Shown here: positions 1-64,000 of the stretch, piece by piece
Layout of the letters: every line of letters begins with the position of its first letter
How positions within the stretch are numbered: the first letter of the stretch is position 1
Origin: Ginglymostoma cirratum
Lineage: Eukaryota
Direction of reading: 5' to 3'
Assembly (NCBI GenBank): GCA_024137785.1
Contig: JAHRHZ010000024.1
Span: 27,130,338-27,194,337, forward strand
DNA: 64,000 bases
Notes under the pieces: generated by a model
Told to the model about the DNA's origin: nothing
What the model saw: the letters and a program-made list of their open reading frames with translations, nothing else
The model's database searches: none
Made by a program: the position numbers and the translations under genes

Positions 1-46
1 ATGCTGCTTGGCCTGCTGTGTTCATCCAGCTCTACACCTTGTTGTC
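1..46 (+). mobile_element. End of a Penelope-like pseudo-LTR (pLTR), truncated by the window edge
   Basis: atgctgcttggcctgctgtgttcatccagctctacaccttgtt matches the pLTR copies at 41793-41833, 59745-59785 and 60688-60730. Confidence 0.8.
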
Positions 47-909
47 TAAGGTTTAAGTTTTGCTTTTTATGTGCCTGTGCTGTTGACATTTCTTTCCCAA
101 CAAATGATTAGTTTGTCTTATGATCTAAAATCATTGTTTTTTTCTTCATTGTGGGTTTGTACATCTGGGGTGAAGTTTTAGCTTAGATTGTGGTAACTTG
201 CTTGCTGAGTTTCACATGGAAGGTGTGGGGAAAGATTCATTGGTGAAATGAGGCCACACCTGGCACAGAGGCAAGAAGTGTTACGATAAGCCAGCCCAAG
301 CCATCTTCAGCTTCAAGCCTTATCTAATCTTAAGCTCAAAGTTTCAGGAACCAAAATCAAATGGCTTTTTGCTGGAGTTAATCGTGGAGTGAAGTGGTGC
401 TGTGGGGTTTGGTGGAAGAGGGTGTGGGAGTGTACTCTATGTGAAAGCTATCTGGGATTGGCATGAGCTAGAAGTGAAAATAGGCTGGTGTTAGCCTGGT
501 TTAGCTTTGAATTAAATCATCTAGAAGTCTGAAAATCACTTGGATCCTGTCATCACTTTAAGAGGTTTCTGGGGGTGAAGAATAAACAGCAGCTGAACAC
601 TTTAACTTGAGAGTCCCAGAGAATGTTCGTCCAAACTGTACAGCTGTATCCACCATGCTCCTTCCAAAACCAAATATTTCCCAATTAATTTTAGAGAAGC
701 TACTTGTGGATCATGGGTTAAGTTGCTTGGTACCAGGTGAAGCTGCTCTGAGTGCCTATCTTGCTTATTTGTGTGTTAAGATGATGATCAGTGATCTACA
801 ATTCATGCAGGACCCTAATTTGCAAACTTAGACAAGGTCCTGCTTATCTTTGAGTGGGAGGGCTGTGTCCCCAGTTAAGGGACTGCCTAAAAGTTGCATC
901 AGAAGGCTT

Positions 910-1020
910 TCTTGTAGAACAGTGGTAGCTCCCTATCCCTGGACTTGGAGGCCCACGTTCAAGTCCCACCTGTTCCAGAGGTGTATAATAGCATCTTTGA
1001 ATAGGTTGATTAGAAAAATT
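910..1020 (+). mobile_element. tRNA-derived SINE head fragment
   Basis: A-box-like tagaacagtggtag and B-box-like gttcaagtcc at tRNA-like spacing. Confidence 0.5.
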
Positions 1021-2291
1021 GGTTGAATAAAGATTTTAAAGAATCTCCAGCATCACCTTTATGGTTTGCATTGCCCTTGACAGGCTTTGCACATAAATTA
1101 AACAACTGGAAACATAGGTGATTGCTTAAAAAAAAAAAGAGAAAATTGCATCAGGTACACTTCTAAGATCACCAAGGGTGACAAAGATACAAACCCAATT
1201 TTTGTCTGTCCATCACTGATTTTTCAAATTATAAGTAATGGTTAAAAATTGGGTCCACAATGCCCATTGAAGTTCCTGTGAATTTGAGTGTGCACACTAT
1301 GAAATGTTTAGGCTGTTTCATGCATGCAACTTTTATCTGCGGAAACTAATTTCTAAATAGAACGTTGTTTACAAGTGCAAAAGTATTAAAAGAAACTGCA
1401 AAACACAATTCTACCTATAAATAACAATAGAAGGAATCTTCCATCCTGATTTGCTATTTTTTTTAGCACTTGTCATTTGTCTAATTTTAGCTTTGTAAAG
1501 TAACCTGATTAGTATGAGGATCCCAAATATCCCTTAACCTCATTCAGCTTTTTCTTAAAAACGCTCTTTGTCTACATCTCAATATCTATTTTGGACATGG
1601 GAGCAACTAAGGAGCAACTAGGAACACGTTCCTACAAAAATACGAATATTACTTGAATTTTTCTTTCTGATTGAAGTTTGCAACAATACCCCCACAATTT
1701 GCACATGAGACGCAAGACTGAATTTTTAAGTGATTCCCCAGGCTCCCTGTTTCTGGCATAGTCTCCTAGATTGTTATGGTATTTTGAGCTCAAAAATCCC
1801 CTAAACTGAATTTCCATCCAGCTATATTTTACAGGACAGGTGTCATATTTCAACTATCTACTCAAGACCAAAAGGTAGATTTAAATGAGTTGAACTGTGA
1901 AAGACAATTAATAGCAGCTCATTATTTTTGTCGATAACCTGTTGTCAGAATTGATGAAAGAAATCTGCCATGAATCGATACTCCTGCTTCTCTCTCTCTT
2001 CACAGATGCTACCTGATCTGTCGTGTATCTCCAGCATTCCCATGTTACTTCAAATTTCTCGCTTCATAATAATATGATTAACTTACTTTTTCTTATTACA
2101 ACACCCAATGACTTCTTCAGAATTTATACTTCTGCAACCTGACCTAGAACTGTATTCCTCGTGTTGATCAGATCCCAGAAGTCAGTTTTAATGTTTATTT
2201 TCTCTAATTTGAATCTGAACATGCTGTTATAATTAATATTGAAGTAATGTTCTAAATATTCATATTCTGTAAAGTTTGTCATCTTACATAC

Positions 2292-2509
2292 TGAAATAGC
2301 TCCATGAAGGCCAATATCCCTATGAAGGCACCCTACATTTACGTGTGCATAATACATGACACTGACCCAGCTAGCTCCTAGCCAGTTCCTCGAATTAACA
2401 GAACCCTGACCCTCCTGTTTATACTTGACAGCCAGATATCCTTGATTAGACCAATCAGGGAACTCATATTCGGTGAGGTCCACCTCGCAGACTTGTTCCA
2501 ATCACTACA
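2292..2509 (-). mobile_element. Short solo LTR (218 bp) with 5-bp target-site duplication
   Basis: Begins TG (2292) and ends CA (2509); CATAC flanks both sides (2287-2291, 2510-2514); related copies at 22513-22735 and 61918-62070. Confidence 0.8.
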
Positions 2510-3519
2510 CATACCTCCAAAGGAAAAGGGAATAAATCGTATTCATATAGCACTTTTCACAATCAAAATTCTTTTTAACCCAGTTAAGTACTTAGGAGGT
2601 GTCATTGCTATTGTAACTGTAGCTAATTCGCACATGGGGAGCTCCAATAAAAATGTATGAAATTATGACCACAGCATCTGTCTTTAGACTTCTGTATCTT
2701 AGAGGTCACACGGTCCTTTCACAATTGTCATCATTTAATTCTTTCCAGTTATCCCTCAAACTTTGTATAAGTATCATGGATATTTTCTGTCGCTTGTATA
2801 GTTTTGGCAAAGACCCATTGAACAGATTGATTCAGCCTGGGTGAACATTGAGAGGTTCCTAGATAGACCTGATTTAACTTTTTTGTCTGCAAAACTAACT
2901 TAGACCTTTATTGAGTGTTAATCTGTGCTTATTTCAGAAGCAAGATACTTAGAACTTCGATAAATCAAGAAAGCCTATTTTCATTATCTTTCATGTAAAT
3001 AACTTAAACATAACTTTATTGAATGAGGAAGTCACTCTGTCCCTCATATCTGTGGCTGTTCTTGCAAAGAGCCGCCTGTTGGTCACATCCGCCTATTTTT
3101 TCCTCCATACTCTTGCAATCATTTTTGTTTTAAAATCGAGATCCAATACCCTTTTGATTATACAATCTCTAGTCTTTTCAGTGAAGGCATTCTAGATTAT
3201 CACACCTCACTGAGGAAAGTTCTCCATCTAGTTGTACACGTGAACATTTCTCTGCACTGGCCATCATGTTGTATGCGATTGCCTGCACTATTGCTCATAA
3301 TGTGATAGGTTCACTGCCACCATCTTCTCTTAAGGAAAGGCTCTGTGATGCTATTAGATCTGATGTGCCAAAGGTAAACCATTTGCCAATCTAATAAGAA
3401 GTTAATAAGGTCAGATATGATTTGGCAAAAGTGGACTGAGTGCAGATACTTTTAGATAAGTTTGTGTCAGAACAGAACAGTCAGAACAACATTCAAGAAG
3501 GAAATAGAGAGAGAACAGG

Positions 3520-3880
3520 GTTTGTGGTTTATATTAATGATGTAGACTTGAATGTAAGAGAGTTAATCAGTAAGTTTGTTGATGATACAAAAGTTAGTGG
3601 AGTTGTAAATCTTGAGGATGATCGCCTTTGACTGCGGGAGGTTATAGACATGCTGGTTCACTTATTTGAAACAGAGATGAGGAGGAATTTCTATTTTTCT
3701 GTTATTTGCTACAGAAGGCAATAGACACTGTATCAACAAAAATATCCAATGGTGAAATAGGTGAAAAGGCAGGAAAAGTGGATTTGAGAATTATCAGACC
3801 CGCCATGATATCATTGAACTGTGGACCAGACTCTCCAGGTTAAATTATCTAATTCTGCTCCTGTGTTTTATGATCTTATA
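3520..3880 (+). mobile_element. CR1 LINE fragment (RT motif and 3' tail)
   Basis: Translates to VYINDVDLNVRELISKFVDDTKVSGVV, a decayed form of the CR1 'FINDLD..SKFADDTK' motif, followed by a CR1-type tail ending ctgctcctgtgttttatgatcttat. Confidence 0.8.
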
Positions 3881-4199
3881 GTTGTAAATTTCCATCTTGT
3901 TTACATGTTGAAACAAGCTCCTTAACCAACATAATTTGTCTCAATTGATTTTGTCTTCAGTTTGGGTTCCAACATGAGTCCGGGGAACCTATAAAATCTT
4001 CTGTCTTTATTTTGACCAATGGTTTCACAGTTTTCTGTTCCTTAACCAAACATTCCTTGATCAAGTGTTCCATGTCTGACTGTTCTTGGATCTTTTTTCT
4101 CTTCATTATATGTTTTATACTTCATTAGCCACTTTGTGGATGACTATTTGATTTCATGCTTTTCTGTGACTGTGTCCTATTTTAGGATACCTTATGGAA

Positions 4200-4737
4200 G
4201 TTATCTATGGCAATACAGACAAAGTATGTTTTATTTTCTTTTAATCACAATAAAAGCAGCCTGAATGGGTGGGGTCAAACTCCCACAGAACTAGAACTTT
4301 TAGTTTAGCTTTCTGTAGCTGTTAGAATTGTGAAAGCTGCTGCATTTCTCTCTTTCTGTCTTTGATATAGTTGAAAGTTTGGGTTCTCTTCCTGCTTCCA
4401 GAATTGCATGTTAGACAATTCATGTTACTGAATTTGCCTTTGCCAAGGGTGTGCTTATGGGATGCTACTATATTGGAGCAGTTAATGAGTCATTTATTAT
4501 TTTGTTAAGCATTTCGAAAGAGTTACAATTGAGCCAGTTTTTTTAATGTTACCTGCATTTTGTCTGTGTTTTAACTATAGTGTATGAATAAAGTATGTTT
4601 TGCTTCATGTCTGATAGGTTGATCAATCAAATTGCATCTGGAACACAATGCCTGGCACTTGCCTTTACAACAAGAAAAAGTTAGGATCCAGGCTATCTCC
4701 TTGATATGTTTTGAGGGGTTTGGTCTGACCCATAACA
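4200..4737 (+). mobile_element. Probable solo LTR
   Basis: AATAAA at ~4587 followed ~150 bp later by an LTR-like end ...ggtctgacccataaCA; 5' boundary uncertain. Confidence 0.4.
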
Positions 4738-6011
4738 CTTCACCTTGGACACTGTTTGTGTATAATTGCCTTTTGACTATAATAAATCTGACAAAGATTC
4801 ACCAACAACATCAAATAACATTTCTAACTCTATGAACTCTGACTTACAATCACTATATTCACATCTCTCCATTAATCTGGCGAAATTACTAATTATATCA
4901 TTTATTGATTCCCTGGATGCTGAATTCTGCTACTACATCTTGTTTAATCAAGAATTGTATTTGTTTTGAGGATGAAGTAATTGTCAAAGGCTTTTAGTAC
5001 TTCTTTAAAAAATCATCTGTTGCTTATTTTACATCCTGGCAAGCTATAACATGAGAAGCTGTACTCCCAATTATGGTTGAACTGCATTAACTTGTTGAAC
5101 TTCAGTTTTAATATCTTTAATGGAAACTGTCCTGTATCTTTAGAATTGACTTTATTCCAAGTTTTCAACTCTGTACCCTATTTAGCTGCTCTACAAAGTA
5201 AAATGTACCTTGTAGTATCTGGTATTTCTGTTGCTATGTCAGCCTCATGTGGTTATTTATTTTCTTTCCTTAAAAGGCTTTTAATTTTGCTGTGACACTG
5301 TTGATCTGCATTGCTACTGAAAGGTTTTCCTATGTCTTGCAGTCAAAATGGAGGAATCCTGATTTATGTGGTTAAAATAGAGGACTCCAGTCTTTCATGG
5401 GTAAAATAGTGGATTCCTGCATTTTGCAGCAAAATTTCCATCATTTTGTAGTAGAATCTCACTTTTTTCAGCCTAAATAAATGATTCCCATTTTCTTAAT
5501 GGCTTTACTAAGTGAATTCCATATCCTGAGGCTTTAATTGTGATATCTGCTTTCATTGCAACATTTTCTGAGTAATACTTTTGGTCAGCAGCTCCAAGAA
5601 TAATCTGTCTCCTTCATGATATTTTGCTGGGCAATTACCACTGTTTACAGTTTCAATAAATGATTTACATATTTAATGTTGTCTTAAGTAAGGATCAATG
5701 TCTTTTCCAAATTTTACAATTTAACATCATTTATTTTAGAGTTTGGATTTTGAATGAGTGGCATGTGCATTTTATTCTGCATGCATGTAAGAATTAATTA
5801 ATTTGTCAGTATTTCTCGAGTCATGATTTTTTTTAAAACCAACATGAGAAAGAGATTTCCTCAGGTGATCATGGGAATTTGTTTTCATTGTGGGGATGTT
5901 ACAAGTGGAGAGAGCAACCATTGAAGAGTAATAGCTTACTTTCAGATAGAAGCATCAGGAAATGCTTTTATTGTTTAAGAATAGAATGTCCTTGATTTTG
6001 CAACCTCAGTT

Positions 6012-6570
6012 TAGAAACATAGGAAGAAAGAGACAAAGAGCAGGCATTGGCCATTCAGCCATTTAAACCTGCTCTGCCAGTCACTATGATTATGGACAAT
6101 CCTGTATATCTATGCCATATTCTTCCCTTCTCTTGCTACTCCTTAATGCCTTAATATCAAAAGACTTATTAACCTTTCTCTTGAATATGCTATGACTCCA
6201 CAGTCTTCTGTGGTAGCAAATTCCACAGGTACACCACCTCTGAGTGAAGAAATATTTCCTGTTCTCAGCCCTAAATAACCTAAGCCATATCCTGAGATTG
6301 TGACCACTGTTTTCAAACTCCCCAACTGGGGGAAACATCTCCTTGCATCTAGTCCGCTCAGCACCACTGCTCTTGTTCTTTTAAATTCTACTCAATAAAG
6401 GCTCAGTTGAACCAATCTCTTCTCATCAAACATTCGTGCCATCCTCAACATCAGCCTCGTGAACCTTCACAGCACTACCTTTATGACAAGTATATCCTCA
6501 CTTTGGTATGGAGACTAACACTGCTCAAAATACTCCAGGACCTACCAAGGCCATGTATAATAGCAGTAAG
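6012..6570 (-). mobile_element. CR1 LINE 3' end (ORF2 C-terminus and 3'UTR)
   Basis: Minus-strand ORF MFPPVGEFENSGHNLRIWLRLFRAENRKYFFTQR resembles the CR1 ORF2 C-terminus 'TRGH.L...FRTEMRRNFFTQRVV'; appears to continue beyond the SINE to ~7030. Confidence 0.8.
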
Positions 6571-6576
6571 CCCGTC

Positions 6577-6935
6577 AGGGGAGAAGGAACAGCCTAATGA
6601 TATTATCACTGGACTGTTAATCCAGATACACAGCTCATGTTTTGGGAGCCTGGGTTTGAATCCCTTTACAGCAGTTGGTGGAATTTGAATTCAATAAAAA
6701 CCTAGAGTTAAGAGTCTAATGACAACGGTATACCTGTTGTTGTTTGTCAGAAAAATCCATTTGGTTCACGAATGTCCTTTACAGAAGGAAACTGCCATCC
6801 TTACCTGGTCTGGCCTACACGTGACTCTAGACCCACAGCAATGTGGTTGACTATTACCTGCCAACTTGGCATTTAGGGTTGGGCAATAAATGTTAGTCTA
6901 GCCAATGATGCCTTCATTGTGAATGAATAGAAAAA
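6577..6935 (+). mobile_element. tRNA-derived SINE (second shark family, LINE-derived tail) inserted in CR1
   Basis: B-box gggtttgaatccc, core cttacctggtctggcctacacgtgact, tail gggcaataaatg...gaatgaat; homologous to 38068-38425. Confidence 0.8.
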
Positions 6936-8319
6936 GACCTCCCTACTGCTAAACACAAATCCTCTTGCCATAAAGGCAAGCATACAATTTACCTTCCTAA
7001 TTGCTTGCTGCACCTATCTGCCTACTTTACTTGACCAATTTTCAAATCCCTTTGTACATTAAAGGCTGTTGCAACCTTTGACTTCCCTGCCTATAGCCAT
7101 GGTTCACAGTGTTAGTTCGCTGTGGTGGCAACACTTGACCTGAAATCCAATTTCTTTTCATCATGTCTAGCTTTCCTGGCATCTAATTCTGTGCCAATTT
7201 TAAAAGTTTTCCCTTGATCACCAGGAATTTTAACTTTACTCATGGAACTCTAATGTCCATTCAGTCTCTAGCTGAAACCTGACTTGGAACTGCCTCTTAC
7301 AGGTCACCTGCATTCGATGCATTCAGTAACTTCCTTGAAATGGCAAATCCTCCAGCTCCCGGATTTCTGAACACTGTCCTGCTGCTTATCTCTTACAAGA
7401 TCTGAAATGCTTTTACCATGGACTCCAGAGTCTGCCCTGTCAAATCCTTCCTCAATGGTTTCTTCCTTAGTATTCTTAAATGTCCAGCTCTTCCTCCGCT
7501 GACTGTTTTCATGAGCAGGAATTTTTTAAAGCTGTGTCTGAAAAAATTTTCAAACCTCCATTGTTATCAGCATATGACAGCAGGCAGCTAATGTAAATCC
7601 ATACCACTGATCACCGTGTTATATGAACGATCTTTGCTGCTGGCTATTGTATTATGTAAAGCCTCACCGGGGGTATGTTTGGTACCATAATCTTCCAGTC
7701 ACTACAGGATAATACTGGCAGCAGCAGGATGAAGCCTTTAAGTGGGCATTAATTACCTACTTACAGCTTCAATAGGTGACAGAATGGGAAGGACAACATG
7801 GACTTTCCAGATGCTGATTCTAATTCCATGCGATGTGATGTCCCAACAACAGTAGTTCCCTTTGCATATGCTCAGCTATTCCCTGAGTAAAGGTAAAATT
7901 CCCTTTACTCTAGTTCAATGATTTCTGTTCCATTGATGCCAGACCCTCCGTCATGGTCAATTCCAAAGATGGCCAGCATTGTCACATCCTTGGGTTTAAT
8001 GAGATTCAGCAGAACCTTATTCCCACCATTTAGTATTGCTGCATCTGATTATGTGCAAACTTGTCTCCTAGTGAGTGTCATGCAACATGTTTAGGTGACA
8101 TGGGTGTCATAGTTGAATTGCTGGTAGTCTGTGCAAGCTGTATCATGTGGGTGCATGGTTTGCAGCAGTGCGATGCGTATGGGATTTGATGTGAAGTTAT
8201 GAATGTTATCTATGAGTCAAGATTTATTGTTGGTCAGTGAGTGATAGGGGTGTGGTGAATTGGGCAGTGGCTGAGGATAATGATGCAGTTAGTGTGGTAT
8301 GATATCTGAAGATGCATTC

Positions 8320-8530
8320 ACCGACATGTCTAAGTTTATTGAACCTTTTGCAGCCTGCATTCTGAGCTTTGGGAATATGCTCCTGACATTACACTCCATG
8401 GTTATATGATCCCACTGCCTTTGTAATGTTAGTCTAAAGTGCCCTTTATGCTCCGTGGTTAGATGACATCAGTTCCCTTCTCCACCTCCAATGCAGTTTT
8501 AGAAAATTTTGAAACCATTCTGTACTGTGT
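8320..8530 (-). mobile_element. Harbinger/PIF transposon remnant, Myb/SANT-like ORF
   Basis: Minus strand, across frameshifts, gives 'SKFSKTALEVEK..DVI' and 'RQWDHITMECNVRSIFPK', resembling the Harbinger Myb protein 'PRFSDAALE..E.RRDVL..RQWEQVA.EVNARS'. Confidence 0.55.
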
Positions 8531-9544
8531 TACGTATCCTTGAGCCTATCGAATGTCAAAGTCAATTCTAGGTATGACGTACAGCAGATGTTATTGCTAC
8601 AGCACACCTCCACTTTAGATGGTGCAGGCTGGCTTTAAATAGTCCCTGAACTGGTGCTAGTACCTGAATCTGCAGCCCCTATTGAATGGAACCTACAGCT
8701 GCTCGTATGTGCGTGAAGCAAATTTGCAACCTATGGTCAATTACAGTAGTAGGTAACTATGCTGCCTATATTAAAAGTAGCATGTTTGAGTTAATGCAGC
8801 ATTAAAGTTCTCACACCCATTTTCTGAGCTGTGGAATTGCAAGGTTGTTACATCTTCACATTAAATATCTACAGCAAGACAAAATGAAAATAAGTGCAGT
8901 CGATTCACAACACAGCAGGGGTATCACTGATTTGGTTAGCTCTACTTTGAAAGGAACAAACTGCTGGGGGTCCAGAGTACTTGTCTATTTCAGCCAATAG
9001 GCCACTTTTAATATGCGATTTATTTTTTTTCCTTTTTTTTTCTGGGGTAGAAGTTCAGTGTAAACAGATCTCATTTAATTACCCTGCCACAGAGGAGACT
9101 GCTGCCCTGATTTTGTGCTAAAATTGGATGGAGGGAGAATTGTTACTCATTGGCATTTCTTTTCCTCATTAGAATAGTACATTCATTGAATTCCCGTTCT
9201 TTAGGGAGATACATTCCAATAAAGTACGACCCAAAGTATTTGTATTATAGTGTTGACATCCTCACTCCAATCTGAGCTCCTTTTGAGAGCTGTTCATTGC
9301 AGGTAACAGAGATCAGTGAATTTATTGCTACTGTTTCAATTTTTAATGAGAGAGGAACTGACATTTAAACGATGCCTTATAAAGTCCCTTAAAAACATTC
9401 TGTGGTAGTTTATATTCAATAAATTGCACTCAAATATGGTATGGCAGCAACTGTGCACAACAAAAGGTCTAACCAATGACAAGGTGAGTGACCAGTTTGC
9501 TTGCATTGATCATGTCTGTTATGAGTGTGTAAAAATACAAGTGT

Positions 9545-9990
9545 AGCCTTGACTCAGTTTTATCATGGTTTGCGTCTCTCTCAAATCCACACTACGAAAT
9601 ATAAGAACACAAAGTTTCACATTTAAAAGTTCAGGGTGGTTTTGAGGGAGTTCTGGACTGTATCATCTCATAGTGAGACGTTGTACAAAAGTTCAGTCTT
9701 CCATTTCAAATGGAGATGAAGTATCCACCGACATTTTGGAAAAGACCAGAGAATATCTCCCAGACTTTCTGTTGAATATTTATCACTCAAACAACAGCAC
9801 TGAGAAAAAAGAATCCCATCATCTAGTCATGATGACAGTATTGTTTGTTGGAACTTGCTGTGTGCAAATTACTGCTGCAAGTCTTACTTTCCTACTGTGA
9901 CTGTACTTTGCTCGTACATAACTGGCTGCAATAGCTTTGGGATGCCCTGAGCTTGTGGAACATACTATCAAAATTCAATTCTTCCCCTAT
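9545..9990 (+). mobile_element. DeuSINE (SacSINE1/AmnSINE1-like), degraded
   Basis: Deu-domain-like core (gagggagttctggactgt...ttgtttgttggaacttgctgtgtgcaaatt) and tail gctttgggatgccctgag; homologous to 37213-37650. Confidence 0.6.
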
Positions 9991-10709
9991 TTTAATGAGA
10001 ACCAATTACATGAATCAATCTTGCTTCAACATCTCCACAAATGTACCAACCCCTAAGTGATGCACCATGGTGGCACGCGAGATGATGTGCGCACATCCCA
10101 GCACTTGACTCGAGCTCTCTGACTTTTCTGCTTGAGAGCGGTTGGAATTGCCAACTCTTTCCTCAGCTTCCGATACTGTTTCTTTGTAGCTTAACCCAAG
10201 CTCTAAGATCAGCAGCTTATTTAACAATAAGCAACATTGTAACCTTCCAGGTTCAGCAATTTTAGATCAGAATCATTGCTCCTATTTCCTTTGGAAACCA
10301 GCGCCAGTAAGGTTTTTATTTTAACCATTTACACCTCCCCAACAGCCACTTATGTTTCTTAGTTTGTTTCATTCGCACCCCTTTTACCTCATACCATCAT
10401 CGTTTTTGTCATTCAACTCAGTGACCTCCACCGTAGCACAGATCTTCCCTTTCTTTTTTCCTTCATTATACCACACGCCTTTGGCTTGCATAGCACACTA
10501 TTCAGTTCACGATATTTCTTACCGAGCTTAATTGTTCTGCATTTATTATTTTAAATATAGTGGGTGGAATATTCATAACTGTGCCCTCCCATTTAGGATG
10601 CTATGGATGCCAGGTTTGGGTGAGCAGGCAAGCAGCGGGCTAGTTTTTATGCCCACCTCTCCATGTCAAAAATACAGCAGGCAGGAATATACAAAAATAA
10701 GCTACGTTT

Positions 10710-11054
10710 CATAGAATCCATACTGTGCAGAAAAAAGGCTATTCAGCCCATCAAGTCTGCAGCAACCCTCTGAAAAGCAGACCTTCCCACCCTATCCCAA
10801 TAACCCCGCATCTTTACCGAGGCTAATTCACCTAGCCTGCACATTCCTAGTCGCTACAGACAGTTTAGCATATCCAATCCACCTAATGTGCACATTTGGA
10901 CTATGGGAAGAAACTGGAATACCCAGTAGAAACCCACACAGACATGGGGAGAACATACAAACTCCACACAGATAGTCACCCAAGGCTGGAATTGAATTAA
11001 GGTCCCTAGCGCTGTGAAGCAGCAGTTCTAACCACCTGAGCCACTGTGCTGTCC
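10710..11054 (-). mobile_element. HE1-type shark SINE
   Basis: Reverse complement of the HE1 pattern ggtggctcagtggttag...tgtgtggagtttg...ggattctatg. Confidence 0.9.
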
Positions 11055-11784
11055 TACATTGTAGCAATCAATGCTGTTCAATAGTATGCTTTAGAATATC
11101 TTGAAGTTGTGAAAGGTGCTTTAAGCAGGTCTTCCTTCATATGTTGTATCACTGTCAGTCAGAAGAACCTAGTCAATGTTCCTAACTCATAGCCCTGAAC
11201 ACCTCTAATGACATCACAGTATGGTTCTACTACATTAGTAACTACTGAAGAACACCCTGTAATTGCTGGTCCTGACATCTGCTGGAAGAATTTACTTAAC
11301 CATCAGCAGGGAGCTTGGCAAAGTATTATTTAATCCCTCAGTAACGGCAGGTTAAACTTTTATTCTAATACTACATGAAAATAGAATGACACACAATTGC
11401 TTCATCTTATCACAAAAATGGGAGGCAAATGGAGATACTGGCACTATTTTGTGTGAGGTCAACATCTACAAGGATTGCAGACACATCAATGAGAAGAAAA
11501 TCAGAGATGGCGAAATGTAAAGAAGTACAAGGCAAAAGGAAATGTCACCAATTTTCAGGTATGATGCACTTGAACACAAAAGGAGGAATGACAGACAATT
11601 CCTCTTCATCTGCTTCTGCATCTCTCAACATAGCATTCTCCACATCTACTTTAAGAGGTTAGCAAGTATTCTTTCTTTAAAATTGTTTTTGTGACTCAAA
11701 TCAATACCGTTTCCTTAAGAAACTTAATTCAAGGAAGATAAAGATGCTGGTTGAAGAATGGTGAGCCTTAAAGGAATGAAAGAA

Positions 11785-12060
11785 TGAACTTTCATTTATA
11801 CAACTCCTTTGTCTACCTTAGGTTGCAAAGTAATTCATGGCTAATGAAATATTTTTGAAGTCGAACTGTGCAAAGTCTGACAAACAGCAAAACTGTCATG
11901 ATTAAATAATTTCTTTTACTAGTCTTGATTAGGGAATAAATATTGCTCGAAGCATTGACAATAATTCAGTGACCTATTTTACCTATGCCCAAGAGAGCAG
12001 ATGCTACATCTGAAAGCTAGCACAAGCACTTGCTTAATACTAGCAGTGTAAGTGTTAGCT
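11785..12060 (-). mobile_element. DeuSINE fragment
   Basis: Reverse-complement similarity to the 3' half of 37213-37650. Confidence 0.5.
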
Positions 12061-12829
12061 GTCGTGTGCTATGAAGATTGTGGTTGGGTAGATTACTATC
12101 AGCAGTTCCCTTTTTTTTAAAGGTTTTTGAATCAACCGAGATGCTATGACACCCCTCTGGAGCAGATGGAGCTTGAACCAAGTTTATCTCCTCCACTGCC
12201 ACAAGAGTCCCCCAAAATCGCAAACCATTCAATCCAACACTTTCCCACTCTTGATGTTTGGCCAAGATTCAAACTCAGGATCCCCTAGGAGATTACCTGG
12301 GTCTTTGGATTAATCTAGTTATAATATCATGAGGCCATAACCTCCCAACTTTAATTTTCTACGCTGAGCCTAAGAACCTATCACTTAGGAATGGCAGACA
12401 ATAAGCAAATATTAAGTCTTAATGGGAAGAGGCATTTGTCTTCCACAACAGGATGTAGATTATTGCTTGATAGTAATAGATACAATTTACGCTGACAAGT
12501 TTGGCACAATTACAAAGACTGTCAGGAGCCAGCGAGGTCACATCAGCCTCCATCAGGGCCTTATGTTGCACCTCTTTTCCACTGAAAGATTATGTGATTT
12601 CATCAGATTGGATGAAGCTGAGTGTATCTTCATCATTAACTCTTCCAGAACCTTATAAAACACAAGCCTAGGTTGTTGACTTGAACTGTCTGGAAAGGAA
12701 CTTCAATTCTACAGAGAGAAGTGTGACTTTATTTTTAGTTTGTTCACAGATGTGGACTGTCATGTGCAGCACCATAATGTATTGCCCACTCTAGCGTCCT
12801 TAAACTTAGTGTTCTGTTTTATCTTTCCT

Positions 12830-13180
12830 GGAGTCTGGAATATGTTGCTGGCTAATCCAGCATGTACTTCCCATTCCAAGCTGTTCTTGCAGTTTGCGAG
12901 TCTGTTTCAGTGAGCAGTTGAGAATGGACCTGGAGTCATATGCCAGACCAGATAGAAAGGCAAATTCCTTTCCATAAAGGCATTTGTAAACAACATGGGT
13001 TTTTACACCAGTTGATTAGTCTTTGATTGTCATTGCCGATGCTCAGTTTATATTTCGTCATTTTCTATTAAATGTATTTTAAATGTTTGAACTGCCATGA
13101 TGGGCTTTGAACTCAAGACTCCAGATCATTATTTCAGGCATTTAGATTGAGTCTAATGACTTAAACACTATGCTACTGTC
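12830..13180 (-). mobile_element. tRNA-derived SINE (second family), degraded
   Basis: Reverse-complement similarity to 38068-38425 (ctggagtcatatgccagacca; ctgccatgatgggctttgaactc). Confidence 0.6.
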
Positions 13181-14820
13181 CTACTTGAGCAAAATTGGTC
13201 AGGACTTAGTCATACAGTTTTAGTCAAAAGTAAGATTAGACTAACTTCTGTTTGTGTTGTACAAGTCAGTTATCTCAGTTGTTTAGTGTGTGGATCAGAA
13301 TGATGACAGCAACATAGGTTCAGCTCTCATTATGGCTCGTGTGGATATTGGACCTGACTCTTCATCCTACCCTACAGTGTGGAACAGAAAACCACCACTG
13401 ACAAAAAAATTGCCAAGGGAAATAGTTCAGGTTGAATTGTCAATAGATGATGAGCCAAGGAGTTTGTACCTATAAATGAATGAATTTATGTTGCACTTCT
13501 ATGGGAAGAAAAACTCCAATCTTCTTCACAAAAAGCTGAAATGAAATGATATAGAGATTGCTGTTGCTTCACACCAGTAACTGCAGAAAAAGATCTCAAA
13601 ATTTCACCAGAACAATGACAGTTGTGTTGTATTATGCGAAAGTCACACCACAGCAAGAGGGTAGCAATTGCTGATTAAGGTACAGTGCAACAGAAGCTTG
13701 AGAGGAGGCTCACTCATCCAAGAGTGTGGAGGATGGTCGACACATCATTTGTGGAGTGATCTACCTGAGGGTATGGGTGTTCTGCCAGCAGACACTGAGG
13801 AGTTTGTTGTTTAGTTTTTCTGCCAAGAAGAAAATAAAGCAAGAGCTGGACTATTAGTTTCTTTAACAGGAGGAAAACAGACAATAGGGTAAAAATCATT
13901 ATGGGCACTTCTCTGCAGATAATGCAAACTGGGCAACAGTAAATTTCTTCTGTTTTGGATGATATCGAAGCGAGGATGGAGGTTTTGGAGAGCTAACGCA
14001 GGCAAAGAAACTCATATCACCCGTTCCAAATGTTGAACAATGTAAATTAAACCTATAAGAATGACATTTAGGCAAACTGATGAATATGTACAAATTTTCT
14101 TGCTATCAAAGAGAAAAGGGCCTGCCTAATGGAACAGGCCAAATGTAATTACTTTCCAAATTATTACAAACCCTCTTGCTCTGGGTGTTTTGGCTCTTGA
14201 TTCAAGGTTGAACGATGTCATAAACATAAGGGAGAACACCAAATTGTCTGCGTGTTAAAGAAAATCAAAATCTTCAGCATTGCCACAATTACATACAACT
14301 GGGAATTGTTGAGCTCTAAAGCTGCAGTAAACATTTACTAACCCATTTGAGAAGTGCTGACATTGCTTCACACAAAGCTACTGTTATCAGACCTATTGCT
14401 TGATGCATATGCTGACTACGAGGTAATTGTTTGCCAAAGACCAGTCAATCTCTTTCTGCATGTCATTTTTCTTCCTTCCTCCCTTTTTGCTAATGTTACT
14501 GTTTTTTCATATGTCCCAAAAATTACACACTACGTATCAAGCTAACATTTTCCAAACAATTAAGTGCAAGGTATTGCTGTGTCATTCAGTGACAAGATTT
14601 TAAGAATGTTCACGAATGTTCATTTCAGATGATGACTTTTTAACATTGCACCATATTAGACTATCTGAAAGATCATCAAACATAAACCAGAAAGACTCAA
14701 ACTTTATAGATTGTTACTTTATAATTTTTCAAACCTTTTCTACATTGTAAAATGCTATTATTTTTAATAGTTTTAGTGAACCAGCAATCCTCACTCCAAT
14801 CATAACAGCTATTTTTGTTT

Positions 14821-15167
14821 ATCATAGAATCTGTATGGTGTGGAAGCAGGCCATTCAGCCCATCAAGCCCACATTGACACTTCTCATCCAGGCCCACAAC
14901 CCCCCCAACTCTGTAACCCTGCATTTCCCATGGCTCCTCCACTTACCCTACATATCCCTGGATACTATGGGCAATTTAGCGAAGCCATACCACCTAATCT
15001 GCACATCTTCAGACTGTGGGAGGAAGCCAAAGCACTTGGAGAAAACCCACATAGACACGGGGAGAATATGCAAATTCCACACAGACAGTCACCTGAAAGT
15101 AGAATTGAACTCATGTTCCTGGTACTGTGAGGCAGCAGTACTAACTTCTTAACCACTGTGTCACCCA
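14821..15167 (-). mobile_element. HE1-type shark SINE
   Basis: Full-length reverse-complement match to the HE1 copies at 22101 and 57921. Confidence 0.9.
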
Positions 15168-15384
15168 TGTACTATCGTGTATTGTAGACAGAGATACAGA
15201 TATAAATACTCTTGATTGTGCAAACATTTAGAATTTTTGCTTTGGACCCCATGCATGACAAATATATAGAACACTAACAATCATTGTTACCCAGTACCTA
15301 AATAACTTCCTGCTATTCCCTTCTGCTCCTTTACCATGTCCCACCCCAGAAATATTAGCACAACATGTAGATGATCTGTTAAGT

Positions 15385-15590
15385 CCAAGTTCTAAAGGAG
15401 TGCTGGCACAGTCAGTTATGCTGCCTTCCTGATAAAGTGACAAACTGAGGTTTTGTTGACCATCTCGGCTACTCCTAAAAATTCCCATAATGCCATTTTG
15501 AAAAAGAAAGGGTGACCTCTTTGCAGTGTCCTGCATAATATTAGTCTTTCAATCAACACATTTAAAAAAAACACATGTCTGATCATTAGT
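15385..15590 (+). mobile_element. DeuSINE core fragment
   Basis: aaggagtgctggcacagtc...cccataatgccattttgaa...gtgtcctg...tcaatcaacac resembles the Deu core at 37300-37500. Confidence 0.5.
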
Positions 15591-15689
15591 GAGTAGATGT
15601 TGGGTAAGTTATAATTTCACAGAAGTGGGTTGTGACACAGTTAGGCAAAAAAATCAGAAAATATGCACTTGGAAGGATGTTTTAAATTG

Positions 15690-17085
15690 ATATATCATCA
15701 AAGCCAGCTGAAGTGCATTCAAAAGTCCTGAGTAAGGTCAGAATTGAGATTGTGGAAGAATTGGTCATAATCTTCTGATCCTTCTTAAATTCAAAAGTAT
15801 TACCATGACACTAAAGATATGCAAATGTCACATCTATGTTCAGAAAAAGATAAGTCCAGAAAATATAGGACAGTCAGTTTCACCCTCCTGATGGGAAAGC
15901 ATTTTTCTACGTCGCTTAATTAAAATGAATCAGCATGAACTTGGATAAGTGCAAATCATATTTAATTAACTTGCTTGAGCTTTTCCGATGAGGAAATAGA
16001 GAATGTCAATGAGTGTCGTAGTGTTGATGTGTGTATGTGCACTGCCAAAAGGCATTTGACAAAGTGCCACACACTAAAGTTAGAACCAATAGGATGAAAG
16101 GAATAGTGGCAGCATGGAAATGAATTTGGTTGAGTAACAGGAAATAGAGTAATGGTGAATTATGAAACCGACTGAAGATTTATAGTAGAAGTTTGTGTTA
16201 GGATAAATTGTTTCCTCCCCTGCATTCATGACATACCGTTTGGTGTAAGGGCACAATTTCAAAATTTGCAGATTACATCAAGTCTGGAAATATTATGAAA
16301 TGTGATAAACTCTGAGAGGACTTGGTCTAGTGGAATGAGAAGACAAATGGCAGATGAAATTTAGCACATATAAGTATAAAGGGTTTCAGTTTATAATATA
16401 GATATAAAGGATACGTGCCCAGGAGCAGAGGGACCTTGTGTTACATGTGCACAAATCATTGAAGGTGACAATTTGAGAAAGTAGTTCACAAATAATATGT
16501 GATCCTGAGCCTTATAAATAGGGTCATAGAACACAAAAGCAAAGAGATCATGATAAATCATTAGTTTGACTCAAATGGAGTGTTGTGTCCAATACTGGGC
16601 ACCAAAATTTAAGAAGGATGTGAAGCCATTAGTGAGGATGCAGAAAAGATCCATAATAGTTCCAGGGGTGGGGAACTTCAGATAAAGGAGTAGATTGGAA
16701 AAACTGCACATGTTCTCCTCAGAGATGGGAAGATTCGGAGGACATTATATAGAAATTTTCAAAATCAGAGAATGGGGTTAAGATGATTCTCAGAGATCTA
16801 TAAGGAGTAGGAGGGGAATAACTGTTCTTTATGTGTTGGGTTGAGAGATAGTGGATGTTTACCTTGGATGATTTGCAAAGAAAAAAACAAATTTGACGTG
16901 ATGAAAATATAGTTAATGCAATGAATGGTTTGTATCTGGAAAGCAATGACTGAATATAATTGGATGATATTCTGAAGTGAACACATTTTGGGTAGGATGC
17001 AGGATTGGGTAAGTTGCTCTGGCATAGGCATAAGGTTTATGTGACCTTCTTACATGCTCTAACCATTCAATGATTTTGTGGTTAT
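15690..17085 (+). mobile_element. CR1 LINE ORF2 (RT region to 3' end), heavily decayed
   Basis: Remnants of 'KAFDKVPH' (aaggcatttgacaaagtgccacac, ~16050), 'KFAD', 'WQMKF' and 'CVQYWAP', with many stops and deletions. Confidence 0.85.
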
Positions 17086-19009
17086 CAAATTGGTCTTTGT
17101 AGGAGCTTGTAGTGCATAATTTTCTGTCAAATTTCTTGCTTTGCAGCAGTGAATACAGTTCAAAAGGTATCTCACAAAATGTAAAATGCTTTGGAAGGTC
17201 CCGAGGTGATGAATGACACAATATAGGAATGAGGTTTTTTGATATAATAGGGGTTAATGGCTTGTTCCTGTTCGGCTGCTATATTTTCTGGAGGCATCTA
17301 CTTGGTAACAGCTTGAATTGGACATGAAACTCATGAATCCATGAAAATCTTGGTACACAGACTCGGATACCGTATTGATGGCCTACTGGGCACAGCATGC
17401 AATGTGCTAACTAAAATCTGCTTGGCAAAGGCGAGAAGCATGGAAAAGGAAGTGCCAATAGTTTAGTGGGACCAATAGAAGAAAGAAGAACTCCTCCAGA
17501 TTCCACTAAATTACAGGCAGAAAGGAGGACAATGCAACAGATGTATCTTGTCTACATGCAGCTTGGATGATTGACCTGAGAATCACAATGGTCCAAGGCT
17601 GGAATAAAATCAAAGATCAGAGGAAACTTATAAAATTAGGTATTTTGAAGACATCAAAAATGGTAGCCTAAGAACAAGTACCACAAAAGCAGGACCCTAA
17701 TTTGGATCTGAGAGAAGAAGGACACAGCCAGCTAAGTGACTGAAATCTGGTCAGCTATCCATCACCAGTGTAGGTTATATCTAAGTCTCAATGGTGAATC
17801 AGAGGCAGCTTTGTGTTGTAACCTAACGCAATTTTTTTTTGCAGTAGTGTTAAACTGATTTAGTTATTACTAGCAACAGGGCAGGCTGTAATCATTGTTT
17901 CCACTTGTTTTGATCCAGAGAGGGTAACAAACGATGGACTGAGAGTACTCTTCTTGAAATAATTTAAATAGCTTCTACGTAACAATGCCCTGTTTCAATG
18001 GTAGCCCATTTCCACATACACCTCCTTATAAATGGAGATTTAATATTAAGTAATTCTAATTCAGCCAAATGCCTTCACCCCAACATACTTCTCAAATTCT
18101 GTGACTCTTCAGTTTGATCACTAACTTTTAGTGTAGAATCATGGCAAATATTTTTAGATACCTAAATGTATAACATAAATTGCATTTCTCTCATCCACCA
18201 TGGCACTAATACATCTTTACTTTCATGAAAGCTCTCTCCTGTATGAGGGGTTACCACAAGAGATTACTATGTTATTTCAGGTACCTGTGGTCTACACAGT
18301 TGACATTCAGTTTTAAATTTCAGGTAATTGAGAAATCACATCATATAATTCAGACAAGTCTGAAAATATTGGACTCTGAATATCATAAATAGAAGAGAGA
18401 ACAAAACATCTTTTCATCAATATTGAATGGCATATCTGCCAGGGACATTAAAGGCACCATTGATTCATTTGTCTGGGTAATGCTGACTTGGTGTCTTGCT
18501 GGCTGTTCAGTCTTCCATGCAGTAGCTAGTCCCACAGTTTGAAAGCTGGGACTGCATTCCAATGCATCTGTTTCATCTCTACACTTCCATTACTTAAAAA
18601 TGTTACATCCTTCTGTTTCTGAAGCTAACTTTGAATCATTCTATTGCATACAAATGTGTTTCTCCTTCATACCTGTCACAGTAACATTTATTGCATTCAG
18701 GACTGTGCAATGCACAACCATCATGCATTCAGCTTAAAGTAATTGGATGCATCCACTTATATTCTCCATCCCACTTTATGTCCTTCATGAGGCTGACCAC
18801 AACTGCGCAGTAGGTTTATTCACAGGGCTGAATCCAATCCCAGTGAGGAGCAAGTTCAAACAGCTCTTTAATGGTGCGAAAGTTGGGAGCTCCATAGAGA
18901 TCAACACTGCATCAGTTGCTGATGTGATTGTTGTGGGAAAGTTGATATCTTTGGGCGTCATCTCTCTAGCTGTGATGTTACATTTAAGGACTTTGGCCAA
19001 CTTTCTTGG

Positions 19010-19190
19010 GTATAGAGAAACATTGGAATATCAGAACAGGAGTAGGCCTTTCATCCCCTTGAACCTGCTTTGCCACTTAACAGCATAATATTTGATCTTA
19101 TATCTCAAAACAATTTTCCTTCACTATCCCCTAATATACCTTAATGGCTTTAATATCTGGAAATCTAACAATCTTTGTCATGAACTATTG
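19010..19190 (-). mobile_element. CR1 3'UTR fragment
   Basis: gaacaggagtaggcctttcatccccttgaacctgct resembles the reverse tail at 6030-6090. Confidence 0.55.
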
Positions 19191-19454
19191 TAGCTGAAGA
19201 CAGCTAGTTGCTTAAACAAGCTAAGTATTCCACTTCAGTTCGCTGCCTAGCTATAGCCTGCCACATCTTTCAGTTTCTTAAGTATCAGAGGTAATGGAGG
19301 TGAATGTTACTGGAAAAGACATTGAGGAAGAGCAATCAGTTGTATCATTTGAAAGCTTTCAATTATCTGCCAATTTAGATTTCACACTGAGTGATTCTAG
19401 AAAGAGATGGGAGCTATGCCAAGTGAACTCCTGGCTTATTTATGTGCACCCACA

Positions 19455-20320
19455 AGATGGGGACATCTTTGTCAATTTATTGTCCTAATTGCCCTCGAGA
19501 AGTTGGTGGTGAATTGCTTTCCAAAATGGCTGCAGTTCTGTGGTGTGTGCACACTCACAGCAGTGCTAGAGAGTGCCAGGTCTTTGACCCAGCAACTTGA
19601 ATGATATCAAAGTGATGATTGACTTGGAGGGAAATTTAGAAGTGTCTTATTTAAATGTATTAGTTTCCCTACTCCTTCTAGGTGAGTTTAGAAGATGCTA
19701 TCCAATTGTAACAGTGCATTTTGTAGATGCCAGACTTGGAAGTTACACTGTGCCGGTGCTGGATGGTGTGAATATTTAACCTGGTAGATGAGGTGCTGAT
19801 CAAGCCAACTATTTTGTCCTGGATGATGTTGAGCTTCTTGAGTTTTGGAGCTCCACACATGGAGGAACACCATGCTTATTGCACCACTTCCTGCCTTGCA
19901 AATTAGAAATGATGTAAAGACTTTGGAGAGTCAGGAAATGAATTACTCACTGCAGAGTTCCCAGTATCTAACCTGTCCTATTGATCTAGCTTGTCCAGTT
20001 AAGTTTCTAGTTATTAGTAATGCTCAAGAACTTTATGGTGGGGGGATTCAGTGATGGCAATGCAGTTGGACATATGGGAAAGTTTAAGCTTCCTATTAGA
20101 GATGATCACTTCCTTGCATTTTTGTAAAGAGAATATTACTTGCTATTTATCAACCCTTGTCAGGTCTTGCAGTGTACAAGAAAGGACTCTTTCATTATGT
20201 GAACAGCTGTGCATGGTACAAAACCCTACTCAATCATCAGCAAACATTCTCAAAACCTCACTTCTGACAATGGATTGAAGACCATTGACGAAGCAGTTGA
20301 AGATGATTGAGTTGGATTTT
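19455..20320 (-). mobile_element. LINE (CR1/L2 group) 3' portion
   Basis: Minus ORF GAPKLKKLNIIQDKIVGLISTSSTRLNIHTIQHRHSV..IYKMHC resembles the ORF2 C-terminus of an abundant shark LINE; its tail is shared with the second SINE family. Confidence 0.75.
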
Positions 20321-22100
20321 GCTGGAGTCAATGATTGTTCTCAAGAACAGGATGGGACTAGGACCATGCAAATGCTCAAAAAGTTAAGCAAATTGTAACT
20401 GGATAATTATATCTCCCTACTTGGCGTTGGCAGGAAGCCAGTTAGGGCGGTGAATAGGACAATCAGTCTCTACTGTGGAAATAGATTGAAATTTTTCCCT
20501 CTGCAAGTTTTTGACTGACACAAATATTAAGCTGGTGATTGAATTGTGGACCAAAAACACAACTATAATCCAAATGCAACTGGCCCTTAGTCTGATAAGT
20601 TATATTAAATGTCAATAAATATATTGTTGTGTATATTCATGTGGCTAATGTAAAGTGAAAACTCTACAACATAGAGCTCTAAATTGAAGTCTGTTGATCA
20701 AGTAAGGCGCTGAGTGCATGATTATAAAGGTTCATGATCAGTGCTGTGAGAGTATAATGAAGAATAAATTATCAGGATGAATTACTAGGACCATCCAATG
20801 TAAATTAAGCACAATACATGTATAAGACTTTGCAATATCTAAAGTATTATGTCCCAAATATGGTTCCTTCATAAGGTAGTTAATACAAACTCCTATAAAA
20901 CGTACCAACAGCCATGAGAATGCTACCTAGCTTTAATTCCTATTATGATAAGCTGAAAGAACCATGATTTCTCCTGTAGAAAGAGGCATGGGGAAATTTA
21001 ATCAAAACTAAATTTTAAAAAAACTTATGATATATAAAATTGATGCTGCTAATGATACCTGTTCAATTTATAACATTATGCAGTATCTGCATTAAATTAA
21101 TAACAATAGAGGATCGATGGAAGACACTCATGAGTTAACATTTGAGATATTTGCACTTGATATGGCGTCCTGTACTTTCTTTAATATTTGCTTTACAAAG
21201 GATTTTTGAACTAGGGCAGGAAGATGCAAATATTTCTGCTCATGTATTTTTAAAGGCACAAACAGAAATTTTGCAAGCAAAACCGAAATGCTCTATTAAG
21301 CTAAGAGCCCGTGCAGACCAATGGAAGCCAGTGAACTAATTAAAGCACATGATCAAAAAAGTGTTCAGTCTAATTAAATATAAATCCTTTGGCAATGTCC
21401 ACTGCCGACAACAAGGAATCACAACATAATGCCAGAGAGGAGAAATGGGAGAATGTGCCTAAATAGGCAAATCATTTATACTCCTATTAAATCTTAAATA
21501 TAACAACAGCATTCTCATGTCACTTAGCATTTTAATGATAGCCATGTCACCTAATCCATCTGCCCATCTTTAGCAACTGGAGTAATCCTAAAGTCAAATT
21601 CTAATCAGTATAGTTTTTTAGCTTGAAATCCCAGTTTGGTGACAAATTAGGAAGGAAGCAACTGACCTTGCTCGTGACAAGGTAATATATTCATCAAAAA
21701 TGATTATCCATGAGTAATTTTCTCTGAAACTTCATCAGTATTTATTTTGATGATAAGATCCTTTTCCATGTTATGGAACTGATGTCTGTTCACAATCAAA
21801 GGGGATCTTATTCTGTGTCTCCATGGACATTGCTTTTAATGTGTGGCTTTGTTGTGTCAGATCAATGCTGACACCAACATAAAGGAGGCTTTACTAGCTG
21901 CACTCAAAAAGTAGGGCATTTGGCTTCATTCCATAAAGATTTTGTGACCATGATATTCTTGTATGTCTTGCACACTGGAGCAGGAATCACTGTTAATGGT
22001 ATGTTAATTATCTTATTAAGATACATGGACAAAGGGCCTTGTTTAATTGATTGTTTGGAGTATTCATAAAGATATAAGTATTTATAAAAATTTATATAGA

Positions 22101-22407
22101 GTGGCATGGTGGCTCAGTGGTTAGCACTGCTGCCTCACAGCACGAGGGACCCAGGTTCAGTTCCACCCTCGGGCAACTGTCTGTGTGGAGTTTGCATATT
22201 CTCCTGTGTCTGTGTGGGTTTCCTCCAGGTGCTCCAGTTTCCTCCCACAGTCCAAAGATGTGCAGGCTCAGTGGATTAGCCATGCTAAATTGTCTGTAGT
22301 GTTCAGGGATGCCTAGATTAGGGGGATGGATCTGGCTGGGATGCTCTGAAGGTTGGTGTGTAATTGTTGGGGCAAAGGGCCTGTTTCCACACTGTATGGA
22401 TTCTATG
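22101..22407 (+). mobile_element. HE1-type shark SINE
   Basis: gtggcatggtggctcagtggttagcactgctgcctcacag...gggcctgtttccacactgtatggattctatg. Confidence 0.92.
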
Positions 22408-22512
22408 CTAGAATCTGCAGAGCTACAAAGTTCAGTCAATAGGGAGCAAACATATGTAATGTCACATTCTTGAATAAACCTAATATCAAGAAAATTACTT
22501 GTGTTTAGCTTT

Positions 22513-22735
22513 TGAAATAACTGCATCAAGGCCGATATCACATCATCTAGTCACTCTTTATTTACTTGTGCATGATACACTGGCTGTGGCCAGCCAGCTC
22601 AGAGTCAGTCCCTGAAATGAGGAGATTCTGCATCTCCTGTTTATGTCTATTGCCCATAGCTCCCTGATTGGCCCAGGTTAACAACTCTGATCAATGACCG
22701 CATAGTCAATGGATCCACCTGGTTCCAATCACTAA
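22513..22735 (-). mobile_element. Short solo LTR (family of 2292-2509)
   Basis: Starts tgaaataactgcatcaaggcc (cf. tgaaatagctccatgaaggcc) and ends gttccaatcacta; flanks GCTTT/GTTTC are only an imperfect TSD. Confidence 0.7.
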
Positions 22736-22929
22736 GTTTCATATCTCACCAACTGGGTTGGAATTGAGACTACAATTACACCACAATATTCCATTCATGT
22801 TGGCAATGGTTAGTTAACATGATGTTCCAATGTTTCCTCAGGCTTTACGTCATTAGAATGATGCAAGGTTAACAAATGATTAAATTATAAGGATAGATTC
22901 CACTGGCTAGCCTTGCATTCCTTCAAATA

Positions 22930-23240
22930 TATGATTAAGGGGTAGGCCAATTGAAATATTTAAGTCACTTGAAGGAGTTGGTAAGTAGAGAGAGAATTTC
23001 ATATGGTGCAAGAGACCAGAACATGAGAGCATAAGCTTAAAATTTATCTAGGCTGTTTAGCAGGAAGACATTTATACAAAAATTGGTGGAAATCTCAAAC
23101 TCTCTCGCTCAAAAATCTGTTGAGACTGGAGGTGTATTGAAAGTTTCAAAACTGAGACTCTTAGAATATTGTAAAGTGAAGGGTACTAAAGGTCACAGAG
23201 CCAAGGCTGGTAGATAGGGTCAAGATGCTGATAAGCCGGA
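22930..23240 (+). mobile_element. CR1 3' fragment, decayed
   Basis: gagaccagaacatgagagcataagcttaaaatt resembles the 'TRGH.LKI' coding stretch of the CR1 ORF2 C-terminus. Confidence 0.55.
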
Positions 23241-24339
23241 AAGGAGCCAAATCCATAAAGCATTGTGGCTTTAAAAAAACAAGGATAGAAATGGTAGCCA
23301 AGCATTTCCTGAAATTTATTGTCACTGCTATGTATTTGAAGTTTGTTCCTTCTATTATTTACGCAAAAAGATCAGTAGAGGTGAAAGATAATGCTAATGT
23401 TTCTTACATATATTACCCATGTCAAATAATGTGTATATTGCAGATGGATGTGGAACTACAAGGCAAAGCACAGATGAGAAGCACCAGAGTGAACCATATT
23501 TTGACTGATCTCAGTGTTATGTTGCATTAATGCCAATTTTCTAAGTGTAGACAAGGGTAAACTAAATATAATTAATCACAACAATATGCAACCAACGTAT
23601 CAAGCACTATGTTACACGGGGATATTGCTCCTTTTTTTAATTGTCCACATCCTCCTAAGAAAGACAGTTTGTCTGCTGGCCTCTTCATTGAGGACACTAA
23701 AATATGTGCTCATAAATAAAATGGATTAGTTCTACAATATCACAGAAAGTAACCTTGACTTTGTAGTGTTTGAAATGATGTATTACTATAAATCTAAGCT
23801 AAAGACAACATCAGTCTGTCTTTTGCTTCCTGAATGACCTCATCAGAAACATTTGAATAACACAGCCTTATGTATGAACCTTGAAATTTATAGGTGCTGT
23901 ACTCATATTTCAATTGCAAAATTTCAGCCTTTTAGTCTAATTATTACAATGGTATTCATGCATTCATTAAGCATCAGAAATGCATCACTCCTATATTAGA
24001 TTGGGCAACATTCAGGAGTGAATTTTAAGTTCAGAAATTGGCGATATTGCTTCTTCATAAAATCCATAATGTCAGATTGCCAACCTAATGCTATAATTGT
24101 AGCTCTCCGACAATATGGAATTTGACTGGGAGCCAAGTTTGCAGCAGTCTGCAACTTTAGAAAATTAATTGATAAGGTACTAAGCTTGTTAAAAACTACA
24201 TTTAACTGCAATTTTACATTGTCCACAGGATTTTTCAGGCGTTGGCCTTACAAGGACTTGGGAGTGTTTTCCAGCAGCCATGACAAGATGGCACAAGAAT
24301 GGCAGACAAGGCCAGGAGATCATAGTTGGATGCCCTGAA

Positions 24340-24540
24340 CATAGAATCCCTACAGAGCAGATAGAGGCCATTTAAGTCTACACCAACCCTCCAACGAGCA
24401 TCCCACCCAGACCCACGCTACCCCATAATTAGTGTGATTAATCCACCTCACCCTATGCGACCCTGGAGACTCCGGGGCAATTTAGCATGGCCAATTAACC
24501 TAACCTGCACATCTTTGGACTGTGAAAGGAAACCCTGGAG
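24340..24540 (-). mobile_element. HE1-type SINE 3' half
   Basis: catagaatccctacag...gggcaatttagcatggccaat...ctgcacatctttggactgtg. Confidence 0.85.
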
Positions 24541-24847
24541 AGTATTGCAGACCAAGCATCCTCCCCACAACTCATGGCATTAAGAAACCCACACTTTCCA
24601 AAACACTAAGAGTCTTGACATTTTTCAGAACATCCTGCACTAAATCTCCTTATAACTTGGTTAATTTTAGTGCTATTGCACTCCATATTCCTAGAGACCT
24701 GTATTCTAAAAGCTGTATCCATATCAGCATGCATCATAATAATATTTCAGACTTAGTGTATAGATGTATCTTCATGCTTTTCTGTATGTTAGTTCAAAAA
24801 ACCCATGTCAGATGATCAATTTCTTGTTGAGACAGATCTCTGTATTT

Positions 24848-25174
24848 ATAGAATCCCTGCAGTGGAGAAGCATGCTATTCAGCCTATCAAGTACACACTG
24901 ATCTTCTGAAGATACTCCATCCAATCCCCGTAATCCTGCATTATCCATAGCTAATTCAACTAGCCTGCACATCCCCAAGAACTATGAGCAATTTAGCATG
25001 ACCAATCCATCTCATCAACACATGTTTAGACTGTAGGAGGAAACTAGAGCTAGAGGAAACCCAAGGAGACACAGGGAGAGCGTGCAAACTCCTCACACAC
25101 AGTTGCCTAAGGGTGAATTGACCTGGATCCCTGGCACTGCGAGGCAGTAGTGCTAACCACCGAGCCACTATGCC
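24848..25174 (-). mobile_element. HE1-type shark SINE
   Basis: Reverse-complement HE1 pattern ending gtgctaaccaccgagccactatgcc. Confidence 0.88.
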
Positions 25175-25459
25175 TTTTTGATGATTATTAGAATAATAAC
25201 TACAGGGCTATAATATCACAGTCTGCACTTCTGCAGTTATGATGTGACTGTACATTTCATACACATAGCAGCCTGACATACACAATACACTGACTCCAGG
25301 ACACATAAAGAATGATTGAAGGTGAAGAACCTTCACTTTAATTTTGGAATAACATATGCTGTGATGTCATGCAATTGCCTTAAAATTCAAACCTGTCTGA
25401 TCAGCAGTTTTTGTCATATTACAACATCCTTCTTTTGCTAAGCCCCATTGTGAAATATT

Positions 25460-25830
25460 TCAGTAGGTGACTGAAAGCTTGCTCCAAGGTATAAGTCTTA
25501 AAGAAAATATTAAAGAAGGAAGAAGATCTGGAGAGGTTTAGCGACAGAAGTCCAGTGCTTGGAATCATGAAAGCTGAAGGCACAGGTACCAATGATAGAT
25601 TGATTGAAATTGGTGTTGCTCAAGAACCTAGAATTGGAGGAGAATAAATAATTTGGAGGTTCTTAGGGCTAAAGGAGTTTAAAGAAATAGGAAGACACAA
25701 GAGAATGGAAGGCTTTAAAAATAAAGATGACAATTTCAGAATTGGGGCATGTTTAACAAATATCCATGTCCATCACCGAACACAAGGCTAATTTGTGAAC
25801 AGGACTTTGTGTGATCTAGGACAGGAGCAG
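25460..25830 (-). mobile_element. L2-like LINE 3' fragment
   Basis: Reverse-complement similarity to the + strand fragment at 46157-46420; purine-rich decayed ORF2 end. Confidence 0.45.
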
Positions 25831-27452
25831 CAGAGGTTTCTTATTAAATCACAGGTTCATAAATTTTGCATTACTTTTAAAACATTTTTCTCTGTTATTT
25901 TTGCATTGCCAATCTATATCATATCATTGAAGCTCTCTGGATTGTTAGCCCAGTTTGAACATTGCTGCTGTTAGACACAATATTATTCCACGGTGCAGAT
26001 CCCAAACACAATTGAGTTCTACCATCTCGCATGAACTCACTAAGGAAGCAGATGGAGATAAAAATCCAAAGTACTACTGGGATGAATATGTCCTTAGTAA
26101 ATATGTTCTATTTGCAAATGAAATATTTAATACCAGGGCTGGGAGAGAAGCAGCAGACTGCACTTTAAGCTCTGGGACTATAAATTCAGCCAAGAGTGAT
26201 AGAAGTAAAGGCTTCTCTCACCATTTGTTGTAAATGTACTGTGTAGGATGAATTTAGGCAGTCCCCATCTTGGTTGATAGTGAGCACTGTCCCACAGCAC
26301 AAATCTGTTCATAATTCATTTCAAAGTTTACAGAGCCAAGCAGCATGGAAAGAGGATATTGGGACCATTGCAGCAGTGCTGGCAGTATGAAAGAGCTAGC
26401 CAATTACTATTACTGTCACTCTTCTTTCCCTGTAGTTTTGTGGATGTAAGTGTTTTTTGTTTTGAAAACTGCAGGTGAATTTGCTTTCACCACCCTTTCA
26501 GACAATGTATTCCAAATTGCAACAGCTCCCTGCACAAAAAAAATCACCACATCCCCCTCCCCCGGTTATTTTTTTCTTTCAAATAACCTACAGGAATAGA
26601 TAATGTGGGAAGTGGAATAAATTGCAGTGATGGAGTAAGGGAGTTGTTCTTAGGCTGTGTGCTGTTTAGATGCATGTTGGAGTAAAAGGAGACATTCTAT
26701 ATGCCTAACCCATGCTTCATCTAATCAGGGAATGTTGAACTCTGTACAAAGGGAAAAAGATCCATTCCACTGGCATGAATAAGAAGATAGCTAGGAAAAG
26801 AAAATACAAACTCAGTGTCATGGAGTCATAACAGAATAGAAATCTGTTCAATCATCCAGTCTGTCCCATTCCCTCCATTCTGTCCCTGTTCAAAGGAGCA
26901 AGAGAGTCAAATGTGTTGTATAAGGTTATGGTGCTAAAAAAAAAGCTGTTGAAGCTGCATTAGCACCACCTAATCTGTTGATGTCACACAGTCTTTGAGT
27001 GGAGGTGGAAGAAATGTATAACTCTGAAGACTCCTCAGTAATTATGCCTAACCAGTAATGTGGACAGTACTAATTACTAACGTGGAATAAACCATCTTGC
27101 TAACAAAGACAATTGCTTTTTCTGTTTTGAGTCAGCGGTGACCTGTCCTCTACCACTGATAATTATATGGGGCTGAAAGACAATATAGACAATAGCCAAT
27201 TAATGACAAAGAAGTACCTCAAACAACCCTTACCATGTGCCACAGTACTGGCAGAAGTATCACGAGATGTCACCAATGACAATCAAGGCAAATATAACTG
27301 ACGCTTGCTTGAGAAACTATATCTGCAAAGGAAAAACTAATCAGTTTGGAAAGTCAATAATTGTATGCAACATGAAAACTGGTGAATATATGTGAGCATT
27401 GATCACGGGAAGTAGAACAGTTGAAAGAGGACTTCAAGTTGCTAAATAATAA

Positions 27453-28480
27453 ATTTGTAGAAGCAATTTCAATAATGATAAATGTTCAATTAAAAAAAAG
27501 ATAAACTTAGTGTATCAGAAGTTTGTTAAGGATTGGGAAAAATACTTTGAACAGAAAAAGAAATTTTTGATGAATCCTACCAGTCAATTTAATGAAAAAT
27601 TAAAATCCAAGACTGATGAGCTGATAAAATTTCATTGTGAAAAGTGCAATGAGTTTTTTGAATTGTGATGCAATCTGGAGAATGGAAAGGGTCAGACGCA
27701 TAGCATGAAAGAGCTGGTGCAGGCTTTAATGTCAGCTAGAGAAATTTTTCAGCAATGGTTTGTGGGTTTAATGAGCAGATTGAAAGAATCTAAGGTGCAG
27801 TCAGCAACCATGGAAGAAAGATTCTGAAATTAACTCAATGCCCATGTGGTGTTGTGCAGATGACCGAAACGAAGGTAACTGAACTGGCCAGAGCATTTAT
27901 TGAACAGAATGAAAGTGTCAAAAAACTTGAAAAAGAATTGGAAGTTAGGAGGATAAACAAATAGGATGAAATTGTGATAGAACTGGAAACAATTTTTCAC
28001 TTTTGAAGCATCAATGAGATAAATGCAAATGTATCTTGGAAGCTATGGCACATACTAAACTGGAAGATAACTTGAAAAAAATGGGAGAAAACCCTAATAC
28101 TAAAGGTTTATTTATCTGGTCTTGATCAAAACAATGAAATGATGAAATCTATCTGGAAAGGTTTATTTATCTGGTCTTGATCAAAACAATGAAATGATGA
28201 AATCTATCTGGAAGGAAGTGTTTGAGAAGGCTATCTTTGGAGTTGATTAATCAGAAATACACTTTCGGTAACAATATTAAGGAAAGATTCAAGGACATTT
28301 TTCCATTACAGGGGAGTAGACTAAGAAAACGCTAAAGATCTTCAGTACATATTTGAGAAGCCTATGAAACATTTATTTATATCATATTAGGTGATTATGA
28401 TGCATTCATAATGGATGAGGGGAGGCCACCAGTATTCCATCAGAAAGCTTTAAAAGAACATGGCACAGATGGATAAACAA
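27453..28480 (+). pseudogene. Decayed coding relic of a coiled-coil protein, possibly GVIN1/VLIG (very large inducible GTPase)-like
   Basis: 27453-27827 reads ~124 codons with one internal TGA: ...LVYQKFVKDWEKYFEQKKKFLMNPTSQFNEKLKSKTDELIKFHCEKCNEFFEL*CNLENGKGQTHSMKELVQALMSAREIFQQWFVGLMSRLKESK...; further frameshifted blocks follow (MTETKVTELARAFIEQNESVKKLEKELEV; YLSGLDQNNEMMKSIWKEVFEKAIF). Family call is by resemblance only. Confidence 0.45.
28102..28211 (+). repeat. Perfect 55-bp tandem duplication
   Basis: aaaggtttatttatctggtcttgatcaaaacaatgaaatgatgaaatctatctgg occurs at 28102-28156 and 28157-28211. Confidence 0.97.
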
Positions 28481-28539
28481 GCGAGTCACGAAGCTCCTGA
28501 TTAAATGTCAACATATGATTGAACATGAAACGATTGTGA

Positions 28540-28900
28540 GAAATAAAGCAAAGAACTGCGGATGCTGAAAATCAGAAACGTAAACAGAAATTGCTGGAGA
28601 AATACAGCAGGTCTGACAGCATCTGCAGAGAGAACAGAGTTAACATTTCAAGTCCACTGACCCCATTTTCAGATCTGTTAGTAGCAAGGAAAATGTGGTA
28701 CATATCCATATATCATACCACCTTTTCCTTGCACTAGCACAAATAGAAATTGCTGGAGAAACTCAAGGGTCTAGCAGCATCTATGGAGAGAAAGCAGAGT
28801 AAATGTTTTGGGTCGAGGACCCGAAACATTAACTCTGCTGAGTTTCTTCAGCAATTTCTGCATTTACTTCATATTTCCAGTAACGGCACATTTTTCTTTC
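28540..28900. mobile_element. Penelope-like pLTR fragments in inverted arrangement (older family)
   Basis: aacagaaattgctggagaaa...cagcatctg occurs twice, with the inverse ctgctgagtttcttcagcaatttctg; same family as 35215-35465 and 60264-60362. Confidence 0.65.
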
Positions 28901-28938
28901 ACTATTTCCTAGCTACTGTCAGAAAAAAAGTATATTTG

Positions 28939-29406
28939 TGTCTTGGATCACAGTGTGTATCCAAGCAGTTCTTTTCGATGTGGTTAAATATAACTAACAG
29001 AAGACTCAACAACAGCAATTTGCTTAAATATGAATGTTTATTAAGTAATACTAATGATGACTATGGCAATATTAAATGGAAAAGAAAGGAGAGAAAGCAA
29101 CAAATCTCATGCCCTTCTGCCCATCGTGGACTCCTCAATTGATGGCTGGTCTGGAGGATTAGGTTCGTTTCTGGTACCATTCACAATTCCAGTCTGAGGT
29201 GAAGTCCAATTTCAAAACAAAACTCTCTCTCTTATACAACGTAACAAACAGCTAGTACAGAAAACAGCAGGTACAGAAGACAAAACTGCTGGCTAGTACA
29301 GAAAAAAACAACTACAGAAAAACGCGCTGATTGTGCCGGCTTTGGCAACTATAGGCATGTTCACAGGATTCATTCAAGGTCATGTACCTGTCCAATCTTA
29401 TCAACA
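28939..29406 (-). repeat. 3' LTR (468 bp)
   Basis: Colinear with 32388-32848 throughout; 49/60 identities over the first 60 aligned bases, counted by hand. Confidence 0.9.
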
Positions 29407-29554
29407 AGAACGTATAATAAGAGTACGTAACCCACAGTAGAAGATTAAAACTTTAATGAAAATAACTATCATCAATATGAACAGTACAACTATAGGGTGT
29501 ATCATCAAAGAAATGATCGCAGTGATCTTTGGGGACCAACTCCTGAATATATGA
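29401..29554 (-). pseudogene. Envelope glycoprotein C-terminal transmembrane remnant
   Basis: IFRSWSPKITAIISLMIHPIVVLFILMIVIFIKVLIFYCGLRTLIIRSC*: a long hydrophobic helix preceded by a WSP..(H)PIVVL motif, lying immediately upstream of the 3' LTR where env is expected. Confidence 0.65.
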
Positions 29555-29652
29555 AGGTTCGATTTCACCCTCGGGCAACTGTCTGTGTGGAGTTTGCACC
29601 TTCTCCCCATGTCTGCGTGGGTTTCCTCTGAGTGCTCCGGTTTCCTCCTCAA
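29555..29652 (+). mobile_element. HE1-type SINE fragment inside the provirus
   Basis: aggttcgatttcaccctcgggcaactgtctgtgtggagtttgcac...gtgctccggtttcctc. Confidence 0.9.
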
Positions 29653-32365
29653 GATTTCTTCCTCAAGGCTATGATGGAACCAACAAGTCATACCACCTGA
29701 CTGAGGCAACCAGAATATCATCTACATTTCTTTTTCATTTAATCTATTTACATAATTTGCCCTAAAATTCAGTATATTCCAGATTCAGGTCCTTAATTGG
29801 TTTATTGTAAGTTCTCCAGTTCCCTATCCTCACCTAATAACAGTAAAATAACATCATACATGGATGCAAAATTTCTCCACCTCTCTTCACCTGCATCTGT
29901 CTTGAGGACACTTCTTCAATATGTTTCCTTCCTTGCCAATTTTATGAATGAATTGTATCATTGAGTGGTGACTACCAGCATATGCAGGTATCCCCTTTTG
30001 GCTTACAATATACGTGGTATCAAATATTACAGCTCTGATGTTCATCAGGCTTTACCTTCAACTTATGCTTCCTGCCTTTTATTTTTTGCAGGGTTCCCTT
30101 ACCACAGACTCCCACACCACGTATATCTTTGCTCAGCCTTCATTCATATACACCAACTATCCTAACACCTACTGGTTTAAACACTGGAGTACATGCATTA
30201 GACAAGCACTCAAAATGAGTATTTGTATGTCATCTGATAAACTCATTCACTCAGTTCCACCGTTACTCCTCCTAGAATCCATATTCTTTCATTTCTGTAA
30301 CATATTGATACAATAACCAATTACCTTTTATTTTGATTGCAATACTTTTTACATCCTTTTCGCCAATACTACTTTCATTGTTTTAAAATCAGTTTCTCTA
30401 TGGATTTTGTTTCAGTATCTTACTGTTAAAACTATGTTTTGTGCTCTTCCAAGTCACACTAATCCTTTCATCAATTAGATGTACATGTCTGAGACCCATT
30501 CTTCAGTGCATGTTTTTTACCGTCTCATGTTTGTTACCTCCAAGGTAACATTCACTGTTTGCACACTCACATTGGTATCTCAAGACCATGTCATGTATTC
30601 TTGGACTCGCACATGATATTTTCAAATGACCTATGAGGTTTTAGTTATCTTTCCATGCATGGTCCTGATGCATCGGGTAGTAGTTTGATCACCAATTTAA
30701 TCTTTCTTAAAAAGAAAGACAAGGGCACAGACATCACCAAGAGAAAGCTACCAGTTTGGTGCTTTCATCTAAACTCCCTCTTCACTTGAGTGCATTTTAA
30801 CCTCAATTACTGTCTCAACTCATTTTTCTATTTTTTTTTGTCTCCTGCCACTAGTCTCCACCCCAATTACTTTTTCTCATTCAATTTTGCAATTTAACTA
30901 TTAGCAACATATCTAATTCCAGAGATCTGTAGAGAGTTGATAGTCCATGGAACATTATCTTATAATATTTTAAAATGTTTTTGTTTGATTCAGGCGAAAC
31001 ATGCATTGTTCTCTCTCTCAGATGACCCACTTATTTTTTAAAGTTACTTAGTAATTTATTCTAGATATTTGATATATCAATACATAAATTTGTCCAAAAT
31101 CAATATTCTGTTTACTTCCTTAAAGTTACTAACCATTTTTGTATGCATTGAAACCACTGAGACTGTGTGCATGCACTTTATCGTTTCCTAGAATTCCTCT
31201 ACATTTTTAGGAAACTATCCAATTTAAAAGTTTTAGAATACCAGGTCATCTGAGTCTTAATGTAGTCTTTGTCATGATATGCTTAAGCTCACTCAGGCTC
31301 AGTGGTTTTTAGATTTCTGACACTCACTACAATTAATATTTCCATAGTACTTCCCCAAAACTGAAATATGTTATTGATGAATGGCTTGATGGGTTGAGGG
31401 TGCTTTATCCAACACTGTGTTGCGATGTTGAAATTCTGCAAACAGATTCAGCTTTCAGTGTCTCCAATTTCTGAAAAAAAAACTAGTTCCATTCACTCCA
31501 TGTCAAGGAGAATGGGTTAATTAGTATTAATCTACTATGAATTCAAAAAGGGGGTAGGGCATAAACTCCTGCATATAATTACAACATCCATCTTTCCTCT
31601 TGAAGGAAGGAAAAGCCTACTCTTTTGTAAAATTTGCCATTTCTATAATTCCTTGCACACAGGGAATTGCATTTTCAACATTCCAATGTCCCAGTCACTT
31701 GGATATTAACAATAAGTCAATCTTATCATCCAAAATTAAAGATTTACTCATGTTAAAACAATAATTGAAAGTTCACTCTGGCCAGAAAACTAAATTTCAA
31801 ACATGGTAATTTCTGGAATTAAAATTTGCCTGAGTCCAAATGCAACATGGAGTTAATTCCAAAAGGTAAATTTTTACCAAGCTTTGCAAACCAAATTTTT
31901 GAATCAACGTTTGGCAGATTTCGTTATACATAACAATTGATAGTTTCTTCGAAGGACATTACATTGACCATACATACTCCACACAAAGGCAGGCACACAT
32001 GTACTTTCAAGTCACCATACATTCCCAAAATGCAAACTAACTTCAAAGTATCTCCAGATCTCGAGCTCCAGGGAACAAAACTGCATAAATTGTACAAGAC
32101 AGCATTTAGCAACCTATAAACAAAGGTGCATTCAAACCAGACCAAAAAGAGTTAACACTTCTATAAGGATCAGTACACTTGTACAGCACAGAAACCTGGC
32201 CTGCAGTTCTCTCTTTTTCCAGTTATAACTGTACGCCATCGTTTTGGGGGTCTTAATTGTTCTAACATGTTAGCTACAAACATGAATCCAGAGTCTGCTG
32301 CATTCCACCCTGGAAGGTCTCTGAAGCATCAGGTTGCTTTTCCTTTCTTTTAAATATTTTCCCAA

Positions 32366-32383
32366 ATCCCATCCCCATCACTA
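32366..32383 (-). other. Primer-binding site, tRNA-Ser(GCT) type
   Basis: Minus strand TAGTGATGGGGATGGGAT vs TGGCGACGAGGATGGGAT: 14/18 identical, all four differences are transitions; lies 4 nt downstream of the 5' LTR end. Confidence 0.8.
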
Positions 32384-32387
32384 AAAG

Positions 32388-32848
32388 TGTCTTGGATCGC
32401 ATGATGTATCCAAGCAGTTCTTTTGGATTCAGTTAAATACAATTAAGCGAAGACTAGCCAACACAATTTGCTTAAATATGAATGTTTATTAAGTAATAAT
32501 AGTGATGATAGTGATAACAATAAAAGGAGAAAAAAGAGAAAAACCAACAAGTCTCACGCCCTTCTGCCCATCAGGGACCGCTTGATCGATGGCTGGTCTG
32601 GAGGCTTAGGTACATTCCTGGCACTGTTCATGACTCAGGTCTGAGGCGAAGTCCAATTCTTGGAACAAAATTCTCTCTCTCATACAGCGTAACAGCTAGT
32701 ACAGAAAACAGCAGATACAGAAAGGAAAACTGCTGGCTAATACAGGAAAAAAACTACAGAAAAATATGTTAATTGTGCCAGCTTTGACACATACAGGAAT
32801 GTTCACAGGATTTATCCAAGGTCACACAGCTGTCAAATATTACCAACA
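32388..32848 (-). repeat. 5' LTR (461 bp)
   Basis: Partner of 28939-29406, followed on the minus strand by the PBS. Confidence 0.9.
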
Positions 32849-32914
32849 AGTTTACCCTTCAGCCCATCATATACAACTTGTTTGAAATTCTGCCCACAGT
32901 TTGGGTAGGAAAGC

Positions 32915-34167
32915 TGTTAAGATAATATTAGGCACTGATTTATAACAGAACTATAATGTTTAAATACTGTTTATTCTATTTTTTTTGATTAAAGCTTTAA
33001 AACTTTGTGAATACAATGTGTGCCTTTGTCAAAAATAGAAAGGCTAACTGTACAGTGGATAATAAGCTATTAATTGGAAGCTTATAACAATAAGCATTTG
33101 TAAAGAAACTGAGAAATTATCATAAAATAAAACTTTCACTACAGTGAGGTTTGCTTCCTCCCCTCAAGGGAAATTTTGTGAGGCAAGTTATATTTTCGAA
33201 AGTTTCTCTGTGTTTTTGACGTAGATATGTATTAAGTTAGCATTGGTGGGATGACCTCTGTTTGACTATAGATTAAAACACTTAAATTAAAGAATAACCA
33301 AAGTTGAAACATTTTAAGGTTGAAAAATAGAACCTCACCTCTGAATCTGTTGTAAAATTGAGCAGGCTAGTCTTTCAGTTTATAGCAGAGAAGATAGCTG
33401 AAGATTGTTCATATTCCTGGGCATACTGTGGCTTGGAGAAACCATGGAGTGCAGTGTCAGCTCAGTGGAGTTGAGGGTGCAGTTTTCTGCCCCATGAAGC
33501 TGGCATGGAGGCCAAAGGAAAGTCTGAGGAGAACAGTGGGGTTGGGCTCAACACAGCTAGGAAGCATGAATAAAGTTGGTGATAAGATGTGTCTCGTGAG
33601 TCCAATGGAAAACAGCCTTGGGGAAAAGGGATTGAAAAACTGAGACATGAGCAATTGCTGGGCCATTCTAACTTCAAGTCCTGCCTGACAACTGTTTTCA
33701 GGGCAAAGAGGAAACCGAAAGGTCTCCAAGCTGAGCAGGAACTGCAATTGAGAGAAATCCGAGACTTGATCCTTAAAAAAGAGGAGCAGATTTCTTTGTG
33801 TAGAAATCAGAGTTGGTAGAATTGTTGTGGCACTGACAGCTGGGTGAGTTGCTGAAGAAATTTGTGGAATCTGTCCTGCTGTGTTTGTAATTTAGTGTGT
33901 ACTTGGTGGTGTGTTTGACCACAGTTTGTCTGCTTTCTAATGTTGATCCTAAGTTATGTTTCTGCGAGTTAAGAGTAGAAGATGAATGGGATTGCCTGCT
34001 TGCTTTGTTAACTTGTGTATATTAAAACTTCTATTTGTTTAAAATATGAAATCTTGCGGCTTTATGCTCTTGAGAAATGTGGATTTCTAGTTTTGTTGAC
34101 TTTAAAATGAAAAATGATTGGTCTCCCACCCAGATCATGAGAAAGAATCTGGTCCTGGACCGTAACA
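32915..34167 (+). mobile_element. Possible long solo LTR of an unrelated family
   Basis: ATTAAA at 34021 then LTR-like end ...tctggtcctggaccgtaaCA, similar in style to the end at 4737; 5' boundary is a guess. Confidence 0.35.
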
Positions 34168-35214
34168 AAATGTGTTTGGATGATAAGATTCTTGCTTAGT
34201 TGTAACACTCAATGATACTGAAAGAAGCAGGAAGGGAGGACCTGACTGTAAATTGTCTGATTCATACCTGACCATTAAACATTCTTGCAATTCAAAAAGG
34301 GAATTTGATTTTGACATACCTTGAGCTTTTCTTTCTCAAATAACCTTTGCCTGATACTTCTGAATTTGGCTATCTATTCCCTCCATGCAAGGCTGAACAA
34401 CTTCATCACTTTAGCAAGAATGTCACATGCAGCTTTTAACAGACTTTTCCCTTTTACACTCTTTTAAAATGAGGGCAAGAAACAAATAGAAGAAAATGAA
34501 CATAGGTTTTTCTCAGTCACCATTGTTGAAACTGTACAATTTTGCTGCTGTGATTCCTACATTACAACAGGGCCTGCACTTTAAAGAATACATCAGCAGA
34601 GTCTTTTGGTGTATGTTTTTTTATGCCGATATCCTTGGGTTTGGGTTTAAGACAGACTGATAGAAGAGAAGGTAAGGTCAAGAGCTGTCTTTAAACTTGA
34701 GTTTCTTTAAAACATTGTTTGGTAGATATTACTACACTACACCTGGCTCTAATTGTTCTATTACATTATTGAATGAATACTCCATGAACCTAATGTTAGT
34801 CAAAGTATTCCACTTAACCGCTGCACACCACCACCCATTTTATGTTATTTATCGTCAGTGAGAACCAGCTGCGTGACATCGTCATGAGGTTACTCCAGAG
34901 TCCTAAATCCCTTACACTGCGCAAAGCACTTTGCAATCTCTTGAGGTCATGAAAGACACTTTAGCATACAAATTTTGTTTGGTATAATGTGGTTCAGTGG
35001 TAACCACCAACGATGGTTTGAACCTACTTAATACCATTTTACAACTTTAAATATATAATGAAACATACATGAAGCATTTAGTATCATTGTCATTAATTGC
35101 AATTGTTTTCAGTTTTCCATAATGGTTCAAACGGTCTCTTTCCATGCTGCAAAACACCAAGGGTCTATGACTTATCACAATAATACTAAAAAAAAAGCAC
35201 CATTTAAAAAGGAA

Positions 35215-35465
35215 TAAAATGAAAGCAAAATACTGTGGATGCTGAAATAAAGACAGAAACTATTGGAAATACTCAAATACTTTGGCAGCCTCTGTAGAAA
35301 GAGGAACAGACTGGAGAAGATCTGAAAAAGTCATATTTGGCTTGACTAACCCAGTTTCTTACTCTAAAGAGATCAGATTGGCTGAGCATTTCCAAGATAT
35401 CTGGATTTTTCTTTTCTTCTTTCAGATTTCCAGAATCCAGATGATTTTGTTCTATTTTATTTTAA
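35215..35465. mobile_element. Penelope-like pLTR inverted pair, decayed
   Basis: aaagcaaaatactgtggatgctg...ggaaatactc followed by the inverse gctgagcatttcca...ttcagatttccagaatccag. Confidence 0.6.
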
Positions 35466-36499
35466 CTCACCACCATGTCTTTTCTTGGAATGCTTACATT
35501 GAAAATGTTCTGTCCTTCTCACCAAAGGGATATCTGCTTGTTTCATTAAATGTATTCATGTTTGCTGCTTCCCATATTCCTCCTGATTACAAAAGAAAGT
35601 GTATATGTGGCTCCAACTGAAAACAAGGCTTCTTTTGACAAGTGTCTCCAATGCATAGCATAACACAGCTCCAACATCTAATCGGATTCAATACTATGTA
35701 CTGCATCACATCTTTTTACTTTCAAAGATAAATGTGTCTTTTAAAGAAACAATTAATAAGATATCAGCATAGTTAGCTCAAGAAATCGAGAAAGAATGTT
35801 GGCAGGGTTGATAGGTAGAAAATGATACACACTCGTGGATGGGTAATTTCAGAGTGAGTCTGATGCTCCAAAGCTCACTGTAGTTTTCATAAAGAACTTG
35901 GATTCTGAAACAAAATGCAAACTGAGCGCATTTTCAGATGATAATGAAACAGACAGACAGCAGAACAGAATGAAGCAGGCCAGAAATTGCAGAAAAGGTT
36001 AACCAAAGTAAACAATTTGCTTAAACAACAGTCAATCAATTTGAATGCAGGGATGTAAAGTCCTAAACAAAGAAACATAGAAAATAGGCATGCTCTAGAA
36101 ATATATAGACATAACATACTTATAGAATGGATGAGAACAATGTTGAAAAATACCTAAGGGTATTAATAGGTCCAATCCTCTTCTTACCAACGTAAAATTG
36201 TAATCAGCTGTGTTAAATGAGTTGTGATGAAACTCTGAATGAACCCCAATATGAGTACTCATCCTATTCTGGTTGATGGGACAGACCAGAGAAAAAATCA
36301 GACAGAAGATGCAAAAGAGTCACGAGTTTGTTCACTAACTTTTAGAGTCTGAGCTATAAGGACTTTGTAAACAGACTTACCTGAAAATAATTAAAGTATC
36401 TGAAAGATCAATTATTGATATATAGAGGCTTGTAAGTGGTAAGGGACAAGGTGAATCTTGAATGATACTTTAAGCATTACACTAGCATACACATAAGTA

Positions 36500-36830
36500 C
36501 AATAGTGTAATGGTTAAGCTACTGAGCTATTCTCATGCTCCAGCCAGAACATGACTTCAAGTCTGACAATTGCCATTTGAGCATTTGAATTCACTTTCAA
36601 AGCTCATAAAAAAAACAGCAAGGTTACCTAATGTCCTTGCCTAATCTAGTCTATGTATGACTTCAGTCCCATAACCTACATGGTTGATTCTTAACTGCAA
36701 CTGAACTTGACATCAGCAAGCTATTCAGTTGCATGAAGCAGAGACTAACAGTTCAAGAAGGTGACCCACCATCACATTCTCATGTCGGGCAATAAATGCT
36801 GGCTTTGCCAGTGCATAAATAAAAGAAAGA
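36500..36830 (+). mobile_element. tRNA-derived SINE (second family), degraded
   Basis: tagtgtaatggtta head, catttgaattca, tail caagaaggtgacccaccatcacattctc...gggcaataaatgctggc. Confidence 0.6.
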
Positions 36831-37212
36831 AAGCAATGGTGATGCAGGCACATGTTCAACCGAATAAAAGATAATTCCATCAGATTATTCCTCTTCATGC
36901 AGAGAGTGAGAAACACTTAGAACAGGACATCTTAGTTGACTGGTGTAACTATTACACAAAACAATTTAGATACAGAAATACAAAGAGTGTAGACTAGTTA
37001 CACATGGATGAATTGAGATAGCCAAAAGGCGTAACTCATTGTAAGTACTTTGTGATTTTTATCTCATCCACTTCATACTGTCTGTTCCTAATAAACACCA
37101 GCAGCTATTCTCAGGATAGTTTTTAAATCTCTGAACACTCTATAAATGCATTGCTTTTCCAATAAATCTGTTACCGATGTTTCAAGATCATTTTTTGTTT
37201 TCTGCGAAGATC

Positions 37213-37650
37213 TCAGCCATGGTTAGTCAGTGAAACTCTCATTTCTCATTCACAAGGTCCTGAATTCCAGTCCTACTCCAGGCCTGAGCACGAAAGTTAT
37301 CCCAGTGCTATATTAAAAAAGCTCCAGCACCATTTTTCAGATTAAACATTAAACCGTGGTTACAACTACTTGTTCAGTGGGATATAAAAGAACAAAGAGA
37401 CTATTTTGAAGATGGGAAGGGGAGTAAGAGGAATGTCCTGATCAATATTTAATCCTCCTCACTCAATGTCAGAATAACAGATTTCTTAGTCATTAACACT
37501 TTGCTGCTTTCGGAAGCTTGTTGTGCAAAACTTTGCTGCTGCTTTTCTTAAATTATAATGGTCAAATGGTAACTTCAAATATACTTAATTGGCAGTAAAG
37601 AGACTTTGAGACATCCGCTGAGCAAACCACATAAATAAAGTATCCCTTTT
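37213..37650 (+). mobile_element. DeuSINE (SacSINE1/AmnSINE1-like)
   Basis: tRNA-like head, Deu-like core (ttaaaccgtgg...tattttgaag...tgtcctgatcaatattt...ttgctgctttcggaagcttgttgtgcaaa) and tail. Confidence 0.7.
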
Positions 37651-38067
37651 TATTGTTTAAAGCTGGATGTGGAAGTGTTACAATTGTAAATTCCAGGACT
37701 TAATTTTTGAGGTCTTCCTTTCTGTGCTATTGTAAAGAAATTTGTGAAAACTGCGTTTTTCAAAAGGAGACAGAATTATCTGAAAATGCAAAATGTGGAG
37801 GCCTGTGAGTAAAAGATGTTAGTATTGCAACAGATTAATTGGTCATTCAGAGAGCAAGAACAGACACAATATATCAATAAACCTCCTTTTGTGATTCTAT
37901 AAAACAGCCATTCTCACTTACTTCATCCACAGCACAATCATTTGAATGTTGTGGGTGAGTGTGCCTCAAGAATTACCTGACAGATTTCTCTACTTTTAGG
38001 AAAATTTCTTCTCAAGTTTCTACAGTATAATATAGTGGTTCTAAAAGGTTCACTGTCAAAATTGGTT

Positions 38068-38425
38068 GGGGAGGCAGTGGTCTAGTGTCATTATTGACGG
38101 ACTGTTAATCCAGAGATGCGGATAACATTCTGGGGACCCGGGTTTGAATCCCACCATGGCAGATGGTGGAATTTGAATTCAATGAAGTATCTGGAATTAA
38201 GAATCTAATGATGACCATGAATCCATGTCAATTGTCAGGAAAAACCCATCTGGTTCACTATTGTCCTTTAGGGAAGGAAACTGCCATCCTTACCTGATCT
38301 GGCCTACATGTGACTCCAGACACACAGCAATGTGGTTGACTCTGAACGGTCCTCTGGGCAATTAGGGGTGGACAATAAATGCTGCCTAGCCAGCGATGTC
38401 CTTATCCTGTTAATGAATAAAGAAA
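38068..38425 (+). mobile_element. tRNA-derived SINE (second family), best-preserved copy
   Basis: ggggaggcagtggtctagtg...ccgggtttgaatcccaccatggcagatggtggaatttgaattcaat...caataaatgctgcctagccagcgatg. Confidence 0.88.
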
Positions 38426-39479
38426 ACAAAATTGCATTATCACCACCCAACATGATAATTTAACGCGGCATCTGGATGGAGAATCAAGCAATTGTGCATG
38501 AGGAGACAGACATAGCACTTTTTGCTCTTGATTTTTGCAACTTTGATTGATATTTGTTGCATCAATTGCTATCATGATATAAACAATACCTCCTTGTGAA
38601 AGACAGGCGTCCTTTCTTTTTCACAAGCTCTAGTGGTTTACTTTCTACGAGACGTTTGACTCAGCATAGAAAAGAAGATTGTTGACCAATCTCAAAGCAT
38701 CCATGGTGCTGCCCAGAACCCAATATAACTTGGTAATCAGCAGGGGGTATCATGTTGAAATATCTAAGGTAGCAATGCGGAGCAAACCCATTTGAAGTGG
38801 AAAAATAAAATGGATTGAGGACAAATGAGTCTTCCAATTTAAGAACATTACTGAATTCAGAAGACACAGACAGTCAGTCAGCAGCTGAGTGACAAAATCT
38901 GATAGTTAGGAATACCCTTAAGAGCAGCAGTTTGCCAAAAATGGCATTTCAGAAGAAATTCTTCACCTCGGAGCTGATAAAGGATGAATGGAAAATAATA
39001 TCTGCTGAGAAAAGATTGCAGGCCAGATACACTGAGATGAGAAATAGATATTAGCGAAGAAGGTTCTGTGGGAGTAGTTGGGAACTCTTACAATAAACTC
39101 TGCGATTGCTGAGGGAAAAAGGGGCAACGGCTTTACAATAAAGTCAGAAAAAGCTAGGGAAGGAAAGAAATGGAAGGGAGTGCTTTTCCTTCAAATAAAT
39201 GTCCTTAACTGAGGCACAGCTACAACAAAGCAGATTCCAGACAAGTAATTTATACTGAGGCCACAGTATCAGAAAACTCCTAGAGTTATCTAAATAGAAA
39301 ATAAACACAAAATTAAAAGATTTGAGGAAAGAGTCAAAATAAGAGGAACATTAGAAGAATTGTTAGAAGATCTGGACACTTTTAACTTAAATGCCAAGCT
39401 TGGTGGGAAGATTTATTAATGCTGGAGCAAAAACAATTTATGAAACAATTGTACAAGGGGATGTGCACTGGGCTTTGCT

Positions 39480-39710
39480 CCATGAAAAGTGTGGAATATT
39501 CATGGGTGAGCCACTCCCCATCCTGACATCAAAGTTCCTTCACTGGCACGAGGTCAAATCCTGTAGCTCTCTGCCTAGCAGCATTCTACAACAAACAAAC
39601 CACAACGGTTCAAGAAGACAGTTCACCACCACTTTCTCAAGGACAACTGACATGAACAATAAATGTTGGCCCAGTCAGTGATGCCCACATCCCATGAATG
39701 AATGAATAGT
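39480..39710 (+). mobile_element. LINE 3' tail (family of 19455-20320)
   Basis: ggttcaagaagacagttcaccaccactttctcaagg...aataaatgttggcc...gatgcccacatcccatgaatgaatgaat. Confidence 0.8.
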
Positions 39711-40829
39711 CAAAAAAAAACTAGTAACATGACCAAAACAGATCTATTAGCAGAGTGAGAGTGAAGATTTGCCCCAAGTAAGATAGAAATAGGCTGCATA
39801 TGACTCTGTGCTAATCGAACCAATGTCCATAGATGCAAGACATGGCCAAAAGAAAGAAATTGCCAGGTTGGAATATGTAGGATACTGAAACCAAGAAGGA
39901 CCCTGTTTAAGTCAAAGACATTTGTCTGGTCCAAACTCCAAATATTGAAAGGAAGCAAGTAATTATAACAGTGCAGCTATCTTTTGTGAAGAGCACTCAC
40001 AAGGTTAAAGGTCCTTCAGATGATGTTATGCACCATCTACCTAAATTAGCAGGGAAGAGATTACCTGTAATGGAAAGTCAAAAGTTTAAAGGCCTTTTAG
40101 ATAAGGTGACAGACCACTGTTTAGCAGGATTAATCAGGAGTCATATCCTCTTTGAAAGACATCCAAGATATAGAAGATCCTCCAGTGGGGACCTGGTTCA
40201 CAGACTAAGCAATTTCAAGTTCAGAACCAAAATCAAAAATCCTCAAGATAAAGACCTACTAACCTTCCAGACTGGGAATGCATCCAAGAAGAACTGTATA
40301 ATATCCAGACTGATTCATTTGTAAATTAGGAACTTGGGAGTGTTTGGGTCATGGTAAGTGTAAGGGTAGCTGTATATAGGAATGTACAAATGGTAACAAC
40401 GGGGACAAAGGCTTAGGAGGAGATCTTGTATAAGGTAATGATTAATATTTAAGAGTTAATGTTACAGAAGCATTAGCTCCAACTAATCTGATGAGTAACA
40501 CAATATCGGGAGTAGGATTAAGTCCACAACTTTCTGACCGAGGCATGAGTGATAGCCACAAAGCCAAGGCTGATTCTGATTCAATGCCTACTTCTTGGTG
40601 GAATAATTCAGTTTTTAAATAAGATTTGGTATCAATTTTCATTGGAGAATCATTAATAACTTTGGTTTAAGTGAGTGCAAATCTCCAGGGTAGAAAATTA
40701 TGGGCCATATCTTTAGAAGGTCTAATGTTTCAGGTCTCTGAAATTAGAATTTTGATGTAAGACAAAATGATAGTTGGCTCCAAACAATGTTAATTAGCAG
40801 AGATAAAAACAAAACTGTATGTGAATGGT

Positions 40830-41838
40830 ATCAGAGATAAAAGGTACTGCAGATGCTGGAGAATCCAAGATAACAAGCATGGGGCTGGATGAACACAGCA
40901 GGTCAAGCAGCATCATAGGAGCAGGAAAACTTGACGTTTCGGGCCTAGACCCTTCNNNNNNNNNNNNNNNNNNNNNNNNNNNNNNNNNNNNNNNNNNNNN
41001 NNNNNNNNNNNNNNNNNNNNNNNNNNNNNNNNNNNNNNNNNNNNNNNNNNNNNNNTTCCTGCAGCCTTCGGGTGGCATCACTGTGGCATTGTAGGAGGCC
41101 AAGGATGGACATGTCATCTGAGGAATGGGAGGGGGAGTTGAAATGGTTCGCGACTGGGAGGTGCAGTTGTTTGTTGCGAACTGAGCGCAGGTGTTCTGCA
41201 AAGCGGTCCCCAAGCCTCCGCTTGGTTTCCCCGAGGTAGAGGAAGCCACAACGGGTACAGCGGATGCAGTATACCACATTGGCAGATGTGCAGGTGAACC
41301 TCTGCCTGATGTGGAAAGTCTTCTTGGGGCCTGGGATTGGGGTGAGGGAGGAGGTGTGGAGGAACAGCAAATCATATTCAGCCTGGGAACCCTGCAGCCC
41401 AATGGCATCAATGTGGATTTCACAAGCTTCAAAATCTCCCCTCCCCCAACCGCATCCCAAAACCAGCCCAGCTCATCTCCACCTCCCTAACCTGTTTTTC
41501 CTCTCACCCCAAGCCACACCCCCATCTCCTATCTACTAACATCATCCCGCCCCCTTGACCTGGCCGTCCTCCCTGGACTGACCTATCTCCTCCCTACCCC
41601 CCTACCTACACTCACCTTTACTGGCTCCAACCCCGCCTCTTCGACTTGTCTGCCTCCTCTCCACCTATCCTCTCCTCTATCCTTCCTCTATCCGCCTCCC
41701 CCTCTCTCCCTATTTATTTCAGAACCCTCTTACCCTCCCCCATTTCTGATGAAGGGTTTAGGCCCGAAACGTCAAGTTTTCCTGCTCCTATGATGCTGCT
41801 TGACCTGCTGTGTTCATCCAGCCCCATGCTTGTTAACC
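40830..41838. mobile_element. Young Penelope-like element: GIY-YIG endonuclease fragment between inverted pLTRs, with 15-bp TSD
   Basis: Minus ORF FTCTSANVVYCIRCTRCGFLYLGETKRRLGDRFAEHLRSV..HFNSPSH (GIY-YIG); + strand C-terminus EEQQIIFSLGTLQPNGINVDF; ctgtatgtgaatggt at 40815-40829 and 41839-41853; 100-N gap at 40956-41055. Confidence 0.92.
41746..41773 (+). ncRNA. Minimal hammerhead ribozyme motif in a Penelope pLTR
   Basis: CTGATGA-agggtttaggccc-GAAA-CGTC: conserved CUGANGA and GAAA boxes, short stem II, palindromic ACGU stem III, GUC cleavage triplet. Confidence 0.75.
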
Positions 41839-42779
41839 CTGTATGTGAATGGTTTCAGGCACAGATTGCATTGTTTGCATGCCAGGGGTGCATGTCAGGG
41901 AAAATACTCTCCTTCCTAATTATTGAATGAACACATAATGCCCATAATGTTGTGCAACTCCTTCCTGTGCATGCTACCAGATATTGGATCGTTGCATTTT
42001 AAGAATGCAGAAACTTATTCATTCTGTGTTGGCCTGGCTAGAATGTGTTAACTGTACTTTTTTTTAGTGAAAAGAACTGTTGACCTCATTCTAAAATAAT
42101 TGTTTTCTTCAGTGTTGTTTGCACTCCAGCAGATACCTGAGGTAACCTTGAGCTTTACATTGATTTCGAACATGGGCAACAAACGCAACAAATTGAATTA
42201 TCAAGTCTGTAAATCTGACACTCCATTCATGAGAAGCTCAAATTCTAAAGAAGTTGATTAGTTTACATCATTTTTTGTTGTGACTGAAAGGTAAGGCAAA
42301 ATCGGTTCAAAGGAACTAGGAGAAGACGCTAACTGAGGCCTTGCAATGTGATTGTCTGCATTTGCACCATGATTCCTCATAAAGAACTAATATGTCATTG
42401 GTTCGTTATTTGTTAGAAACTGACTTCCTTTGTTCAGCAAATTGCAAATAAAAGTACTTCTCATGAGAGGAAGGAAGATCTAGAACGTATAGCAACATGC
42501 ACAGCCTACACTTCGCCTATATTTTATTGTTAGAAAGATCTGGGTGAAGCACTATATTTTTAAGGCAGTCAGATGACATCACAATATATGATGTCCTAAT
42601 ACATGAGGTCTCCACTTCATTCTCTATTCATTCCATGAACAGTTAAGCAAGCAATTAGCCTGTTAGTCAGCTAGTCCACAAAGTAGATAATAGGAATCTA
42701 AGTAAGAACATAACTCAGTCTATACATGGATATGGGAATGTCATGTTAGTTGGTGCACATAGATAGTATTTTATTTCTC

Positions 42780-43460
42780 TCTATGAATTTATGGGATGTG
42801 GGTGTCGCTGGCTGCCCAGCATTTCTTGCCCATCCCTAGTTCCCCTTGAGAAGGTGGGGGTGAGCTGCTTGTTAATAAAGCTTCAGATACCTGACTCAGC
42901 ATGAACCTGACTCTCTGTGGTTATATATATTACATGGGACAGCATGTAGAAAACTATAAAGTATATCAGTCTTCTATGTACTCAGTAAGGATATATTATA
43001 ATTTAGAAAGGAGATTGGTGGTGACAGTGTTTCCAAATTCCTGTTAACTTTGCTCCTGAAAGTGACTGAGATTACAAGTTTTTGAAAGAAGTTTGTTGAT
43101 CTTGCTACAACGCAACTTGTAAATAGTTCTCACTCATTCCACAGTACACTGGTGGTGGAGAGAATAGATGTTAAAGTCAGGGGATGTTTTATCAATCCAA
43201 TAAACAGGTTTTATTTTACAATTAGTGTCAAATACTTTGGGCAATGTTATGTTTCCAGTTACCTAGGCAAGAATGAAGATGTTTTGAACACTGAGCAGAG
43301 AAACCATTCATCTCAGAATACTGTCTGACCTGCTGTCATAACCATACCCGTTATGGATGTTGATGATGGGCATTTTGTGATGGCAATACCAAAATGAGGG
43401 AGGACAGATTTTCTCTTGTTGGAGATGGTCATTGCTTAACATTTGTATCGTATAAACATT
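42780..43460 (-). mobile_element. LINE 3' fragments (family of 19455-20320)
   Basis: atgggatgtgggtgtcgctggctgcccagcatttcttgcccatccctagttccccttgagaaggtgg is the reverse of the tail at 39600-39710; decayed ORF2 follows. Confidence 0.65.
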
Positions 43461-45888
43461 GCTTGGATTGTGGGAGGGCAGGACTAAATTTAAACATGAT
43501 GCTGCTTACATCTAAACAGACTTTCCAACATTCACCGTAATACAACACATCAAGAATATCCAGTAGAAGGTGCTATTTTTATTCAATGAATAATACTCCA
43601 ACATGAAAGATGGGGTCAGAAATAATTATTGTAGTCAGATAATCTGATAAATGCATATTGACAATAACCTATCTATCATACTTTGGGAAATCAAACGAAT
43701 GTGGCTCAGATGTAATATCAATGTTCTTTGATGTAAACCTTTGCGGTTTTGAATTTGGTTTCCTGAAATTAAACTGTGGGTCTGTGTTATTTTCGACCAG
43801 CTTCTGAACTTCTTAATTTCTCTTCATTTAAAAGGATTTGCAGCCAAAAAGGCATAAATGTGATATGGTTCGAGTGAAATGATCTGTTGATAATGAAACA
43901 GCAGCAATTCCTAGTTTTGAAGGAGTCAACTAGGGAAAATTGCTAACAGAAAGAGAGGAGACAAAATAGAAATCAGAGCTGATCACTTAGTTAATAAATG
44001 AGAGTGTGTAACTGCAATAAGATCAGGATAGAAAGGTACTTATGTGCATGACAACGTTACGATCAATCCTGTTTAAGATCAATTGTCATTCACTACTTTG
44101 CAACTTTAGAGCATGATAATTTGAGATTGATTTATCTTTTCTTATTACACCACAATAGCTCTTTAATAAAGTTGTTGATTGAGTGCAACCTTTATTATTA
44201 TACAGTAATAGTTTGATATCCAATGGACAGAGATAATTAGCTTTCTGTTCCTTTTGCTCATTTCAATAGGTTTGAAAGTACATTAAAGATTTTGTGTGTG
44301 GTCTATTCATTTAAGTGCAGAGCTGCCCACTCACAGTAAATTGAAATGGTTGTTTTGATTGTGCAGGAACTTTTGGATAACTTTGTGGAAACATCCATGC
44401 ATGGAAGTGGCTTAGAGGGAATTGACTCACCAGTGTTTATGATAAAGACGCCGAGAACTTTGTTCCAGGACAGCAACTTTAAATTCATCTAGGCACTGTC
44501 TCAGGTGAATGATTTTGGCTCCATGAGAGTCCTCCATCAGGGAAAAACCTCCTTCATCATTGATTCTGTCTTAGGCCTTTTTGGTAGCATACACAGCCAG
44601 CTTACCCAGGCTACTACAAACAAAGCAAGATGCTACAGTCTGTAGCCAAACCCTCTCAAAACCCACAATTACTCAAGGTCACCCAACTTGGCCGTCTAAC
44701 ATGTTTACAGTGGAAACTCAAACAACCTGTTGTTGTGTCGTGTCCCACATTGAGTATGCGGTAGACATTGAAGAGAAATGCTCATAATATCATTGCCATG
44801 TCATAACTTGTGACCTGAAGGCATAAATGTTTCATACTTCATCTGATTGGGACCACTTGACGTATGAAACACTTATGGAAGAATGTTACTGTTTTTAACC
44901 AAATAGTTAGTATTAGCCGAGACGCGCCTGTGACTGATTTATTTGCATATATCATATATGTCATAAATGCTTGTCAAATCTTTCATTGGACATTGCTCAC
45001 ATCTAGTTCTTATGTTCCTGGAGCTAAAATAAGCATGTCTGGTTTTACAAATACCCTACTAGAGGCAATAGGTCACACTGCAATAGCATTTCACCAGCTA
45101 CCTCCCAAGTTGTGACTACAGAGAAAAAACTTTGTAGAAGCATGAATACATGGGAACTGAAGACATACACTAAGGCACATTATGATGTTTAATGATTCAT
45201 TTGAAATTATTAAAGTCAGATAGATTAGAGTTATCTATTAAATTTGATTTGTTTTATGAGCTTTGTACTGGTGTCAATATTTATAGTGAGCCAAGGATAA
45301 GATTTAGACTGAACGAAAGCAATCATATATTGCTATCAATGGTGATAGAATTGCTAAAGATGTATTTAATGTCTTAGGGATTGGAAAGTTGATTTGTATA
45401 ATGTAGTCTTCAATAAGATGTTATTCCTCAATGTGGAAGTTCAGAGCAATGGTGGTAAAAATGACTCATGATCTTTCACATTCCCCATCCTCCTGCATTC
45501 CTTGCTACCTGGAAAATGGTAAGGTTTGGAGGCTCATGGCCAGAAAATGGGATTAGGCTAGGTGCTTGTTTTGACTGGAACAGACTTGATAGATTGAAGG
45601 GCCTTTATGTGTGTTCTAGACCTCGATGACACTCTGACTCTATCATTCGGAAAATGCAGTCCAAGACCACAAATCTTAATGCAGGTAGTTTTGCCAGAAA
45701 ATCTCCACTGAGAACAGTCCAGGCAGCACAAACATTGGTGGGATGCCAACTGTTTGCTCAAATGTGTTTTATATAAGACTCAACTAATTGTACCTGAGTT
45801 CACACCAAGACTCATTTATCCATCATGCTTGTGCTTGCTGACTCACATATTCTTCTAGTAAAGAAACACAGAATTTCAAAATTTTTAT

Positions 45889-46146
45889 GAGATAACAAGC
45901 ATGGGGCTGGATGAACACAGCAGGTCAAGCAGCATCATAGGAGCAGGAAAACTTGACGTTTCGGGCCTAAACCCTTCATCAGAAATGGGGGAGGGGAAGA
46001 GGGTTCTGAAATAAATAGGGAGAGAGGGGGAGGCGGATAGAGGATGGATAGAGGAGAGGATAGGTGGAAAGGAGGCAGACAAGTCGAAGAGACGGGGATG
46101 GAGCCAGTAAAGGTGAGTGTAGGTGGGGAGGTAGGGAGGAGATAGG
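45889..46146 (-). mobile_element. Young Penelope-like 3' fragment with 13-bp TSD
   Basis: Close reverse complement of 41578-41834; tcaaaatttttat at 45876-45888 and 46147-46159. Confidence 0.92.
45955..45982 (-). ncRNA. Minimal hammerhead ribozyme motif
   Basis: Reverse complement reads CTGATGAAGGGTTTAGGCCCGAAACGTC, identical to 41746-41773. Confidence 0.75.
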
Positions 46147-46156
46147 TCAAAATTTT

Positions 46157-46420
46157 TATCCTTGTTTTCGCATCCCTCCATAGCTTTATCACTTCCTATC
46201 TCTATAACTTCCTCCAGCCACCCTGAGATCTCAGTTTTGAGGTCTTGAAGTTCTTTAGTGACACCAAGTTCACCCACTCCATCTCTGTTGGCCAAGCTTT
46301 TAGCTACATGTGTGCTAATTTCTGCAATTTTCACCAAAAGAAGTTCCATCTCTCCCTACCCTTTACAGCCTACATAATTGAGCAAGCTTCCAAACACTTG
46401 TTCTACATTCTTTATTGACT
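46157..46420 (+). mobile_element. L2-like LINE 3' fragment
   Basis: atccttgttttcgcatccctccatagc...tatctctataacttcctccagcc resembles the L2 ORF2 C-terminal 'KIL.L.FKSLHGLAPPYL..LLQ' region. Confidence 0.5.
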
Positions 46421-46494
46421 TGGTATCAAATTTTCCTAGTACACTTCAGACAGCCAGAAGGTCAGGCAGAATCTAAGGAGAGAAACAAATTTCG

Positions 46495-46690
46495 TAGTCA
46501 TATAACATGGAAATAGATCCTTCGGCCCAACTCATCAAGCAGGTTTCCTAAACTGAACTAGCCCCATTTGCCTGCATTTGGCCCTTATTCCTCTATTTTT
46601 TTCCTATCTACCTATCCAAATGTCTTTTAAATGTTGGAACTGTACTGACCTCAACTACTTTCACTGGCAGTTTGTTCCATATACTCATGT
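46495..46690 (-). mobile_element. CR1 3'UTR fragment
   Basis: Matches 52650-52860 (catttgcctgcatttggccc...tatccaaatgtcttttaaatg). Confidence 0.8.
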
Positions 46691-47663
46691 TTCAGATCAA
46701 TGACCTTCCATCAGAAATGAAGAATAATAGAACTGCAAGATTTTTTTAATTCAGTGGAAGAGATCACGGAATGGGTTGGAAAACCAAAAGGATAGATCTG
46801 TTATGGGGTGGATGACAGGAATAATTAACTACCAAAGTATTCATGACATAACACCAGAGAGAATGGTAATAGAAATAATGAAAATAGCAATGGTGGTGAT
46901 CTACTGAGACAGAAATTGCTTTATTACAAGCTTTGTGGGGAAAACATGAAGGGCCATAGCAGAAATAAGACAAGACAAGACAAGCCACCAAAACAAAAAA
47001 TGAAATAAAAACACAATCAAGATCAAGACAGTGGTAATGATCTAAAGTTGTTGAATCAGGATTCTGGGTAATTCAAGATGGAGGATGGGAAAAATTTGTG
47101 GCTATAAGAGTTGCTCCTTCTTTTCGGATGTCTTCAGCATTGGAGCTAATTTCCTTGAATTCTCGGAGCAATAATTACGGTGTCATAAGCTGCTAAATGG
47201 TTTTGGAACTTTGGGAAAAAAAGATCAAAGCAACAGCACTTTTAAAAAGGGAAGAATGGAGACAATAGCAGTGACCACCCTGGTGAAAAGTGAATTGACA
47301 GAGAAAGAAGCCTACAAAGCAATGAGCCTTCACAGCTACTGCCTCTGCTGTTTGATTTCAAGTACCTCTGGACATAAGAGTTTGGCTTAGAAAAATAAAC
47401 AAATAGCAAAATTCACAGCTGACCTTGGAGAAACCTGTGTGGGAGAGCTCACAGCAGGGAAGCAGCTAAGTGGCTAGTATTTTTTTTTTGTAAATCTACA
47501 GTAGTGAGTAGAGTGGGTTCTTTTTGATTATATGTTTTTATTGAGATCTGTCTCTTGATTAAACTTTAAAAGTACAAACATAGGTACTAAGTTAGCCTAG
47601 AGCATTGATTTTAGAGCAGTAAGGCAGCTATTTTCTGGGTCTGTCGATAGTTAAGGTGCAAAG

Positions 47664-48596
47664 ATGGCCTTTAGGAGAGTGATGTGCTCTTCCTGTTGGA
47701 TATGGAAGATTAGGGAGAGTTTCCATGTTACTGATGAGTATGTCTCTGGGAAGTGTGTTTGGTTGCAAGTCCTATCGGATTGCATAGAACGGTTGGAGTG
47801 GCTGTAGGAGGCAATGAGGAATTTATAGGAACTAGGGGTGTGATGGGTGGAGTTGCAGGGAGGGAGATAAACCGAAGATACAGTCAGATAGATGGGTGAC
47901 CCCCAGGAAAGGTAGGAAAGGGAGACAGCTAGTGCAGGAGTCTCCTGCTGCTAGCCCCATCTCAAACAAGTATGCTGTTTTGGAAAATGTAGGGGGTGAT
48001 GGACTCTCAGGGGAATGTAGCACCGATAGCCAGGTTTCTGGTACTGAGACTGGCTCTAATGTAATGAAGGGTCTGCCAGGCTCCAAGTGGTCAATTGTGA
48101 TAGGGGACTCTCTAAACAGAGGCACAGACAGATGATTCCGTGGCCAACAGTGAGACATCAGAATGGTGTGTTGCCTCCCTGGTGCCACGATCAAGGATAT
48201 CTTGGAGACTGTGCGGAATATTCCCAAAGGGGAGAGGGTCTAGCAGGAGGTTGTTGTACACATTGGAACTGATGACACAGGAAGAGAAAAAGATGAGATT
48301 CTGACAGAGAACATCAGAAATTAGGCAGGAATTTTAAAAAGAGGTCCTCAAGGGTAGTAATATCTGGATTACTCCCAGTGCCACAAGCTACTGAGGGTAG
48401 GAATGGGAGGACGGAGCAAATAAAAGCGAGGCTGAGGACCTGGTGCAGGGGAAAAAGATTCACATTTTTGGATCATTGGAATCTCTTCTGGGGTAGAAGT
48501 GACCTGTATAAGGAGGACAGATTGCACCTGAATTGGAAGGGGACTAATATATTGGTGGGGAGGTATGGCAGAGTTGCTCAGGAGGATTTAAACTAG
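47664..48596 (+). pseudogene. CR1 ORF1 (Cys-rich N-terminus and SGNH/GDSL esterase-like domain), disrupted
   Basis: MAFRRVMCSSCW...; IVIGDSLNRGTDR; LRTWCRGKRFTFLDHWNLFWGRSDLYKEDRLHLNWKGTNILVGR. Confidence 0.88.
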
Positions 48597-48729
48597 GAAA
48601 TGCGGGAGCGGGGTGGACTCGGGACACAGTGAGGAGAGAGATCAGTTTGACACTGATGCAGTTGGAAAAAGGAGTACGTCAAACAGTCAGAGCAGGCAGG
48701 AATAAAGCGGAGAACAAGGTAGAACTGTT

Positions 48730-51516
48730 TAATTAAACTGTATTTATTTCAATGCGACAGGCCTAGCAGGTGAAGCAGATGAACTCAGAGCATGGTTGGG
48801 AATATGGGAATAGGGGACTGGGATATCATAGCATATACAGAGAAGTGGCTCAGGGATGGACAGGACTGGCAGCTTAATGTTCCAGGGTACAGATGCTGTA
48901 GGAAGGATAGAAAGTGGGGAAAGAGAGGAGGAGGAGAGGCATTTTTGATTAGGGATAACATTAGAGGTATACTGAGGGACGATATTCCAGGGAATACATC
49001 CAGGGAAGATATTTGGGTGGAACTGAGAAATAATAAAGGGATGATTACCTTATTGGGATTGTATAGACCCCCCCTCACTATTCAAGGGGAATTGAGAAAC
49101 AAATTTGGGTGGTCTCAGTTATTTGTAAGAATAATAAGGTGGTTATGGTAGAAAATTTTAACTTTCCAGGCATAGACTGGGACTGCCATAGTCTTCAGGG
49201 CTTGGATGGAAAGGAATTTGTTAAGTGTGTACAAGAACATTTTCTCATTCAGTAGGTGAATGTACCTACCAGAGAAGGTTCAAAACTTGACCTACTCTTG
49301 GGAAATAAGCAGGGCAGGTAAGGTGAGTGGGGGAGCACTTTGGAGCCAATGACCATAATTCTATTAGTTTTAAAATGGTGATGGAAGAGGATAGACCGGA
49401 TCCAAAAGTTAAAGTTCTAAATTGGACGAAGGCCAATTTTCATGGTGTTAGGCAAGAAGTTTCAAAAGATGACTGGGGGTGGATGTTTGCAGGTAAAGGG
49501 ACAGCTGGAAAACGGGAAGCCTTCAAAAGTGAGATAATGAGGGTCCAGAGACAATATGTTCCTATCAGGGTGAAAGGCAAGGCTGGTAGGTGTAGGGAAT
49601 GCTGAATAACTAGCGAAGTTGAGTTTTTAGTCAAGAAAAATAAGGAAGCATATATCAGGTATAGACTGCAGGGATCAAGTGATTGCCTTGAAGAGTATAC
49701 AGGCAGTAGGAGTATACTTAAGAGGGAATTCAGGAGGGCACAAAGGGGACATGATATAGCTTCGGCAAATAGGGTTAAAGAGAATCCAAAGGCATTCTAA
49801 AAATACATTAAGGACAACAGGGTAACTAGGGAGAGAACAGAGCCCCTTAAAGATCACCAAGGTCACCTATGTGTGGAACCACAGGACATGGGGATGATAC
49901 TATGAGTTTTTTTGCATCATTGTTTACTGTGGAGAAGGATATGGAAGATAGAGAACATGGGGAAATAAACAGCAACATCTTGAAAAGTGTCTATAATACA
50001 GAGAAGGAGGTGCTGAAAGTCTCAAAATGCATGAAAGTGGATAAATTCCGAAGACCTGATCAGGTGTACCCTAGAACTTTATGGGAAGTGAGGGAAGAGA
50101 CTGCTAGGCCCCTTGATGAGATATTTGTATCATCAATAGCCACAGGTGAGGTGCCGGAAGACTGGAGATTGGTGAATGATGTGCCACTATTTAAGAAACA
50201 TGATAAGGAAAAGCCAAGGAATGATAAACCAGTGAGCCTGACATCGGTGGTGAGCAAGTTGTTGGAGGGACTCCTGAGGGATAGGATTCACATGTATTTG
50301 GAATGGGAAGGACTGATTAGGGTTGCCAACATGGCTTCGTGCATGGGAGATCACGTCTGACTAACTTGATTGAATTTCTGAAGAAGAAACGAAGAGGATT
50401 GATGATAATGGTGGATGTTGTCTATATTGACTTCAGTAAGGCATTCGACAAGGTTCCTCATTGTAAACTGGTTAGCAAGTTTAGATCACTTGGAATACAG
50501 GGACAACTAGCTATTTGGACACACGATTCACTCAGTGTTAGAAGACAAATGGTGGTGGTGGGTTGCTTTTCAGACTGGAGGCCTGTGACCAGCGGTGTGC
50601 CACAAAGATCGGTGCTGGGTCCACTGCTTTTTGTAATTTTTATAAATGATTTGGATATGAACATGGGAAGTATGGTTAGTAAGTTTGCAGATGACACTAA
50701 AATTGGAGGTGTAGTGGACAGTGAAGAAGGTTACCTCAGAGTACAAAGGGATCTTGATCAGGTGGGCCAATGGACTGAGGAGTGGCAGATGGAGTTTAAT
50801 TTAGATAAATGTGAGGTGCTGCATTTTAAAAGGCAAGTCAGGGCAGGACTTATACACTTAATGGCAAGGTCCTGGGGAGTGTTGCTGAAAAAAGAGACTT
50901 TGGAGTTCAGGTTCATAGTTCCTTGAATGTGGAGTCGCAGCTAGATTCGATAGTGAAGAAGGCTTCTGTTACCCTTGCCTTTATTGGTCAGTGCACTGAG
51001 TATAGGAGTTAGGAGGTCATGTTGAAGCTGTACAGGATGTTGGTTTGGCCACTTTTGGCATGCTGCATGCAATTCTAGTCTCCCTGCTATAGGAATGATG
51101 TTGTGAAACTTGAAAGGGTTCAGAAAAGATTTACGAGGATGTTGCCAGGGTTGGCGGGCTTGAGCTAAAGTGAGAGGCTGAATAGGGTAGAGCTTTTTTC
51201 CCTGGACTGTCGGAGGCTGAGGGGTAACCTTATTGAGATTTATAAAATCGTGAGGGGCATGGATGGAGTACATAGGTAAGGTCCCAGGGTGGGGGAGTCT
51301 AAAACTAGAGGGCATTGGTTTAAGCTGAGAGGGGAAAGATTTAAAAGGGACCTAAGGGGCAAATTTTCCATGCAGAGGGTGGTGCGTGTATGGAATGAGC
51401 TGCCAGAGGAAGTGGTGGAGGCTGGTACAGTTACAACATTTAAAAAGCACCCAGATGGCTATACAAATAGAAAGGGTTTAGGGGGATATGGGACAAATGC
51501 TGGCAAACGGGACTAG
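48730..51516 (+). pseudogene. CR1 ORF2 (APE endonuclease and reverse transcriptase), disrupted
   Basis: WDIIAYTEKWL, GLYRPP, GANDHNSI (endonuclease); PVSLTSVVSKLLE, YIDFSKAFDKVPH, SGVPQRSVLGPLLFVIFINDLD, SKFADDTKIGG (RT); KTRGHWFKL..RVVRVWNELP (C-terminus). Confidence 0.93.
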
Positions 51517-51889
51517 ATTTATATAGGATGGCTGGTCAGGATGGATGAGTTGGACTGAAGGGTCTATTTCTCTGCTGTATATCTCTATGGCTATACTTGA
51601 CTCTAAAAGTCAATATTGAGTCCAGTTTATTGAATGCTCTATCAAAAGATTGTCTGCTGTACTTTGAGCTTGTGTTGAGCTTAAATGGTAAAGTAACTCA
51701 GGTCAAGCTCAGAAGATGTCTTCTGCTCCACACCCGCTCCCCTCCCCCTCCCCAACCACCACTAAATACTATTTAGCTTGAAGCTCATTCTACTGCCCTA
51801 GTTATACAATTTGCCAATACTGTGGTACCTGCACAGTTCATGTGAAGGCACTTCCTTCCAACAGTCCAGCCCTGTCTTTCACAGGACTG

Positions 51890-52530
51890 GTGCCAGTACC
51901 CTAGGAATTGCAACCAATTTCTTCTAATACCAAACTTTGAGCCATGTATTCAAATCTTTGACTTTATTCACCGTACACTTTTTTGTTTCTGGCTCAGGGA
52001 GTAATCTATAGATTGCAATTTTTGTAGATCTGTTTTTTTTTAACATATTCCCTATCTGCTCATGAACTCCCTTTCTACCCTAGCCTATGTTATTAATAGC
52101 TATGTGGACCATGACAACTGAATCCTGTTCCCTACACTCCAAGTTCTTCTGTAGCCTTGAACAGATGTCTATAAACCCAATAATGGCAGACAACACAGTC
52201 ATCAGGACTCAAAATTTCTGATGCACAGTATAATATCTATTCCCCTAATTCCACTGGTCTTTATGATAACTATCATCCCTTTTACGCCTCACTTGAATGG
52301 CTCCCTGCACAACAGTGACATATTCAGTTGGCTCAACCTGCCTGACCATTTGCAAGGGTTGTGGTTCCACCATTGCTACCTTCATACCTTCACATCTCCA
52401 TTACCGCCTCACTTGTAGACACCACCATTTCCCATCCTGACCATGGACCAAATCCAAAGTAGTTGACCATAACGCTGTGACCACCTCTTAAAACAAAGTA
52501 TTCAGGTAACTTTCTCACATGCTTGAGTGG
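51890..52530 (-). mobile_element. CR1 ORF1-region fragment, decayed
   Basis: Similar to 63300-63880 (tatgtggaccatgaca..., tattcccctaa..., aacaaagtattcaggtaact). Confidence 0.55.
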
Positions 52531-52649
52531 ACTTTAGAGACCATTATACTGCTGTTATTAGGATACCTTGCACGCAGGGACAAAAACTGAACTTGCGATT
52601 GGACTAGAGCTCTTCACTTGTTCTCTTATCACTGACTCACTTTGCACGT

Positions 52650-53705
52650 AGAGTCATACAGACATACAGCATGGAACCAGATCCTTTGAACCAACTAGTC
52701 CATGACGACCATGTTCCCAAACTAAACTAGTCCACTTGCCTGCATTTGGCCCATATCTCTCCAAACCTTTCCTATTCTTGTACTTATCCAAATGTCTTTT
52801 AAATGATGAACTATACCTGCATCCATCACTTTCGCTGGCATATCATTTCACACGCAAACCCTTCCTTGTATAATAAAGTTATCCCTCATGTCCTTTTCAA
52901 AACTTTCTCCTCTCACCTGAAAAACTATGCCCCACCGTTTTGAATTCCCTCACCCTAGGGAAAAAACCCATGCTATTCACTTTATCTATGCCCCTCATGA
53001 TTTTATAAACCTCAAGAAGGACACCTCTCAAACTCCTATGCTCCAGTGATAAAAGTCCCAGCCTATCCAGCCTATTTTATAACTCAAACATTCCATTCCT
53101 GGCAACATCCTAGGATATCATTTTCTAAACTTTCTCCAGCTTAATAATATCATTCCTATAGTAGGATTACCAGGACTACACATAGTACACTAGAATAGGC
53201 CTCATCATTATCCTACACAACCTTAACATGACATCCTAACTCCTATACTCAAAGGCCTGAGCAATGAAGGCATGCATGCTAAATGCCTTCTTAACCACCC
53301 TGTCTACCTATGATGCAAATTTCAAAAAAATTTATACCTGGACCCCTAGATCTCTCTGTTCAATAGTACCCAGGGCCCTACCATTAATTGTGTAAGTCCT
53401 GAAGTTGTTTGTTTTACCAAAATGCAATACCTCGCATTTATGAAAATTAAACTCCATCTGTTTCTTCTCAGGTCAGACACCCAACTGATCAAGATCTCTT
53501 TGTTATCTTAGATAACTTTCTTCACTGTCCATGATACCAACAATTTTGGTGTTATCCATAAACTTACTAACCATGCCTCTTATACTCTCATCCAAATCAT
53601 TTATATAAATGACAAACAAAAGTGCACCCAGTACCAATCCTTGGTGAACACCACTGGTTACAGGCATCCATTTTGAAAAACAATGTTCTACCATTACTCT
53701 CTATT
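52650..53705 (-). mobile_element. CR1 LINE 3' portion
   Basis: Minus ORF WMPVTSGVHQGLVLGALLFVIYINDLDESIRGMVSKFMDNTKIVG plus the CR1 3'UTR. Confidence 0.92.
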
Positions 53706-53711
53706 TGTATT

Positions 53712-54055
53712 GGGTGGCAGCTCAGTGATTAGCGTGACTGCCTCAGTACCAGGGGCACAGGTTTGATTCCAGCCTTAGATGACTATCTGTGTTGAGTTTG
53801 AATATTCTCCCTGTGCCTACCTCAGTTTCCTCAGGGTCCTCTGGTTTCCCCCCACAGTCCAAAGATGTGCATGTTGGAAAGATTGGCCAAACTAAATTGC
53901 CCTGCAGTGTCCAGGGATGTGCAGGCTAGATAGATTAGCTATGGTAAATGCAGTGTTTCAAGGGTAAGAGCTGGGTCTGGGTCGAATGCTCTATGGAGGA
54001 TCAGGTCAGGCTTGATGGGCTGAATGGCCCCTTTCTGCAGTGTCAGCATTCTATA
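53712..54055 (+). mobile_element. HE1-type shark SINE
   Basis: gggtggcagctcagtgattagc...cccacagtccaaagatgtgc...gggctgaatggcc. Confidence 0.88.
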
Positions 54056-57000
54056 AACTCCTAGCTTTGCCTTTTTTGCTGTCCTCAGAACTTAAAGGCT
54101 CACAGCAGTTCTGTCTTGCCTTCTCTCATGGTGCTGATAAAAAGCTACACAACTTGTCATGGTAATCAGCAGTGATCAGACAAGGTGGTTGCTGAACTGA
54201 TTTTTGGCTCCATGTTATGTCAATCTCACACATACAACAAGTGCCAGCAGCATATACAGCAAACAAACATGTGCTTCAGCTAAATGGTCACGTCCCAAGG
54301 CCTAAGGCAAAAAAAGCCTTCATCTCAGAAAAGTGATTCAAGTGTGTATCATCCACTATCAGTCTTTGGGTTTTGACACAATCAGACATCCAGTTGGGGC
54401 AACCAGGGTCATAGGATCTATATCACTACAGTCCTGGTAAAGGGCCACAGTCAGTCCTACAGGTCCAGTGCAACCAATCCACGGAATCACAGTAAGTGAT
54501 GAAGCTGCACAGAAGTCAGTCAGGGGTCCAGTCAGCAATCAGTTGGGGCTGTCTATCCAAGTCAGGCGAGAGAGTGGGTGACAGTCAGTCGTGAAGGTCA
54601 GCTCAATGAAAGTCAAGTGTGAATATCTGAGGCCCCTACTGAGATCGGGAAGTGAGGGATTGAAGGCGGCATACTGGGATGCAGACAAGGCAGTAGCTGT
54701 GAACGGGGAAAACTCAACATATAAGTGCAGGGGATGACAAGGTGGCAGGGAAGAGGGTAGTGCATTGGAAGATATGGATAACCGCCAAAGTGATTGGTCG
54801 TCAACAGTCACAATTACCCTGGAAGATGAACTTTTAATTCAAGGAGGGAAGAGGAACCTATGAGGCCAGCACAGCATGCAAGAAAGAAAGAAACATAGTG
54901 ATTCAGGTGATCACCATTGATAACCAGGCTGAGCATTGCCACTCACTATGCCACATACAACCTGCATTGCCTTATGTACTCGTACAAATCATAAATGGAA
55001 AATAGCTGTTACCACATCTAGTAGACAGCTGTGACCACATCTATAGTGGGTGGAATAAGTGTTTTTTATTCCATCGGAGTATGCAGGCTCTACTTGTGAG
55101 CAATATGAGGCACTTCAAGGGGTCTTGCATTAATTAGGCATTTTCACAGTACGTATTAAAGCTGCCTGTAATTGTAGAATCCTGAATGTGAAATGAATTC
55201 AGTTGCCAACTGTGTGCAATACAAATGCAGGTCACAAGCAATTTTGACCATGTCATTTGTCACTGCAGATTACAGATAGTCATCTCTGTAAAGCAGAAGT
55301 AATCATAGGAGACCTTAAAAGTGCCTCCTGCTGTTCAACTCAGAAAGAAAATCAAAGAGCTCATAAGCTGCACAAGTGCACAGAGCAGATTTCTTCTCAT
55401 CCTGAACTGTAAGTATTCACCAACAAGCTCTCGTATGTCTATCTTGGGTAACGAGGAGGATGGAGCGAACAATGTATCAGTAGTCATGCAGCATTTACAA
55501 TCTATTATTGTGTTTGTGTGACAGCTTGAATTGCATTCATTGAATAAGGTCCGTATGTCAGAAATCCGTGCAGAGGTATTCACTGCCACTTCTTGTGAGA
55601 GTCCTCCATGCCGCACTGTACTGAGGAGTATGCTAACCCATATGGAGCAGTATGAAACCTGTATTAAACCAGAGCAAAAATTACTGGTGTGTATTGGTTT
55701 TGACCTGGATTCACCCTGAAGGCAATACACAATCACAATACAGGTCATTCTGATGCTCTGAAATCTGGCACCAGTACTTTATCTGATTTTTCAGTTAGGG
55801 CTCAGATTATTCTACACCAAAATCCATACTGTCTATCTTACATCGGCATTATATTCATTGTCTTTTTTTTCATCTTTAGGCAGCTTGTACCCACCCTGAC
55901 TCAGCAACCCGCCATCCCTCCTATTACACCACCTCCCCCTGAATACCCATGCTCACACCTCCTGCACCAGCCTGACTCTGCATCAACTTCACATCTCCTG
56001 CACTCTTCATCTCCAACATCATTGCTCCCAGCCTCACAGCCCCTGCATGCCTCAATTCCCCATCCTCACATGCACTATCCCTGATTACCCACACTCACAG
56101 GTCTTGCCCCTTAACTCTCCACCTTCACAACTCTTGCTCCACTTCCATTTCTATTTTATCCTCCTTTATGATTGTAGCGATAATCTCCAGATTAAAACAT
56201 ATCAGAGATGCATGTTCGTTGCAGTGTTTGTCATGTTCTGCACAACGAAGACTTGACAAATCCACATACAAGTGACAACGCACATTTATGTATGAAAAGG
56301 GAAGGTGCCAAACGTGAATATTTTACCTGCAGCCAGTGTCACTTTTGTGCGAATTCCAGGGAAGAAAAATTCATCTTTTAGAAATTTACCTTTTACTGTA
56401 CCTTAGTAAACGGCGACAAATGTGAAAAAAGGTTGTGCACTGATATTCAGCAGGAATCCTGGAGGTCTAGGAGCTGGGATTCCTCCCTCTTTGGTGGGGT
56501 CCTTTCCTGAAGACCAGAGAGATTTGTGGGTGGCCTGATAGAGATTTGGAAGGGATTTGATAGATTAGACATAAATAAACTGAAAACTGGACAAAAAAGT
56601 CAATGACGGTCACAAATAAATCCAGTAGAAAATTCAGGTGAAACTTCTTTTACCTAAACAGTAATTGTAATTTGGAACTTGTTACCACTCTCTATTTCAC
56701 TCTGGGAATGTTTCCCTATCCATATTATCTCTTTCCTTATCTTTAGTATCATTCATCATTCCTTTGGAGATCTCATCTACACTCTCGACTTGCTTCTTCA
56801 CAATCAATGTGGTCGAGATGTCTAACACATTAAATGAGCTATATAAATGCAAATTTCTGTTGTTGATTTTGTTGGATTAAGTGCAAAAAATGAGGGTGCT
56901 GAAGATTTCAAAGAAGGCTGAAAGCAATGTGTGTGAATAAGCTGCCCATAATTCCGTTTGTATTTAACTCTGTTTCTTTAACTAAGCCTACTCAGTCACT

Positions 57001-57214
57001 ATGTGATCATATATTAATGTATTATATCCAGGATATTTTGTGCAAGTGGTTGCCCTACCCCCTTGGTTAAAATTCTGGGTGCCAGAATCTCCCTGATGTG
57101 AGAAGGGGTATAAAGCTCCAAGCTGTGTTTCCTAACTTGGTCAATCACTACGTAAATTATCATCAACTACCTTTAATTACCCTTACATAGATTAGAATAG
57201 TGGTATTGGAAAGG

Positions 57215-57560
57215 ACAAAGAGGGAAATGTGTTTCTCAAGTTTTTACTTGAAAATTTTCTTGATCAGTGCATTTCCGGTTCAGTGAGGAAGGAAGTTTCT
57301 TAGAATCTGCTTCGATTGAATGAGGTCGGTGAAATGTTACAAATACCAGTAATGGACTATTTAAGGGCGAATTATCATAGTATTCTATGGTTTAGGTTAA
57401 CCATGAAAGAGGACAGAGAGCGATCTCACTGAAAGGAACACAATTAGAGAAGGGTCAACTTCAGCAGGGTGTGAATTGAAAGATCCCTTGTAAATTAGAA
57501 TCAAACGTTGGCAGTCTAAACGCTAAACTCATCAATCAACTTCCATGAAGGAGGAAATAG
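57215..57560 (+). mobile_element. CR1 endonuclease-region fragment, decayed
   Basis: aattatcatagtattctatggtttaggttaaccatgaaagaggacaga resembles 'SDHSIIRFRL.MEKD' (cf. 49345-49395). Confidence 0.55.
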
Positions 57561-57869
57561 ATAGTTAGGGTTGCTGGTAGTTGAAACAGCATAAAAATAG
57601 CTGAAAGTGTTTTGCATTTGACACAACATGCCTAAAGAAGATTTTTATCCAGAACAGCAGCTTTTAAAGCTTGAGCTGCCAAGGCACAGTGGGGAAAGTC
57701 CGAAGTCTTCCTGCTGAAGTTAAAGGGGGGATCTGTTCAGTTATTGGACCCTCCTGGTGCCTCAAATGCATGTAAATGTAATGTGGAGATGCCAGTATTA
57801 TACTGGGGTGGACAAGCACAGAAATCACATGACACCAGGTAATAGTCCAACAGGTTCATTTGAAAACAC

Positions 57870-57898
57870 AAGCTTTCAAAGCTCAGCTCCTTCCTCAG
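57870..57898 (-). ncRNA. Minimal hammerhead-like motif (older pLTR family)
   Basis: Minus strand acac-CTGAGGA-aggagctgagcttt-GAAA-GCTT-gtgt; stem I acac/gtgt, palindromic AAGCUU. Confidence 0.55.
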
Positions 57899-57920
57899 GT
57901 GTAGTGTGAGAGGGGGTATT

Positions 57921-58250
57921 TGGGGCAGCACGGTGGCTCAGTAGTTAGCACTGCAGCCTCACAGCACCAGGGACCCAGGTTTGATTCCAGCCTCGGCCGA
58001 CTGTCTGTGTGGAGTTTGCATATTCTCCCCTTGTCTGTGTGGGTTTCCTCCGGGTGCTCTGGTTTCGTCCCACAGTCCAAAGATGTGCATGCTAGGTGGA
58101 TTGGCCATGCTAAGTTGCCTGTAGCGTTCAGGGATATGTAGATTAGGTGGGTTATAGCGGGGTGGGTCTGGGTGGGATGCTTTGAGGTTCAGTGTGGACT
58201 TGTTGGACCGAAGGGCCTGTTTCCACACTGAAGAGATTCTATGATTCTGA
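57921..58250 (+). mobile_element. HE1-type shark SINE
   Basis: ggggcagcacggtggctcagtagttagcactgcagcctcacagcaccagggaccc...gattctatgattct. Confidence 0.93.
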
Positions 58251-58554
58251 GACACAGAATTTAAAGGCAGAAAGGTAACAACCTAAAACTGGCCACTTCT
58301 TGTTGAATCTTTAATCAGTTAGGAAGGAGACTATTGATTGAAATGCAAAACCCAGATTCCTTTCAAGTCATTGCCCCAAGATAATTAAAGGTTTTTTCAA
58401 GGTACACAAGAGGTGACATCTCAGGTCAGACAATGCATTTTAGGCATGAAGTCTTGGTTACGATCTGTCTATGTTTTAAACAGGGGCCAGGTTTTATTTT
58501 TAGCAAAACAGAATGTATCTGCAACTAACAAACATCTTGGATCAAACAATTCAT

Positions 58555-58770
58555 GTGTGTCTGAATCTCTGTGTGTGTCCATCCATGTGTGTGTGTACTT
58601 GAGAGAGTGAGTGTGAGGGAATGTATGTGTGAGAGGGTGTGTGTGTGTTTGTGTGTGTTTTTTTGTGTGTGTGTGTGTTTGTTTGTATCTGTATGTGTGT
58701 GTGTGAGAGAGGCCCTGTGTAAGTGTACGAGTGCATGTGTGTGTGTGTTCATGTGAGTATATAGTGTGGT
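58555..58770. repeat. Degenerate (GT)n microsatellite within the Penelope 3'UTR
   Basis: Interrupted gtgt runs. Confidence 0.9.
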
Positions 58771-59121
58771 GGGGTCACCTGTAGCATAACATGAACCCAA
58801 GATCACAATTGAGGCCATCCTTATGGGTATGGAACTTGCCTATCAGCCTCTGCTCGGTGATTTTGCATTGTAGTGTATCTTGAAGTCCACCTGAGAGGAT
58901 GCTTACTCAAAGATTGGAGGCCAAATGTCCTTGACCGCTGAAGTGCTTCCCCACTGAGAGGGAACACCCCTGTCCGGTGATTGTTGTGTGGTGTCCATTC
59001 ATCCATTGTTATTGTGTCTGTTTGGTCTCACCAACATACCGTGCCTCATGGCATCCTTGCCTGCATCATGTGAATGAGACAACATTGGCCAAGTCACATG
59101 AATATCTGCCATGTAAGTAGT

Positions 59122-59783
59122 ATCAGAGATAAAAGGTTCTGCAGATGCTGGAGAATCCGAGATAACAAGGTGTGGGGCTGGATGAACACAGCAGGCCAAG
59201 CAGCATCATAGGAGCAGGAAAGCTTGACGTTTCGGGCCTAGACCCTTCATCAGAAATGANNNNNNNNNNNNNNNNNNNNNNNNNNNNNNNNNNNNNNNNN
59301 NNNNNNNNNNNNNNNNNNNNNNNNNNNNNNNNNNNNNNNNNNNNNNNNNNNNNNNNNNNNNNNNNNNNNNNNNNNNNNNNNNNNNNNNNNNNNNNNNNNN
59401 NNNNNNNNNNNNNNNNNNNNNNNNNNNNNNNNNNNNNNNNNNNNNNNNNNNNNNNNNNNNNNNNNNNNNNNNNNNNNNNNNNNNNNNNNNNNNNNNNNNN
59501 NNNNNNNNNNNNNNNNNNNNNNNNNNNNNNNNNNNNNNNNNNNNNNNNNNNNNNNNNNNNNNNNNNNNNNNNNNNNNNNNNNNNNNNNNNNNNNNNNNNN
59601 NNNNNNNNNNNNNNNNNNNNNNNNNNNNNNNNNNNNNNNNNNNNNNNNNNNNNNNNNNNGCTTGACGTTTCGGGCCTAGACCCTTCATCAGAAATGATAA
59701 TAGACCCTTCTAGGCCCGAAACGTCAAGCTTTCCTGCTCCAGTGATGCTGCTTGGCCTGCTGTGTTCATCCAGCCCCACACCT
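59122..59783. mobile_element. Young Penelope pLTR inverted-repeat insertion with 15-bp TSD
   Basis: tgccatgtaagtagt at 59107-59121 and 59784-59798; hammerhead cores on the minus strand at 59226-59253 and 59664-59691; 400-N gap at 59260-59659. Confidence 0.9.
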
Positions 59784-60263
59784 TGCCATGTAAGTAGTGA
59801 TGGGTGTTCCCATGTTGATGATCTGACATGTCTCTCAGAAGTTGCCATGACAGGGTTGTATAGTGCTGTGGTCAATATTGTCCTGAACATTGGGTAGTTT
59901 GTTGCGAAACCTTTGTTTAAGGTTTGGAGGTTGCTTGAAGGCATGAAGTGGAGGTGTGTGGAAGATCGTGATGAGGTACTTAACATCATCAATAATGTGT
60001 TGAAGGCTGTGAAGAAAATGGCGTAGTTTCTCTGCTCCAAGGAAGCACTAGACGACAAAGTGAACCCTAACAGTCGTATCTCGTGTCTGTCTCCTGGGGA
60101 GGTCATTGTGGTTTTTTGCTGCGGCACGACAGGAATTAGTGATCAATGGGTTGAACTTGTCCGTGTATGTATAGGGCTTTTCGGTAGACGATGGCTTTTT
60201 TAATATGTTTAGGGTGGAAGCGAGAGAAGTGCAGCACCATGAGGCAAGCCCACAGATAACCTT

Positions 60264-60375
60264 CAACAACAACAAAAACAGAAAAGCTCAGCAGGTCTGG
60301 CAGCATCTGTGAAGAAAATATCAAAGTTAACGTTTCGGGTCAGGCGACCCTTCCTCAGAACTCAAATGCCTTTTG
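60264..60375 (-). mobile_element. Penelope pLTR fragment (third family) with 14-bp TSD
   Basis: ccacagataacctt at 60250-60263 and 60376-60389. Confidence 0.8.
60328..60358 (-). ncRNA. Minimal hammerhead ribozyme motif
   Basis: Minus strand gagtt-CTGAGGA-a-gggtc-gcct-gaccc-GAAA-CGTT-aactt: perfect 5-bp stem II and stem I agtt/aact. Confidence 0.7.
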
Positions 60376-60548
60376 CCACAGATAACCTTTCTGCTTATAA
60401 GTTCTGTGTCTTATACCATCTGTCTCACACTACAGCTGAGAAAGGATCTGAGCTCTGAAAGCTTGCTTTTTCAAATAAACCTCTTGGACTATAACCTGGT
60501 GTAGTATGATTTTTGAGCATGTAAATATAGTCTCGTTCAAGTATGAGA

Positions 60549-60734
60549 GATAGTAGGAACTGCAGATGCTGGAGAATCTGAGATAACAAGGTGTAGAGCT
60601 GGATGAACACAGCAGGCCAAGCAGCATCAGAGGAGCAGGAAAGCTGACCTTCCTATGCCCGAAACATCAGCTTTCCTGCTCCTCTGATGCTGCTTGGTCT
60701 GCTGTGTTCATCCAACTCTCCACCTTGTTATCTT
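60549..60734. mobile_element. Penelope pLTR hairpin with 14-bp TSD
   Basis: Inverted arms gataacaaggtgtagagctggatgaacacagcagg...aaagctga / tcagctttcctgctc...caccttgttatc; gttcaagtatgaga at 60535-60548 and 60735-60748. Confidence 0.9.
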
Positions 60735-60749
60735 GTTCAAGTATGAGAT

Positions 60750-60895
60750 GCCTTTGGTTTGTTTGGATAGAGTCAAAGTCCAATGTACGTTTGTTTCCTT
60801 AACAGGCTACTGTACACAAATGAACTGCACTTGTGACTATGTAAATGCATAAAGTTTTTTTTTATGAATAAAGTATATTTATTAAATTAAAAAAG
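60750..60895 (+). mobile_element. Probable L1/Tx1-type LINE 3' end
   Basis: T-run then atgaataaagtatattt and an A-rich tail. Confidence 0.45.
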
Positions 60896-61399
60896 CAGCT
60901 TCCATAGACTGCTGTTTGAACCTAACCTGCAAGTTTGAGTAATTAGCTGCCTCCATGGATGGTGTATATCCAAGTAACCAAGATTAAGATATTACACAAA
61001 GGTTCTTGTGAAACAAATACAATGCACCCTGTGGAACAGAAACAGATGTAGTTGCTTGTGCAGAGACAGTTAGATAAGACATGGCCATGAGGAATGTTGG
61101 TAGATGTCTCCACACTGGACTGGTGCAAATTCTGGTATTCATCATGTGACAGAAGGGAAGACTCTGGCCGTACACTGATCACACATTCACATGGTATTAA
61201 GACCCCAGGTAATTGGATGAGTAGAGATGATAGATGATGGTAGAGATGAGATGATAGCTAGTCAAAATGGGCAGAGAAACTCTATTAAACCTGAACATTT
61301 TTCTTTGTTTGGTGGAATAATCCCCAGATTGAAAAAAAGTATAAGATCCCAAAAGCAGAATATAGAGAACAATGAAGAAAGTTGAAATGTAGAACCTCA

Positions 61400-61917
61400 A
61401 AAAGTAGTTATCTTAGGATTACTACCAGTGCCATGAGCTTCTCAGGGTAGAAACAGCAGAATATATAGGATGAACATGTGGTTGAAAAGATGGTGTGAGG
61501 GGGAGGGTTTCAGATTCACGGGGCACTGGGACCAATTCTGGGGGAGGTGGGACCTGTATAAACTGGACGGGTTACAACTGGGCAGGACCGGGACTGATGG
61601 CTTTGGGGTGATGCTTAGTAGGGTGGTTGGGGAGAGTTTAAACTGGTGTGGCAAGGGAATGGGAACCAGAGGAGTATGGTTGTAGATGCAGAAATTGTGG
61701 GTGATGTAGAAACCAAAGCAAACATTACTGAGAACAAGAACAGACAGGGAAACGCTGCAGTAAAGAGCAGGAGAGGTGGTCTGAAATGCATGTGTTTCAA
61801 TGCAAGAAGTATAATAGGCAAGCTAAATGAACTTAGAACTTTGGTTAGTACTTGGAACTATGACATTCTTATGATTACGGAGACTTGGCTGAAAGAGGGA
61901 CAGAACTGGCAGCTGAA
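61400..61917 (+). mobile_element. CR1 fragment (ORF1 C-terminus, ORF2 N-terminus)
   Basis: MNMWLKRWCEGEGFRFTGHWDQFWGRWDLYKLDGLQL and LKCMCFNARSIIGKLNEL..YDILMITETWL. Confidence 0.92.
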
Positions 61918-62070
61918 TGTAGAGGAGGCCAGTATCCTATCACCAGGTCACCATTTATTTACACGTAGAGAGTCCTTGACACTGATCCCGCTCCTTCAGA
62001 GCCAGCTCTCAGAGTCAGCAGGCTGTTTGACACTCTTGTTTAAGTCTGTCAGCCAGATGTTCCTGATATC
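61918..62070 (-). mobile_element. Partial solo LTR (family of 2292-2509) at the CR1 breakpoint
   Basis: ggccagtatcc...tttatttacacg...tgacactga...cagagccagctctcagagt...gtcagccagatgttcctgat aligns with 2310-2450 and 22530-22670. Confidence 0.6.
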
Positions 62071-62099
62071 CTCCTTAATGATGGCCATGACACTCATCT

Positions 62100-64000
62100 T
62101 TGCCCCTGACTCTCTTGAAGTTCTGGTATGCTGCTGTTGTCTTCCACTGTGAATGCTGTTTCAAAGTACCTATTCAGTTTCTCTGCCATTTATTACTGGT
62201 CCATTACTACTTCTCCAGTCTCATTTTCCAGTGTTCCAATGTCCACAAGTTTCTCTCTCCCACCTTTTATACATCTTAAATAACTCTTGCAATCCTCTTT
62301 CATATTACCAGTTAGCTTACTTTCATATTTCATCATCTCCCTCATTATTGTGTTTTTTTATTATCCTCTGCTTTTTTTTATAGATTCTTTTCAATCCTTT
62401 ATAGTAACATTGTTACACCTTATTCGAGCTTCTCCCTCGCAAAATGTAGAATGAATTCTATCATATGTGGTCACTGCCCCCTCGGGGTTCCTTCACCTTA
62501 AGATCCCTAATCTGCCTCATTACACATCACCAAATCCCGAATTGCCTATTCCCTAGTGGATTCTGCTATGGGATGCTCCAACAATCCAACTTGTAGACAT
62601 TCCATGAATTCCTTCTCTTAGGATCTGCTACCAACATGATTTCCCTACGTCACCTGCATATTGAAAATCCCCCATGATTACTGTAAATGTGCCTTTCCTA
62701 CATATGTTTTCTATCTCCTGATTTATTTTTTCCCTACATCTTGACTACTGCCCAAAGGCCATCCTAACTCCCATCAGGTTCTTTGTCCCTCTGCAGTTCC
62801 TCAACTCTACACACACAGATTCCATGATCCCGTTGTAGCCATGCATCTGTGATATACATATCTGACAACTTCAATCTGCCCTACAAGCTCATTTACTTTG
62901 TTTACCTCATGCACTGAGGTACAAAGCCCTCAGTCCTGTGTTGACTGCAGCCTTTTTCATAGTTGTCTCCTTATCAACAATGTCTGAAGTTAGACTCTTA
63001 ACACTTTCCATTCTCTCTGTTGTGTTCCGTGCTCTGCAAACTTTAATATCCTCTACTGCACCCTCCCCTGCTCTCCCCCTTTAACTTTATCCATAAGTTT
63101 TCAAGCAACTGAACCCACCCTGCCACAATTTGGATTAAAGCCATAGCCTTAGTTATGCAATTCTGGTCCCAGATGGTTTAGCTGGAGCCTGACCCATTGG
63201 GATATCTCTCTCCTTCGTCAGAACTGGTGTTAATGTCCCATGAATTCAATCCTGTTTCTCCCACACCAATCTTTCAGCCAATCTTTACGTTTACCTCTTT
63301 AATCCATAGACCCTGTGCCAATTGGCTCAGGTAATAATCCAGCGATTATTACCTTTTTGGGTTTACTTCCTAATTTAGCCCTGAGCTGCTCATATTCCCC
63401 CAGCAGAACCTCGTTGATACCTGTGTGGACCACAATAATTGATTCTTTCTCCTCCCACATCATTTCCTCTGCGGTGCAAATGATAGATCCTGAACCCGGG
63501 CGGCAGGCAGGCAACATAGCCTTCAGGACTCTCGATCCAGGCCACAAAGAAGTGTTTATTCCCCTGACTATACATTCCCAGATTACAACCACATTTCTCT
63601 TTTCTGTCCACTTTCGAATGGCTCCCTGTACCATGGTGATATGATCAGTTTGCTCATCGTCCCTCCAACCCCATCGTCATCCACACAGGGAGCAAGACTC
63701 TCAAACCTGGTCGACAAGCTCAAGGGCTGAAGCCTCTTCAGCATTACCTCCTGCATCCCTCTACCTGCCTCGCTGGTAGTCATACTCTCCTGTCCCTGAC
63801 CCCTGACTGAATTCAAGGTAGTTAATCTAAGAGGTGTGACTGTCTCCTGACACGCAGTATCTAGGTACCTCCCTCCCTCTCCCTAATGTGTCACAGTGTT
63901 TGAAGCTCAGACTCCAGCTCATCAGCTATGAATCAGAGTTCTTCAAGCAACCAACACTTGCTACAGATGTAGTCACTATGGACCACAGTGGAGTCCACTG
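62100..64000 (-). mobile_element. CR1 LINE 5' half (ORF1 and endonuclease region), decayed, running off the window
   Basis: Minus ORFs QPLSLSTRFESLAPC, VVVIWECIVRGI, IVVHTGINE..YEQLRAKLGSKPKKVIIAGLLPEP; endonuclease 'VIMGDF' coding at ~62670. Confidence 0.88.

Follow-up and report, generated by a model that had tools for sequence, protein, structure and literature searches.

The long terminal repeat (LTR) element described here lies in a 64,000-nt stretch of Ginglymostoma cirratum DNA (the window). It is very probably a non-coding 3.9-kb LTR copy, the likely non-autonomous passenger of a class III ERV-L-like family residing in the same genome. The locus itself is a dead repeat copy of an ordinary kind. 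Its interest lies in the family, which pairs an ERV-L-type polymerase with a predicted F-like envelope in a shark. For the wider history we lean slightly towards the view that an ERV-L-clade retrovirus carrying a paramyxovirus-F-like env of the bird ERV/Ovex1 ORF3 family had sharks as its hosts, and that the window element is its non-coding passenger, several-fold more prolific. A first-pass annotation of the same DNA had instead proposed a provirus, possibly related to lokiretroviruses, which retained only env remnants.

The window copy is read on the minus strand and spans 28934..32880 with its target-site duplications. The two direct repeats on which the first-pass annotation was built are real (28939-29406 and 32388-32848); over an alignment of 460 bases they agree at 377 (82%), and their K2P distance is 0.21. 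From comparison with other copies, the true start of the 5' LTR is at 32875, 27 nt beyond the boundary drawn at first, and it is this shift that reveals a 5-bp target-site duplication, ATTTG (28934-28938) and ACTTG (32876-32880), matching at 4 of 5 positions. The flanking duplication points to a single insertion of one old LTR element, as had been proposed, and together with the family-wide layout it rules out two independent solo LTRs. Separated from the right LTR by a 4-nt spacer (CTTT), positions 32383-32366 are complementary at 14 of 18 sites to the 3' end of a host tRNA-Ser(GCT) gene with CCA added, in agreement with the primer site first annotated. Four genome loci bear the matching tRNA 3' end, and all are tRNA-Ser(gct) genes. 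The WSP..HPIVVL motif with its hydrophobic segment was also correctly noticed beside the left repeat; it begins at 29538 on the minus strand and belongs to an env-derived 3' end. The reported lack of RT, integrase and gag was borne out by a six-frame Pfam scan of the window interior, in which nothing fell below E 0.07, and Rfam gave 0 matches on the whole window.

Two changes set the window copy apart from its relatives. Relative to all three copies compared, it is without 100 nt at 29408/29409, a loss that takes the end of the env tail, the polypurine tract and ~27 nt from the start of the 3' LTR. In addition, an insert of ~110 nt (~29553-29662) is private to it among the 18 copies aligned, and the 72-nt window-only part of this insert has four relatives elsewhere within the window. 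An insertion had been called here as a SINE (29555-29652); the insertion is confirmed as private, while the SINE label is that of the first-pass annotation alone. The features are, from the 5' end of the element:

32876..32880, no strand: right copy of the target-site duplication (ACTTG on the plus strand), 4/5 against the left copy; the family duplication is 5 bp
32388..32875, minus strand: 5' LTR, 488 bp, TGTA...GACA, from LTR alignments (1417 first-look genome candidates, not curated, 40 of them scored)
32366..32383, minus strand: primer binding site for tRNA-Ser(GCT), 14/18
32204..32365, minus strand: leader and first ~60 codons of the helper gag frame, a putative packaging signal, from a DNA profile
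30047..32203, minus strand: family-wide non-coding core, which includes a fusion-peptide look-alike (shared stops; best profile E 0.02; no Pfam match)
29663..30046, minus strand: decayed env ectodomain remnant, from a cysteine-containing region to the membrane-proximal helix, by profile-profile match
29553..29662, no strand: later SINE-like insertion in the window copy only, an alignment gap in other copies
29409..29552, minus strand: env transmembrane anchor and start of the tail (WSP...HPIVVL); a TM profile built from sister copies picks out env fragments of the bird type
28939..29408, minus strand: 3' LTR minus its first ~27 nt, gone with the polypurine tract in the 100-nt deletion, by copy comparison
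28934..28938, no strand: left copy of the target-site duplication (ATTTG on the plus strand), by flank comparison

The LTR–2.9 kb–LTR layout of this 3.9-kb element recurs genome-wide. A search with the interior gave 816 first-look, uncurated candidates; of 39 further loci that were scored, 19 matched colinearly in one piece at 78-81%, and 17 of 20 fetched loci had LTR sequence on both sides. The window and 17 further copies entered an 18-copy alignment with a mean identity of 83%, with L023 (interrupted), L029 (3' truncated) and L030 (a duplicate of L019) left out. Fuller relatives, which the first-pass annotation suggested looking for, do exist in the genome, namely sister elements with gag-pol and in some cases env, which we call helpers. 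Two other interior types are flanked by the same LTR and primer site: one of ~5 kb followed by an env stub only (77 candidates), and one with an env region of ~1.9 kb (24 candidates, all scored), env directly following IN in L056 and L061. The gene order of the sister elements is gag-PR-RT-tether-RNase H-IN, some with env. Pfam matched RVP, RVT_1, RT_RNaseH_2, RNase_H and rve across three scanned copies of the ~5-kb helper type, rve being the only match to IN. No dUTPase match was obtained in these three copies, and no SMC match in them or in L011, all of which are degraded. The helper env copy that was translated has more than 20 stop codons, and among the 150 matches listed for the TM peptide against its own genome the longest open frame was 169 aa, with no intact env.

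Thus env-bearing, env-deleted and fully non-coding elements are three states under one LTR, and by candidate count the fully non-coding type is the commonest (816 with the interior and 510 with a core query, vs 77 for pol and 24 for env). They share their remaining hallmarks. The primer site matches at 14 or more of 18 positions in 28 of 33 loci. Target-site duplications, taken as the best of several offsets, match at 5/5 in 8 and at 4/5 in 4 of the 26 loci with two LTR ends, the other 14 being without a match of at least 4. Short copies have a median LTR-LTR K2P of 0.195 (n=12), close to the 0.188 (n=14) of the helper types, some values resting on partial LTR alignments, so that the LTR ages are similar. 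Absolute dates are far looser. A mammalian rate of 2.2e-9 turns the K of 0.21 in the window into ~48 My. Under the shark rate of 2.2e-10 that PMC4422223 assumes, it becomes ~480 My. With this tenfold spread in rate, the window insertion can be placed only at tens to hundreds of millions of years.

The shared stop codons tell how the short family spread. Of stops common to at least half of the 18 copies, the sense frames contain 48, 75 and 72, the antisense frames 45, 46 and 37. The same test on helper env leaves an open frame with 8, vs 42 and 46 in other frames, and on helper gag-pol one with 8, vs 111 and 88. No path across the core avoids the shared stops with fewer than 28 frame switches; in 30 column shuffles the figure is 23-40. 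Because the 18 copies have stops in common in all six frames, the template was likely already non-coding before it dispersed. One sense frame has 42 shared hard stops vs 49-81 in the five shuffles printed; being poorer in stops than the shuffles, this frame of the core may possibly hold a faint coding history. One could alternatively imagine a pol-less provirus that spread with an intact env and decayed after insertion only, for the 3' 600 nt are env-derived, the interior is of a length that fits an env gene and leader, and one frame does have somewhat fewer shared stops. However, independent decay would not yield stops common to most copies, and the stop test, which recovers the open frame of helper env and gag-pol, recovers none in the short interior. 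Moreover, no fusion-peptide match was found in the interior; the look-alike reported at ~30220-30296 drew no match from bird env or family env profiles. We consider such a history quite improbable. Neither does the notion of a provirus retaining only env remnants fit a short layout that is family-wide, with stops shared in every frame and only ~600 nt linked to env.

Where, then, did the short interior come from? Both of its ends are common to the helper types, the first ~190 nt and the last ~260 nt being found in 18/18 copies each and reversed controls giving 0. At the 5' end, interior nt 1-195 match a DNA profile built from gag-pol copies with E 4.5e-43, again in 18/18 copies, and the common leader switches sharply to unrelated sequence at ~nt 190. 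At the 3' end, helper env residues 410-514 align with window 30046-29829 at probability 91.6 and E 8e-7, the best of 180 profile comparisons; the runner-up, which is the best for the core, has E 0.02. The short element has thus kept ~190 nt of the helper 5' end and ~600 nt of the env 3' end. Upstream of the last 260 nt, the env-derived part reaches only E 0.03-0.8 at the DNA level vs the sampled env-bearing copies, so that its donor is a more distant env than these.

In between lies a 2.15-kb core with no similarity to the helper gag, pol and env profiles or to the bird envs tested. Its unlikeness to every helper gene and the sharp switch at ~nt 190 would both be expected if host or transposon DNA had been captured, leaving a recombinant whose ends only are retroviral. 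This origin seems plausible but somewhat doubtful to us, since the adjoining 3' part is env-derived and an 851-nt core query (510 genome candidates) brought up family members: its 40 scored matches run along the query at about 78-83%, with no outside donor among them, although a donor could rank below. A captured core is in any case compatible with the passenger explanation, as it concerns the origin of the core only.

Under this passenger explanation, RNA driven from the LTR would keep the cis signals, namely the primer site, the first ~190 nt as a probable packaging signal, and the polypurine tract. Gag and Pol from the coding sister elements would package, reverse-transcribe and integrate it, giving rise to the 5-bp duplications. 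What remains of env probably survived because it carries the polypurine tract and lies beside the 3' LTR, and not for protein. After insertion, the window copy gained its SINE-like insert and lost its 100 nt. Mobilization in trans by helper Gag-Pol is likely, judging from structure and the similar LTR ages, in a family that has long been dead. The short type has the traits of a non-autonomous LTR element, namely many copies, no pol, and cis signals in common with a coding family of similar age.

The helper polymerase was placed by means of its RT. An RT profile searched against the PDB had its best matches in Pr125Pol/PR-RT entries (1e-21), which we take to be from foamy virus, followed by MLV at ~4e-16; a search with a single frameshifted RT region gave no match. 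A Gypsy affiliation was rejected, as PDB 4ol8 (Ty3, as cited in PMC7947760) scored only 4.5e-6 with the profile. The supplement of PMC7947760 prints RTs of HERV-L and MuERV-L, and thirteen natural in-frame helper RT pieces follow these. By hand count over one segment, the RT of copy L050 is identical to HERV-L at 60 of 107 positions (~56%) and to a lokiretrovirus RT at ~31 of 106 (~30%). The helper motif is HYIDD, whereas the two Loki RTs examined have YVDD. In helper copies an ERV-L-type RT with YIDD thus occurs together with 5-bp target-site duplications, features described as ERV-L-like (PMC8278194), and this hand comparison with printed references argues for a class III ERV-L/S-like pol. 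Since every major vertebrate lineage has class III ERVs (PMC6001957), such an element in a shark is in itself nothing new. The host genome does look shark-like in a beta-globin exon, whose PDB matches are led by 1gcv/1gcw and 3mkb (1e-21, 2e-19), taken by us to be shark haemoglobins, with the next beta chain at 6e-13.

The envelope led elsewhere. A profile of seven natural TM-end pieces found 15 matches in an exhaustive protein search, of which three are env fragments and 12 were dropped as repeat-type; two multi-domain matches from a word-indexed search with the same profile were rejected as unrelated. The fragments led to full-length envs, and those that are named come from birds. One of them, chicken LOC422926, has 873 aa, the same length as Ovex1 ORF3 (PMC2717909), and is probably that protein, going by length and homology and not by accession. 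Shark helper env matches the bird envs in the fusion-peptide region (E 4e-4) and over the C-terminal 110 residues (E 3e-13), and the membrane-proximal helix aligns between shark and bird profiles with probability 97 over 162 columns. By these profiles, the helper env family is that of the bird ERV envs, probable Ovex1 ORF3 included. In bird gene models this env type has two kinds of RT as neighbours, one ERV-L-like (38% to shark RT) and the other more distant (29%), a pattern suggestive of env exchange between retroviral lineages.

A first model of a bird env, built from 12 sequences, was discarded at pLDDT 36. The model of bird env P0028, built from 73 sequences, has a pLDDT of 66 and a pTM of 0.42, and all 36 PDB matches listed for it by Foldseek are paramyxovirus or pneumovirus F proteins (best E 2.3e-7), at TM-scores of only 0.13-0.23. 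VIA-align likewise put NDV F on top (Z 7.4, rmsd 12.9, 212 aligned), a score barely above those of Ig-fold matches to the N-terminal domain of P0028. The nearest named ESM Atlas clusters, Gypsy env, Baculo_F and Fusion_gly, lie at 0.83-0.84 with low recognition and serve as a lead only. By sequence, the bird envs had no F match in the PDB or Pfam. PF00523 had none in the interior or the bird homologues, nor genome-wide in a strict first pass in which the control was silent too. Retroviral coat Pfam families had no match in 12 bird homologues, and inspection of the translated helper env by eye showed no CX6CC. For the shark env, an F-like fold is thus a prediction carried over from its bird homologue.

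Resemblance of Env to the fusion proteins of Mononegavirales, which the first-pass annotation cited as reported for lokiretroviruses, is predicted indirectly for the env family, via the bird model. It is not specific to Loki, since a relationship to F is also described for foamy Env (PMC11468914) and models of the walleye retrovirus env match F too. A lokiretrovirus remnant that retains an F-like env only would account for this resemblance. Helper Pol has a tether and RNase H, like the dual RNase H of Loki Pol, and the helper Gag region contains a coiled-coil-like stretch, by a weak GAS match at E 0.18. However, the tether is common to retroviruses generally (PMC7947760), and helper RT follows HERV-L and MuERV-L and not Loki RT. 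The WSP motif, first thought to mark Loki Env, occurs four times in the examined part of that supplement and never in an Env, and the two Loki Envs examined there read differently at both their fusion-peptide and TM ends. Further lokiretrovirus features are a CGIN1-related integrase and, in some members, an smc gene; helper IN matched rve only, and the same part of the supplement does not contain its WQID motif. One Chondrichthyes row of the lokiretrovirus screen lists 0/3 genomes as positive (PMC7947760). We give this origin next to no credence.

A warning follows that an F-like env alone is not diagnostic of a lokiretrovirus. Chicken Ovex1 ORF3, of which PMC2717909 left it uncertain whether it is an envelope, also gains a testable fold. 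If the wider history holds, an F-type Env would be an old class III feature beyond foamy viruses and lokiretroviruses, env-less ERV-L would be a derived state, and Ovex1 ORF3 would be an F-like fusogen. The combination of ERV-L-type pol with a predicted F-like env in a shark was not found in the literature searched, whose scope lay outside subscription papers, Repbase/Dfam and bioRxiv supplements, any of which may hold the family.

Each known system resembles the shark family in part. MaLR and other non-autonomous LTR elements are pol-less, outnumber their helper and share its cis signals. MaLR retains a gag-derived frame, whereas no frame is open in the short interior of the shark element, which has an env remnant at its 3' end. 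With ERV-L (HERV-L, MuERV-L) the helpers share RT motifs that align near block by block, including HYIDD, as well as the tether and RNase H. The ERV-L primer is a leucine tRNA, in contrast to the serine primer of the shark family, in which the pol dUTPase of ERV-L proper was not found in the three copies scanned and some copies do have env. The 5-bp target-site duplication is characteristic of ERV-L, and mammalian ERV-L is env-less (PMC8278194). The bird ERV envs have the same TM end (WSP..HP.V.L), the membrane-proximal helix and, with helper copies, the fusion-peptide-region match; they are open genes in birds, in contrast to the broken shark copies, and in the window copy the 3' end alone is left. 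ERV-S and XtERV-S come with a serine primer, an ERV-L-related pol, YIDD, env and a 5-bp duplication, ERV-S is without dUTPase, and deleted XtERV-S copies retain the primer site, the gag 5' end and the polypurine tract (PMC8278194). XtERV-S differs in its tRNA-Ser(AGA/TGA) primer, its dUTPase and its gamma-type TM with ISD and CX6CC (PMC8278194). The shark family uses a different serine isoacceptor, Ser(GCT), and instead of a gamma-type TM has an env like bird Ovex1 ORF3, a type described as being without ISD and CX6CC (PMC2717909).

In the helper copies, the sister elements that share the LTR and primer site of the short family and carry gag-pol, a single reading frame (for example L032:990-5759) runs from the primer site through gag without any stop shared between copies. 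The same frame then meets one shared in-frame stop after gag and continues on through pro-pol, and ATG codons lie inside the primer site itself. Helper gag-pro-pol was likely expressed by read-through of the single shared stop.

At L040:1-1215 a short-family copy adjoins a gag-pol copy, tail to tail and in opposite orientations. Two further copies, L019 and L030, lie about 96 kb apart on the same contig (G000:C9) with identical scores and coordinates, and are probably a segmental duplication. A helper-type copy at L011 is itself interrupted (4700-7100) by a fairly intact retroelement with an RT and an endonuclease-like region, which we take to be Penelope-like; a relative (82%) is present in L050. 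The window itself holds LINE-like pieces of RT, together with a fragment resembling the L011 insert, at 49851-50926 and 40794-41486.

In the window, 500 N fall in gaps near 41 kb and at 59.2-59.7 kb. Immediately outside the element is a 55-nt perfect tandem duplication (28102-28211), either a recent event or an assembly artefact.

The predicted structure of P0028, a bird ERV env homologous to that of the helpers, was compared with BFVD. Two retroviral Env models rank alongside paramyxovirus F among the matches, that of walleye epidermal hyperplasia virus 1 with E 3.6e-13 and that of walleye dermal sarcoma virus with E 8.7e-8. Residues 1-111 of the model form an Ig-like beta-sandwich (Z up to 7.1) that lies N-terminal to the F-like core. 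To the same env family belongs a conserved bird protein of 873/874 aa (P0109 and relatives of 839-874 aa), which is probably the Ovex1 ORF3 product and, because of this membership, is predicted to be F-like as well.
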